Shown: piece after piece, positions 1-64,000 of the stretch | Numbering within the stretch: the stretch's first letter is position 1 | Layout: every line of letters begins with the position of its first letter | Source of the DNA: Takakia lepidozioides | Taxonomy: Eukaryota; Plantae; Bryophyta | Direction: 5' to 3' | Assembly (NCBI GenBank): GCA_030704615.1 | Contig: CM060732.1 | Coordinates: 75,144,001-75,208,000, forward strand | DNA length: 64,000 nucleotides | Translations under genes and position numbers: made by a program | Notes under the pieces: model-generated | Told to the model about the DNA's origin: nothing | Databases searched by the model: none | Seen by the model: the letters and a program-made list of their open reading frames with translations, nothing else

Positions 1-2866
1 ATGGGAACAATGGGTTGGCTAATATATGCATTCTTGTTCAATGCACACTGTCGATCATCATTTGTTTGTTTTTTTTTTATCACAGAGTCTATCTGTGTCT
101 GCTCAAAGCATATATCGAGAAAAAATAAATGCTTGATGTATCAAGCATTCTGCAGTATACTGATGCTCCCTGCATGGAGCACAACGACTTCCCGCACGGG
201 GATTCTAAACCTTAAACCTTTTGTCATTTTCACCTTACCCCGCTGCAACATTCCTCGTAGAGAGAGAAAAGTCAGAAGCAGTGAGGGGGTAAAAGATGAT
301 TTGTATAGGGCCTGTGACCTCTTTAGATAGAATGTTACATTGTTCCAGAGTATGGTCCTCTGAGGTGCAGAATGGATCCAATCGTTTCTTAGGTCAAGAA
401 ATTCATCATGAGCTCTGCGAAATCCATGAGAGGTCCCTGCGAGTCATGAACCAAGTTAGATTGTAGTTAGAGATGGTGCGTCTATTTCATGGGTAGGGTC
501 CTTGGGTATCCAATCTTTTCTATTGTTATGAGAGCCAAGAATTAGGACTCCCAGAAGCATCATGTTTAGGAGCTTCTAGACCCTTCCAGATCGAGTCGAG
601 GTCGTAGTTGGCAGTGAGCGATTTACCATGAGTTGTGCACATCCATGAGAGGTCCGTGCAAGCCATGTCAAGTAGGGTAGAACCAAAGTTCTTCCAAGGT
701 TATTTTACAGTAGAATCATCAATTTGCACCGCGCATATCTCTCTTACATCATCTAGGGGATTCGAACCCAGTCCGGTGGGGGAGAATGGCGGTTTTGAAG
801 TTTTTTTTTATCTGGGAACTCCAACTCTCTCCGAAGAAGGCGAGCTGGGTGGTTTTGAAACATTTTTTTGGCTTTTGCTTTTATCTCCTTCTCTCTCCCG
901 GAAGACTCGAACTCTCTCCGAGGAGGAAGCGCCTGAAGGGAATTATTCTTATCTTTACTCAAGGGAGTCGTTGACTCTAAGGGATATTAGGGATACCCTA
1001 GTAAGGGGATTTTTACGAACCAGAGATCCTGGATTCTCTTACACTCGGGACGAGTGTTCCCCATTGGTCGCCATATATGTAGATGCATATATTAGTACAC
1101 TTTTCTTTTCAGATCATTTTTTATCATAAGACAAGCGGTTTCGGCATTGTATTGCCAAAACATGTTAGTTTGTTAGTTGTCTGGAAATCGTTGGTAAAGC
1201 ACGTAGGAAATTAGACAGTGTCTGCGACGACCATGGAGTGGAACTCTGGCGTCAAGATGATCGTAGGAAGATGCATCGACAGTAGATTGGGCTGCCAATT
1301 TGGTACCAGAAACAACAAGTTAATCTTGTTCAAACAATACAGGACGACTGTTCCAGTCCCAGATTGTGATCTCTCTTTTCTTCTGCCTTTCAAGTCCAGT
1401 AGGAACACACGGTGAGGAGCTTGGCAATTGGTGGAAGCGACATGTATAGCGATGAAATATCGCAACAAAGCAATTGGCCGCATTGAAATGACAACAGGTC
1501 AGGACGACTTCAAACGGCAAAGCGTGGACTTGTTAGCGGTGCGGGACAACTGGAGGGGACTCCGGACAATTATGAGAGGTTTCACCACGGGAGATCTCCC
1601 CTACCTGACTATGTGCATGTTTTGGTTTCGTCATCACACCCGTCAGACTCTTGTAGACTAGAGAGCGTGAGTAAGGACGGGAAACCTCCCGTCCTCTGTG
1701 CCTTTCTATGTGTGTATGTTCTTGTCAAACCCCTCATTCTCTTATGGCTTTGTAACTTGTGCATGTTTCCCCCTTAATTTAATTTGATTACTGCTGATGT
1801 GTATCGTTTGGGAGGGGAGACCTCCCGTCTGTCCTGGTCCGCATGTGTTTTGTGCGTGAAGATATGACTTGCATGAATGAGACATAATCGGAACGGCCAT
1901 GCCACTTGGGAATCCGTCTGGGATGGTGATGGTTGATAAGTGCCCATAGCCAGGGACCTCAATGGCTGTACAAATTTGGTTTGGTGATGCTCTAATAAAT
2001 TACTTTGGACATTTTGGGACGTAGCTCGACGGGATGTCTTTCTATCTTACTTTGTTCTAATCATAGATCAGGATATCTCCCTTGCCTCAGTGGAGATGTC
2101 GAACTTGGGACAACAGTCATAATTCTCTTGTACTTTTGGAGTGACAATGCTTGGCATTTTTTTGTAGGCTAATATTAAAAAACTACAACAACTGTGATGG
2201 ACAGGAGGTCTCCCATGCTGCCCGTGAAAACTGTACAAAACTAGGATTTCAACTTAGATTAGGGATGTGATCACGACATGAATTCTCTGGGAACAGAAAT
2301 ATTTACTAAACATCTACAATAAACTTAATAAAATCATTTAATTTTTTTAAAGTGATTTTTTATTCAATTTAAATAAATAAATAAATGAATATGTTATTCC
2401 TGGACTTTGGAAAGTCTAGATTTACTTAGAATCGAGTTATTTTCTGAAAGTCGGTGCCGACATTGAAGGATATATAGTGTTTTTGTTTGTTATCCTGAAC
2501 TCAAAAAATATAATTAATTAATTAAGGTAATCAATTTTTTTTTGTCTATTCTTTGGGATCTAGAAGCAGTCGGGCAACACAAAGAAATGGAATATTCAGC
2601 ATGATGCAACAGTTGGGAACACCAAGCTTATTCTTCACTTTGACCCAAAATTCATACACCATCCTCTTGTATCCCTCCTAAGTGGAAACGATATGATATT
2701 GACATTTTTTCGACGACAACCTCCCGAATCATAATGAAAGGTGTGCAACTCTTAATACAAATCCGAAATCTCAAGCTAAATTTGTACATATCATCGTGAA
2801 TGCTAAATATCTACTCCGTGTCAGGTGACTTACCCGCATAACACTGGAACATACCACACCCATGAA

Positions 2867-2936
2867 GATAGTAGGATTTGACCCCAGAATCATCTGGACG
2901 GCACTTAGTGCACCAACCAATTGAGCTACTGACTCC
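2867..2936 (-). other. Degenerate tRNA-like sequence (tRNA pseudogene or SINE head)
   Basis: Minus strand reads GGAGTCAGTAGCTCAATTGGTTGG...GGGGTCAAATCCTACTATC: an A-box (TAGCTCAATTGG) and a B-box-like GGTCAAATCC at tRNA spacing. Acceptor and anticodon stems do not pair cleanly. Confidence 0.5.
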
Positions 2937-3282
2937 AGCTCCAAATTATTTAAAACAAATGCATGGAATTCATGCAAGCCCTGCCCTACAGTAACTATGA
3001 GTAAGTAATAAAAATCTGGAAGATCACATGGCGTCTATTAGTGAATATAGTGATAAAAGGATTCGAGCTCTAAATATCCGATTGACTTTCATTCATGGCA
3101 TGCACAAAAAGTTGAACTCCACACTTAAAGGCCAAACAAAACTCGTTCTGACCATGACGTTGTTCATCCAAGGGATGTCATTCATTAGAAATACGGACAG
3201 AATATTCTAGTGACACCTGTCTCAATCTAACTGGGATCATCAAAACCCTTTGCGTAGTGGGCCAAATTAAAAAAAAACTTGT

Positions 3283-4536
3283 CTAAACTTTTGCACCTAA
3301 ACTAAGACAGCTAACAAAACCCTTAACACTATGGCATTCCTTCGTCCCAGTTTGTAAGTCAGATGTCCATGTGTGTTGCTTCATGTCATACACCAGAATT
3401 GGATTGGGTATGTCAGTCCAAATGAATATGAGATTGTCATGGCTCACCACCTCAAAATAGTGATACAGGTGGAACCTTGTTGCGAACTCCCTTCTTGCAA
3501 TCTCCACCCACTCTGCAGTCTTTGTACAAACTTTGACCTCCCATATTACTACCAGAAGTCGTCCATCAACACACCCAACTAGAAACAGGCGCCCCTCACT
3601 CTCTACAAGCCTTCGACCAACAAATCCAGCATCTTCACCGAAGTTAGGCGTGTGTACATCAACTTTAGTCCACATACCCGCACCAATGTCAGAAGCCATC
3701 AAAGTGTACGCGTAATTCCGTTCATACAACAGAGCAAAGAGAGTAGGGCCACATATCACGTTTTCTTCACACCACAACCACCCTTCACATGCCGGCGTCT
3801 TTCCAGTCTTGGTCACTCGCAAACTGAGTCATAGATGTGTGTTCTCCAATGTAAGTCAGTGCCTTCCTTCCGATACTCGCGTGATATCACAATGATCTTG
3901 TAGGTGTTGCTGCGTCTATCCACAATCAAGTGCACCATCTGCACCTTGACCCGGATATGTGTTGAGTTGGCGAGAGGCAGGGCAGGCAATTGTCTGGAAC
4001 TGTTCAAGAGAGGATTGAACACAATCCATGATGAGTCACCATCGCCCTGGTCCGATGTGCAAAGAAGTAAGCCTCCATCTGCAGCATCAACTATGTATAC
4101 TAAATTATCCTTCGGGAGTTTGAGGCCGATTTTGTGCCAGCGTCGAGTTGTGGGGGTATACGACATACAAACATGTGGGCATCTGCCAAAATGATGAGTC
4201 ACCATCGCCCTGGTCCGATGTGCAAAGAAATAAGCCTCCATCTGCAGCATCAACTATGTATACTAAATTATCCTTCGGGAGCTTGAGGCCGATTTTGTGC
4301 CAGCGTCGAGTTGTGGGGGTATACGACATACAAACATGTGGGCATCTGCCAAAAGACAAGAGATAGGAGTCTTCGTGAAGAGGGAGTTGCTGACAGAGTT
4401 GTTGGAAACTAGCGGTCGATGGGAGAGAGTTCCACAACTTGCAAACCGATTGAAAGCGGACAAGACTTCGATAGGGCAAAAGGGCCAACACTACCATCAC
4501 TAACTCGAATGGGAGCCTGCTCCAAATCTCCTCCAT
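3283..4536 (-). pseudogene. F-box protein (plant F-box/kelch-like), frameshifted
   Basis: N-terminal F-box (IWSRLPFELVMVVLALLPYRSLVRFQSVCKLWNSL) and typical C-terminal motifs (GGLLLC, VFNPL, YKII, RLVESEGRLFLV) are spread over three frames. Lesions: a 163-bp tandem duplication at 4028-4353 and a 1-nt indel near 3813-3815. Confidence 0.85.
4028..4353. repeat. 163-bp tandem duplication inside the F-box gene
   Basis: 4028-4190 and 4191-4353 are identical except for two substitutions that I could see. Confidence 0.95.
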
Positions 4537-5744
4537 ATTGCTGAGGCGACAAAACCTCTCCAATTGTGTTCTTGTGATCCTAACACGGAGCTTGGGGGAA
4601 AGAGAAGAAGGGATAGAAAGACGACGCTAAGAAAACCCAGGAGTCCGACTTGCTGTCAAAAGCCTCGCTCTTGCTTTTGCTATTCTGGTACTTCAACCTT
4701 CTTTGCTAACCATTCACTTCCCTTTTACTATTTCCAGCCGTGCTTTGTGTGTTTCCTATTTTTGTGGTTTGTAGTTTGTACACAGAAACCCTGAAAATGT
4801 GTGCGTAAAATCGGGAGGGAGAGGAAGCTGGATACACAGGCGGGTCGGAGACTCCATCACTTGCTCTGCACGGAGGTCACAGACAGCAGTGTGTTTGTTG
4901 GTGTTTAAGGTAAATAGTTCGTGGGAAGCTGCATAGATCCAATGGAGCCTGGGCGCTGACTGTTGGGAGCATGATGCAGTCAGCTGGACAGGCGATGCAA
5001 GCAGGGTCCCTGGTATCAGAGTTGGCTTCCTTCAGTGCTGCTCTTGTAAGTCCTGCTTTCTTGGCCTGTGTTCAACGCTGTGAATTGTCACGTCTGCTTA
5101 TGCTATTAGCCCCCCTCCCATGGCACTGCAGTATGTATTCTGTCATATGTTTGGCAGCTACCCTCCATTGTAGGAAGAGATAGCATGTGCCACATGGAAG
5201 CAAGGGATGGAAAAGATGTTGCTCAGATTGCAGACACATTTCAAATTCAAGTGCTTAAGTTACTTTTGTCATGATTGTGGTTGCAGGATTTTATAGTGCA
5301 AATGTTGCAGAGCAAATTTATAAAATGTGTAATGCTGCAGTGATCCAACGGAAGTGTGCAACGTCAGAGCACCTCAGGAAACTTGAGCAGCTTTGTGTGA
5401 CAGGTTGCCCGGGGAATCGGCATGCTTCGAGCAGACAAGTGTTCTTCAAACCAATAGAGGAAATTTACTCTAGGGCCCTCATTGCCCCCAATTGCACAGC
5501 ATCACACCACACTTATATTGATTAGAGCCAGAGAATTTCATTCCCGGCACCATGTGACAGAGACTACCTCTCCCCATCCAAGAAACACCCAGAGAAAACA
5601 TACATCTAACGGAGATTCACGAATCCACTTGACTTTGTAATCTTAGGGGGTTCTGTATGCTACATAAATGGCAGCGCTTCAACATTACGAGGCATACAGA
5701 TACGCTCCAAAGAGAATGCAGCTTTAGGCATTACATTGCACATA

Positions 5745-5943
5745 AATCACTCAACTAAAGATGACAGTACCTCCTCAGCTGTGGCATCAAAGAGGGTAAC
5801 ATAGGTGCTGCATTCATTGATTCTGCTATTTGTGCAGCTTTAGCCATTATATTACACATAAATCAAGCAACCAAAGCTGACAGTACCTCCTCAGCTGTGG
5901 CATCAAATAGAGTAACATAGGTGCTGCATTCAATGATTCTGCT
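5745..5943. repeat. ~83-bp direct repeat, ~117-bp period
   Basis: TGACAGTACCTCCTCAGCTGTGGCATCAAA.AG.GTAACATAGGTGCTGCATTCA.TGATTCTGCT occurs twice. Confidence 0.85.
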
Positions 5944-6005
5944 CCTGCGCTGGTATCTGTGGTCAAGGTCCTCGGTGTGCACAATCCCTCTTTGAATTCA
6001 AAATT

Positions 6006-7323
6006 CTAGGCTTGAACCCAGTTATAGCACACTCCCTTTGCATCCTCGATGCACCCACGTTTGCAATACATGTCCATGAGTGTATTGTTCAGAATGACAT
6101 CTGGTACAATTCCAGCTTTGACAATGTCACCATGGAGCTCTTTCCCCTTTTCCAGGACTGCCAGGCTCACACACGCATTGCAAACTGGAACAAATGTGAT
6201 ATGGTCGGGCTTCACCCCTTCCCGCATCATTTGCTCATAGGTCTCCAAAGCCTCCATCCCGCGCCTCTGCTGTGCATATCCTGTAATCATCGCATTCCAC
6301 GACACCACATCTCTTTCAGCCATATTGTGAAACACTCCGCATCCTCAATGCACCCGCATTTGGCATACATGTCCACAAGGGTATTGTTCAGAATGACATC
6401 TGGTACAGTTCCAGATTTGACGATGTCACCATGGACCACTTTCCCCTTTTCCAGGGCTGCCAGGCTCGCACACGCACTGGAAACGCAAACAAATAAGATG
6501 TGGTTGGGCTTATATTCCTTCCAAAACTCTCCTCGTCTCTGTTATCTGTTTTTGGATTCCTTCCTGTTGCCAAATTGGCAGTAACATGCCAAAATCAATC
6601 GAAACCACCATAGATCCACCCACAAGCTAACTTGCAGAATTTAACATGAAAATTAGGGATGACTCTGATAAGAGAGAAAAACAGGCTGAAATGTTTTGAA
6701 GAAGGTGCCTTTGTCAGCAGTGCCTAATTTTATCAACTGAGCCGTGGCCGCTGCTGCTTCCAGATGACCATCTACCCATGCAGGTCTCTTGTAGCTATCG
6801 ATCCACAGGAAATCATCATGTAATCTTGTGCTTGAAATCCGGCCCTCTTGGATGAATCTGGACCCGCACTATATCCCTGCTCCGTCAACTATCCCTGCCT
6901 CTGCACAAATCCCTCGGCTTGCAGCTAGCGGCTCACAATGACGGCCTAGATTTGTTGTAGCAAACACCCCAACCGTACTCATACCACACAGGTTCCTATG
7001 CTGAATTGCTTCTGCTTCTCTCTGTAGTCAAACAAGCATTCACCTTGTTGCCTCGATTGTCCCACAATTGACTGGGGTCGGAAAACTATTCCTTCCAAAG
7101 CTTCTCCTCGTCCGTGTTATCTGTCTTTGGATGCTTTCCTGTTGCCACATTGGCAGTAACATGTCAAAATCCATCCGAACCACCATAGATCCAGCCAATG
7201 GGCTAACTTGCAGAATTCAACATGAAAAAGTTGGGACGACTCTGATAAGAGGGTCAAACAGGTTGAAGTGGGCTGAAGAAGAAGGTGCCGCACCATTTTG
7301 TCCTTGGCCTTGTGTCATGGCAC
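6006..7323 (-). pseudogene. Decayed PDF-motif + PLS-PPR gene, inverted paralog of the 18.4-22.6 kb gene
   Basis: Same introns and exons as 19478-20080: GKHPKTDNTDEEKLWKE*FSDPSQLWDNRGNK | IHPRGPDFKHKIT(frameshift)DDFLWIDSYKRPAWVDGHL. A repeated intron/exon start is then joined at ~6512 to frameshifted L-S-P-L-S PPR motifs; no E/DYW domain. Confidence 0.85.
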
Positions 7324-8690
7324 TTTACTGCCCATATTGTCATGTTCATCCATCCAAAGGATCACAGCCTTCAAGAATCCATTGTCATAATCTGAGTCCC
7401 AAAATTACAGATTCAGTAACAGAAGCTTCACAAGTTGGAAGGCTGCCTCTTCAATTATAAACATACCATCTACGTCTGCACATTATCTTGTACTGCAATA
7501 CCGTAGTACGGCCTCACTCTGATAAATGTTTTGAGAGGAACTTCAAGAGAACCCGTTCAGTTGATTTGGAGAATAGATAAGCATTTGTTGGGTACTAAGC
7601 CTACTCTGAACAGTAATGAAGATAAAATCAGATGGCTCAAGTTCTTGAGGTTCCAAGTCAGGCGTAGCAAAGAAAATAGTGGATTTCAGCAACCCATCCA
7701 TTCTCTGCATTCACCGTGCCACCGTTCAGCTGTAGACTGAAAAGGTGAACTCAGTCATGTGAATACTCATCATAGATCACACTTAACAGTTTTCAGTTAC
7801 TATTGCTCAACCCAGAGGATTGACTCACTGGATTCAGATTCACCAATTGAGAGCCACATCCCGCTTTTGCAGAATCACTCTCAGCTGTCCAAAGGGTACC
7901 CTGGATAAAACATGGTGAATCACATGTTGGCAGAGGAGTACTGAAATGTCAAGGGACAAGACAAAGTGGCTACTCAAATCGTCACAAATTATGTCCAATC
8001 AACCTTACCCCTTGTATTGCTACACACCAAACACGATACAAAACTGTGAGTCGAGGAAACAAGAGCAGGCTTCGTTGACATCAGCTGCCAACACAAGATT
8101 GAGAAAGTCATTGAATTCAATGCTCCTCAATGTCAGAATAGGTTGATGACAATGAAGAACTTGGTAATTTCCCATCTTGAAGAGAATTCAATTCATGATA
8201 GATTTCGTCTCACAAATTTGAATGCAGCAGATTGCTAGTTTACTTTTCTGGCATACAGACCAAATTCAAGAAACGAAGGCCGTCATAGAACCATGAAGGA
8301 GAAGAATGCAAGAAGATGATGAATTTGATGACTTTACATTATGCGTCGATGAAACATTCTCGCTGAACTATTTGACATAAATACTAAAAAATGAATGCTT
8401 ACAATGTAACGAGCCTCAGTTGCTAGAAATGTTTCTCTGATTTGAACTCCCCTACGATATAGTGTTGTGCAACTTACTCACCGCAGGCTGTTGCTCAATT
8501 CTGCATCTGCGTTGCAAAGAGCTGTCTGGCCCGATGCGTGCTACAATCTGAAAAGCCGGTGAAATCCTGGTACAAGATAGATGGTCTCTGAGTACCAAGC
8601 GACCTCCATCGCAAATAAATTACGTGGAAACATTGATCCGTCGAATGAATTCCTGTAGCCCAGCTGGTGTTTGAGCATGCATCCCTGTTT

Positions 8691-10580
8691 CTACCGCCGA
8701 TACCTGTATCTCTTGAAATTGAAGTAGACATGCAGAATCCCCCGCTCAAACGTGCACTTGAATCCTTTCTTGTGAGAGTACTCCCACTCCTTGTTCACAA
8801 TCCGAAACGCAATATCCTCATAAGGCGGACCAGCATGAAAGCGAATGAGGCAGGTTTCCCCCTCGCTGCCATCCCTCTCAATGAAGTAGGTGGGCGCCTT
8901 GGTCTTATCCACCAGATCGGGATAGAAGATGTTGAACTTGTACCCCTGCACGATCTTCGGGGGTGGATTGTCGTGGTCGTAGTGGGTCTGATTATACTTG
9001 TTCCATTCATACCCTGTGTGCACCCGGTTGAAATACTTGGGCTTCCGGGGCCTGTATTTGTCGTGCCACCAATACACCTGCGACTCAAGGTTAACCTCCG
9101 ACCCTGGACCAAGCATAGTATCGCCGTCCTCCATGCCGCCCATGGATTTCATCATGGAAGCACGCTCCAGAGGTGTAAGCTCCAGAGGGTCCTCTTCGGC
9201 GACGGCGGGTCTGGCAGCTGCCTCCTGCAACCTGCGTTGCTGCTCATCCAGCACCTCCGCCCTCTTCCTCTCCAAATCTGCTTTGTCTGCTTCAGGATCC
9301 AACACCTCCAAGCCATCGACCTCGTGCGTTGGCTCTGGAGAGTAGTTGCCCGCATCCTCTTCGTCTTCTGTCTGCGTTTCATGCACAATTGGCTCTGGTG
9401 ACACTGCAACCTCAGGCTCCCAGTCACTTGAGGGCTTCCCCTCTGGCTGTTCGACATCGACATCAAGATCTTCACTGAGAGGCCGCTCCTCAAATCCATC
9501 AACGTATTCCATGCGTTTCAAGTGCTTTCGAAGGAGCTCAACGTGAATCTGTCTCAGCCGGGCCTTGGCTTTATAAATGTGAAGGCGCTTCAGAACTGCC
9601 TCCCAGTACTCCACCACTTGCGCTGTGCCTGTGAGCATCTTGGCCTCCGTTTGCTCCTGCAGATCATCCAGCTCCGCTACGCTCTGACCCTGCAACATGT
9701 GATCCACTTCATCATCCACTCCATGCAGGCCGAGGTCTTCTGTGAGAAGATCGTGAGGAGGTTCCTCCCCACGCAGCCTTGCCCTATCCAGCGCGACCCT
9801 CTTCCGAGTCTGCGCAATTTCCCAGTCGCAAACAACCATCATGAATTCCCAAAATTCAATATGAGTTTGCGTCGCCCGGTCCAACTCGAGGTGCATTTCG
9901 ATATCTTGACGCAGCTCCTCCATCTCCTTCAACGTCAAACCCTTGTAAATCTTATACGGCTCAGTAATATCGGGGTCAAAATCCTCAGACAAGTTCAAGT
10001 TCTTCGACAGCACATCAATAGGCTTCGCGCGGCCCTCCCGCAACCGTATGTCCGACCGCACCTTACTCTGCTCGAAGTGAAACTCTTCCTCCTTCTTCTG
10101 CCAGTCCTGATACTCCGCTCTCGCCCTCTCCCGCGCAAGCAACGCCATCTCCTCCTCATGCTGTGCCTTCTCAATTGCCCGCTCCTCCCTCCGCTTCTTC
10201 ACCTTCTCAATCTCCGCCATCCGCTCCCGCTGCCGCTTCTTCTCCGACTTCAAACTCATCTCCGACGGCGTCAACCCCTGCGTCAGGTCCCGCTCTATCT
10301 TCTTCCGCCACACAAACCTCTCATTCAGGTTCGAATCGCCAAACGGATTGCTATCGTTCGAGTACCCCGCCACACTCGACGTCCTCAACCGCTTCGCAAC
10401 TTTCTGCGCCTTCTTCTGCGCTTTCCTGGCCGCGTACTCCCGCAGCTCCTCCTCCGTAAACTTTGGAGGCTCACTCCTCTCCGAATCATCGCTCTCGGAG
10501 CCCCTCTCCGAATCGCTCTCCTTCCGCGTCCGCCTGTGACTCCTCTCCTTCCGCTTCTTCTGCTCCTTCCGATGCCCCAT
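8691..10580 (-). CDS. CACTIN: Cactin (spliceosome-associated factor), single-exon CDS of 629 aa
   Basis: GYSNDSNPFGDSNLNERFVW, IRLREGRAKPID and the C-terminal DKYRPRKPKYFNRVHTGYEWNKYNQTHYD...FNFKRYRYRR. First ATG at 10580. Confidence 0.95.
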   Translation of the reverse strand: MGHRKEQKKRKERSHRRTRKESDSERGSESDDSERSEPPKFTEEELREYAARKAQKKAQKVAKRLRTSSVAGYSNDSNPFGDSNLNERFVWRKKIERDLTQGLTPSEMSLKSEKKRQRERMAEIEKVKKRREERAIEKAQHEEEMALLARERARAEYQDWQKKEEEFHFEQSKVRSDIRLREGRAKPIDVLSKNLNLSEDFDPDITEPYKIYKGLTLKEMEELRQDIEMHLELDRATQTHIEFWEFMMVVCDWEIAQTRKRVALDRARLRGEEPPHDLLTEDLGLHGVDDEVDHMLQGQSVAELDDLQEQTEAKMLTGTAQVVEYWEAVLKRLHIYKAKARLRQIHVELLRKHLKRMEYVDGFEERPLSEDLDVDVEQPEGKPSSDWEPEVAVSPEPIVHETQTEDEEDAGNYSPEPTHEVDGLEVLDPEADKADLERKRAEVLDEQQRRLQEAAARPAVAEEDPLELTPLERASMMKSMGGMEDGDTMLGPGSEVNLESQVYWWHDKYRPRKPKYFNRVHTGYEWNKYNQTHYDHDNPPPKIVQGYKFNIFYPDLVDKTKAPTYFIERDGSEGETCLIRFHAGPPYEDIAFRIVNKEWEYSHKKGFKCTFERGILHVYFNFKRYRYRR

Positions 10581-10632
10581 GGGAATCCAAAAACTGCCAA
10601 ATATGCAAAGCAAAAACTCCAACCTCGCACTC

Positions 10633-10770
10633 AACCCTAAACCCTAAGTGACGAAACCAAAACCGACCATCGCAGCGTCGTCGGCAACGGCTGCAATGCG
10701 AAACAATGGTAGGAAAGCAAGCGGCCGCGAAGAAACAGAGCAATCGTGTGCAGCAAGCGACGAAACCCTA
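10633..10770. promoter_or_regulatory. Telo-box (AAACCCTA) motifs 5' of cactin
   Basis: AACCCTAAACCCTAA at 10633-10647 and AAACCCTA at 10763-10770. Telo-boxes are typical of plant translation and RNA-processing gene promoters. Confidence 0.5.
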
Positions 10771-11844
10771 GCCGGAGCGCACAGAGAAGAACTTCAAGGC
10801 GGAGTCTCGTCCCTCTCTCTCCCTCGCACTGATCGTCAACAACGGTGTGATCTTGTCCATGGGAGACCATACCCGCTTGAGTATCAACCTGGTATCAAGG
10901 TAGTATCACCCAAGTGCGCTACGAGTATCATCTAGGCATCGGTTGGGCGCAGAAAGTCTTTGGGGGACATACCGCTGCAATGAGCATGCAAGCTACACCC
11001 AGAAGTTGAAGGCCTGTCAGGAACCGGTCGAGAGATTGTCATGTAAAGTGTGTCTGGAACCAGCTTGTACTCTTCAGCAACCTGTAGTGAACAAATCCAA
11101 CCTCAAAAGTTATGGCATCACTGACCATAAACTGCATCTAGGTTGAGCAAGGATGTCATTCCAAAGCATATTGGTCACTAACTATTTTTAGGGCACACAC
11201 ATCCTGAACCAGGTTGCTCAAAGAGGGGAAAGGCATTGGTCACACATTCATAGAGGACCTGGCAATCATCAGGAACAGGCTCAGAATTTTGTGTGGCCTC
11301 GTCGTTATGAGGCTGGTCAGATGACCGTCAGGCCGTCTCATTAATATAGGAGCAAACTACCTTCATGCCTCAAGGACTTAGAATTTTTTTGGCATATGAA
11401 TTTTACAACTACCTCCATGCAGGTAATTTTAGGATTTTCTTCATGAAGGTAGTTGCAAAACCAAGCTGACACCCAAGGTTTCTCAGGGTTTGGCCCTTCA
11501 CTTGTCAAGGGAGTTTGCCACATTGCACCACGTGGCACGTTTTTCTTGGCTATCCTAGCTCTGATATCGACATCTGGGTTTGTAGCCCCAGTAATACTCC
11601 CCTATTCCAATTACGTTCGATAATGGACCCTGCTCGCGGCCCCGCCGCTCGCCGGATCCGCCCGGTGGCCATTATCTAGTACTTAGTCGTGTATTACATT
11701 ATTTACCTTTACTTTACTGCGCAGTTGGAATAATGTACACACATGACTATGTACCCCAACTCATTTACCCAGTAAAATCGATTCTTACTTGAAGTACTTA
11801 GCAATTTGCTACAGTCAGAATCAACAGCGCAGGGATTGCAAGAA

Positions 11845-12126
11845 GAGCGCGATGGAAGGATATTCCAGAGCTTAGAGAAATCGAGGCAGAGTGGAAAGAT
11901 GAGAATTCCATGCTGGCAGCGACACAGTCCTTTGGATTGATCGCGATGGACAGAGATTCACAGATGATCTCAATCATCTTGGCAACGGAACGATCTGGCG
12001 TACTCGTAGCAGTTTGCTGAAGGCAGTCAAAGAAGAGGATTTCTTTGGTCTGTCTGGACCTCTGCAGGAGTTATGTGAGGAGAAAACCAAGGAAGCTGAA
12101 ATATGGAAGACAAGCTGTGATGAGTG
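11845..12126 (+). pseudogene. Degenerate KCTD/T1-type BTB/POZ domain remnant
   Basis: ENSMLAA in one frame, then VLWIDRDGQRFTDDLNHLGNGTIWRTRSSLLKAVKEEDFFGL in another, matching the KCTD consensus IDRDG..F..ILN.LR.G...EE.dFfGL. Frameshifted, with downstream stops. Confidence 0.55.
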
Positions 12127-15100
12127 ACAAGCGATGTGGAAAATGCCGAAATGTAGAGACGGCTGTTGAATCGGCACCCCCACGGCAGCACTTCGAAGAG
12201 CTCTTTCAAGGGGACTCCTGCGGACGGACCCGCTAGTTCTTGCTTGGAATGAGCGCGTGTTCCGGTTCATTCAACACGGTACCCGGGGATGCTCGCTCAA
12301 CTGTATTCTCCTGTATTCTCCTCTGTACATTCAATCTTCACCAGAAGTGCTGCATTGGAAACCACGATACCAGTAAAGGTCGGATTCCAATTGTTGAATG
12401 TCAACGATTACTATCTTCCGCAATGTTACCAAGATGTGCAACATTTGTTTGCGAAGAGTACTGTTCCATGGGAGCTCTAATCTGTTCCTTTCTCTTCGGA
12501 ATAGGTCCACAGAGGAAGGATTCTTAGGGACCTTGTAAATTCGCCTCAATGTCTGGATGATTGGGAACTCGAAAGTTGCACTACTTAGCTTCTGAATACT
12601 TTGAAATTGTGATCTGTACATTGAGTTGTAAAGTAACTTTTCTGTCGCTTAAGCATTCGTCTTCATTGCTGCAGCCAACGCTGTGAGGAATAGAGACATT
12701 TGGTGTCCAGAAGCAGTCCAAGATCTAACTTCCAGGCATGTGGTTGGCTCAGTCTGTCTATGACACATTCATCAACACCTGAGCAGCTTTTCGGTGAATG
12801 ATTAAACTGTGCCATCCTTATCCTGACCTCTTTATGGTTCTGGTGTTGACTACGAATTCCTTAAATTCTCTTGGAACCTTTGGCCTTTCCAAGGGTTTCA
12901 GTAAGGTGCACAGTTTGTTTACCGGTGTTATAATCTTAAGTGGAAATGGTTTTGGGTTTGTATGATCATTTGTCGACTTATATCATGCAATTTCACATCC
13001 CTCTCTTCCTGCACAATGGAAACATTCTGACCCCTCTTGTCCCCTGTGGTTTGCAACGTGTGATGGATGTGTCCATCTTCCTGTCGAGAAACCTGATGTA
13101 TTTAGGTTGTCTGTGCCGATAGCTGTCCTGGACCGATCCTGGTTCTGATACAATCTCAGTGTCTGCTTTTGGCCTTCAAGCAGTGAGGGGCTTTGGAGAT
13201 GAATTCAGTGTGCACTTTATGGGGTGGTCGAGCTTACTCGCATTCACTCGAATTTCGTTCAAGATTCCTGGATGCTTGACCAGCAAATTAGAACCCGCAG
13301 TCCTACATATACTACCTATTGTGCTGCTCCAACCTTCTGCTGCCATGGTGGCATATGGATTTGCCTTTCATGCTGCCCAAAAATAGGTACTCCCCAAAAG
13401 GATTAGACACGGTGTTATCTTATCTCTTATCTGCCATATGAATCACATATGTACCCCAAACGCCCGAAAAATCAAATCAGCTAGAGGCGAGCCTACGCTT
13501 AAGCGGCTGTCCGAATAGAAGTGGCAGCGGGCATTGGGCCCACATGGCCATTGCATGCCCCTTCAAAGTGGCTATTGCATGTGGGGCGCACATGGCTATT
13601 GCATGCAACATCTAGCAAGCCGACTCAGCTCAACTAGCGTGGCTATTTGCATTGGGCCCACATGGAATCCATGCCAAGGAATGCTAGGGAAGGTTCTAGA
13701 ACGGAGGTGATTTTCGCAAGGTATAGCCCAAAGTGGGAGCTCAGACAAGGACCAGAGGGTGTAGGAGGATCGAGGGTTCGAGTAGGGTGGGTGATTTCAA
13801 GGTGCGGGAGGAGTGGGCCCAGGTCTACGTGCAGACTGCAGACAAGGAGATGGAAGGATTTTGGAGGACGGTGGTTTACTTGGGGCTGAAGGGTTGCTTG
13901 GTGTTGTGCTGATCCGCAAGACATGACTTGAGGGATGTATGTAAATAAGTGGCGTACCAGTTACTACTGATCCATGGGTGAGGTCTGTAGTCCCCTTGCT
14001 TATTACATGCGCTGTAAAGACTGTTGATGTAACGACGGACGAACGGACGAGGTTTTATGCCGACTTGTATTATTATTATGTCATGCTCTCCGTATTGAAG
14101 GCTAAATTTTCTGCTCGAAATAACATCTCCAACGCACTTGGTTGGCTGTATTCCATTGTGACCCGATACGCCTCTACACGGAATTTATATGACATCGAAA
14201 GAGAATATGGTTTTACGCTGACAAATAAACCCAAAGCCCGCAATGCGGCCAATTGCTCTTGCACAGGTGGCTATTGCCCTGAACTGATGAAGATTGAGTT
14301 TCCAGGGCTTGTCCATCTCTCGGATTGGAGGGGTGGAATCTGGTGTTGATGCTGAGTGTATGTTCTCTATTTGTGAAAGATTGATGGAGTGGACCTGTAG
14401 AGCAGGGGGAAATGTTCTTGTCTGTGGGATCATATGTGAGTACAAGATTGATTCAGTTTCTCTACAGTAGACCAGCACAGGCCCAGGTGGCATTACATGG
14501 ATAGCGGATTTGAAATTGTCACACCTTTCAGACATTGGCTAGGGTTTTGATGGAAAGATTGATACAGAGGACAGAACATTTCAGTTCTTCAAAAGAACAC
14601 CAGAGGTGGCATTTCATGGATGATAACTGATCTGAAATTGTTTCTAACCTTTCAGATTGGCTCAGGTAGGTCACTGGGAGAGACTAGGGGTTATGTTGCA
14701 TGTCAAGACATTGTGCATGGAGCTGCAAGCCTTTATGTCCAAGCATAACTTCACCTCCATGAGGACTTTGGTGGGTACTGGACTAACCTGTAATCTGGTA
14801 CTGTCCACTGTATTGTCCTTTCATTTGTGATGGACGCTGCGCCACATGATGGCCACATGACAGGCGCATTTCCCTTCATTGGCTTTCCTTTTCTATGCTT
14901 AAACTGGATGTCTTAAGACAACTGCTAAGGGCAGGGTTGTGATAAGAGGAGAAAATGAACAGTATGCTCATTTACTTGTTTGCAGTGTGCAATGGAGCTC
15001 TATTCGAAATTCATGAAGTGGTGCAGTATGTAATTAGGCAAAGTGGCTGGCAGCCAGTTTACCAAGCTCTACTTACTTGCTAACCTGATGAGCATTCAAT

Positions 15101-15958
15101 GACCCAGAAACCCAAAGTATAAGTATGTCTCAACTCGTCAGGATCGGCTGTTGAACAACCACGATATATGAAAATGGTGGGGCATAGTTCTTAGTGATTC
15201 TATGTGTACTAGCTAACAAGAAGTCGAAGAACGGATGAGGTAGATGGAGGTCGAGAAGGCTCCTATCAGGTACTTTTGAATGTAACTCTTGAGTGCCTTT
15301 ACTGTGGAAAGTATTTATGAACTAAATAGCTTTCTCATAAAAGTTGGCTGATTGCCAAAAAAGCAGACATTAGCCCAAGCCAACGAACGGCTGAGATTGA
15401 TATTAGAGCGTGGTTGATCCAGATCAACTATTATGAAATGTGGCGGGTTTGCCTCACAAGAGTGTTGTAGTAAAATCATGTACAGACCTTCTGCAAAGTA
15501 TTGCACAGGAGCAGATCACAAATTAATTCCATGTCACTCTGCTTCTCCCATCCTATTAGGTATCGACTAGCTGGAGATTAGGGGATTACTAGAGAGTAAA
15601 TGGGATCTCGAGAGAGGGGGAGAATCCTCGAAGCTCCTACGAAGTAATTATGACAAGCCAATGCCCAAAAAATAACAATAAGAGTCAGTAGAGAGATCCT
15701 GTAGATACAAAAGAATGATCAATCAAACAGATCAGGCCATTGAATGTCAAAGTACGAGGGGTTCCCACTGTGGGGTTGCATATACATGTAGCCTGACAAA
15801 AATACTTGTAAGCTTTAAAATTATTTACATGAATTGATTCTAAAACATGTCTTCAAAGATCTGCACTGTACTTTGCTTGTAATCCTGAGCAAATGAAGCA
15901 ACACCATATCCTCAAGATGGATCTGTACAGATCTTGCAGGTTATGTGATCCGTTGTCA

Positions 15959-17270
15959 CTAGAAGCTGCGGCCGTAGATGAGATTGAGCCTCTCGTAGAC
16001 GGATTGAGTTTCTCTGGAAGAAGAAGCTTGTGTCGACTTAGTGACAGGATGGGTAGTTATACCGCAGTGACTTTTGGGTATTGCAACTTGTATGCCTGCA
16101 TCATCTTGCATGCCCCTGCGTTTCTTCCGCAACGTTCCTCCCAACGTGAAGGTGAAATTAGGGCAAACTCCACTTCGACAAACGCAGCGAGGTTGACCCT
16201 TGGATTTGTTGTTCCAGTAAAGGAACCGGATCTTATCAGACAAACATTGGGGACACCTGTGGTCACCTGGGTAGTCTGCAAAAGCAATCTGGTTGGCTCC
16301 AGGATCTCTCTTTCTTTTTTTCGTTTCTTGATAAGAATTGGCCATATGCATCACGTTGGGATCCAATTCATGAAAAGTTCCGTCCGTGACCAATTGAAAA
16401 TTATCCATAAAATCTGTCTCGAAAAACTGGTCGTCATCGACCTCTGAGTGACCATTGGGAGCCAGAAATTTAATTTCTTGATCAGGATGGGCCATTACGT
16501 TGCACTCCAATTCTTGCAAAAGAGCTTCCGGTCGTTCAGGGGCTTGAGAGCAATTGGATTCTTTGTTTTGCCCCAACTCCAACTCCGATTCCGATGGATG
16601 CAGAAATACATCGAATTGTTCGAGGAGTCCATCTTCGTCCACCAACGGCAATTTATCCAGAAAGTCTGTCTCCAAAAACTGGTCGTCATCGACCTCTGAG
16701 TGACCATTGAGAGCTAGAAATTTTATTTCTTGATCAGGATGGGCCATTACGTTGCACTCCAATTCTTGCAAAAGAGCTTCCGGTCGTTCAGAGGCTTGAG
16801 AGCAATTGGATTCTTTGTTTTGCCCCACCTCCAACTCCGATTCCCATGGATGCAAGACATCGAATTGTTCCAGGAGTCCATCTTCGTCCACCAATGGCAA
16901 TTTATCCATAAAGTCTGTCTCCAAAAACTGGTCGTCATCGACCTCTGAGTGACCATTGAGAGCTAGAAATTTAATTTCTTCATCAGTATGGGCCATTACG
17001 TTGCACTCCAATCCTTGCAAAAGAACTTCCGGTCGTTCAGGGGCTTGAGAGCAATTGGATTCTTTGTTTTGCCCCAACTCCAACTCCGATTCCGATGGAT
17101 CCAGAAATACATCGAATTGTTCCAGAAGTCCATCTTCGTCCACCAAATCCCAAATCTGTCTCCAAAAGCTGGTCGTCACTAACCTCTGATTGAAAGATAT
17201 TAAAAGCCAGATTGTTCATTTCTTGATCAGGCTTAGCCATCACGATGCGCTCCAATTCCTGCAGAAGAGC
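15959..17270 (-). CDS. Atypical Dof zinc-finger protein with ~83-aa acidic tandem repeats (5' frameshift; may start at ATG 16996 or be a pseudogene)
   Basis: CPQCLSDKIRFLYWNNKSKGQPRCVCRSGVCPNFTFTLGGTLRK resembles the Dof consensus CPRC.S..TKFCYYNNY...QPR..C..C.RYWT.GG.LR. Basic clusters KKRKR and RKKRR flank it. Confidence 0.7.
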
Positions 17271-17285
17271 TGCTTCCGATCGTTC
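16400..17285. repeat. Coding tandem repeat, ~3.5 units (periods 252, 249, 241 bp)
   Basis: Anchor TCGTCATCGA at 16431, 16683, 16932 and a degenerate copy at 17173. Confidence 0.95.
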
Positions 17286-17489
17286 AGAAACTAGCCGAAA
17301 CTCGACAAGCTATGCAAATAAGCACGTCTAGATATGAAGAATTCTGAATGTTGCTGTAGCTAGCGTGCAGTGAGGCAAGCACCAGCGTACCACGCCCACT
17401 TCCCTGGACCATGAACTGACTCTCGCTCTCTCGCACACGTCTTCACAGCCCATGCACGCAGGGCACACTGTGGGCTCCAAGCTTCTCGG

Positions 17490-18245
17490 AGGGGGTTTAT
17501 CCTCTCTGGAGGCTGCTTCCTAGAAACTTCAAGGGAGATGGATGGATCATTCATTCATGGATGAATTATTGGCCCTGCCTTTTTTGGCCCTGCCTTACTA
17601 AGGGAGATGGATGGATCATTCATCCACTTGGATGAGTGAATGAAACAGTGTAAAGAACAGAATACCCCCTGTGATATACGTATGTACTATAGACGCCATA
17701 CCCGGCTGTAGGGATTCGGGAATGGCTCGCTACTTTCCTGCATTCTCATTGGTTGTCCACTCTCGAGTTACTTCCCGTTACCATCTACCTCGGTCCGTAG
17801 AAACTCCTCTTCATGGACAGATTATTCATAACCAGCTCTGTACATGGACAGAAATCATCCATAACCAACTCTGTACATGGATAGAGATCATCCATAACCA
17901 CCTTTGTACATGGATCCATTCATCCACATTAATCCAGATAGAATATCCATGTTTCATTCAGATTTCATCAACATTCCCAGATATCACAAATATTCATTCT
18001 TTGATAAACGGAAGAGTGCTTTTTAAATCGTTGTACATGGTGTACAATTTCTTTTTTCTTTTTTTCTTTTTTTCTTTTTTTCACAAATGTCACATTGGAA
18101 GATCAGTGCCTCACCGAGGGGGTTTATCCTCACTGGAGGTTGCTTCCTAGAAACTTCCACGGAGATGGAATGATCATTCATCCACTTGGATGAAACACGT
18201 GTAAAGAACAGAATACCCCCTGTGATATACGTATATACGCCATTA
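17490..18245. repeat. Direct repeat (~17490-17700 and ~18117-18245) enclosing a 33-bp x3 tandem (~17812-17915)
   Basis: GGGGGTTTATCCTC.CTGGAGG.TGCTTCCTAGAAACTTC...GTGTAAAGAACAGAATACCCCCTGTGATATACGTAT occurs twice; CATGGAcAGAnATcATcCATAACCAnCTcTGTA occurs three times. Confidence 0.85.
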
Positions 18246-18358
18246 GACATAGCAGAAGATTGAACCCCACCCCCACCGGTCGACTCGCTGCAAAGGAAAC
18301 GCATGCGCTGAGAGAGACGACGGCTGCGGAGGTGAGGAGAGCGGCAGGCCCGTCGGCA

Positions 18359-20040
18359 ATGCGCAGACGACGGAGTGGGGTGCATAGGGTGGCTATGGCG
18401 TCTTCAGGGATTCCTTTCAAATTAGGTACTCGCTCCAAACACTTGACGCTTTCCTTTTCTGGGGTCGCTGCGTTCTGTTGTATGTATTCGCAGTCGGGAA
18501 TTGGCTTTTTTTTGGTCCAATTCAGCAGAAACGAGTGTACTATTGGCAAAGAGACAAGAAAGCGCACGAGATTGTTCGACAAGGCCGATAATTGGTATGT
18601 CTGGTGCGTAGGTCAACGCTGGAATATGGAGCAGCGCTGGCAGGAGTTCTTTAAAGATTCTTCACAATGGTGGGACGGTTGCCTGGACAAGGTGAGCTTT
18701 CTTCATGTAGGATGAGAAAGGGAGTTTGACGAAAGACTGGTATGATCGTGTTGCGTGGACTGGATTATACCCCGTTGTTGAGTGAAGTCTGAATCTCGCT
18801 TTGTTCTGGAAAAACTGCTTTTACCCTCCGTAAGTAGGATGCGCAAAGTTCTTTTCCCTGGACTTTGCAAGGTACTTGGGAGGGTTGAGACTGTGGCTGC
18901 TCAGCTGCTCCCTGGTGGTTTTCACAGACCACTCCAAAATCTCCAGACTACAGACATAAGCTGGTTTAGCATCTGTGTAAGTTTGGGCATGTCCCGATGG
19001 AGCCCAAAGTGACTTGCATGAATGTTGCTGAAAGAGCGCTAGCACTCCTCCAGAAGGGAATTTATCAAAATGTTGATGCTGTCGAATTTTCGGGCACAAG
19101 AATTCGGGCACAAAGGTCTACGAGCAGAGCTGGCACAAGTTTGTTAAAGATCCTTCTCAATGGTGGGACAAATGCAACTGCAAGGTGTGGCTTTCTTAAT
19201 GTACGATGTGAAGAAGTTAGTCCATCTTTCAATAGTGGGCTATTCCTGTTAATGTCATGGTTTGGTATATTTCCTGGTGTTTACAAGGCCCTTGGGAGGG
19301 TCAGCTTGGTCTTAGGAGACCAAGTTTAAATCTACGGCCAATCAGCTGCACTGTGGTGGTTCTCCTCACAGACCAGTCCGAGCTCACCTGACTACAGACA
19401 CAAGCAGCACACACAAGAGGCCCTTTTGGGGTGATCATCGGTTGTATCCTCCATGGTTGAAAGAAAAGCTAGATGCCATGACACAAGGTCAAGGACAAAG
19501 TGGTGAGGGCACCTTCTTCTTCAACACATTTCATCCTATTTTGCCCTCTTATGAAAGTTATCCCTAATTTTTCATGGTCTTTTATGCAAGTTAGCTCGTT
19601 GGGTGGATCTATGGTGGTTTGGATTGATTTTGACATGTTCCTGCCAATGTGACAACAGGAAAGCATGCAAAAACAAACAGAGAGGAGCAGAAGCTTTGGA
19701 AGGAATATTTTCTGACTCCAATCAATGGTGGGACAATCGAGGCGATAAGGTGAATGCCTGTTAGATTACAGAGAGAAGCATACACAATTCAGCATAGGAC
19801 GTAGTGTGTGAGGAGTAGGGTTGGGGTTTTTGCTAGAAAAAGTCTAGGCTGTCCTTGTCAGCCGCCAGCAGTGAGGCGAGGATGCATGCATGATTTGTGC
19901 AGAGGCACGGGTAGCTGAAGGAGCAGGGATAGAGTGTGGGTCCAGATTCATCCAAGAGGGCGGGATTTCAAGCACAAGATTACCTATGATTCCCTGTGGG
20001 TCAATACCTACAAGAAACCTGCATGGGTAGATGGTCAACT
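18359..20040 (+). other. 5' exons encoding an Arg/Ser-rich leader and three OSB-type PDF motifs (middle exons decayed)
   Basis: GT-AG bounded exons 18359-18425, 18612-18691 (WQEFFKDSSQWWDGCLDK), 18928-19184 (TTPKSPDYRHK...WHKFVKDPSQWWDKCNCK), 19372-19502 (TSPSSPDYRHK..EAL/W..PPWL), 19659-19749 (LWKEYF/SDSNQWWDNRGDK) and 19946 onward (IHPRGRDFKHKITYDSLWVNTYKKPAWV). Confidence 0.8.
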
Positions 20041-22573
20041 GGAAGCAGCAGCAGCAGGGGCACAGTTGATAAAATCAGGCACCTTGACCATGACCACAGC
20101 CACAGCTTGCGAAAGAGGGCCAACAGAGGTTGTCCACAGTGCCTCTTCTGGTACTTCTGGGCATGTGAGGATGCTATGTGAGGCAGGGCAACTGAAAGAG
20201 GCTCTTCAGACTCTAAACCAAGGAGGAATTACAGCAGATTCAGATACTTATGTCCGTCTCTTGCATAAGTGCATCAAGATGAAAGGCCTGGAAGCTGGAA
20301 AGCAGGTGCATGCTCACATTATCCAAAGTGGATTCAAGCCAAACATTTTCCTACACAACACCCTTCTCAACATGTATGTTAAGTGCGGGAGCATCCTGGA
20401 TGCTCACCAAGTGTTCAACAGGATGCCTCAACGATGTTTGATCACGTGGAATATAATGATGTCAGGATTTACCAAGCATGGGTGTGATAGGAATGCTTTG
20501 GAAACCTATGAGCAAATGATGCGGGAAGGGGTGAAGCCCAACCACATCACATTTGTTTGCGCTTCCAATGCGTGTGCAAGCCTGGCAGCCCTGGAAAAGG
20601 GGAAAGAGGTCCATGGTGACATCATCAAAGCTGGAATTGTACCAAATCTCATTCTGAACAATACCCTGGTGGACATGTATGCCAAATGTGGGTGCATTGA
20701 GGATGCAAAGGGGGTGTTCGAGAATATGGCTCAACGAAATGTGGTGTCGTGGAGCGCGATGATTGCAGGATATGCACAGCAGGGGCGCGGGATGGAGGCT
20801 TTGGAGACCTATGAGCAAATGGTGCGGGAAGGGGTGAAGCCCAACCACATCACGTTTGTTTGCGTTTGCAATGCATGTGCAAGCCTGGCAGCTCTGGAAA
20901 AGGGCAAAGAGGTCCATGGCGACATCATCAAAGCTGGAATTGTACCACATGTCAATCTGAACAATACCCTGGTGGACATGTATGCCAAATGTGGGTGCAT
21001 CAAGGACGCAAAGGGAGTGTTCGACAATATGGCTGAACGAGATGTGGTGTCGTGGAATACGATGATCGCGGGATATGCACATCAGGGGTGCGGGGTGGAG
21101 GCTTTGGAGACCTATGAGCAAATGATGCGGGAAGGGTTGAAGCCCAACCACATCACGTTTGTTTGTGTTTGCAATGCGTGTGCGAGCCTGGCAGCCCTGG
21201 AAAAGGGCAAAGTGGTCCATGGCGACATCCTCAAAGCTGGAATTGTACCACATATCATTCTGAACAATAGCCTGGTGGACATGTATGCCAAATGTGGGTG
21301 CATCGAGGATGCAAGGGGAGTGTTTGACAATATGGCTGCACGAAATGTGGTGTCGTGGACCACGTTGATCGCAGGATATGCACAGCAGGGGCGCGGGATG
21401 GAGGCTTTGGAGACCTATGAGCAAATGGTGCGGGAAGGGGTGAAGCCCAACTACGTCACGTTTGTTTGCGTTTGCAATGCGTGTGCGAGCCTGGCAGCCC
21501 TGGAAAAGGGCAAAGAGGTCCATGGTGACATCGTCAAAGCTGGAATCGTACCACATGTCATTCTGAACAATACCCTGGTGGACATGTATGCCAAATGTGG
21601 GTGCATCGAGGATGCAAAGGGAGTGTTCGACAATATGGCTGAACGGGATGTGGTATCATGGAGCGCAATGATTGCAGGATATGCCCAGCATGGTTGTCAT
21701 AGGGAGGTCCTGAAACTATTTGAGGGAATGCAAAAGGAAGGCTTAAAACCGGACAGTATAACATTCATCTGTGTTCTCTCCGTATGCAGCCATGTTGGCT
21801 TACTGTGTGAAGGAAGACGTTACTTCGATTCCCTGAGTCAAGATCATGGTGTCACTCCAACAGTAAAGCACTTTGGCTGCATGGTGGACCTTCTTGGACG
21901 TGCGGGGCAATTGGATGAGGCAGAGGAGCTTATCAATAAAATGCCAATGAAACCAGATGCTGTGGTGTGGAAGGCCTTGCTTGGTGCCTGCCGAATCCAT
22001 GGCAATGTGGAGATGGCTGAACGTGCGGCAACATCTATCCTCAAGTGGGATGAACAGGATGCTGCGACTTACGTTTTGCTATCAAACATCTATGCCACAG
22101 CTGGCAGGTGGGATGATAGTGCAAAGGTGAGAAAAATGATGGAGGTCAGAGGGGTTAGAAAGGAGCCAGGTCGCTGCTGCATTGAGGTTGGCAACAGGGT
22201 GCACACCTTTGTTGTAGATGACAAATTGCATCCCAAAATTAAGGAAATCCATGCTGAACTGAGAAGATTGTCTGGTCAGATGAAGGAGGCAGGGTATGTG
22301 CCTGACATGCGCTTTGTATTGCATGATGTGGGGGAGGAAGAAAAGGAATTTTCTCTTTGCCACCACAGTGAGAAGCTGGCCATTGCTTTTGGGCTGATCA
22401 GCACGGTCCCTAGGACGCCTCTCCGTCTCATCAAGAATCTTCGTGTGTGTGGTGACTGCCACACCTCTACCAAGTTCATCTCAAAGATCGTTGGCCGAGC
22501 AATTGTCGTACGGGACGCCAACCGCTTTCACCACTTTGAAGATGGGGTTTGTTCTTGTGAGGATTACTGGTGA
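19946..22573 (+). CDS. PLS-class PPR protein with E1/E2/DYW domain (organellar C-to-U RNA editing factor), large terminal exon
   Basis: LS-(PLS)x4-P2L2S2 = 17 PPR motifs, PG box (PGRCCIEV), intact Zn/catalytic motifs HSEKLA and CGDCH, terminal EDYW. First in-exon ATG at 20090. Confidence 0.95.
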   Translation: MHPRGRDFKHKITYDSLWVNTYKKPAWVDGQLEAAAAGAQLIKSGTLTMTTATACERGPTEVVHSASSGTSGHVRMLCEAGQLKEALQTLNQGGITADSDTYVRLLHKCIKMKGLEAGKQVHAHIIQSGFKPNIFLHNTLLNMYVKCGSILDAHQVFNRMPQRCLITWNIMMSGFTKHGCDRNALETYEQMMREGVKPNHITFVCASNACASLAALEKGKEVHGDIIKAGIVPNLILNNTLVDMYAKCGCIEDAKGVFENMAQRNVVSWSAMIAGYAQQGRGMEALETYEQMVREGVKPNHITFVCVCNACASLAALEKGKEVHGDIIKAGIVPHVNLNNTLVDMYAKCGCIKDAKGVFDNMAERDVVSWNTMIAGYAHQGCGVEALETYEQMMREGLKPNHITFVCVCNACASLAALEKGKVVHGDILKAGIVPHIILNNSLVDMYAKCGCIEDARGVFDNMAARNVVSWTTLIAGYAQQGRGMEALETYEQMVREGVKPNYVTFVCVCNACASLAALEKGKEVHGDIVKAGIVPHVILNNTLVDMYAKCGCIEDAKGVFDNMAERDVVSWSAMIAGYAQHGCHREVLKLFEGMQKEGLKPDSITFICVLSVCSHVGLLCEGRRYFDSLSQDHGVTPTVKHFGCMVDLLGRAGQLDEAEELINKMPMKPDAVVWKALLGACRIHGNVEMAERAATSILKWDEQDAATYVLLSNIYATAGRWDDSAKVRKMMEVRGVRKEPGRCCIEVGNRVHTFVVDDKLHPKIKEIHAELRRLSGQMKEAGYVPDMRFVLHDVGEEEKEFSLCHHSEKLAIAFGLISTVPRTPLRLIKNLRVCGDCHTSTKFISKIVGRAIVVRDANRFHHFEDGVCSCEDYW
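20487..21685 (+). repeat. About four near-identical 303-bp (101-aa) PLS triplet repeats
   Basis: GCTTTGGAGACCTATGAGCAAATG.TGCGGGAAGGG recurs every 303 bp. Confidence 0.95.
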
Positions 22574-23714
22574 AACGATGTTTCTCTGGAAATGTGCGAG
22601 TGTCTTACTTCATTCAGTGATCTATGTAGCTACTACTCAGTCATCCAGCATTTCCTGAGAATATTGACGATGATGTGCTGTTGAGGCCATTTCCTGTGGC
22701 TTGTCGTCAGGAAATGAAAGTGGGGTCCCCCAGCATAGGTGGGAAGGCAGCCCATAATTGCACTTAACTGGAGCAGGTAATGAATGAGTGAAGGGGGGGG
22801 TTTGACTGGTGATAGTGGAAGGAAAGAATGCTGTCCTAATTCTGGTGTGGGTGGTGGCGCTGAGCTTCTCCAAAGCTTGGAGATGGAAGGGATTATGACT
22901 GGTTATGAGCTTGGTTAGTGGGGCAGCCCTGTGCACAAGTTTGTTCAGCATCTTGAATTTGGACGTGTTTGTGTCTCTTGTGGTGGTGCTGCAGATGGGG
23001 GTAGCTAACTTGCATGATGTTGTCGAAAGCTAGCGTTAACCCACCAAGATCCAATCCCATGGTGGCCACTTGAAAGTTCACAGAGTGATTGTAATGCCCT
23101 TCGGGTATTCTGTCATTGATTGATGCAGCACGAATTGGATTTACATGACTCCCTCACACTATAATCTTGGTTTGTGGATGTTGGGGATCACCTAGTCCAC
23201 CCACTTGAAAACACAATTGTCTATACAGTTCAAGACCAGATTTGGGAGCATGTATGAAACAATTGTACAGTAAACAGCTGTGCGTAGTTTCATACAACAC
23301 TGCTAGTGTCCCGGGGAACAGGTGCCAATTGCTAGCTTGTCTCCCAGTGTTCTCAAAAACTACTTGAGCTGCCGATTTCAAACAAGCAGAAAGCTCTCCT
23401 TAATATCCACTTTAAGAAAAGTGAACTTTTTTTCCTCGATCTCTTGCTGCCAGTAAACATCAAAGTTCTTGAATTTGTGGACAAAAACTGAATGCGAAGC
23501 TCTTGTTCCAAATGTTGGTTGAATCAACATCGATAAGATTACAAAAACTAAGGGATACATGACCAACGAGATGAAGATATGTTTGGCTTACTGATCCTTT
23601 GGCTCTAGGACACTGTCATCAGAAGAAACTTTGCTGGTAGTTTAGGGAGGACCAAAAAGGGAGGGCCCCTAGAATGGACGGAACGAACATGAACGATACC
23701 TTCCTCTCGCAGAC

Positions 23715-24700
23715 TCAGAGCGTAATCCTGCTCACAAGACGGAGCAAGAACGCAAAACAAGGAACAGCTGAATCAGAAAAGCAGCAAATTGACGTGTCTC
23801 CAATTGATGTCACCCTCGAATTCAGGGGAAGCCATGGATGGTCCAGCTGAGGCCTCGCCAGCCTTCCGGGGTTGCAGGTTCCACACACGGGTGTCTTGCG
23901 AATTGCTGCAACATATAGGATTCCTTGTCGGGCCCATGTGGATCTGAAGGTGTCGTGGTGTGCTGCTGCGTGTCGAGGACTCTGTTCGACATCTGCACAG
24001 AATTTCGCCCAAGCTTTTCTAGCCTCAGTTTGTAGGTCATGGTAGACGAGGTTAAGGAGGAAATCGAACAGGTGGCTCTGGAGAATGTCCTGTTGCAACG
24101 GGCTCTCAGAGGTGCCAAAGAGTGGAGCCCCATAGTGTTTCAAAGACAGGGCATGATACCGATTTTTGCATGGTTGTTTGGTTGTAGTTGAGGAGCAGTC
24201 CAGGGCTGAGAGATTCCGGTTGTCCCAGTTACGGTAGAGGATCCTGATTAATGGCCATATCTTAGCTGGGGCCTGACAATGCAGTAGGCAGTGTTCCGTA
24301 TGCTCGATGAGCAGGAGCCACAGAGCAAAGCATCTTGGAACCCCAGCCATTCACCAACTTTGAAGACCCTGTTGGCTATCTGCCAGAGGAAAGCAGAGAT
24401 TTTAGAAGGGCGAGTTTTGATCCACACTGAAGCCCAAATGGCACTCCAGTTTTCATTGTGGAAGTTGTAAGACTCCCATCTGTAACTGTTCCACTTGTGA
24501 GGCAGGGGATGGTCTGCCAGTAGGGCTTTGTATGCCTCTTTGGTTGTGTATGTGAAGAAGGGTTCATGAGCACGGTTGAATAGCACTACTTTGGATCACA
24601 GGGAAGATCTTCCAGAGGTCATCCCACTATCCAAACGAAGGTATTGGTGGTAAGCCAGGAGAGGACAGTGGTACTGGGGTCTGGAGGGGGGTTCATTTCC
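23715..24700 (-). mobile_element. 5'-truncated LINE (L1-like) ORF2 C-terminus, degenerate
   Basis: zf-RVT-like WSAIWASVW...PSKISAFLWQ...CGSC...EHTEHCLLHC...KIW, frameshifted, ending in a DINWRH motif. Confidence 0.75.
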
Positions 24701-25039
24701 TTGGAAGGGGTTGCAAAGAGATCTTCTTAATTTTAAATTTTGTTGCAACAGGATGCGCAGATTTTAATTTTGGTCGAGAAAAAATTTGTGGAGATGTGGT
24801 TGCAATGGAAAATGTAGTAACCGAATTACTTTTCCATTACACATTAGAATTGTGACTTTTGAAATGTTCATGCTTCATGCTTCATGCTTGCAATTGACTA
24901 TAATGGGGATTCTCCCCCTCTGGTTTGACCACATCCCTGTTCTAAGATAGGGTTTCAGAACATCATAGACCAGTATGGAAAATGTTGACTAGCACCGTCA
25001 CCCGCTTCGAGTAGGATTATCGTCCCTTAGCGTCGGCCA

Positions 25040-25180
25040 AGTGGTATCTCCAACACGATTCTTGTGTGACCAGGCCTCATGGCAGCCTCCGGGCATGTAA
25101 GGGTTTTAATTTTTTTCTCTTCAATAATTTTAATAAAGCTTCCAAGGGCTACCTCCCCATTTAATTAATAAATAAATAAA
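25040..25180 (+). mobile_element. LINE 3'-UTR/tail fragment
   Basis: ATGGCAGCCTCCGGGC..AAGGGTTTT...CTTCAATAA...AATAAAGCTT followed by an (AATA)n tail; homologous to the reverse complement of 28360-28440. Confidence 0.6.
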
Positions 25181-25379
25181 ATGTTGCAACTAGGGTGTGG
25201 GGCTTGGCTGAATTTGGTAGGGTTTGAGATGCTCTTGCAATATAGATTCTTTCATCATCATCATCCATCAGATGGCCTAGTGCTTAAGGCACAGGGCGGC
25301 CTTATAAGTGGTCATGGGTTTAAAGCCACATGGGTGTATGTTGAGTGTATGTTGGATGTCAACCATTATGGCCAACCCA

Positions 25380-25701
25380 GCTATGAAGGGAGGGAATCTG
25401 GGTCAATCAACTACTTAATATGTGTGGGTAACTGGGGACTTTAGAGTCTTTGGGGAGGGTTGGACGACCACTATGAAAGGGGGGGGCGCATTTGGGTCAG
25501 TCAGTTATTCAATGTGTGGATAACTGGGGACTTTAGAGTCTTTGGGGAGGGTTGGGCGACCACTATGGAACGGGGGCATCTGGAATAGTCAGTTATTCAA
25601 TGTGTGGGTAATTGGGGACTTTCGCGTCTTTGGGGAGCGTTGGATGACCACCATGAAAGGAGGGGTATATGGGTCGGTTAGTTATATTAATGTGTGGGTA
25701 A
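25380..25701. repeat. ~90-bp minisatellite, ~3.5 copies
   Basis: TGTGTGGGTAACTGGGGACTTTAGAGTCTTTGGGGAGGGTTGG..GACCACTATG repeated. Confidence 0.9.
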
Positions 25702-27704
25702 CATGTGCCTCCGGGCCTTTCATACCTCTTGAGCAACCACAAAACAAATTCCATGGGGTTGGATAAAAGACTTCATTGCAGGAGAATTTGCTCACTTAGA
25801 TGCCCCTTTCCAATGATCACTATGAGTGTTTGGAAGCAAGAGGCTCTAGAAAAAGACTCCGGAGCTTCAAGAAAAGAACATGATGTAAAAGGGGGCACAA
25901 GACCATGTAAATAGTTATCCATCATCATTATACGCTTCTTTTTTTGGCCCAAATTGTGATCATTTAAATAGTCCCACATTGTTGAATGAGTGAATTCATT
26001 TACGGAGTGGAATATGGAGCAAGTACTCAGATGAGCTACTGACAACTTGACTTGAATCTGCCAACCGACCAGTTTTTTTTAGCCAAATCAGTTCCAGCCA
26101 TTTTAGTTGAAGATGTCTTCCATTATTGGTCTAAAAACTTGGTCAATAAGTTTATTGTTATCTCTTCATGTAAATTTGACTTTTAAGTAAAAACTCCATA
26201 AAATAATTCTTGGAAGTAGAACTCACCAATATAGAAGTACTTTTTTCAGTAACTCGACTTTTAATTAATAAATGGAGGAAGGAAAGACCTTTCCAGATTA
26301 CAATTATTATGAGTGGATAACTATTGCCTTGTTATTCTTCATGAATGTAGAGAAAATGATAAATGATACTTTGAAAACCTAGAGTCCTAGGAGAAATGGC
26401 CCCGAAGTGCCAATCCAAGAAATCAAAAGAAATGAAAAAATCACCAAGTCCATGGATCATTTAATTAGCTCACATGAAGAAGACGATAGAAACTTTCCAA
26501 CTAATCTTCCAACATGCTTGGGTAAGCTAGGAAAATAATAAAGTGGTTGTGCCAACTTGGTCTTTTTGCATTGGATATCTTAGTTTGATTATCTTGAAAT
26601 TAAATAATCAGTTGTGTCCCTGGGCCTTAGAGGCAACGTGTGTCATTATTAGCCAAAGGGCTACATCTTTGGGGTTGGAGTCAACATATGCTCTTGTATG
26701 GTGTGATCAATGTCAGCCTTTAAAGGAACATCCTATCTCTCTTGGAAACAAAGTGTGCTCCATAGCTATATTGGGCTGACTAACACACCTTTTGTGGGAT
26801 AAACCAGGAATAATAGCTGTGGGAAGGGGAGGGTCTGGACCGTCTATGTATCCATTACTAGTTGGGTACAACATGATTCTCTCTTCTCCTACGCCATAGC
26901 AATACGATAAAAATGAATGAGCTGATATGTGGTATTAATGTAGTTCAAGTATATTTTTCAGCCTTCGATGGGCAAGTGGCTCTGAACAATTACCTGGAAG
27001 GGCGTTGCCACATCTCGCACTAAAGTGCAATTTTGCACCAAGTACGCTATACTTTTGAGCAACTAGGGAACCCTATGTCCAATATGTGGGCATGATCTCA
27101 AAGACATCCGATGCAGTAGGATGAAAAGGCTTTCTATCAAGATGTCTGCATTGCTAGCATCAAAATAGAATGTCATTGCCCTCAGTTTGTTACGGGAAGA
27201 GAAGTTGTATGCCAAAGCTTCAAAGTGCGAATTCGGGGTCACAAAAGTGGAGTTCCTAAGAAATCCACCTTTGGGAGGAATTTGTATACATACCTTAAGT
27301 GTCTATATTGTTTGGCAACACCTTCTTACTGGAATAGTTTTATTGAATTGAATTAAATTCAAATTATAATAAGCTATTTTTATTTTTATTTTACTTAACA
27401 ATATCTATTGTGTTTATTTCGAAAGAATTCAATTTCAAACATGAATGAATGAACCTTTTTAAATGAAGCTTTACTCTTTCCAAAAACAGTAAATAAAAAT
27501 CAGATTAATTATTTAAATTTCTAAAAAATATATATATGATTTATATGCACAAAATATTTGTAAATTAATAAAGTGAATTTCCAAATAATATGTCTTAAGC
27601 TTTTCTCTGCTATTATTCATATTACACAATGACAATAATATGTGGGGCTGGTGTTTCCTTGGAACACCGCCCCCACTACCCACCAAACAAAAGAAAGTAT
27701 TAAC

Positions 27705-28200
27705 CAGTGTTGGACTGGTATCAAGTTTTTTACATACCAGTCTGGTCCTGGTACCAGACGTATCACAAAGTTTTCATACCAGTCTGGTCTATATAATGGT
27801 GGATGTATATTTTTCCAGATATTGGTATGAGTATGAGTATCATGACCACAATACCAGCTGGTATGAGATATCAACTCTGGTATCATCCTTTATGCGTTAT
27901 ATATTTATTTTCACTTGATACTTGCTATTTGATAAACTTGTAATTCAAGATGGCTTTAGAAGTAAATATACATAAATACAAATATGTAGGCAAATGTACA
28001 CATAAATTAATATGGTACACATACCAGAGTAAATGAGGTAGACCGCGGGGGAGTACTGGTGTTTCGGCTGGTATGCAAAAACTGATACCAGCCTGATCTG
28101 GTATATGACCAAGTATTCTCCCAAACGATACCAGACTTGGTCTGGTATCTAATACCAGTGCATATACCAGTCCTTTGCCTATAGGTATTAACCCTCCAGG
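27705..28200. mobile_element. Non-autonomous DNA transposon end (hAT-like) rich in TACCAG/CTGGTA subterminal motifs
   Basis: Begins CAGTGTTGG and has many TACCAG motifs in both orientations; a second copy begins TAGTGTTGG at 55364. Confidence 0.55.
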
Positions 28201-28309
28201 GGGTATATGAGCACAAAACAAATATTTATTTCATCTGGTCAGTCTCCAATGAGGAAGCATAAATTTCCAAATGTAGGTTTTCATTGGCATACACTTGAGA
28301 GGATAAAGG

Positions 28310-29160
28310 GGGGTTTTGTTGTTTGTTGTTTGTTTTTGTTGTTTTTGGAAACAGGTACTGTGGCCCTGAAAGCTTTATTGAAGTTATTGAAGGGAAAAAA
28401 TAAAAACCCTTGTGCGCCCGAAGGCTGCCATAAGGCATGCCGCATTGGTGACCATGCCGGATATCAAAAGAACTGTAGCGAGAAAATACCTATCCCAGGT
28501 AAGGGTGGGAGAAAACCCCCATGATAACGAAGAAGTGGGATCACTTCGACAACTAACTGCAAGCCTGTTGACTGCTGAATACAGGAGGACTTCCAAGCCT
28601 AACAAATCTGAAGGCCATAACGGCGACAAGCCCTAGGGGGTCTTGACGGTAAACTGGGGTTGAACGGAAGGACTGATAACAGTGGGGAGAGAAGCAGAGG
28701 TGGGGGAGTGAAGAAGAAGCAGGGGCAAGGATCAGCAATGCGAAAAATGAAGGAGAAGAAGAAGCTGAAGGGAGTCTATCTATGAAAATGGGGTCTAGAT
28801 CCTGAGGAAGGCCTGATGTGCCTCCAATTAATGTCAGATATGTGAAACTCAGAGGAGGCCGAAGAGCCTAGCTCTATGCCCCTGTCAACACTGTGGAATT
28901 CCGTCTGCCCATATACAGGAGAGATCATCAGTGCAGTGACAAAGGATCCCACACTTCCCCCAGGTTGCTCGGAAGGTATGGAGAAGTCTTGGCTTGCGCT
29001 CGGGTTTCTTGGCGACCTCTGCACAAAGGGATGCCCAAGCTTTTTTAGCTGCCACTGTAAGATCAAAAGAGACCATGGTGAGGAGAGCACTAGGGGAAGT
29101 ATTCTCGTATTTGATTGTCCAGTCACATCTTCCTTTCCAAGATTCCCTTTTCAAAACAAA
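28310..29160 (-). mobile_element. 5'-truncated LINE: ORF2 C-terminus, 3' UTR and A-rich tail
   Basis: AKKAWASLCAEV...HTFRATW...DINWRH is homologous to the 23.7-24.1 kb copy; CAAA/CAA-rich tail at ~28315-28347. Confidence 0.7.
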
Positions 29161-30042
29161 AAAAGATAGGATAAATATGGTAGAAATTGAGAGTGGATGG
29201 ATGCTTACAGTATGAGATTCTTCATCCACCTAGACAAGATTCAATAGTGCCAGCTTAGTTATAGGCTGTTGTTTTTTCTCGTGTTTTTCCTTTTTGTGTA
29301 TATGTATAATTATTTTTGGAAGAAAGGGGAGGAAGCCCTAAGTTGTACCAGCGAGTTGTTGTTACAATCGTTTCATCCAAAAATTTCCAAAAAACAAAAA
29401 GCATAAAATAAAATAAATCAAGAGAAACCCTTAAAATAAACAAAATAACAATTAAATAGTTCTCTGATAGAGTTATGCGCAAGCTACCACACAAGTTGGC
29501 TTTGCTTACAATTTACAGATTCATCATCCAACATCCATCTCATGTACGAATGAGAAAGGTCACATTCGGTGTTTAAAGCGTAGAAACAGCAGCTACATCA
29601 TTCATCCATCCACACACACATTCGTCTTCCAGTAGGATGAAAAAGATGGTCACATCTCTGTATTCAAGAAGCGGAGCGTCGGTACCCTCGTTCCCAAGTC
29701 CCAATTGCCGATGTTCCAATGTTCCCTGGTTCATCCATGGACTGAGCGAATGCTGTTCATCCGAGATTCTCAGCATTCATCTAAGAAGGGACCAACTGGA
29801 ACCACGCCAGCTTCTGTTCATCCAGAATGTGAAGGCGAGGGATGGATGAAGGGGGACAGAGAGCGGGAGCGTTCCCGGGAGTTCCCAGAGAACAGTTGAG
29901 GGGAGAGTGTGCGCAGGGCGAGAGCAGGAGGGAGAGGAGAGCGAGTCCTTGAGAGCTGAAGGGGGGGGGGGCCGGCGAGGCGATGGTGTGGGGGCAGTTC
30001 GGGGGAGAGACGAGGCTGCATTTGCATAGCTAGGGTGCAGCA

Positions 30043-33000
30043 ATGAAGCGCGCGAGGGACGAGACTGGGGCAGGGCCGCCGGGGAAGAGAGCAGCTGGAT
30101 CGGCAAGGGGAGAAACATCGGAGGCGGCACTGCAGGTTGCGTCAGGGCAGCGGCTCACAACTGATGATGCCTTGGCGTATCTGAAGGCAGTGAAGGACAA
30201 ATTTAAGGATGACAAGGAGAAGTATGATGAGTTTCTGGAAGTTATGAAAGACTTCAAGGCGCAGAGGATTGATACTGCGGGGGTGATCACAAGAGTGAAG
30301 GAGCTGTTCAAGGGGCACCGTGCGCTCATACTTGGTTTCAACACCTTCTTACCGAAGGGGTATGAAATCACCTTGCCTCTGGAGGAGGACAAGAAACAGC
30401 CAGTGGAGTTTGACCAGGCAATCAACTATGTGAACAAGATCAAGGCGCGGTTTCAGACTGATGAGCAGGTTTACAAGGCCTTTCTGGAGATCCTCAACAT
30501 GTATCGCAAAGGGAACAAGTCTATAAGTGAAGTGTACCAGGAGGTGGCCTCTCTCTTTCAAAATCATGCAGATCTGCTGGAAGAGTTCACCTACTTTCTC
30601 CCCGACTCAACAGGCCCTCCTGTGTCGACTGTTACTCACCCTCCTTCCAGGCCGGTGAACCAGAATACACGGCGAGAGGAGAAAACCTTTGCAGGTCCAG
30701 CACGTCACCCTGGCGAGAAAATTGTGAGCAAGAGGGAGAAGGCTGCTGCTGCTGTGCATGGCGAACGTGCGGAGAGACCTGTCGAAAGAGAGGTTGAGCG
30801 GTCCTCGATTCGACCGGACAAGGATCGCAAGAAGGGGGACAAAGAAAGAGAGAAGAAGGATGATATGGAGAGTTTGGAACGGGACAGGGAGGAAGGTGGA
30901 CAAAGGGAGAAGGAAAAGGATTTGGACGCCATGCAGAGATTGCCTCACAAGCGAAAATCTGCTCGGCGGGCTGATGAACTTATTCGCAAGCAATCTCAGG
31001 CAGGTGAAGGTGTCGAAGGCTTCGCAGGGCAGGCGGCCGCACCTTCTTTGGAGGACAAAAAACTTGTAAAGAGTGGCACAAGCCTCCAGTATGCCTTTTT
31101 TGACAAGGTGAAATCAAGGTTGCGCAATCGGGATACTTATCAAGAATTTCTGAAGTGCCTCAACATTTTCAGCCAGGAAATCATCAGCCGCGTTGAGCTG
31201 CAAAGTCTGGTGAGCGACATTTTGGGAAAGCATGCGGACCTCATGGAAGGCTTCAATGAGTTCCTTTCGCACTGTGAGAACGTTGAGGGCTATTTGGCTG
31301 GGGTGTTCAGTGGCCGGAAGTTGGGAGATTTTGGTGAAGAAGCACCACTGAAGCCCAAGATTGAGAAAGACAAAGAAAGGGACAGGGACAGGGACAGGGA
31401 GAAGGATCGCGAAAAAGATAGGGAGAGGGATAGAGACCGTGAAAGAGACAGAGACAAAGAGAGGGAGAGAGACAAGATGGGCGCCCACCCTCCCAAGGAA
31501 GGCACTCATAAGGTTTCCATAATCCCCAGCAAGGACAAGTACATCAACAAGCCCATCTCGGAGCTTGATCTGTCCAACTGTGAGCGCTGTACTCCCAGCT
31601 ATCGACTACTGCCGAAGAATTATCCAAGGCCAGTATCCAGTCATCGCACAGCTTTGGCCAATGCAGTGCTGAATGACAGCTGGGTGTCAGTCACGTCGGG
31701 TAGTGAAGACTATTCCTTCAAGCACATGCGCAAGAATCAGTATGAGGAGAGCCTGTTTCGATGCGAAGATGACCGATTTGAACTTGACATGCTGCTGGAG
31801 TCAACCTCAGTCACTGCAAAGCTTGTGGGGGATTATGTGGACAAGATACCGGACTCGACTCTGAAGCAAGAGTCTCCATTTCGTGTGGACGAGTACCTTT
31901 CTGCCATAAACTTAAGGTGCATTGAGCGTATATATGGGGATCATGGACTCGACATTATTGATATACTAAGGAAGAATCCAGCCTCGGCAATGCCCGTGAT
32001 TTACAGCCGTCTCAGACAGAAGCAGGACGAATGGTCGAAATGTAGAACAGACATGAACAAGGTATGGGCTGAAGTGTATGCCAAAAACTACTACAAGGCC
32101 CTTGACCACCGCAGTTTCTACTTCAGACAGCAAGACAAGAAGAGCCTTAGTACAAAGGGTTTGTTGGCAGAAATTAAGGAGGTGAATGAAAAGAAAAGGA
32201 GGGAAGATGATACGATGCTTGCTATTGCAGCTGGGAACCGTCGACCATTGCTTCCAGACCTAAGGTTTGAGTATCTGGATGCTGCAATTCATGAAGATTT
32301 GTATCAGATCATCAAGTACTCATCTGAGGAAATTAGTACCACAACAGAGCAGTCTGAGAAGATAATGAGGATTTGGACAACTTTCTTAGAGCCCATGTTT
32401 GGGATACCACCTCGGCCTCACGGTGCGGAGGACATGGAGGAGGCTGCCAAGTTGAAGGCTTTAGAGCCGAGAGGGAGTGGCACGAGTGCCAGGGAAAGCG
32501 GTTCCAGTGAAGGTGTTGACAACACTCCCGATGCTGTAGGATCAGCTACTGACGTCAAGGCAGTGAACGCCTTAGCGATGGATGAGGTTGCAACAGCTAC
32601 CAGCAATTTTGATACAGACATTGCCGAAAGGACTGGGTTTGGAGAAACCTCTGTTACGAATGGGGAGGCTGTCTTTACAACAACCGGTGGGGATACCAAG
32701 CAGGGGGGATTAGAATCTACTCGCCTTGTCAGTGAGGGACCTCTAGGGGGAGACAAACTGCAGGTGTTGAGTGTACCAGATTCTCTCAAGCCATCTAGTG
32801 AAAGCAAGACAGACAATAATGCAGTGATTGCCATCAGGTCTAGTATAGAAGAGGCTGGAGGTACCGGAGTTGTGGCCAGTGGAACGACAGTTGGAGGACC
32901 ATCCCAATTGTTCTTGCAAGAGTCTGGCCGCATTGGCACAGACATGGCCATCAGAAAGCAACTGAACATTGCGGCAGAGACACCTGAAGGTGATGGGAGG

Positions 33001-34622
33001 TCCAGTGGTGGTGTGGGTCAGAGCAAGCCTGTGGGGTTGAAGTTGGAGGAGACTGAGAGGAGTGGGGTCCTTGCTAGGGCAGAAAGGGAAGAAGGGGAGC
33101 TTTCGCCTTCCCCTGAGTTAGAGGACAGAAATAAGCTTGGTTTGATGAGTGGCATCAGAAAGTATGGACCTGGCCACATTTTGGAAGAGAATGGTGTGTT
33201 AAAGGAATTTGTGCAGGATGATGAGGATGTGGAAGGTGTTGGTGGAACAGAAGGGGAGCATGATGCTGATGCTGATGATGAAGGAGAGGAGAGTCCCCAA
33301 AAATCAAGTGAAGACAGCGACAATGCATCAGAAGCTGGGGAGGAAGTCTCTGGGAGTGAGTCTGGTGACGAGCAGTCAGAGCATGAGGAGGAGGAAGAGG
33401 AGGAGGAGGAGGATGAGCAGGAAGGCAAGGCCGAAAGTGAGGGCGAGGCAGAAGGCATGGCAGATGCTGATGACGGAGAAGGGGATGGCAACTCATCCCT
33501 GGCATCACCAGACCGTTCATTCTCTATGTGCAAGCCGCTGGCTGCGCATGCAGCTTCAGCTGATGCCTTGGTTGTTGCTCCTCACAACAGAAAAGACGGA
33601 AGGATTTTCTACGGTAATGATCTTTTCTATGTTCTTTTCAGGCTCCATCAGACCCTCTATGAGCGCATACTGTCTGCCAAGACAAATGCAATGACTGCAG
33701 AGCAGAAGTGGAAATCAATGAAGGACACTGTGGCGCCAAATCTTTATGTGCGATTCATGCAGGTTCTCTACAGCCTGCTTGATGGATCGGTGGATAATGC
33801 TAAGTTTGAGGATGAGTGTCGGGCAATCATTGGTACTCAGTCCTATGTGTTGTTCACACTGGACAAACTCATTTTTAAGCTGGTAAAACAACTGCAATCA
33901 GCTGCCTCTGATGACGTGGCAAACAAGCTCTTGGGTCTTCATTCATATGAGAAAGCAGGGGAGGCCGTTGACCTGGTCTACCATGCGAATGCATGTGTTC
34001 TTCTGCATGATGAGAACATATATCGGATGGAGCATAGATCAAATCCTAGTGAGTTGCTCATCCAGCTCATGGAGGGGGGACCTGAGAAGCTTGATGTTCC
34101 TGGCAATGCATTGGAGTTCTCTTTCCAGACTTATTTAGATGAATTTCTTCTTTCGGTTCCAACCATGAAGAGTCACCGCGTCTTTTTGGCGCGGAATAAG
34201 AAGAACAAATCTGCAGAGGAGGCTTATGCAGCAAACCAGAATGTGATGGTAAATGTGAGGGTTGTGAATGGTTTGGAGTACAAAATTTCCTGCCACACAT
34301 CGAAGGTCTCCTATGTGCTCGATACTGAGGATCTGTTCATGCGGTATGGGCGACGGCGTGTTCGAGCTGACCCTGTTGCCTTTGAGCGTAAGGAATGCCG
34401 ACGGCGTCACCTTTTTGGGGAATGGATTGACAAACGAACTAATGCTCACAATGACAGGTATGTTGTGTATCAGCCGGATCAGCCCTTATTGCAACCTAAA
34501 CCTGCCAATTTAAAACTGTTTGTTCTTTTTAGTTGCTATTGAGCAAAGGTTTCTGACGCAGTATGTCGTGGTTTTGATGCAGTGTATCACATTCAGATAC
34601 TTCCCACAATACAGTGGACTAG
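30043..34622 (+). CDS. SNL: SIN3-like (paired amphipathic helix) transcriptional corepressor
   Basis: Three PAH domains (DALAYLKAVKDKF; AINYVNKIKARF; FFDKVKSRL), HDAC-interaction domain (CTPSYRLLPK, NDSWVSVTSGSEDYSFKHMRKNQYEE) and Sin3 C-terminus (FYGND.FYVLFRLHQ). One exon 30043-34457, then a probable intron 34458-34582 and a short last exon. Confidence 0.95.
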
Positions 34623-36403
34623 AGCAGGTTAATAAATCTCTCTCTCTCAGGTAACAATTCTGCTATTATTCTTGTCTCAAGCAAACTTGCTTGAGTAGAT
34701 AGGTTACTTGAGCTGCACTCATAATGATAATGCATTTGTGCAATGGGCGATTCAGATAGGTGGCCGTCTGGGCATTGTTCTAGTAATCCTGGGCACTTGC
34801 TCTTTCAGGTAGTAAATTGGGAGTTGGCTGGGGCTTCGGTTTGGAACCTTTCTCTGGTGGCTAGCTCCTTATGAACTACATAGAAGAGGATCCAACTCTA
34901 CTGCTGCAGTGAGCTGATAGGTGCAAACGCGAGTGCCATGCATGAGAGAAAAGGAGAGAGAGAGTACCCACCAAAAGAGTTATGGGACATGAATGCACAA
35001 GAAACAAACAAAGCACAAGGAAACCAGGCCTAGAGCACTACAGTAAGGCCAGGTGTGCAGAGGAGTCGAGGGGAAGCCCTTCTCTTTTTACTATAGTTTA
35101 TTTTGTAATAAGAGAGGTAGAGAGACAAGGTTTTGCAGGTTGTCATACTGGTCCATGTAGATGACAGATGACATGTTGATGCAACAGAAAGAAAGCAAGA
35201 AAGTTGTGGGCTGCACTCATAAATACAATTCTGAACTGATTGTTTCGGATGTTGTCTATTACCTTGCAGATGGGCAAGCTCTCGTGAAGGGGGTCAAGTT
35301 CCAGCTTTGGTGTCAGTTTTGTTGTATTTCTGGGAGAAAATGACTATGGCCCTCTTGGCAAACTCAGGGCCCTCATACTTGTTATTGATTGCATCCTTTG
35401 CTTTAAAGTCTTGGCAATTCTAGGAGATAGCATAGTGTTGAGAGCTTTAAACTTTTGGGCATTGCTGAAAGATGGGCATGATGTTAGAGTTGAAACGGGA
35501 ACATTAGAGCTCAAGTTACTGTTGCTCAAATGAATCAAACTTTTTGTAGGTAAGAGGGGGCTGTTCAGCTCATTTGCGAATGAATTGACAGTCAAAGTCC
35601 CCTCAAATGGATTCTGTTTGGTAAACACAAACTACATTGTATTGTTGATCAAGAAAGTCAGTCACCTGGGGTCTCTCATGATACCCACCTTCGGCCTTCT
35701 CACATGTTGGGCATTGATTCAATCTTTTACTGCGCCAATTGCATCTTTGTTTCAGGACAAGCCTTGAATTACTGCTCTTGGTGTCATCTGTACCTCATAA
35801 TGGTAGCTTGTTCCCATTCAGTCCTGTCCTGCACTGGTTTCCATGACCAAAGAGAACCCCAGTCCAAATTTTCTACACACTGCTCATTTGGTTTCTCCTC
35901 ATTTGGTTTCTCTCGTCCCCAAAACAAGTTTGGTGACAGGAAACAAGTGTCAGATCCCCTGAATAGGCCCGCCCTCGGTAGGAAGGTGGCTCCCACATGA
36001 TCTGATGACAGACAAAAGCTTGGACTACAACGATCCCTGCTGATCTCATCAGGTGGAATAGTGATGGAGAAGAAAGCTCATGGGGCCTTCACAGGTGATG
36101 GGATGAAGCAACAAAGGTTGGGCTGTTCATGTGACCTAAAGCAGCCAAAGCTTCGGGGGTGCCTGCATACACACTCGTGTTCCATCCCTGGTTTGGAGTT
36201 CTCTCAAAGTTGCTTCCCTGGCGTTCAAGCGGGGTTCTTGTGGGAGGGTCGAGGGGGGAGGGAAGAGCTGGAGGAGGAAGAAGAAGGTTGATAATGTCTG
36301 GGATTGTGTTGAAGATCGGGTTGTTGGTGTAGTTGGGCTCGTTTGGCATTGCTGTTCTCGCTCGCGTGTGTGTGTGCGGATTTGGGGATTGTTGGGTTGG
36401 GTG

Positions 36404-39207
36404 ATGGAAGGGGTAAGGGAGGCGAATGAAAAGCGGGGTGCAGAGGTGGGGTATGCCGCAGATCTGGGCTCCGTGATGGAGGCCAGCAAGCGCATTGCGC
36501 CCTACGTGCACGTGACGCCGGTTGTGACTTCTTCGACGCTGGATGCTCTTGCAGGCTGCAAGCTCTTCTTCAAGTGTGAGCTGTTGCAGAAGGGGTATGT
36601 GTGCAGCGTTTGTCTCAAATTGCTGTTCTGTCTCTGATTCTACGTCTGGAATTGTGCGAAAATGTATTGGAATCGTGATACCGCTCAGAATTTCCCACAG
36701 AAATTGACGCGGGCCTCTTGTGTAACACGATCGATGAGGGTGGGCGGGCATGATGCTGCAAGATCGGAGCACCTCATCTCCCGCAGTTCCTCATCTATAA
36801 ATCTCAGTCTCTGTCCGGTATCGGGACTGAGTGACATCGTATCCCAGAGGACGACCATTTGCTACCGGGCGAAGGCGACAATGCCTCTGGGGGGCTTCAA
36901 CCTCGGGCAACCATCGTAAGCAGGGATAGTTGTTTAACGCATCACAATTTCATCGTAGTTGTTTTCACTAGCGAATAGAATGCCATGCCTCTCAAGATAA
37001 TAAACCAAGTCCTTGAAATGCACCAGACTGACGTTTCTTAGCACACTGCTCAGAAGACTGAGGCTGTGGTTCAGACTGCGGGACCCCCCTGAGATCAGTG
37101 ATTGGTTGCCAATTAGCAGCCATCGACAATGGGTTTCTTCCGCCGGAGATCACCATTTCTTTGAATGACTGGTCCTATTTCATTCTTACCAGTGTTGGCA
37201 CATCTGTCTTTTTATTATTTCTATGACCCACATTGCAAGAGTCTCCTTTCTTAGCTTTTGGCCTTTATAACACTTGCAGCACTCATATGACCCCTCCATA
37301 TTGAAGAATAAAACTCAAATAGTGTGTGGACGCAGAGGTGCGTTCAAGTTCAGAGGGGCTTGCAATGCCATTCTGTCGCTGTCTGAGCATGATGCGAGAA
37401 ATGGTGTTCTTACGCATAGCAGGTGTTATTTTCATTCCTCTCTACTCTACTTCAATCCTGGGCTTTGAGTTTGGTTATCTCTTGCTTTTGGAGGCATAGG
37501 CCAATAGCACGTGATGCCGCAGGCAGTTCCTCAGGTGTTGAATTTTACTGATGGAATGGATTTTAACCTTCTTTAGCTAGTTGTGGCAGATGCATTAGCT
37601 AGACTGTGTTCAAAATAGCCATTTGGCTGGAGAGATTGTAGGTGACACAATTCTGAGGAAAGTTTGCGGTTGAAGTGGCAATCATGCAGCAGCAGTGGCA
37701 TTGGCTGCACAGATGCGGGGCATTCCGGCATACATTGTGGTCCCACAGAATGCACCTGCCTGCAAGCTTGAAAACATCAACCGCTATGGTGGTCAAGTCA
37801 CTATGTGTGAGTCATCCATTCAGGCGAGAGAGAAACAAGCTGCCAGTGTGCAGAAAGATACTGGGGCTGTCCTCATCCATCCCTTCAACAACCCTCACGT
37901 CATCAGGTGTTGGTTATCGCTCTCTTGTCATGGTGACTGTTTCTGACAGAATGTAAAGGAGGAAACATGAAGGGGGAAACCTGAAGTAATCAGTAATACC
38001 AACACCAAACTTGTTCTCCTAAGGAGAAATTTCCCTGGTTCATGTTGTTTGTTGATGTCTGATTTTTCTTTTTCATACATCCAAAAACTCCTCTTGTTTG
38101 TGTGCATTGACAGTGGGCAAGGTACCATCGCTGTTGAGTTTTTGGAGCAAGTTCCCCTACTGGATGCCATAGTTGTGCCGATCAGCGGTAAGGTTTGCTA
38201 CAAACAAGCATTTGCGAATGCTTTGTGGGTTCATAAGCTTTGCTAGGATTCAGAGCCACTGACAAGCACCACAATCTTTTGATTTTTGGGGATAGTAACA
38301 AAGCAAAACTACTTCCATGATTGTTGAAACATTGCATTCATCCTCCCCTATTACCCCTTTGTGCACCCTCCTCTCCTACCACTTTTACCTTGTATTTATC
38401 TGTTTGGGATCACTTCCAAAGTTCAGTGGTGTAGGGAGTCCAAAATGCTCCAACTGTCAGCTTGAGGCATCTATTTTCCCAGGGGGTGGCTTGATCTCAG
38501 GAATCTCGGTGGCTGCTAAAGCAATCAAACCTGATATCAAAATCATAGCGGCTGAGCCGTCAGGAGCTGATGATGCAGCGCGATCAAAAGTGGCTGGAGA
38601 AATTATCACCCTCTCCCATCCTAACACTATTGCAGATGGATTGCGAGCTTCCTTGGGTGATCTTACATGGTACGCAACTATTACCTCGTCATAACTTACT
38701 CTTGGACATCATGCAGTGATTGTACTGTATAATGAACGTTTGAATGACTAGAAAATCAAATCCACCTGTATCTCAGTTTATTAGCAGATTTATGTTGACC
38801 TTTTTGGAGTACATATCAGTTAAACTACCCAGCATAAATTGCTCCTGTTAAAGTAATTGCACAATCCCAAGGAGGATGAAAGTAATACTATCTTTTTCAC
38901 TTTAGCTTTGTGGATTGTTGTGCATCACTCTTGTGTTTAATTGGTGGCTACTTGCAGGCCGATTGTTAGAGATCTTGTACATGTTATCATCACAGTGGAT
39001 GATGAGGAGATTGTTGCAGCTATGAAATTATGTTATGAGATATTAAAGCTGGCAGTGGAGCCAAGTGGCGCCATTGGGTTAGCGGTGATTTTGTCTAAGC
39101 AATTCCAAAGTGACTTTAAAACAAGGGACATTAAGAATATAGGCATAGTGCTGTCAGGAGGGAATGTTGATTTAAGGTCCTTGTGGGCAACCTTCAAATG
39201 TAGTTGA
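36404..39207 (+). CDS. SR: Serine racemase (PLP-dependent, fold type II), 6 exons
   Basis: FFKCELLQKG|GAFKFRGA (PLP Lys), SSGNHA, SGQGT, ISGGGLISG, TIADGL, VEPSGA and SGGNVD across GT-AG exons. Confidence 0.93.
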
Positions 39208-39712
39208 TAAAGTAGGGCTATAGTTCTAGGAATCTTATATTCGCGAGTGATTACAGCTTGACTGATAATAGATGATAGTGAGGTCAATCTTAGGGGCTGT
39301 GTCACCTTGTATATGTAGACCCTGTGAATCAGCAGCCTAGCATGTCCCAAGCAGTGACCAGTGGTAACTATGTGAATCAATTGGGAGATTTGAGATTATT
39401 CATTTTATAACAACCCCCTTAACAATATTTCAGAGCTCCTACATTTTCGGATTTGTGATTCATGTAAAGTGTTGTCAGTCTCTCTTCCTACCACTTACGA
39501 GAGGTAGACCAGTTTGTAGTCCAATTCCTAAGTAAGATTTCATATGCACAATTACTTTCTTAAGCAAGACATAAGAGTCAAGCATTCATCAACTCCTACC
39601 ATACAATAAGTGCAGCAAGCTTTTTGACAGAGAACTGTATACGCGAGGGCACTGTCAAGTTAAATACTTTCTGAGGGCCTCTACTGGTTGAAACTATCTG
39701 AATATTATATCT

Positions 39713-42700
39713 TTAAGCAACAGCATTCCTGCCCAAGGGGCGCAACTGTGGTAACTCAATCAGAGCTTGCTGACTCAGTTTGGTTTTGCACTTTGAGGAC
39801 TGGCAGGCCCCAATCCTGCAGCACACAACATCTGCATCCAGCAAGGTATCCAGGTTCGCCAAAATGAAGGGGCCATATTCTTCTATGATCGCCTTGCACT
39901 GCACAAGCCCCCAAAACCCACTTCCCTCATTCAATTTGCCTACATACTCCAGCAACATATGCAAAAGGGTCCTGGATTGTCAGGAAAGCGATTCGACTAT
40001 AAAAGTTTCCAGGTTCACAGGATTGCAACTAGATATTACCTTGGCACACACCGGAATTGTTCTCCAATTACCACAGATAAGGTAACCTTTACAATGAGAA
40101 CCCAATTAAAATCACCAAATCAGGATCCATGTGACTCGAGGAATGACATTCTCCCCCCCCCTCCCCCACTAATAACATCGATAACTCCCCATACATACTA
40201 AATAACAGGGTACTCATAAACCTGTGTGCCAAGTAGCGGAGACCGAGAGAGAACCAACCTCTTCCACGTGATTGGGGACTTTGTTGCATCCACTCACCAG
40301 CAGCTCCAGCATCTTGGCCTGCAGAACAGCCCGGATGCAGGTTATGTAGCAGACACTGCATTCAATATGGTCAGCTTTTCTTTGTCTGCATAACTACGCC
40401 TTGACAACATGTCAAGGGTAGGTAGATGCAGATTGTGCAAAAGTCAGTCTAAACTGCAAGGCAATTCAAAGTTGCTATTGGTGCATTCAAAAAAGCAAAC
40501 ATACCTGCGTCTTGGGATCCTTCAGCTTGATCTTGATTTCTAGGACCACAAATTCGCAAGTTACACAATCATTGCGTTTTAATGACACTGAAGGTGCCTT
40601 GCAAAGCTTGGTCAACTGACAAAATTCCTGAGGCGTGGTGTTCTCAAGTCGCTGCATCAAGTTTGGTGCATACAAATCCACAAGCAGATGACACTGAACC
40701 ACCCCCCACAACAGACAAACAAAAAAATCAGCAATCAAGCACATCCGTAGACTGCACAAGGTACTTGTAATTTGGAGGCACAGATATAGAAAACTTCATC
40801 AAACTGCAGACCAGCAGCAAATGGCTTCCAATAACAACAGCTAGCCCAAGCCAGGCAACTGCTAAAGCCACTCAATTCCCAATGCTTAGTGCAGCCATTG
40901 TCACGTACTTAATCCACATGGACTCTTCTGCAATTTCCAGATGGTGAGGGATTGACACTCAAAGATCACACTATCCATGGTACTTTGACATCACTGGAGT
41001 GCTTAATAAGACGTTAAGGTCACCACTTTACTAAGCTCTTAGGTGTGGGAACAAGCTAGTGGAGACCAAAACTAGCAAAGCTGTTGTGATGTGCACAACC
41101 TTACACTGACATGCACTCATTTGAAAAAGAGAGGCTGTTGATGAGAACGGAAACACCACCTGCTTGCTGAGCTCTTCAAGGCGCGTGCAAGCCAAATGTA
41201 GTGCCACAACTATCCCAGCTTGAGTCTTGTTGGCTTCCAAAAAGGTCAGTGCATCAGATGCCAGATCCTGGCATACTGCACATGTCTTTTTGTCAAGGTC
41301 TAGAGCCAGCAGCTTCTGCGGCTTGCAGAGCCCTGTCTCTACACATAATTTGTCTGGCCCCAAATACGCCTCCAGCTCCAGTAAAAGCTCAGGAACATAT
41401 CCCTCCACCATATTGTTACACTGGCAAGATCAAAACCAGAACACAAATCGCTTGACCAAGATAGTGGAGTGCTTTGAGAACAAAGATGAGCGGGCCTTCA
41501 AAGAACTGTTAATCAATGGAATTCCACAAGTAGTGCCCTGATCACTCAGCATAGTTTCTAGAAAGTCTCAAGGACTATTACTGCAAGCAGTTTTGATAGT
41601 GAGTAAACTGACAAACCACTGAAACCTACTGCCTGTCAAATCAGTGTGCTGTCATTTCGAAAAGCCCCCTACTCATAACAAATGCAGAGATTGCACATTT
41701 GAAAGGATGCTCAGCACAATAAACGGCAGTCCTGACACTGCTCAACTGCGAATATTATGCTACAGGCCACCGGCACCCAGTGCTCCTTCAATCCAAAACA
41801 GCTTTTAGACAACATAATATACCATAATCTATCCAAGATAGCTTAAGAATAAAGTCTCAAGTCATTCCCATACACTTTTGGAACAAAATACCCACTCACT
41901 GACTCATACAAGCACCTCAGCCGAGGGCCATTCCCCTTGGGAGAGGGAGGTACGAAAAGGTGGCATCGTTTTGAGAGCGCATATATGAGACAGACTTCTA
42001 GGATAGAAATGAGTAGCTGAAAAATCTACCCCGGAAGAGGGAACAGGACAGCCTATTCTTTCACTGAATACTGCCCAAGCTACCGAAATACGCCAGTGAT
42101 GAGTAAGCAAAACTTGCCTTGGATTTTAACCCTGGTTGAAGAGGTTCACAGAGAAATTGGTCAACAGCAAGGATAGCCTCTCTCGACGTGTCAGGATCAG
42201 ATAAAACCATCTGTGCTTCGCTGGACAGCTGTAGGCACAAGTCACACGCAGAAACGCCAACATCCTCTATTGAAGCCAAACCTGTATCCTTTCCAGCGAG
42301 CCCCTCCAACCTCGATATCCATTTGCCTTGAACTGCCAGCCATCATTAAAACAGTGCTGGTAAGCTGCTCTCAGCATTTGAATTATCTGTAGCATCTCCT
42401 GCTGCTTTGAAACATCACTATTAGTCTCACTAAGAAACAATTCAGTAACGATTCTGCTTTGGAACTCGCATGCTCTAAACCCCTAATATGTACGTTCCTC
42501 CAATTTGCCTCTCAACAGAAGCAATGGTAATTGAAGGTCCAAAGAGAAGCAAAAGTGAAGGATGACAGATGCAATGACCACAGCGACCGCCTTCTCTACT
42601 GGCCCAGATATCATTACGGCATTTGAATCACCACGCCTGGTTATATCCTAAGAAACATCAGAAATTCGCAGGTTATATGGCCCCAGGGATTAGCAAATCT

Positions 42701-42814
42701 CATATATGTGCCAGGGACGAAAGACATACCCAAATTCTTCGATGCGTGCACACCCACGCAAGTGATGATCAGAAACAGAAGCACAAAACACCGATCATGC
42801 CTCCTGGGAGCCAT
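39713..42814 (-). CDS. Prosaposin-like protein with signal peptide and three saposin B domains
   Basis: Hydrophobic leader (FVLLFLIITCVGVHA) and three six-Cys SapB patterns starting CDLC, CAVC and CVTC; six exons. Confidence 0.88.
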
Positions 42815-44606
42815 GGCCGCCCACTGAAAACAGCGATCAATGGCACTCAAGCCCTTAGAAGCGCCCGCTGTCAACGCACAAGATACCGAGCTCAGCAGAA
42901 AACACTGTGCTCATACCCACATCAGCAGCACCTCAACATCACCATTCCAACCTGGCAGTTTGAAACCTTGAACAGTTCGCGATCACCCACAAACCCAAAA
43001 CTCCTCAACTACGCTGCAAATTCTTGCATTGCGCAGAATGGAATCAGCGCCGAGATCGAACAGCATCTCTCGTCACGGACGCTAACGTGCACCATCTCCT
43101 ACGTAACACATCATGGCGGGCCCTCTTCGCACTAGAGCGATCGCTGACCCGAGTTCGATCCCTCCAACGGCGGAGCTTGGAGGGTGCACGTTATTCGATG
43201 GCGTGCTGCTCGGATCCTCTCCCCCTTTTTTAGAAACAAACAGTGCTCATCCGAGATGGCAGTTGGTGTTTTCTCAAATCATACTTCAGTTTTTCTTTCA
43301 GTTTCTTTCAGTTGTGGTAAACAACAGGGTAGTTCATGAGTGACAGAGCGCGCATGGCGGAGCAATGTTCTTGGTTTTATTGCCATGGAAGGGAGAGGAA
43401 GACCGACATTGACGTGTGTGTGTGTGTATGTTTTGAGATGGGAGCAAGCCATGGATGAAGGGCTCAGGCATCACTGACGAAAATCTGGTCAATCAGATGG
43501 TGCATGTCAACAAGCAGTTAATTATTAAGATTCAACTTTCCAGTCATACAGCACAAGCGGGGTTCACTGAAGGCCCTATGCATCCCATCCCCCTCACTGA
43601 ATAGCCAAAGCTGCTGAAGTATCTTTAAACTGAGTGTGGAAGTCCCAATCACAAGTGTCTGGCACAGGCCACTAGTTGATCACCTTCTGTTCTTCAAGTG
43701 AGAGCTCCAATGTCTTAAAAAGGCCAGGGGATTTTGCAATGGTAGGACAACAAGATCAGCAGCAATTGAGGCATCAAGACAGTCCATATACAGGAGTTGC
43801 TATGCCTATCTTTGGATACTCCTCCTCTTGAATGCAAACGAGGACTTATCAGCTCAACTGTTGATTCATTGCAAACAACAATGCAATAAACACAGATTAC
43901 AGCTTGCTGATACAACTTAGGTAGTGTAGACTGACCTATTTACTGAGGAGTGTCCTTAAGACTCCTGCTAGAATGTCAGAAGTCTGCATTCCAACTGTCT
44001 CTCATACCGTTGACATTTCAAAGTGGAAGGAGCCAACGTTGTGATGAGCGAATCATGCTCTTGAAGGCAATCAAACAGCCACACAATGACAGTACATAAG
44101 GCCCTTCAACTTGCTCCAACAAGAATCACTAGAATTACAGTTGTCCTTTTCCCCCCACGGTCTCCATGCAAAATGAGGCACAGATCATGTCTTCAATCAG
44201 CAGAACCCAACCCTTGTAGAACTCGAGGGAAATAAGACGACACACTCAAGCTAACTGAGCTAAAGACCACCGCAACCATAACACCATTCCACTTTTGTTT
44301 TATCATTATCCAAAGCTTAACAATGAACTATCCTACAGGAGTGAGGGGGAAAAGCTAGAGAAAAACACCTCTGGGCACATACAGTCCTGCAGATTATTAG
44401 TGCACTATGAAGTGAAGCTTGAACAGGACCGTGACCACAAGAATGGATTCAATGCACACACAATATTTGATGTGCCTAACCCTGTTGCCAGATTAGCAAT
44501 AGTGGAGGACATCCACACCTGGAGAACACACATTCATATTTTAACTTTGCAATGTCAGAAAAATGGAGGGACAGAAAGGCTAGGAAGTAAAATAAGGGTC
44601 TCATCA

Positions 44607-46646
44607 TCAAGCGCCTGCCTGGCCCCCAGCAGGAAAGAGACGTTTTCGGATCTGGACACCCAAACAGAAAATAATATGAGTGATCTACTGCAAGAAGATC
44701 ACCTGAAACGGAACCGTATATCAGAGAACTAGTACCTTGAGTGAAGTTTTCCAGACACTGCCAATATGGAGCTCTAAGATCAACAGGAGATATGTACATG
44801 TGACAGCATACAAAAATCATATGTAACCCTGCCCATATTGTCGCACCCCAATAACGTCATTTCCTCCTGATTCCTCTCCAAATCCAGAGAGGCCTGTGTG
44901 GACAGGTTTACAAAGCAATGCAAAGAGCATGTATGGATGAAAATGCCAATCAGTGGACATACCTCAGGCAGCTGCTGCTTGAACACAACCTCCAAGCGTG
45001 CATCTAGAGTGTTCTCCAGTACAATGCGCCCATCATTTGTGGCCAATACAACTCCTCCTGAACTGTAACCAACCGCCCAATTGTTATCACTTGTCAGTGT
45101 CTCATAGGCTAGAAAGGTTGAACAAATCTACTGTAGTGCAACACTGAGGATAGACTTCATTACCTATAACTTTGGGCATAGACACTATGCCTGGTTGGGA
45201 CAGCAGACAGAGGGGAGTGAGGGAGACACAAGAAGCATGGAAGGGGGGACACTCCCAGAGAGGCCTGCCTTAGTAGGAACTATCTCTATACATAAAGTTG
45301 ATTCTCAATTTCCACGTTCACAAGTTGGTATAGAGATTGAGAGAGAGAAAGAGAGAACAAAACCAAGTTGAGCCGTGATAGTCAGGTTGGGGGGGACCAG
45401 GGAGAAAACGTTTGTCATCCACAAAAATCTCTGGTGGATCCACATTAGCTTTGGAAGCATAACCATCTATGGCTGATTGGATGACTGATTGAACCAAGTC
45501 AAAATCTTGTTCACGGCAGCGCAACTGTACAGATGCCTCGTTCAACCTCAGCAAACCCTGCCTCCCAAAACCCCACATAGAAATATTTGTATGAATTACA
45601 TAAGGGCATCATACCAAATGAATAGGACCTGTGCCTCAAATCAACGTAGTTCCCGTGCTCCAGCATTATGGACGTGATCAGCTAAAACAGTCTACATCTG
45701 CTTTTACCTAGACTGTCCATCACACCAGTTACGACCTAGCCAAACAAGACTGCAGGGTAAATTACCTGAATAATGAGGGCTTCGAGAAGCTTTGAATACT
45801 GCTCCTCGTTGGAGCTGACATGCAGTAGTTGCTTCTCAGCTGCGTCCTTCATCTTGCGGACGAGGTCGTCCTGCGCTTGCAACAACTTCAACCGGGCTGC
45901 GTTCAGCTGCGTAGAGTATTCTCTGCACGCAACCCATTCCCCACTTAATATAACTCCAACACACAACTGGGTATCCTGAAACTGAGATGTAATGCCATAT
46001 CTTGTTTGTCCTCTGGACTACTCTGCCCAGATTCGACAAAATCACAACAACGCTCTTTCAACTCGTTGGAAGCCGGTGATTCAAAATCAAATCTGGTTTA
46101 GGTGTTGACAGAGCTAAATCTGCGGCCTGCTATCTACCATTGTAACCAGAAGCTTTATTTTGAGAGCCTCGTAGTGCCCATAACAGATGAACAAACCTTC
46201 GCCCAGAAGGGAGGGGAAGGTTACATTTTCCTGCGGACCTCCACTTGCTTTTCTTTCCGCTCATACTCCTGTCGAATCTTCTTCTTTTCGGCTTCCACCA
46301 GCTGCAGCTTCTCGATGTTGAATTCCTGCACTCATAACCATAGTTAACCTCCGGTCTTTCGGTAGATGCTCTTTGGTCTACGTCCGTGCAACTCCGTGTC
46401 ACTTACACTCCGCATGCATCCGTCCGCAGCTGCCCTAAACTTCCGCTGAAAACAAGCAAAACAAACTCACCCCCTTCCATCTCATCTATTCTTCATCTGA
46501 TCAGAGAGACGTGAAATGTATCGACACAGAGGGAAACGTCAGACCTCCTCAGCAGAAACTGCGATTTCATTAGCCTTTTCTTCAGCTTCCTGCCTTATGA
46601 AATGCACCATCTGCTGCACCTGCTTGGATACCTCGGAGTCATTCAT
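44607..46646 (-). CDS. VHA-E: V-type H+-ATPase subunit E
   Basis: MNDSEVSKQVQQMVHFIRQEAEEKANEI...EFNIEKLQLVEAEK...YSTQLNAARLKLLQAQDD...GGVVLATNDGRIVLENTLDARL...LPEIRKRLF in GT-AG exons. Confidence 0.95.
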
Positions 46647-47114
46647 CTTGCCGGGCTTTCTCCAACCCTAAAATTGTTCTATGTCTCCCCGCAGATCTCA
46701 CCGAAAGCTGGCTTTGAAGCCCAACTTCCACTCCACCTCCTCTCAATTGCAAGCTCTTCTCTCGCCCCAACAATACACGAAATGGTCGATAGCTGCAACA
46801 ACCCGTGTGGTTTAGGACACCCACAGGTAAGGTGAGAGCCACGCGGCCTTCTGGCCTTCTTACGTGGCGCACTGTTACAGGCTCACCTCTACAGAATAAA
46901 CAGACGATGCTTCGCATCCATTCAGAGAATAAAACAGATTCCTTAGCATCTCTGTTTTGCATCCATTACCGAGCAGGGTTTGAGGACACGGTTGTCGGTT
47001 GCTCTTCCTGGTGGAGATACATGTCTAGATGTGCCAGGACCATAGAATTTCGTACTATTCTCGCAACGTCTATTGACGAGAATTATGTTCTCATGAGGAA
47101 TGTTTGGGTTGCAG

Positions 47115-48884
47115 ATTGGTGAAATTGACATTCATGCCCAGTTGCTTCCAGAAGATAAGGTGAGAATAGTCCGAGAATTGAAGGGAAGTGGAGTCACGGC
47201 AATGGTAGGAGATGGTATCAATCACGGACCTGCATTGGCTGCAGCAGATATTGGGATTGCAATGGGGGTGGCTGGGTCAGCTGTTGCAATGGAAACAGCT
47301 GATGTAGCTTCAATGACAAACGATCTTCGGAAGTTGGCATTTGGAGTGCAGCTGGGCAGAAGCTGCCGCTGGAAAATTGGGCAGAATGTGACCCTTTCCT
47401 TGGTCACAAAGTTTGTAATTATTGTGCTTGCAGCGGTAGGATATGCATCCCTTTGGGCAGCCGTGCTGGCAGACGTTGGGACTTGTCTGGTAGTCATCTT
47501 CAACAGCATGCGGTTGCTCAAACACAAGAAGTGTACTGATCAATGTTGCTCAACACACAAGAGTCTGTCCAATTTTGCAGTCAGATATAAGCAGCTAAAA
47601 CTGGAGGATAGTTGCTGTGCGAAATCTGGAAATGTTCGGATGGTAAGTTGGTTGATTTGTGTGAAGAAGGAACTGCTGCAGTATCACACAGTCACAGGGG
47701 ACTATTTCATTGGTTGCACCACCACCATCATGAGAAGAAGCGTGAAGGGGAAATGACGGGTTACACAGCGTGTTGCTCGATGGCGACCTCAGAAATCAAG
47801 CAGACTGCTGTACCTTGTTGCTCCAGTTCTAGGTGTGAACCAGGGCTGCTCACCCCCAGAGGTAAAGGGAATCGCCATAGCTATGGGTATCATCATGAGG
47901 AAACTAAAGCTTCAAGCATTGGTTGCTGCTCCAAAGCAGGGTCGGATACCAAGTCAAAGGGTGCTTCAGGGTGCTGCTCCAAAACAGGGTCGGAAATCAA
48001 GTCCAAGGTTGCTACAGGTTGCTGTGGAACAGGTTTGCATGAGAAAGGGGGAATCCGAAATCCACTAATTGGCAGTGCATCTAGTGGTGACCTCAGTGAG
48101 CTTCCGGGGGTGACTGCATATGGTGGTCTTGCCTCCTTGGATGGGTGCCATGAAGATGTAACTGGGATGGAGCATGAAGGTGGGTTTGCTACATGTTGTG
48201 AGACGTCCATGTTTGGGGGGACAGGGAAAGGAATCCGGAGGAGACTCGGCACAAAAGAGAATTGTTCAAGTGAGAGTCACATTAGCAACACCTCATGTGG
48301 CCACCACCTGGAGGAGCCCTGTTTGCCAGCTTGCGTGGCTGCAAGCAACAGCCCACAAGGCAATGGCCATGGTGGTTTTATTTCTTTGGATAAGGTTAAG
48401 GCCCAAGGGCTGTCGGTTGAAGTTGAAACATGTCCCAAGCAGTGCTGCAGCAAATCCCCTGCATGATCCTGTCAAGTCCAAGTCATCAGCTTCTGAGATA
48501 CCCTGTTTGAAAGAGAGTTGCAAAGCAAGTGGTGCCACTGGTATCTGCAGATCTCATGCTTCGGAAACAGTTCCATCATGCTGTGTGAAAGAGGAGTCGT
48601 GCAAGGCTTCTGGTTTACATGCCCCCAGTACAGCACATGGCAAGACAGCAACTTTTGATATGCCTCCCAAGTGTTGTACAAAAGATAGTGGTAAGGCAAC
48701 TAGTAATTCAGGCAAAGTGTCCTCCAGTAGCACAAGTGATTTTGAGACTTGTGCCCATAATGGGAACCTCACCTGTGGCATTGTGCCTACCTCTCCCATC
48801 TCTTTATCAGGGTATGGTGTTAGCCCCGATCCATGCTGCACCAACCAAATAGGTTGCAAGTCTTGTGCTACAGTCTCCAGCTGA
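47115..48884 (+). pseudogene. 3' fragment of an HMA2/3/4-like Zn/Cd P1B-ATPase with Cys/His-rich tail
   Basis: HAQLLPEDK, AMVGDGINHGPALAAAD (canonical GDGINDAP), last two TM helices (LWAAVLADVG), tail with many CC pairs and an HHHHH tract. Two frameshifts (~47630, ~48460); the upstream ATPase exons are absent. Confidence 0.85.
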
Positions 48885-51059
48885 TTCATTGGATGTAATG
48901 TATGCATATTCACTGGCAAATTGGTCAAGTCCGTGCTGTTGTGGAACCAGAAGAGGATCGGAGGCTTTGAGCACAGTTTCCCATCATAACACATCTTTGT
49001 GAGATTTCAACTCTCTTTCTATCTGTTTTCGGTAGTTTCTATGCTCGGCAGTGTGTTTTGGCAGGTAATCAGAGGACTGTGTTCTGTGTATTGTGTTTGC
49101 TTTAGTTTTTGACTTCTTGGACAACATATACTTCATATTTCGATCTTAGTGGCCAAAATGAGAAAGCAAAAGCTTTTGACTAATTTGGACCTTGGGGACT
49201 CTTCCTGGGTGGGCCATGTTGTTGGAAAATGTCATTTGGTATCTCCTGTCCACAAATTGACCACACTACTACTACATCCAACTGCATCTAAGTTCCTCGT
49301 TTGGAGGACGATTTGACTTTCATGGATCCATCCCACATAATTTGGACACCAGGAGTTGGAATCCGGAATCTATTTCAGGAAGTTGGTCAAAGTTAAGTTT
49401 GGGTGAGAGAGAGAGAGGGAGTGAGCTTGTGGAGCCAAGGAAGGGAGGGGGGGGGCCACTAATGTATGTTATGTTAAGCGTGCCATGGTGTGTTTGAGGA
49501 ATTCATCTTCCTTCTTCTGGTTGTTTGCTTTAGAAAATTTCCAGTTAGGGATTTTTAATGATTGCTGTTGAGTGATAGCAGCTTGTGAAGCAGTGGCGGT
49601 GTAGCAGAAGTCCTTGATCCTAAGGGCCCACTTTAGTCTAAGGAGATCAAGGGCCCACCTTAGTCTGAGAACCAAGACAGCTTCAAATTGGTCCAAATCT
49701 TGGTCCCTAGATTCATATTAAAAAATTAATATGGATCAAAGTGGGTGTGTGTAAAGGCCTAGGGACCAAGACCAAGAAAACGAAGAAATGCGATGTATCA
49801 GCTTCCATCGCTTTCATCTTTTCCTCTTCATCTTTTCCACTCCACATTTGAGATTGATTCTAATTTCCCACTCGACATTCGAGATTTATTCTAACTGACA
49901 GTCACCATCATTTGAGAGAAAATTATATTAAGGTTTGTATACTTGGTCCAGGGACCAAGAATTGGTTCTCCAAACCAGCATTGGTTCCTTTGTTAGTCCC
50001 TAGGCCAACAATATCCAGCATTAGTGAAGGCCACTTGGAGGCCATGTCATTCCTAACTTTCTTGGTCTTGGACCGTTGTGTAGACCAGGAAAATTCCCTC
50101 GACCAGTTACAGAAGAATGTGCATAAGAGGGGACTCTCAGTTTATTTCATGTAGGTAACAAGGTTTGAAGTAGGTAGTCTGGACCTACTCCTCGAACTTG
50201 GGACATTAGTAGAGCCTCCTGTCTGTGTCCGCAGTTTATGCAAGGTTCATACTCTTTGAGAAGGTTCAAACTCTTTGAGATCTGGTCGGTAACATGATGT
50301 GAGTGGCATACCTGTGCGGTTGGTCAGATATCGTTGCACTAATGTGCTAAAATTTGATGTAATGCAGAGTAAGGATTCAAGGCTAAGCTTTGATTAAGGT
50401 GGAACAGAGGAGGAACATTTCAATGCAGAAGTGCACCAAACTGAGGATGAGTGTGGACTGTGGTTCAATCCACCTCGCAGTAGTTTGATGGTGTGTTGTC
50501 CACAATGTTGTGTTGCAACTAGGCCTTTTGTGTATATATCTCTGGGGTATGATGCTTGTAGATGATGCGAGCAATAACACGAATAGAAACTGTGGAAATT
50601 GAAACTGTTATGCTGGATGTTTGGACAAATCTCATGGATCTAATCCTGATCAATTGGATATTCATATTCTCATTGAGACTCTCCAAAGACCATTCAATTA
50701 TTCATAATTTGTTTGTCCTTGTACATGCTTGCAGAGGTTCGATAATTTTGGATATATCTGTGATAAAACTGTGTAGCTGACTATGTCATGAAAGTATTCT
50801 ACTCTCTACACGTCCTGCGAACAACAGAAGTCATGTCTTGTTTATCGTCAGAGATAACTGTCACTGAGCTTAGCATGCAAACAGATAGGGAATGTTTGTC
50901 TTACCAAACAAATATGTAGCTATACACTTGAAACACAGTGGGCGAGGGTGAACCCAAGAAACAAAGACAGCGGGGCAGCCAAAGGGGTGCTCACAAGAGT
51001 GGAAGCGAATCACAAGTTGTAATAAAGATAACTAAGCCCAGCACAGAGTGCTACAAACT

Positions 51060-51760
51060 TCAAAGAGTGAAACTAGCAAGTGCAAGTGTTATGAAGACGA
51101 CTGGGGGAAGGCAGCCACGATGATGGCTGTGGCCCCGAGACTGGCGATCGAAGCTCAAACTGGTAACAAGCTTTCCTGCCAACGTGCCTCCAGTTCATAT
51201 CCCTGTCAAACTCCGGTGACACAGGGCAGCTTAGTGTTGAGGCCCTGCCAAGAGAGGGGCCGACGATCGGACCAGATACAGGAGGATGGCGCAATGCTTG
51301 AGCATAAGATTTCCTCCCTCCCCAAGGCTCCCCCAAGGAAGCCTGGAAGCGTCTGTGGAGCTGATATTCATTCTCCGAAGATTTTCTAATGCAGCCAATT
51401 TTACCGAGGCCTTCCTCCCCTCAGTTTGGACGTCATAGAATATAAGGGTGAGAAGCAATGAGATAGTGGAATATGAGTTAGAAAGATACCACTGGCAATT
51501 TCCAGATATTCCAGAGCGTAGCACAACTGAGGGTGTCAAAAGACTTGACACTGACTGTAGTTGTCTTTTGCTGAGGTGCAATAGTTCAGGAGTTTGTGAA
51601 CTGGTTCTAGGGGACTCGGGTTACAATTGCGGGCAATTGCTGTAACTGGGGGCCAAATGTGGCAAGGGATCGAGCAATGTAAAAGGCAGTGTTACAGGGA
51701 TTCAGAGATTCCGAGGAGGCAGCATTTGCATATACGAGCTTCATGAAATTGAAGCCATGC
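51060..51760 (-). mobile_element. Degenerate LINE ORF2 C-terminal fragment
   Basis: YDVQTEGRKASV..., RLPWG and DMNWRHV are homologous to the 23.7 and 28.8 kb LINE ends. Confidence 0.6.
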
Positions 51761-51778
51761 CCCCACCTTAAGCACCCT

Positions 51779-52110
51779 GATGAAACTAGGGACAGAAAAA
51801 TCCAGAAAGGGAGAGAGAGCTGCATAATGAAGAGAATCTCACTATGCTATAGCAGCAAGCAACAGAATTGAGCTGTGAAGGGCTAGAAGAAACTGGGGAC
51901 AGAAAAATCCAGAAAGGGAGAGAGAGCTGCATAATGAAGAGAATCTCACTATGATATATATGGCAGCAAGCAACAGAACTAGCTGTGAAGAGCTAGATGA
52001 AACTGAGGCCAGAAAAGCCAAGAGGCCCGACTAGCTAAGAGGTAAGGAGTCTGAAAGGCAAGAGGGCAGCATAACGAAAAGACTGTTACTATGCTATGGC
52101 ATCAGAATCA
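51779..52110. repeat. ~110-bp tandem repeat, ~3 copies
   Basis: GAAACT.GGGACAGAAAAATCCAGAAAGGGAGAGAGAGCTGCATAATGAAGAGAATCTCACTATG twice plus a degenerate third copy. Confidence 0.85.
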
Positions 52111-52139
52111 CAATTTGAGTTGTGTTTAGAGTTAAAAGT

Positions 52140-53930
52140 CCCGAGCACGATCAGGTGCTCGTTTTTCTACTCTGGTCGTTTTTACAATGTGCTCGAACAC
52201 TTCTAAGGTGCGCGCGTTTCTACACGGAGCTTGTTTCCACATGGTGCTCGTCTCTTAGCCGGTGGCCTTGTTTATACCGGTGCTCGTTTCTAAGCTGGTG
52301 CGCTCGTTTCTACCATCGCTCATTTCTAATTCTAAGGTGCGCTCGTGTCCAGCGGTGGTGCTCGATTCTAAGCTAGTGCTCTCGTGTCCACGCGGTGCTC
52401 GATTCTAAGCTGGTGCTCTCGTTCTCTACGGTGCTCTAGTTTCTAAGGTGCGTTTCTACGTTTCTAAGCTAGTGCGCTCGTTTCCACCCGGCGCTCGTTT
52501 CTATGCTCGTGCGCTCGTGTCCACACGGTGCTCGTTTCTAAGCTGGTGCGCTCGTTCTCTCCAGTGCTTGTTTCTATGGTGCGCTCGTTTCTATAGGTGC
52601 GTGTTTCTAAGCTAGTGCGCTCGTTTCCACATGGTGCTCGTGTTTCTATGATAGTGCGCTCGTTTTCACACGGTGCTCGTTTCTAAGCTAGTGCACTCGT
52701 TCTCAACGGTGCTCATTTCTAAGGTGCGCTCGTTTTTACAGGTGCTCGTTTCTAAGCTAGAGCACTCGTTCTCAACGGTGCTCATTTCTAAGGTGCGCTC
52801 GTTTTTACAGGTGCTCGTTTCTAAGCTAGTGCGTTCGTTTCCATAGGGCGCTCGTTTCTAAGCTAGTACGCTCGATTCCACCCGGCGCTTGTTTCTATGC
52901 TAGTGCGCTCTTATCCACACGGTGCTTTTGTAAGCTGGTGCGCTCGTTCTCTATGGTGCTCGTTTCTATCGGTGTGGCGTTTCTAAGCTAGTGCGCTCGT
53001 TTCCACATGACACTCGTTTCCAAAATGCGCTCGTGTTTCTATGATAGTGCGCTCGTTTCCACACGGTGCTTGGTTCTAAGGTAGTGCACTCGTTCTCAAC
53101 GGTGCTCGTTTCTAGAGTGCGCTCGTTTCTACCGGTGCTCTCGTTTCTAAGCTAGTGCGCTCGTTTCCACAAGGCGCTCGTTTATAAGCTAGTACGCTCA
53201 TTTCCACCCGGCGCTCGTTTCTATGCTAGTGCGCTCGTGTCCACACGGTGCTCGTTTCTAAGCTGGTGCGCTCGTTCTCTATGGTGCTCGTTTCTATGGT
53301 GCGCGTTTCTAAGCTAGTGCGCTCGTTTCCAAAGTGCGCTCGTGTTTCTATGATAGTGCGCTCGTTTCCACACGGTGCTCGCTCGTTTCTAAGCTGGTGC
53401 ACTCGTTCTCAACGGTGCTCGTTTCTAAGGTGCGCTCGTTTCTACCGGTGCTCGTTTCTAAGCTAATGCGCTCGTTTCAATGCTAGTGCGCCCGTGTCCA
53501 CACGGTGATCGTTTCTAAGCTGGTGCGCTCATTCTCTACGGTGCTCGTTTCTATGGTGCGCTCGTTTCTACCGGTGCGCGTTTCTAAGCTAGTGCGCTCG
53601 TTTCTATGCTAGCGCGCTTGTGTCCACACGGTGCTCGTTTCTAAGCTGGTGCGCTCGTGTCTCTACCGTGCTCGTTTCTAAGCTGGTGCGTTCTCTACGG
53701 TGCTCGTTTTTAAGGTACGCTCGTTTCTACCGGTGCTCGTTTCTAAGCTAGTGCGTTCGTTTCCACACGGTGCTCATTTCCAAGGTGCGCTCGTTTCAAT
53801 GCTAGTGCGCTCGTGTCCACACGGTGCTCGTTTCTAAGCTGGTATGCTCGTTCTCTACGGTGCTCGTTTCTAAGCTAGCGCGCTCATTTCCACAAGGCGC
53901 TCATTTCTATGCTAGCGCGTTTGCGATCGC
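52140..53930 (+). repeat. Minisatellite array of ~17-22 bp units with core GTGC(GC)TCGTTTC
   Basis: Dozens of GGTGCTCGTTTCTAAGCTAGTGCGCTCGTTTCCACAC-type units over 1.8 kb. Confidence 0.95.
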
Positions 53931-54014
53931 TTCTACACAATGTTCCTCTCTAGGGTCTACACGGTGTATGTCCATATATACATTATATGCAGAAATAAGT
54001 TAAAAATTATAGAT

Positions 54015-55070
54015 TACAATTCAATTCAATTGTGAGTTGACAAATTATAAATGTCAACAATTCAAATTAAGGTTGCAAATTAAGGTTGTTTTTGAACTAG
54101 TTTTAGCAGTTCAATTGAATTACAAATTTACAATTCAATTGAATTGTTGTCAACAATTCAAATTAAGTTTGTTTTCGAACTAGTTTTAGCAATTCAATTG
54201 AATTACAAATTTACAATTCAATTGAATTATAGTCAACAATTCAAATTAAGGTTGCAAATTAAGGTTGTTTTCGAACTAGTTTTAGCAGTTCAATTGAATT
54301 GCGTACTTTTAGGGGTGGTGATCAAATGAATTGCGATGCATAGAAGTTTGCATGAGAGAAAAATTAATTATTATGTTTAACTTCCTAATCGAACCGTCGC
54401 TCTTGACATGTTGGCATGACACGACGACGACTTCGTCAACCACAACGACAAAACTGGTAGAAGCACCGAGTAGACATTGGAGACACTGGCTTAACATCAA
54501 AGCATTGGATTGTCAGAGCATGAAGGATATGGAGACACCGGGTTGACATGGTGGCATGGGATACTCATGTGAGACATGGAGCAGGCACCACGTTAACATG
54601 GATGCATCATATAGGAGGTATCGCGTGACATGGAGGCACCCGATTAACATGGAACACATGGAGGAGGCACCAGGTTAACATGGATGCATTGGATGGACAT
54701 AGAGGAGGCACTGCCAGTTTGCAGTTTCCTTTCCGTTGTGTACTCCGCGGCTCCACGGCCACAAAGGCGTTCTGAGTAATAAGCTAACATGTCAGGCTCC
54801 ATTGCTCGTACGCTAAAGAGCACTAAACGGAAAGTTGTGACCGGCCACAGTATGGTGACCGAACTTTTGATCAGACCCACTTTAAGATAATGTCGGTGCT
54901 TGAGTCAGTCACATAGTTGGCAACTTGAGATGTTCAGTGCCTGGCTTGAGCCGCTCACGTTGGCAACTTGAGCCGCTCAGTGCCTAACTTCAACCCCTCA
55001 GTGCCGTACTAAATGCCTGGCTTTGAGCCGCTCAAGTTGCAACTCAAGCCCTCAGTGCCCGACTTGAGTG
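54015..55070. repeat. Three successive small repeat blocks
   Basis: AT-rich ~90-bp x3 (54015-54300), ACATGG-based units (54480-54710) and CTTGAGCCGCTCA/CTCAGTGCC units (54895-55070). Confidence 0.8.
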
Positions 55071-55084
55071 GAAATGGAGACAAT

Positions 55085-55900
55085 GTAGAAACGAGCACGT
55101 ATAGAAACAAGTACCATAGAAAACAAGCAATGTCTAGAAAAGAGCACCGTGTAGAAACGAGCACAGTATGGAAACGAGCACCATGTAAAAACAAGCACTG
55201 TAGAGAAACAAGCACCGTGTAGAAACGAGGCACAGTATGTAAACGAGGACCATGTAGAAACGAGCACACTGTAATAACAAACACGATGTAGAAACTAGCA
55301 CCCTATAGAAATGAGCACACCGTAGAGACAAGCGTGGTGTAGAAACGAGCATCATGTAGCAACTAGTGTTGGAGTGGTATCAAGTTTTTTACATACCAGA
55401 CTGGTCCTGGTACCAGGCGTATCACAAAACTTTCAGACCAGTCTGGTCTATATAATGGTGGATGTATTTTTTTTCCAGATACTAGTTTGAATATGATTAA
55501 CATTGCTGGTATGAGATATCAACTCTGGTGTCATTCCAAAGCCATCTTGAGTTACAAATTTATCAAATGGCAACTATCAAGTGAAAATAAATAAAATATA
55601 CATAAAGAAGTAAATACTTTTGCTGTAAATTTGCTGAGTGCTGGATTTCAGCCGTTCAAGTTGAGTGGAAACGGACGCCATGTAGAAATGAGCACCCTAT
55701 AGAGACAAGCCTTGTAAAACGAGCAGTGCGGAGTAGAGCACCGTGTAGAAATGAGCACAATATAGAAACAAAGATTGTGTAGAAACCATCGCTGTAGAGA
55801 AATGAGCGTCGTTGAAACAAGCACCGCATAGAAACGAGCATTGTTGTAATGTAGAAACTAGCACAGTGTAGAGACGAACGAGAAACGAGCACCGTGGAGA
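55085..55900 (-). repeat. Inverted copy of the GTGCTCGTTTCTAC minisatellite, interrupted by a hAT-like insert
   Basis: GTAGAAACGAGCAC units at 55085-55363 and 55665-55900. Confidence 0.9.
55364..55612. mobile_element. Second copy of the hAT-like element, with an internal inversion
   Basis: 55364-55537 matches 27705-27888; ~55538-55608 is the reverse complement of ~27888-27958. Confidence 0.65.
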
Positions 55901-56771
55901 AATCCCAGGTTACATAGCATGTAGGAAAGAGACAGCACAAGTTGAAGGAACGCAATCAGAAATCACGGATTTCAGCAGGGATAAATCCAAAAGGAAGAAG
56001 ACAGCAAGGCCATGCTCCCACGGCTGATGTCCTTTGGATGAAATAACCTTCATCCACAGGAAGGTAATGGATGAACAGGGACGAATGAAATCTCATAGGA
56101 GCATAGGACCTGATATTCCTACGACCTCCCATGAGGGAATCAACATGAGCCCTCTCAAACACTTGATATTCTTATGACGTCCTCTATGGCAAATCTAGTC
56201 CGGATCTCCGGACACACATATGATCGAACTCATCGTGGATGAGCCATGGAATACAGACACTATCATTATGACACCCGAGCAATTAGATGTCTCCGAGCAA
56301 TTAGATGTCTCAGGAGAGTAAAGAGTCAAAAGCGGGCTAAATATATGCAGTTACTGCAAGAAAGATGGCGGGCTCCACAAGAAACGGGCTTGTATATGAA
56401 TCAATTAAGGAAGATGAAGAGAGGGCACCATGTAGAAACGTTTCTACAATTTTTAGGTCCTGGCTCCCTGCTATATCCGGTAGCAGGGGCTCCTCTCGAA
56501 TGCTACCTAGTCCTTGGTCACTGATGTAATTAGAAAGGTCCTCTCTATGTTGTGAAGTCAGTGAACCTAGAATACACATCATTTTGCTCCAAGTTAATGC
56601 ACCATTATGCTTTCTGATGATAAAAGTTGTCTTTCTTGATCTTTCAAACTCCACCCTAGGTCTGTCATGATCAATATGAAAAGATCTAAAAGCATTTTTA
56701 ATGTCCAGTTGAAGATCAGATGAATACATGCTATTTACTGTCGTAAATAATGCTGAATAATGCTCTGAAGT

Positions 56772-59430
56772 TCATCTACTTAGTTCTAAATTATTAAATC
56801 GAGTACACAAGGGGCACATTGCTTTTTTAAATGCAGCATCAAATGTAGATCCAGAGAGGCGGGAGGCCCGCAGTCTTGCTGCTTTGGCAATATGTATCCG
56901 CTCATCATCCACCATTGACAGTATACAGCACATAGCATCTGCAAACTCGGCAACAGTACTAGCCAGAAAACCTGTGCTTTCTCCTCCTTCCTTGACCACT
57001 ATGTCCAGCTTGGGCCCTGCTGAATTATGAGCTGCAACCACAAGAAAGTGATACAAGATCTCAATTAACCAGGAAGAATCCACTGTAGTCAAATTTTTGT
57101 TCTACTTGTAATTGATCACATTGAAACTGATATTATTTTAATTGCATCCATGGACTGGATGTGCGATTTTTACATGGAGAGGAGAGAGGAGAGTACTAAC
57201 CAATAGAGACAGCCCCAGCAGCCATGTATTCCACCACACTGATGCCGAAGTGTTTGTCTGTCATAGTGTGAAGGCCAGCAACTGCACCCCCCAGCAATTC
57301 CACGAGCTCCCTGTTTGACATGCCGGTCGCAAGTTAAGGTCATGATGAGAATTTGCATGGCAATAAGCACAACTTTGAAAAACATGATTGAAAGTTTGTT
57401 TGGTGACAAAAAGTAGGGTAGTGCACAAACCTATAGGGCACACTCAGGCAGAAGTCAACGTGCTGATGTAAGCCTAATTCCTGGCACTGGAGTTTAAGAT
57501 TTGCCACTCGCTCCTCATCTTCCTGATTTCTACAGCTGCCGACCAGCTTCAAGCGTGCCCCTTTGTGCTGCTCGGACAACTGCTCCATTTGCCAGAGCAA
57601 ATGCTTCTAGCTGCAACCCATGTGTCTGCAATCATTGCTTGTCAATTATAACCTCTGTACACCGTCCCCTGCCACATGTGCAATATGCCTTCACACTAGA
57701 TGTGCAACCAGCACAATACTAACAGTTGTGAATGCTGTCTTCAAAACAGATAAGAAAGATGTGATGGATTACCCGAAGACTGCAATATAAAATGTGTGTG
57801 CTAGTTACTGCTCACAGCAAAATGTCTTGTACTGTAGAGCTACAGGCCACAAAGCAAAATGGGAAAATGTGGAGAGAGATGGGACAGGCAGATACAACAA
57901 AGCTGAGGGGGAGAAAAGAATAGATTGTACTCATAAGACGTTGTTTTCCGTAGCCTTGTGGCCATTGGAGAAAAGAATAGAAACGAAGGACAGGGTAAGT
58001 ACCTTCTCAGGCCGAAATTGAGCAACAGAGATGATGTAGGGGGGTTTTACTGACCGCTCCAGGGGAAGCGCCTGCTTGCCAGAGGTTATGAAACAGTCAA
58101 CATCTCTGCAAGCCAATGCCCACAACCAAAATCACCTATACTCTGTCCTTCCTCTGAACTGCATACAGTATATAGGTCAGGTCTGTAATAAGCCAGAAAC
58201 CCTTGCTACCTACCACATTAGTCTGCATCTTCAAATCCGTAGCAAGTTACCTCGTCAAGTTGTCACAGCTGAAGACCAAATGTAAGGTGCAACAGCAAGC
58301 AAATTAAGCTGACCTGGCTAGTTGGAAAAATGGAAATGGGTGAAACTGATCACATATTTCTTGACTTCCCTCTGAGCTCCCAAACAAAAAAAAATGGGGA
58401 AACAGGGGGATGGAGGGGGACCTGAAGGGTGAGAGTGTCACAAGGCGGGTAGACAAGAAAAATGTGATTTGGAATCTTCCAGAGCTGACTGATGTGTGTC
58501 TTTGTCCATGATGAATTAACCATGGCCAAATGCACAAAGCAGCCTGCCAAACCATAGAGCCAGGCCATCATTCTGTAGTATGCTGCCTTCCCTGCTGTCA
58601 ACCAATAGCTGCACCTCCAATGACCAGTACTGAGATGCAGTTTTGATACACTTTCAAATCAAATCAGCAACTCATGTCCATTGTGCAATGGACTGTCATT
58701 CCCCTGCATATTGCATTCCTCCCTGACAGCCACTACAAAAGGACATACCTGGAGGCCTCAAAGTATGATAAAGTGAGGGGACTTTGTTCATTTGCAGCCT
58801 TAATCACGAGATTGCTCATCACAAGTAGGAATATACACCTGCCTGTGAGCAATGAAGGCGTCATTGTTGTAGAGAGAGGCCCGACTCCACACACGGTCTA
58901 GCATATCTGAGCTGATGGTGGGGTAGTGTGTGTAGCAAGCCACAAGGCAGCCTGCAGAGCGTGCCAGCATATATGTGAAGGCGTAGCCACTGGTGTCCAC
59001 AAATAGCAACGGGGTCACAATACTGAGTGCCTCCCATGCCAGTACCATCGACCCCAAGCTCTGCCCTATCAATGTGGCGTGCGGGTAAGTGCTTGCCTCT
59101 ACCAACTTTCTCCATTGTAATCTCACCACCTGCCACCCCAAACACATTGGATAGATATCATGGGGTTCGGTGTTTTGTCACACAATGCATCCATTCTCTG
59201 TTGTCATAATAAAATCTCTGTTGGCTGTTATCCTTGCAGACTTGCCCATCCTGTTCAGTGCTCTATTCTTAAAAGTGTATCGGTGGTCACAGCATAGGCA
59301 GAGAGAAAGTGGAGGGAGGTGGAGGGTGGATAACAACCATTGGGGGTTTTATGAGCCGAACTCCAAATAGGTCCAAAAGCACGGGCAGCCAACTCCTGAG
59401 ATGTGGTAGGGTCACCCGTGTAGATCCGAT
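56772..59430 (-). pseudogene. ALG11: ALG11 alpha-1,2-mannosyltransferase, 5'-truncated and damaged
   Basis: [56 protein letters not shown] and AHNSAGP are present. The N-terminal FFHPY/GGGERVLW region was not found; frameshift at ~59375-59378; DEHFG is changed to DKHFG. Confidence 0.8.
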
Positions 59431-62400
59431 CCAATTCATGTGTGAGCTCATGTCATGTTTGGCCCAGTTTGAAGGATGGTAGGTACACAAGGGACCTCCC
59501 GTCGCCACGTGCTCATTGTTGGTTGGTCCTGCTCAACCAAAGCACTTAAGACCACCAAAAGTGGAGGGTGTGAAACAAGACGAGAGGGTGGTATGTGGAG
59601 TTCTCTTTGGAGACATCGAGGGTGATGTGTATTTTTACTACCTAGTAGCTTACCGAGGTTTGAACACCGGCATGTTTGAAATGTTGGGTGTGTAATTTTG
59701 TAACCTTCGGATGCTGACTAGTACTGGCATATCGCGGCTGTCCATAATGGCGCCATTCGCTGTTGTAGCGCGCCAGTAAGCAAGCGGGTATAGCCCAGGG
59801 ATTTTTTTGCTTTAAAAGGGATTCACGTTGCTCGGAGGCACTTGTGTTGAGAGAGGAGGTAGACAGCTTGGGATCTGATGTGTGTGTGATAGAGATTAGC
59901 TCGGGCGAGAGCTCGCTGCTTGAGCGGGCCGATCGGATACACGAGGGAGAGGGGCTGCTTGGTTGCTCTAGGCTGAAGCGAAGGAGCTGGTCAGAGTGAT
60001 GTGGAGAAAGCTGGAATCCCCGATGGTTTTTGTCATGGTTTCCATCATGATTTCTCATGCGCTGGGAGGAGCAAAACGCTTACATCAAAAACATGTGGTT
60101 TAGCCTCTTGCCTATGGTTGCACGGAGTACATGGTATGCTTCACCACCTGATTAGATACCTGATTAAGTCCATGTGAGTCGTCTTGTTGTACCGCAGATG
60201 TTGATAACTTATGCATCCGAAATTCACTAATCTTTGAAGTACAAGTTGCTACAGGCTTATCTAGAGATGGATATGCATAATATGTACGTATAGCACTCGG
60301 CAAATTGATCATTGACAAAGAACTGATGGATAAGAGATCCGTGTGCAAGCTGCAGGTGCAATTACATGACGGCTATGTGTCGCTGATGCATCCGTTGGAT
60401 CACTTAGCCATGCGAAACAAGAGTGCATCGCAGCCTGGCAGCACGATACTGCTAATGACCCGCCAAGCCTTGGTGGAGCTCTCGTGATCAAGCGTGACCA
60501 ACATCAAGTTGCTTCATCTGGTAACATCAGCACGAACAAATAGCGGACTGGCAATCTACGGGTAAGCTCGCATGACATATTACCAGTAGGGCCAGAGAAG
60601 TCTTCAAGAACCGTGACAATGAATTCTACGGATATGAGGGCAATAAATTTAGAATTCAAGATGTATCTTTAGAGCAGTTTTCTGTACCGACTATGACATC
60701 GGATGTTGTGGTGAATTGTAACAGCCTATTGCTCACGATGGTTCAATTCAATCGAGGCTATTTCTCACCCAGGCAAAGAAGTTAGCCTTGGAGTTTCGTC
60801 ACACACATGCGGACCAGCTTGCGAGGAACGAGGGCAATTTTGATGGACCAGCTTGCGAGGAGTTGAGGACAATTTTGATTAGCCTCTAGTGACTCTTCAG
60901 AGATCACAACTCTACAAAAATATTTTGTAAAATTTTGTAAGGGTAGTTTCTATCTAGCTCGACAGCGGTAGTAAATAGGACTTAGCTTGAGCTTACGTAG
61001 GAGAAGCAAGGTAGCACGGGAGACCACTCGTCGCTAGAGCTCGACGGATTGATGTACTCATGGTGTGTTCCCATGGAACCTGGGGCGTCATGGCCTGTGT
61101 TCCCCTGGAACCGGGGCGTCCCCTGACCGACAGTCCGGCTGTGTCCAACAGCCTTATTCGGACGACATGGCGCGGGGCGTCAAAGCCTGCCCGTTCCTAT
61201 CGTGTGGCTTCTTGGAGATGCGGGTCTCCGGGCCGTTGTCACCCCACCCTTGCTACAGAGACGGGGAGGAGCACCAAAGGCTTGGAACCGGCGTTTGCGA
61301 CCACACCATTATGACTGCCAGTAACAGCAGTCTGCGCTGAGCGGCTTCCGCGATGATGCACAAGTGGGCTTTGCCTCTGCAATGTTCGCTTGAGGACACG
61401 GTGTGCTACCATGGAGCCTTCACAGCTCTTTGTTGGAATGTAACACTTTCTTTGTGACAACCACACAAGCACAAAGCAATTCTACAACAGAGGAACACAG
61501 CATATTCTGAAATTTCCATACATGTGGGGATGTCTCTGGATTTCAAAGCATTTGCACATGTACAGAGACCAAAGTTCAGATCGTAGCAAAGATGTATGTT
61601 TTACAGATTGGGTTCAAAACTGTTCAACTGTTCACAGCGTTTGCAGTTGCTTCTCTGGACCATTTACAACCTCTTAGTTGTTGTAGATAATCCTCGTTTT
61701 TTGAGTTCGTGAGCAGATATCTCCACAATTCAATGCTTTTACACTTTGGAGCCAACTCCTTGGGCAAACCATCAGCCTTTTCCTCAGTTTTGTCCACAGA
61801 TCAAGGATTTCTAGCCTCACTTGAACTGACCTGCAAAAGGTCCTACCAATGGGAGTAGGTGACTTCTTTCTGAAGCCTGGCGCAAAGAGATGATATGAAA
61901 CAGCTATATCTTCTTCACACTTCAGAGTTTTCTGGTTAAATTGAACTTGTCTCCGTGAAACGGCCACGTTGTCCTCCAACTCCTTCGAAGCAAAGTTTGT
62001 CTTCTAGTTTCTCCCCCGTATTTATTTACAAGAAGGGAGTAGTATAAGAAGCATTGCTTATGTGTAACCACAAATTTGACAGACAGCAGAGGATCTGGCA
62101 TGCCCACCATACGCAAAGTGTAGGTTGTGATATCATCAGGAGTGAGATTGGTGAGGAACTCCGAAGTTCCATAGAGTTTGCAGAATAAGCACAAACCAAA
62201 ACTTCAGGTTAGGCACACTACTTTGCTGAGAAGAAGCTTAGGTGAGTTATTAGATTCCTTCAATCTCCCTGCTGCTTTATTTTGCCCATCTTTGCTATCC
62301 TCAGGCCATCCCTCAATGCATGGATTCTTGACCACGACCGTAAGAGACATCCCACCGGATGCTCCTTTTCAAAACTGCAATTTTTCCACTTGGTGGGTGG

Positions 62401-63174
62401 GCAATTAGTTGGGATAGTCTCAGCTGGTTCACGTCGTGTGTGTTTTCTTCTCGCCCATCCGGCATTTCACCATTTGAAGCGCTGAAGAGCAGCAGCTTTC
62501 TATCTGTCTTCTCACATTTTCAAGAAGTGCAAGGTATGCACGTACGAGCACTTTATTCGGGATCGCCTTTTGGTCACACCAGAAATCTTAAAAGCAAGTA
62601 CGCAGATATTGACTTGGAAATGTAGAACACAAAGCCGAACCCCACTGCACAATTACAAACTTTCAAGAAATAGGATTCTCAATTGGACGAAACAGGCATA
62701 CTAAGCCTCAAATGTCTGCAACCTTCACTTTCATGATAGATCTTAACACGGTAGTTTACAAACAGTAAATACTGGGAACTGGTGCAACGAGATCGGTATT
62801 ATTGTAAATGGTAGGCACTCTTGGCTTGTTGAGACATCCGCGAGAAAGGATCTGCACATGCTCGGAACAAGTAAAGAATAGTTAGAGATCAAAGTGCACC
62901 CTTTCTTCTCCCTTTCTTTCAGTTTCGCCCAGATGCAACACTCACTTTCCAACAACAATATGCCCCCCCCATCATGCGCCTGGCCTACCGGAAAACATTC
63001 AATCTTCAACGATCTCCATCCCCCATTTCAAATTGCACCTGTTTCTGCACTTGATGTGATCACCTGTATATCTAAAAAAAAGGGACTTTTCATGCACAAC
63101 CCTGGTGGAGATGATGCAAACCATAACCCAGCAGATACCAAAAGAGAATAGAGGAACAGCACCGATCTGCAATT

Positions 63175-63384
63175 TCACTTAGTTTCACTAGCAGCGGTGC
63201 CCTCCTGAGTCTCTTGAGACTGCTCCTCTTCGGACTCCACCTTAGCGGGCAGGGTGACACCGGGCCAGGGCTTGCACAGGCAGAGCTTATCCTGCGGGAT
63301 TGTCTTGTACACGCTGGGTACGTGCTTGCCGCATCCAGCCCATGACGTCTGCCCACAGGTGGTACAACTCACCGGGTAACACAT
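63175..63384 (-). CDS. Small Cys-rich uncharacterised protein (69 aa), putative metal binder
   Basis: MCYPVSCTTCGQTSWAGCGKHV...IP...CLCKPWP resembles a conserved small plant family as I recall it; acidic tail; TATA-like TTTATATA ~105 bp upstream. Confidence 0.75.
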   Translation of the reverse strand: MCYPVSCTTCGQTSWAGCGKHVPSVYKTIPQDKLCLCKPWPGVTLPAKVESEEEQSQETQEGTAASETK

Positions 63385-64000
63385 CTTGCCAGACTCTTTC
63401 ACAATCTCCTTCTCTCTCTTCGTGTGTGTTTGTGTGTGAGTAAGAAAGGTTGTCAGAGCAGGATGATCGGGAATAAGGAAGGACTAGTGATATATAAAGC
63501 TTTGGGGTGGTGCGTGCCAAGCATGGCAGGCTTTGGAGATATCATCCTTTTTGTTCTTGTCCCCTGGCTCCTTATCCGATCGAGCCTTGCTTGATGCCAT
63601 GCCATGCGTATTCGCACTTGTTTTCCTTTTGCTTGCCCATCCCATCATCCACGCCATCCATCTCAGATTTCCAAATGCACTGTCTCGTTCGTCGGTCTGT
63701 TGAAATCGAGCGTCGTTCCCGCAGAGATCGTGACGGGGAAGACGAGGTAGGGCTGCGATGGCTTCCGGATGGACTAGATCGGCAGCCATGGGGACCCGAC
63801 ACAGTGATGGCACCCATGTAAGCTTTCTGGACAGGAGCTTGGATGCTCTGTGGGCCAGAACTAGGGCAAGGCAGCTGCTTGTAATCGTGGGTCTGCTCGT
63901 TACCCCTTTTATCTTGATATGGCGGTTTCCAGTATCGTCTCTAAGGATTCAGCTACAGGAAGTCAAAGGATCTGTTGCTATACCTGGGTCTGTGCTTCAT

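Follow-up and report, generated by a model that had tools for sequence, protein, structure and literature searches.

The window analysed here, that is, the whole stretch of DNA under study, comprises 64,000 nt of the forward strand of Takakia lepidozioides CM060732.1, and all coordinates below are positions in this window. Six exons on the + strand were placed by direct reading of the sequence, and their borders are all AG acceptors or GT donors. Exon 1 (18359-18425) contains the ATG start and a basic leader of 22 codons plus 1 nt (MRRRRSGVHRVAMASSGIPFKL), and it ends in phase 1 at the donor TAG/gtactc. The leader has seven basic, no acidic, and three Ser/Thr residues and is a putative organelle-targeting sequence. 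Exon 2 (18612-18691), which runs from phase 1 to phase 0, encodes the first half of a PDF module, designated module A (..NMEQRWQEFFKDSSQWWDGCLDK up to the splice junction; ..MEQRWQEFFKDSSQWWDGCLDK), and ends at the donor AAG/gtgagc. The following three exons are dead. Exon 3 (18928-19184) is a fused exon in which a linker connects the second half of module A with the first half of module B; exon 4 (19372-19502), nominally phase 0 to 1, contains the second half of module B and a linker (TSPSSPDYRHKQHTQEAL/WGDHRLYPPWLKEKL..); and exon 5 (19659-19749), nominally phase 1 to 0, holds a linker, then the first half of module C (..EEQKLWKEYF/xDSNQWWDNRGDK up to the junction), which is the sole first half that has kept WWDNR. 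Exon 6 (19946-22573) supplies the second half of module C (IHPRGRDFKHKITYDSLWVNTYKKPAW), a linker, an intact PLS-PPR tract, the E1/E2 motifs, and the DYW deaminase in 875 open codons. All the first halves end in WWDxxxxK, with the Lys five residues past WWD followed by gt, and each second half begins six residues ahead of (P/R)D(F/Y)(K/R)HK. Direct reading confirmed the positions of the six exons and of a phase-0 intron after the same Lys in every PDF motif, both of which had been given in a preliminary description of this DNA.

When exons 2-5 were varied between exons 1 and 6, the join 1-2-6 was the sole open one among the 16 combinations. This join (2772 nt) encodes a protein of 924 aa with a DYW end, in agreement with the open product proposed in the preliminary description; the other 15 combinations are closed. 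No second PDF-PPR gene was found within the window, and two PDF-like matches at 7056 and 43737 were rejected as chance matches without motif context.

Some other features of the window may be described here. Upstream of exon 1, a direct repeat (17455-17687 and 18082-18238; ~160-230 nt, 79-98% identity) brackets a stretch of ~550 nt. The bracketed stretch contains a 33-nt tandem repeat in three copies (17821-17919) and a T-rich tract, and may be a promoter-region insertion or a local duplication. On the minus strand, 15962-17179 is a 406-aa ORF with internal direct repeats of ~250 nt (acidic LVDEDGLLEQFDV units) and a C-terminal Dof-type zinc ribbon (PF02701, E = 1.2e-09). Two further genes are each a single uninterrupted ORF: Cactin (8694-10634, minus strand; 647 aa; Cactin_mid and CactinC, E = 1e-56 to 1e-63) and a SIN3-like co-repressor (30043-34539, plus strand; 1499 aa; PAH x3, Sin3_corepress, and Sin3a_C). 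Cactin and SIN3 genes in plants typically have many introns.

The translation of exon 6 matched the Pfam profiles PPR_2 (7.9e-91, 11 stretches), PPR (1.3e-81), E_motif (1.6e-20), Eplus (3e-06), and DYW_deaminase (5.9e-43), the last over profile positions 1-93 of 93, and HSE, CGDCH, and the terminal DYW are all kept. Its identity to lycophyte, conifer, and moss PPR-DYW proteins was 48-58%. The locus is assigned to the PDF-PPR-DYW family, the gene type being that of a predicted nuclear gene for an organellar C-to-U RNA-editing factor. Within the PPR tract, a P-L-S triplet repeat (20495-21690, plus strand) consists of 3.9 tandem copies of a 303-nt unit (101 aa) with 91% matches and no indels. Pairwise comparison of the triplets gave dN/dS values of 0.20-0.54 at dS values of 0.13-0.30, indicating selection after the triplet duplication. 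The reading frame for PPR-E-DYW is both intact and under constraint. At position 5 of the S motif, the triplets have S, N, or T. Four near-identical triplets are unusual for an editing factor and suggest recent growth of the array via in-frame duplication.

Among the best 120 PPR-DYW homologues, 33 carry an N-terminal PDF region, with one to three motifs each and a very tight consensus (W..FF.DPSQWWDNR..K..P..PDFKHK.T..LW....P.W, ~50 residues). They are mostly proteins of the lycophyte Diphasiastrum complanatum; the liverwort Calypogeia fissa and Sphagnum are also represented. The PDF region of one PPR fusion matched SSB-domain proteins, some of which are named OSB1, OSB2, or OSB3, with E values down to 1e-32. 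Gene structures were derived by mapping four annotated proteins onto their own genomic DNA. In the Diphasiastrum PDF-PPR gene (P0067/L001), each of the three modules is split in phase 0 after ..DK or ..IK, and the linker introns are in phase 1, as is the end of exon 1. The Calypogeia PDF-PPR-DYW gene (P0087/L002) has three exons: a leader with a phase-1 end, a first half ending in ..NRSEK, and a second half continuing into PPR-E-DYW. The motif of a Marchantia OSB (P0148/L003) is split between ..WWDNRFNK and KNPKAPDF and its linker intron is in phase 1, and in an Arachis OSB2 (P0126/L004) all three modules are split at the same place, again with phase-1 linker introns. Exons 2, 3, 5, and 6 of the window share this structure, with the phase-0 intron after Lys and the phase-1 linker intron. 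The idea of a modular split-motif cassette, which had been put forward for this locus, was therefore borne out and can be extended to all four of the PDF-module genes mapped.

On the basis of these gene structures, the phase-0 mid-motif intron is not a local feature but belongs to the PDF module itself in all the genes examined, whether from liverworts, a lycophyte, or a legume, and the 1-2-6 plan is the canonical single-module plan of the PDF-PPR-DYW family, as seen in Calypogeia. The conservation of the phase-0 and phase-1 introns means that the module units are frame-symmetric everywhere examined. In addition, the split exon structure is common to the OSB genes and the PPR fusions examined, which points to transfer of the module together with its introns. 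The PDF-PPR-DYW fusion is genuine and old, and public proteomes of seed-free plants contain it. In the Arachis hypogaea OSB2 gene (P0126; L004 3554-3890), the four extra residues of the middle module (RDGQ) lie directly at the mid-motif donor. The 'insertions at positions 19-30' described for the PDF motifs of Group III OSB proteins (PMC13393729) may sit at the mid-motif intron, as would be expected from sliding of the donor site.

An AlphaFold model of the Calypogeia module, built on a 25-sequence alignment (mean pLDDT 80.5), shows a helix, a strand (WWD), a loop, a strand (FKH), LW, and a helix. In this model, the mid-motif intron maps to the loop that connects the WWD strand with the FKH strand. 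The fold search with the PDF model gave no structural relative, the best hits being at E = 2.2 with Foldseek on PDB and Z = 2.9 with VIA-align wide.

The halves at the locus differ in how well they fit the family profile. Among the first halves, that of exon 2 scored best (44 bits vs 12 and 25), and among the second halves, scored without gaps, that of exon 6 was best (18 bits vs -50 and -29). The value of -29, which belongs to module B, is an underestimate because one residue is inserted in this half, which gap-free scoring does not accommodate. Exons 2 and 6 together keep 9 of the 10 invariant and 6 of the 8 near-invariant positions of alignment A1 (15/18; a statistical search would need longer sequences than these halves). 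The hybrid formed by their joining is without Arg27 (encoded in exon 2; invariant in the family), Pro20, and Pro36. It reads WWDGC and GRDF, as the preliminary description had claimed, that is, the invariant Arg and the Pro of PDF are gone. A search of a 5.8-billion protein set with the N-terminal 90 residues of exon 6 returned 124 candidates, none of them with E <= 0.001, because a half motif plus linker is too short.

The origin of the inner modules can be read from the DNA. The segment 18629-18961, which covers the first half of module A, the intron, and the start of the second half, is repeated at 19122-19405 as the module B equivalent, and the A/B repeat families D1, D3, D4, D7, and D8 show 77-87% identity at a spacing of 416-494 nt, intron blocks included. 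Modules A and B are a tandem duplication of DNA, ~450-490 nt in length with the intron included. Exon 3 is fused, without a linker intron of the kind found between exons 4 and 5, because the A/B duplication junction sits inside it. Both modules have WWDxC in place of WWDNR, and the loss of the invariant Arg therefore predates the A/B duplication. The dN/dS value between modules A and B was 0.36 for 32 chosen core codons, which are too few to separate relaxed from purifying selection.

Exons 3-5 contain four lesions in 479 nt. Two of these are in exon 3: a stop codon, TAG, at 18967-18969, and a 14-nt tandem duplication (19088-19101 and 19102-19115, family D6) that shifts the frame. Exon 3 measures 257 nt (mod 3 = 2), and the frames of its two halves differ; the 14-nt duplication accounts for this clash, since 257 - 14 = 243, which is exactly 81 codons. 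Exon 4 has an extra T in the T4 run at 19424-19427, after which the frame meets TGA at 19432, and exon 5 has lost a base in the T run at 19708-19711. The preliminary description had placed three lesions in the skippable exons, and all three are real, but the list was incomplete: the 14-nt duplication in exon 3 is a fourth. At the lesion rate of exons 3-5, ~1.2 lesions would be expected in exons 1-2 (147 nt), and none was observed; the probability of none (P ~0.3) is not significant. A clean stretch of 147 nt would thus arise by chance about three times in ten, and the lesion-free state of exons 1-2 is, by itself, no evidence of their use. In exon 6, ~22 lesions would be expected at the same rate, and none was observed, which is highly significant (P ~3e-10).

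We propose the following course of events for this locus. A tandem duplication of ~450-490 nt, including the first-half exon and the intron and reaching into the second-half exon, would have raised the number of modules to three (A, B, and C) and produced the fused exon 3, which would have been in frame at first, with 81 codons. The inner exons would then have decayed through the TAG, the 14-nt duplication, the extra T, and the missing base, while the outermost pair of halves, the A first half in exon 2 and the C second half in exon 6, would have stayed readable. Joining of exons 2 and 6 would restore the ancestral three-exon plan, namely, a leader, a first half, and a second half with PPR-E-DYW, and exons 3-5 would now be relics inside what is functionally one intron of 1,254 nt. 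We give about an even chance to this reading, in which a 924-aa editing factor with one chimeric PDF module is made from a 1-2-6 mRNA and exons 3-5 remain as relic pseudo-exons. The join 1-2-6 would then be the transcript in use; if the gene is alive, it is so via constitutive skipping of exons 3-5. Two features of its product count against the 1-2-6 model: the leader is 22 residues in length, compared with 61 and 119 residues in two relatives, and the hybrid motif has lost the invariant Arg (WWDGC) and the Pro of PDF.

The contig evidence bears on this reading and on its main competitor. The two runs X1 and X2 consist of contig sets only, and that they derive from RNA is a guess; 11,976 and 7,094 contig pieces, respectively, were placed on the window. 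The sets are dominated by paralogues at 90-95% identity, so that the depth is unusable. Joints between the first and second halves of paralogues were found from 19743 to 19944 (four substituted letters; 5 + 2 contigs), at the predicted site. The PDF-PPR family is expressed or retro-copied, with the mid-motif intron removed where predicted. The contigs also contained a variant paralogue joint that links 19743 with 19931, a position lying 13 nt before the main acceptor, and that may be an alternative 3' splice site in a paralogue or a mis-placement. One X1 contig with 1 mismatch covers 18998-19184 and stops at the exon-3 donor; if the contig run is RNA, the exon 3 region is transcribed. The joint 18691/19946 was not among the 15 listed of the 171 joints from the X1 and X2 contigs, whose RNA nature is uncertain.

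These contig results, with exon 3 covered and the skipping joint missing among those 15, are in favour of a different explanation, in which the 5' part of the gene is dead. The locus would then be a young pseudogene, or would give only non-productive, degraded transcripts, or its translation would start at an internal ATG (exon 6 residue 49, MTTATACERG..) and omit the leader and PDF. The four lesions within 479 nt and the repeat-bracketed stretch of ~550 nt just upstream of exon 1 fit such a state, as do the splice sites: the canonical sites of the dead exons look stronger than those of exon 6, with 12-13 pyrimidines in 18 positions at the acceptors of exons 3 and 4 versus 6 in 18 at that of exon 6. 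From the AG/GT sites and the richer acceptors of the dead exons, the sequence predicts inclusion followed by nonsense-mediated decay, not skipping. On the other hand, the 875-codon frame with all the DYW catalytic motifs intact would hardly have survived at the lesion rate of exons 3-5, as the P value given above indicates, and the dN/dS values of the internal repeats (0.2-0.54) reflect selection after their duplication. The internal start would, moreover, leave no obvious targeting peptide. We regard a dead 5' part as a possibility of appreciable weight that nevertheless falls short of probable.

Splicing itself might also determine the PDF modules. Because the units are frame-symmetric, splicing of a first-half donor to any later second-half acceptor keeps the frame and yields a hybrid motif, and such hybrids are structurally conceivable because the intron lies in the loop between strands in the AlphaFold model. 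Skips between half-exons could then be a general and used route to PDF number and to chimeras in OSB and PDF-PPR genes, one that here would keep an otherwise dead gene alive through the 924-aa hybrid; we consider this unlikely. More doubtful still is the idea, advanced in the preliminary description, that regulated alternative splicing of the frame-symmetric half-motif exons sets the PDF number. In its favour are the frame symmetry of the units and the conservation of the split in the genes examined, namely, one liverwort OSB, one legume OSB, and two PDF-PPR genes. However, all the inner-exon forms at the locus are broken and only one product is open, so that splicing has no choice of copy number and there is nothing to regulate; the copy number at the locus was changed by DNA duplication; and the one isoform pair noticed among the matches (P0171, 275 aa, vs P0198, 274 aa) differs by one residue. 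The claim that PDF copy number is set by splicing is accordingly not supported at this locus. In our reading, duplication of DNA and decay, and not a choice in splicing, determined how many PDF modules are present here.

Least probable, and very improbable in our estimation, is that the lesions are assembly errors in a gene with three intact PDF modules before PPR-DYW: two of the four are single-base changes in T4 runs (19424-19427 and 19708-11), and T homopolymer runs are a classic site of long-read errors, but the TAG reflects a base substitution, the 14-nt duplication is of another kind than a homopolymer error, divergence from the family profile is greatest in the inner halves, and the exon-4 T run is spanned at equal length by contigs of two independent runs. 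At this T run, two contigs of X1 and one of X2 extend across 19437, continue for at least 62 and 11 letters before they end, and show no change in length, which speaks against an assembly error there.

The preferred reading, with exons 3-5 as relics and 1-2-6 as the mRNA, can be compared with known systems. OSB proteins resemble the locus in having the same PDF motif of ~50 residues and the same phase-0 and phase-1 introns (Marchantia OSB and Arachis OSB2), and their PDF copy number is one to five (PMC13393729). In OSB proteins, an OB-fold/SSB domain lies ahead of the C-terminal PDF, whereas at the locus the PDF is at the N-terminus of PPR-E-DYW. No PF00436 match was found in exon 6, and exons 1-2 encode only the 22-aa leader and a half motif; with no OB-fold/SSB domain, the product of the locus is not an OSB. 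Furthermore, unlike an OSB motif, the usable motif here is a hybrid of two modules without the invariant Arg and the Pro of PDF. In AtOSB1, the PDF motif by itself binds ssDNA (PMC6963530), which makes an extra single-strand grip the most economical guess for the role of PDF in an editing factor, and the PDF module may add single-strand nucleic-acid binding beside the PPR tract.

The PLS-class PPR-E-DYW editing factors share with the locus the PLS repeats, E1/E2, and the DYW deaminase with HSE, CxDCH, and the terminal DYW. The locus differs from them in its PDF modules in small upstream exons, its PPR-DYW part in a single exon, and its four near-identical triplets. PDF-PPR(-DYW) genes of seed-free plants (Diphasiastrum complanatum, Calypogeia fissa, and Sphagnum spp.) have the same architecture and exon plan; the locus differs from them in its broken inner modules and in a leader that is far shorter. 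Diphasiastrum P0067 differs further: a phase-2 intron is added between its last module and its PPR array, and it has no DYW end. As a single gene, the locus is an eroded family member of uncertain activity. In the literature searched, no paper on the PDF-PPR-DYW combination was found; a single review mentions both PDF motifs and pentatricopeptide proteins but draws no connection between them, and a 2026 survey of OSB evolution contains no mention of PPR, introns, or splicing. As with exon-shuffling modules and pseudo-exons, the units at the locus are frame-symmetric tandem DNA units, with decayed copies lying between exons that still fit together. The unit boundary here, however, lies inside a folded mini-domain according to the AlphaFold model, so the loss of an inner unit gives a chimeric domain and not one domain fewer.

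The fusion places a module known for the binding of single-stranded organellar DNA in front of an RNA-editing enzyme. The split structure of the module offers a simple mechanism at the DNA level for the expansions of PDF copy number in OSB proteins, which have been reported without a mechanism (PMC13393729). The locus is also a natural case in which the loss of inner units leaves a chimeric module, and the tolerance of the PDF module to half-swaps thereby becomes testable.
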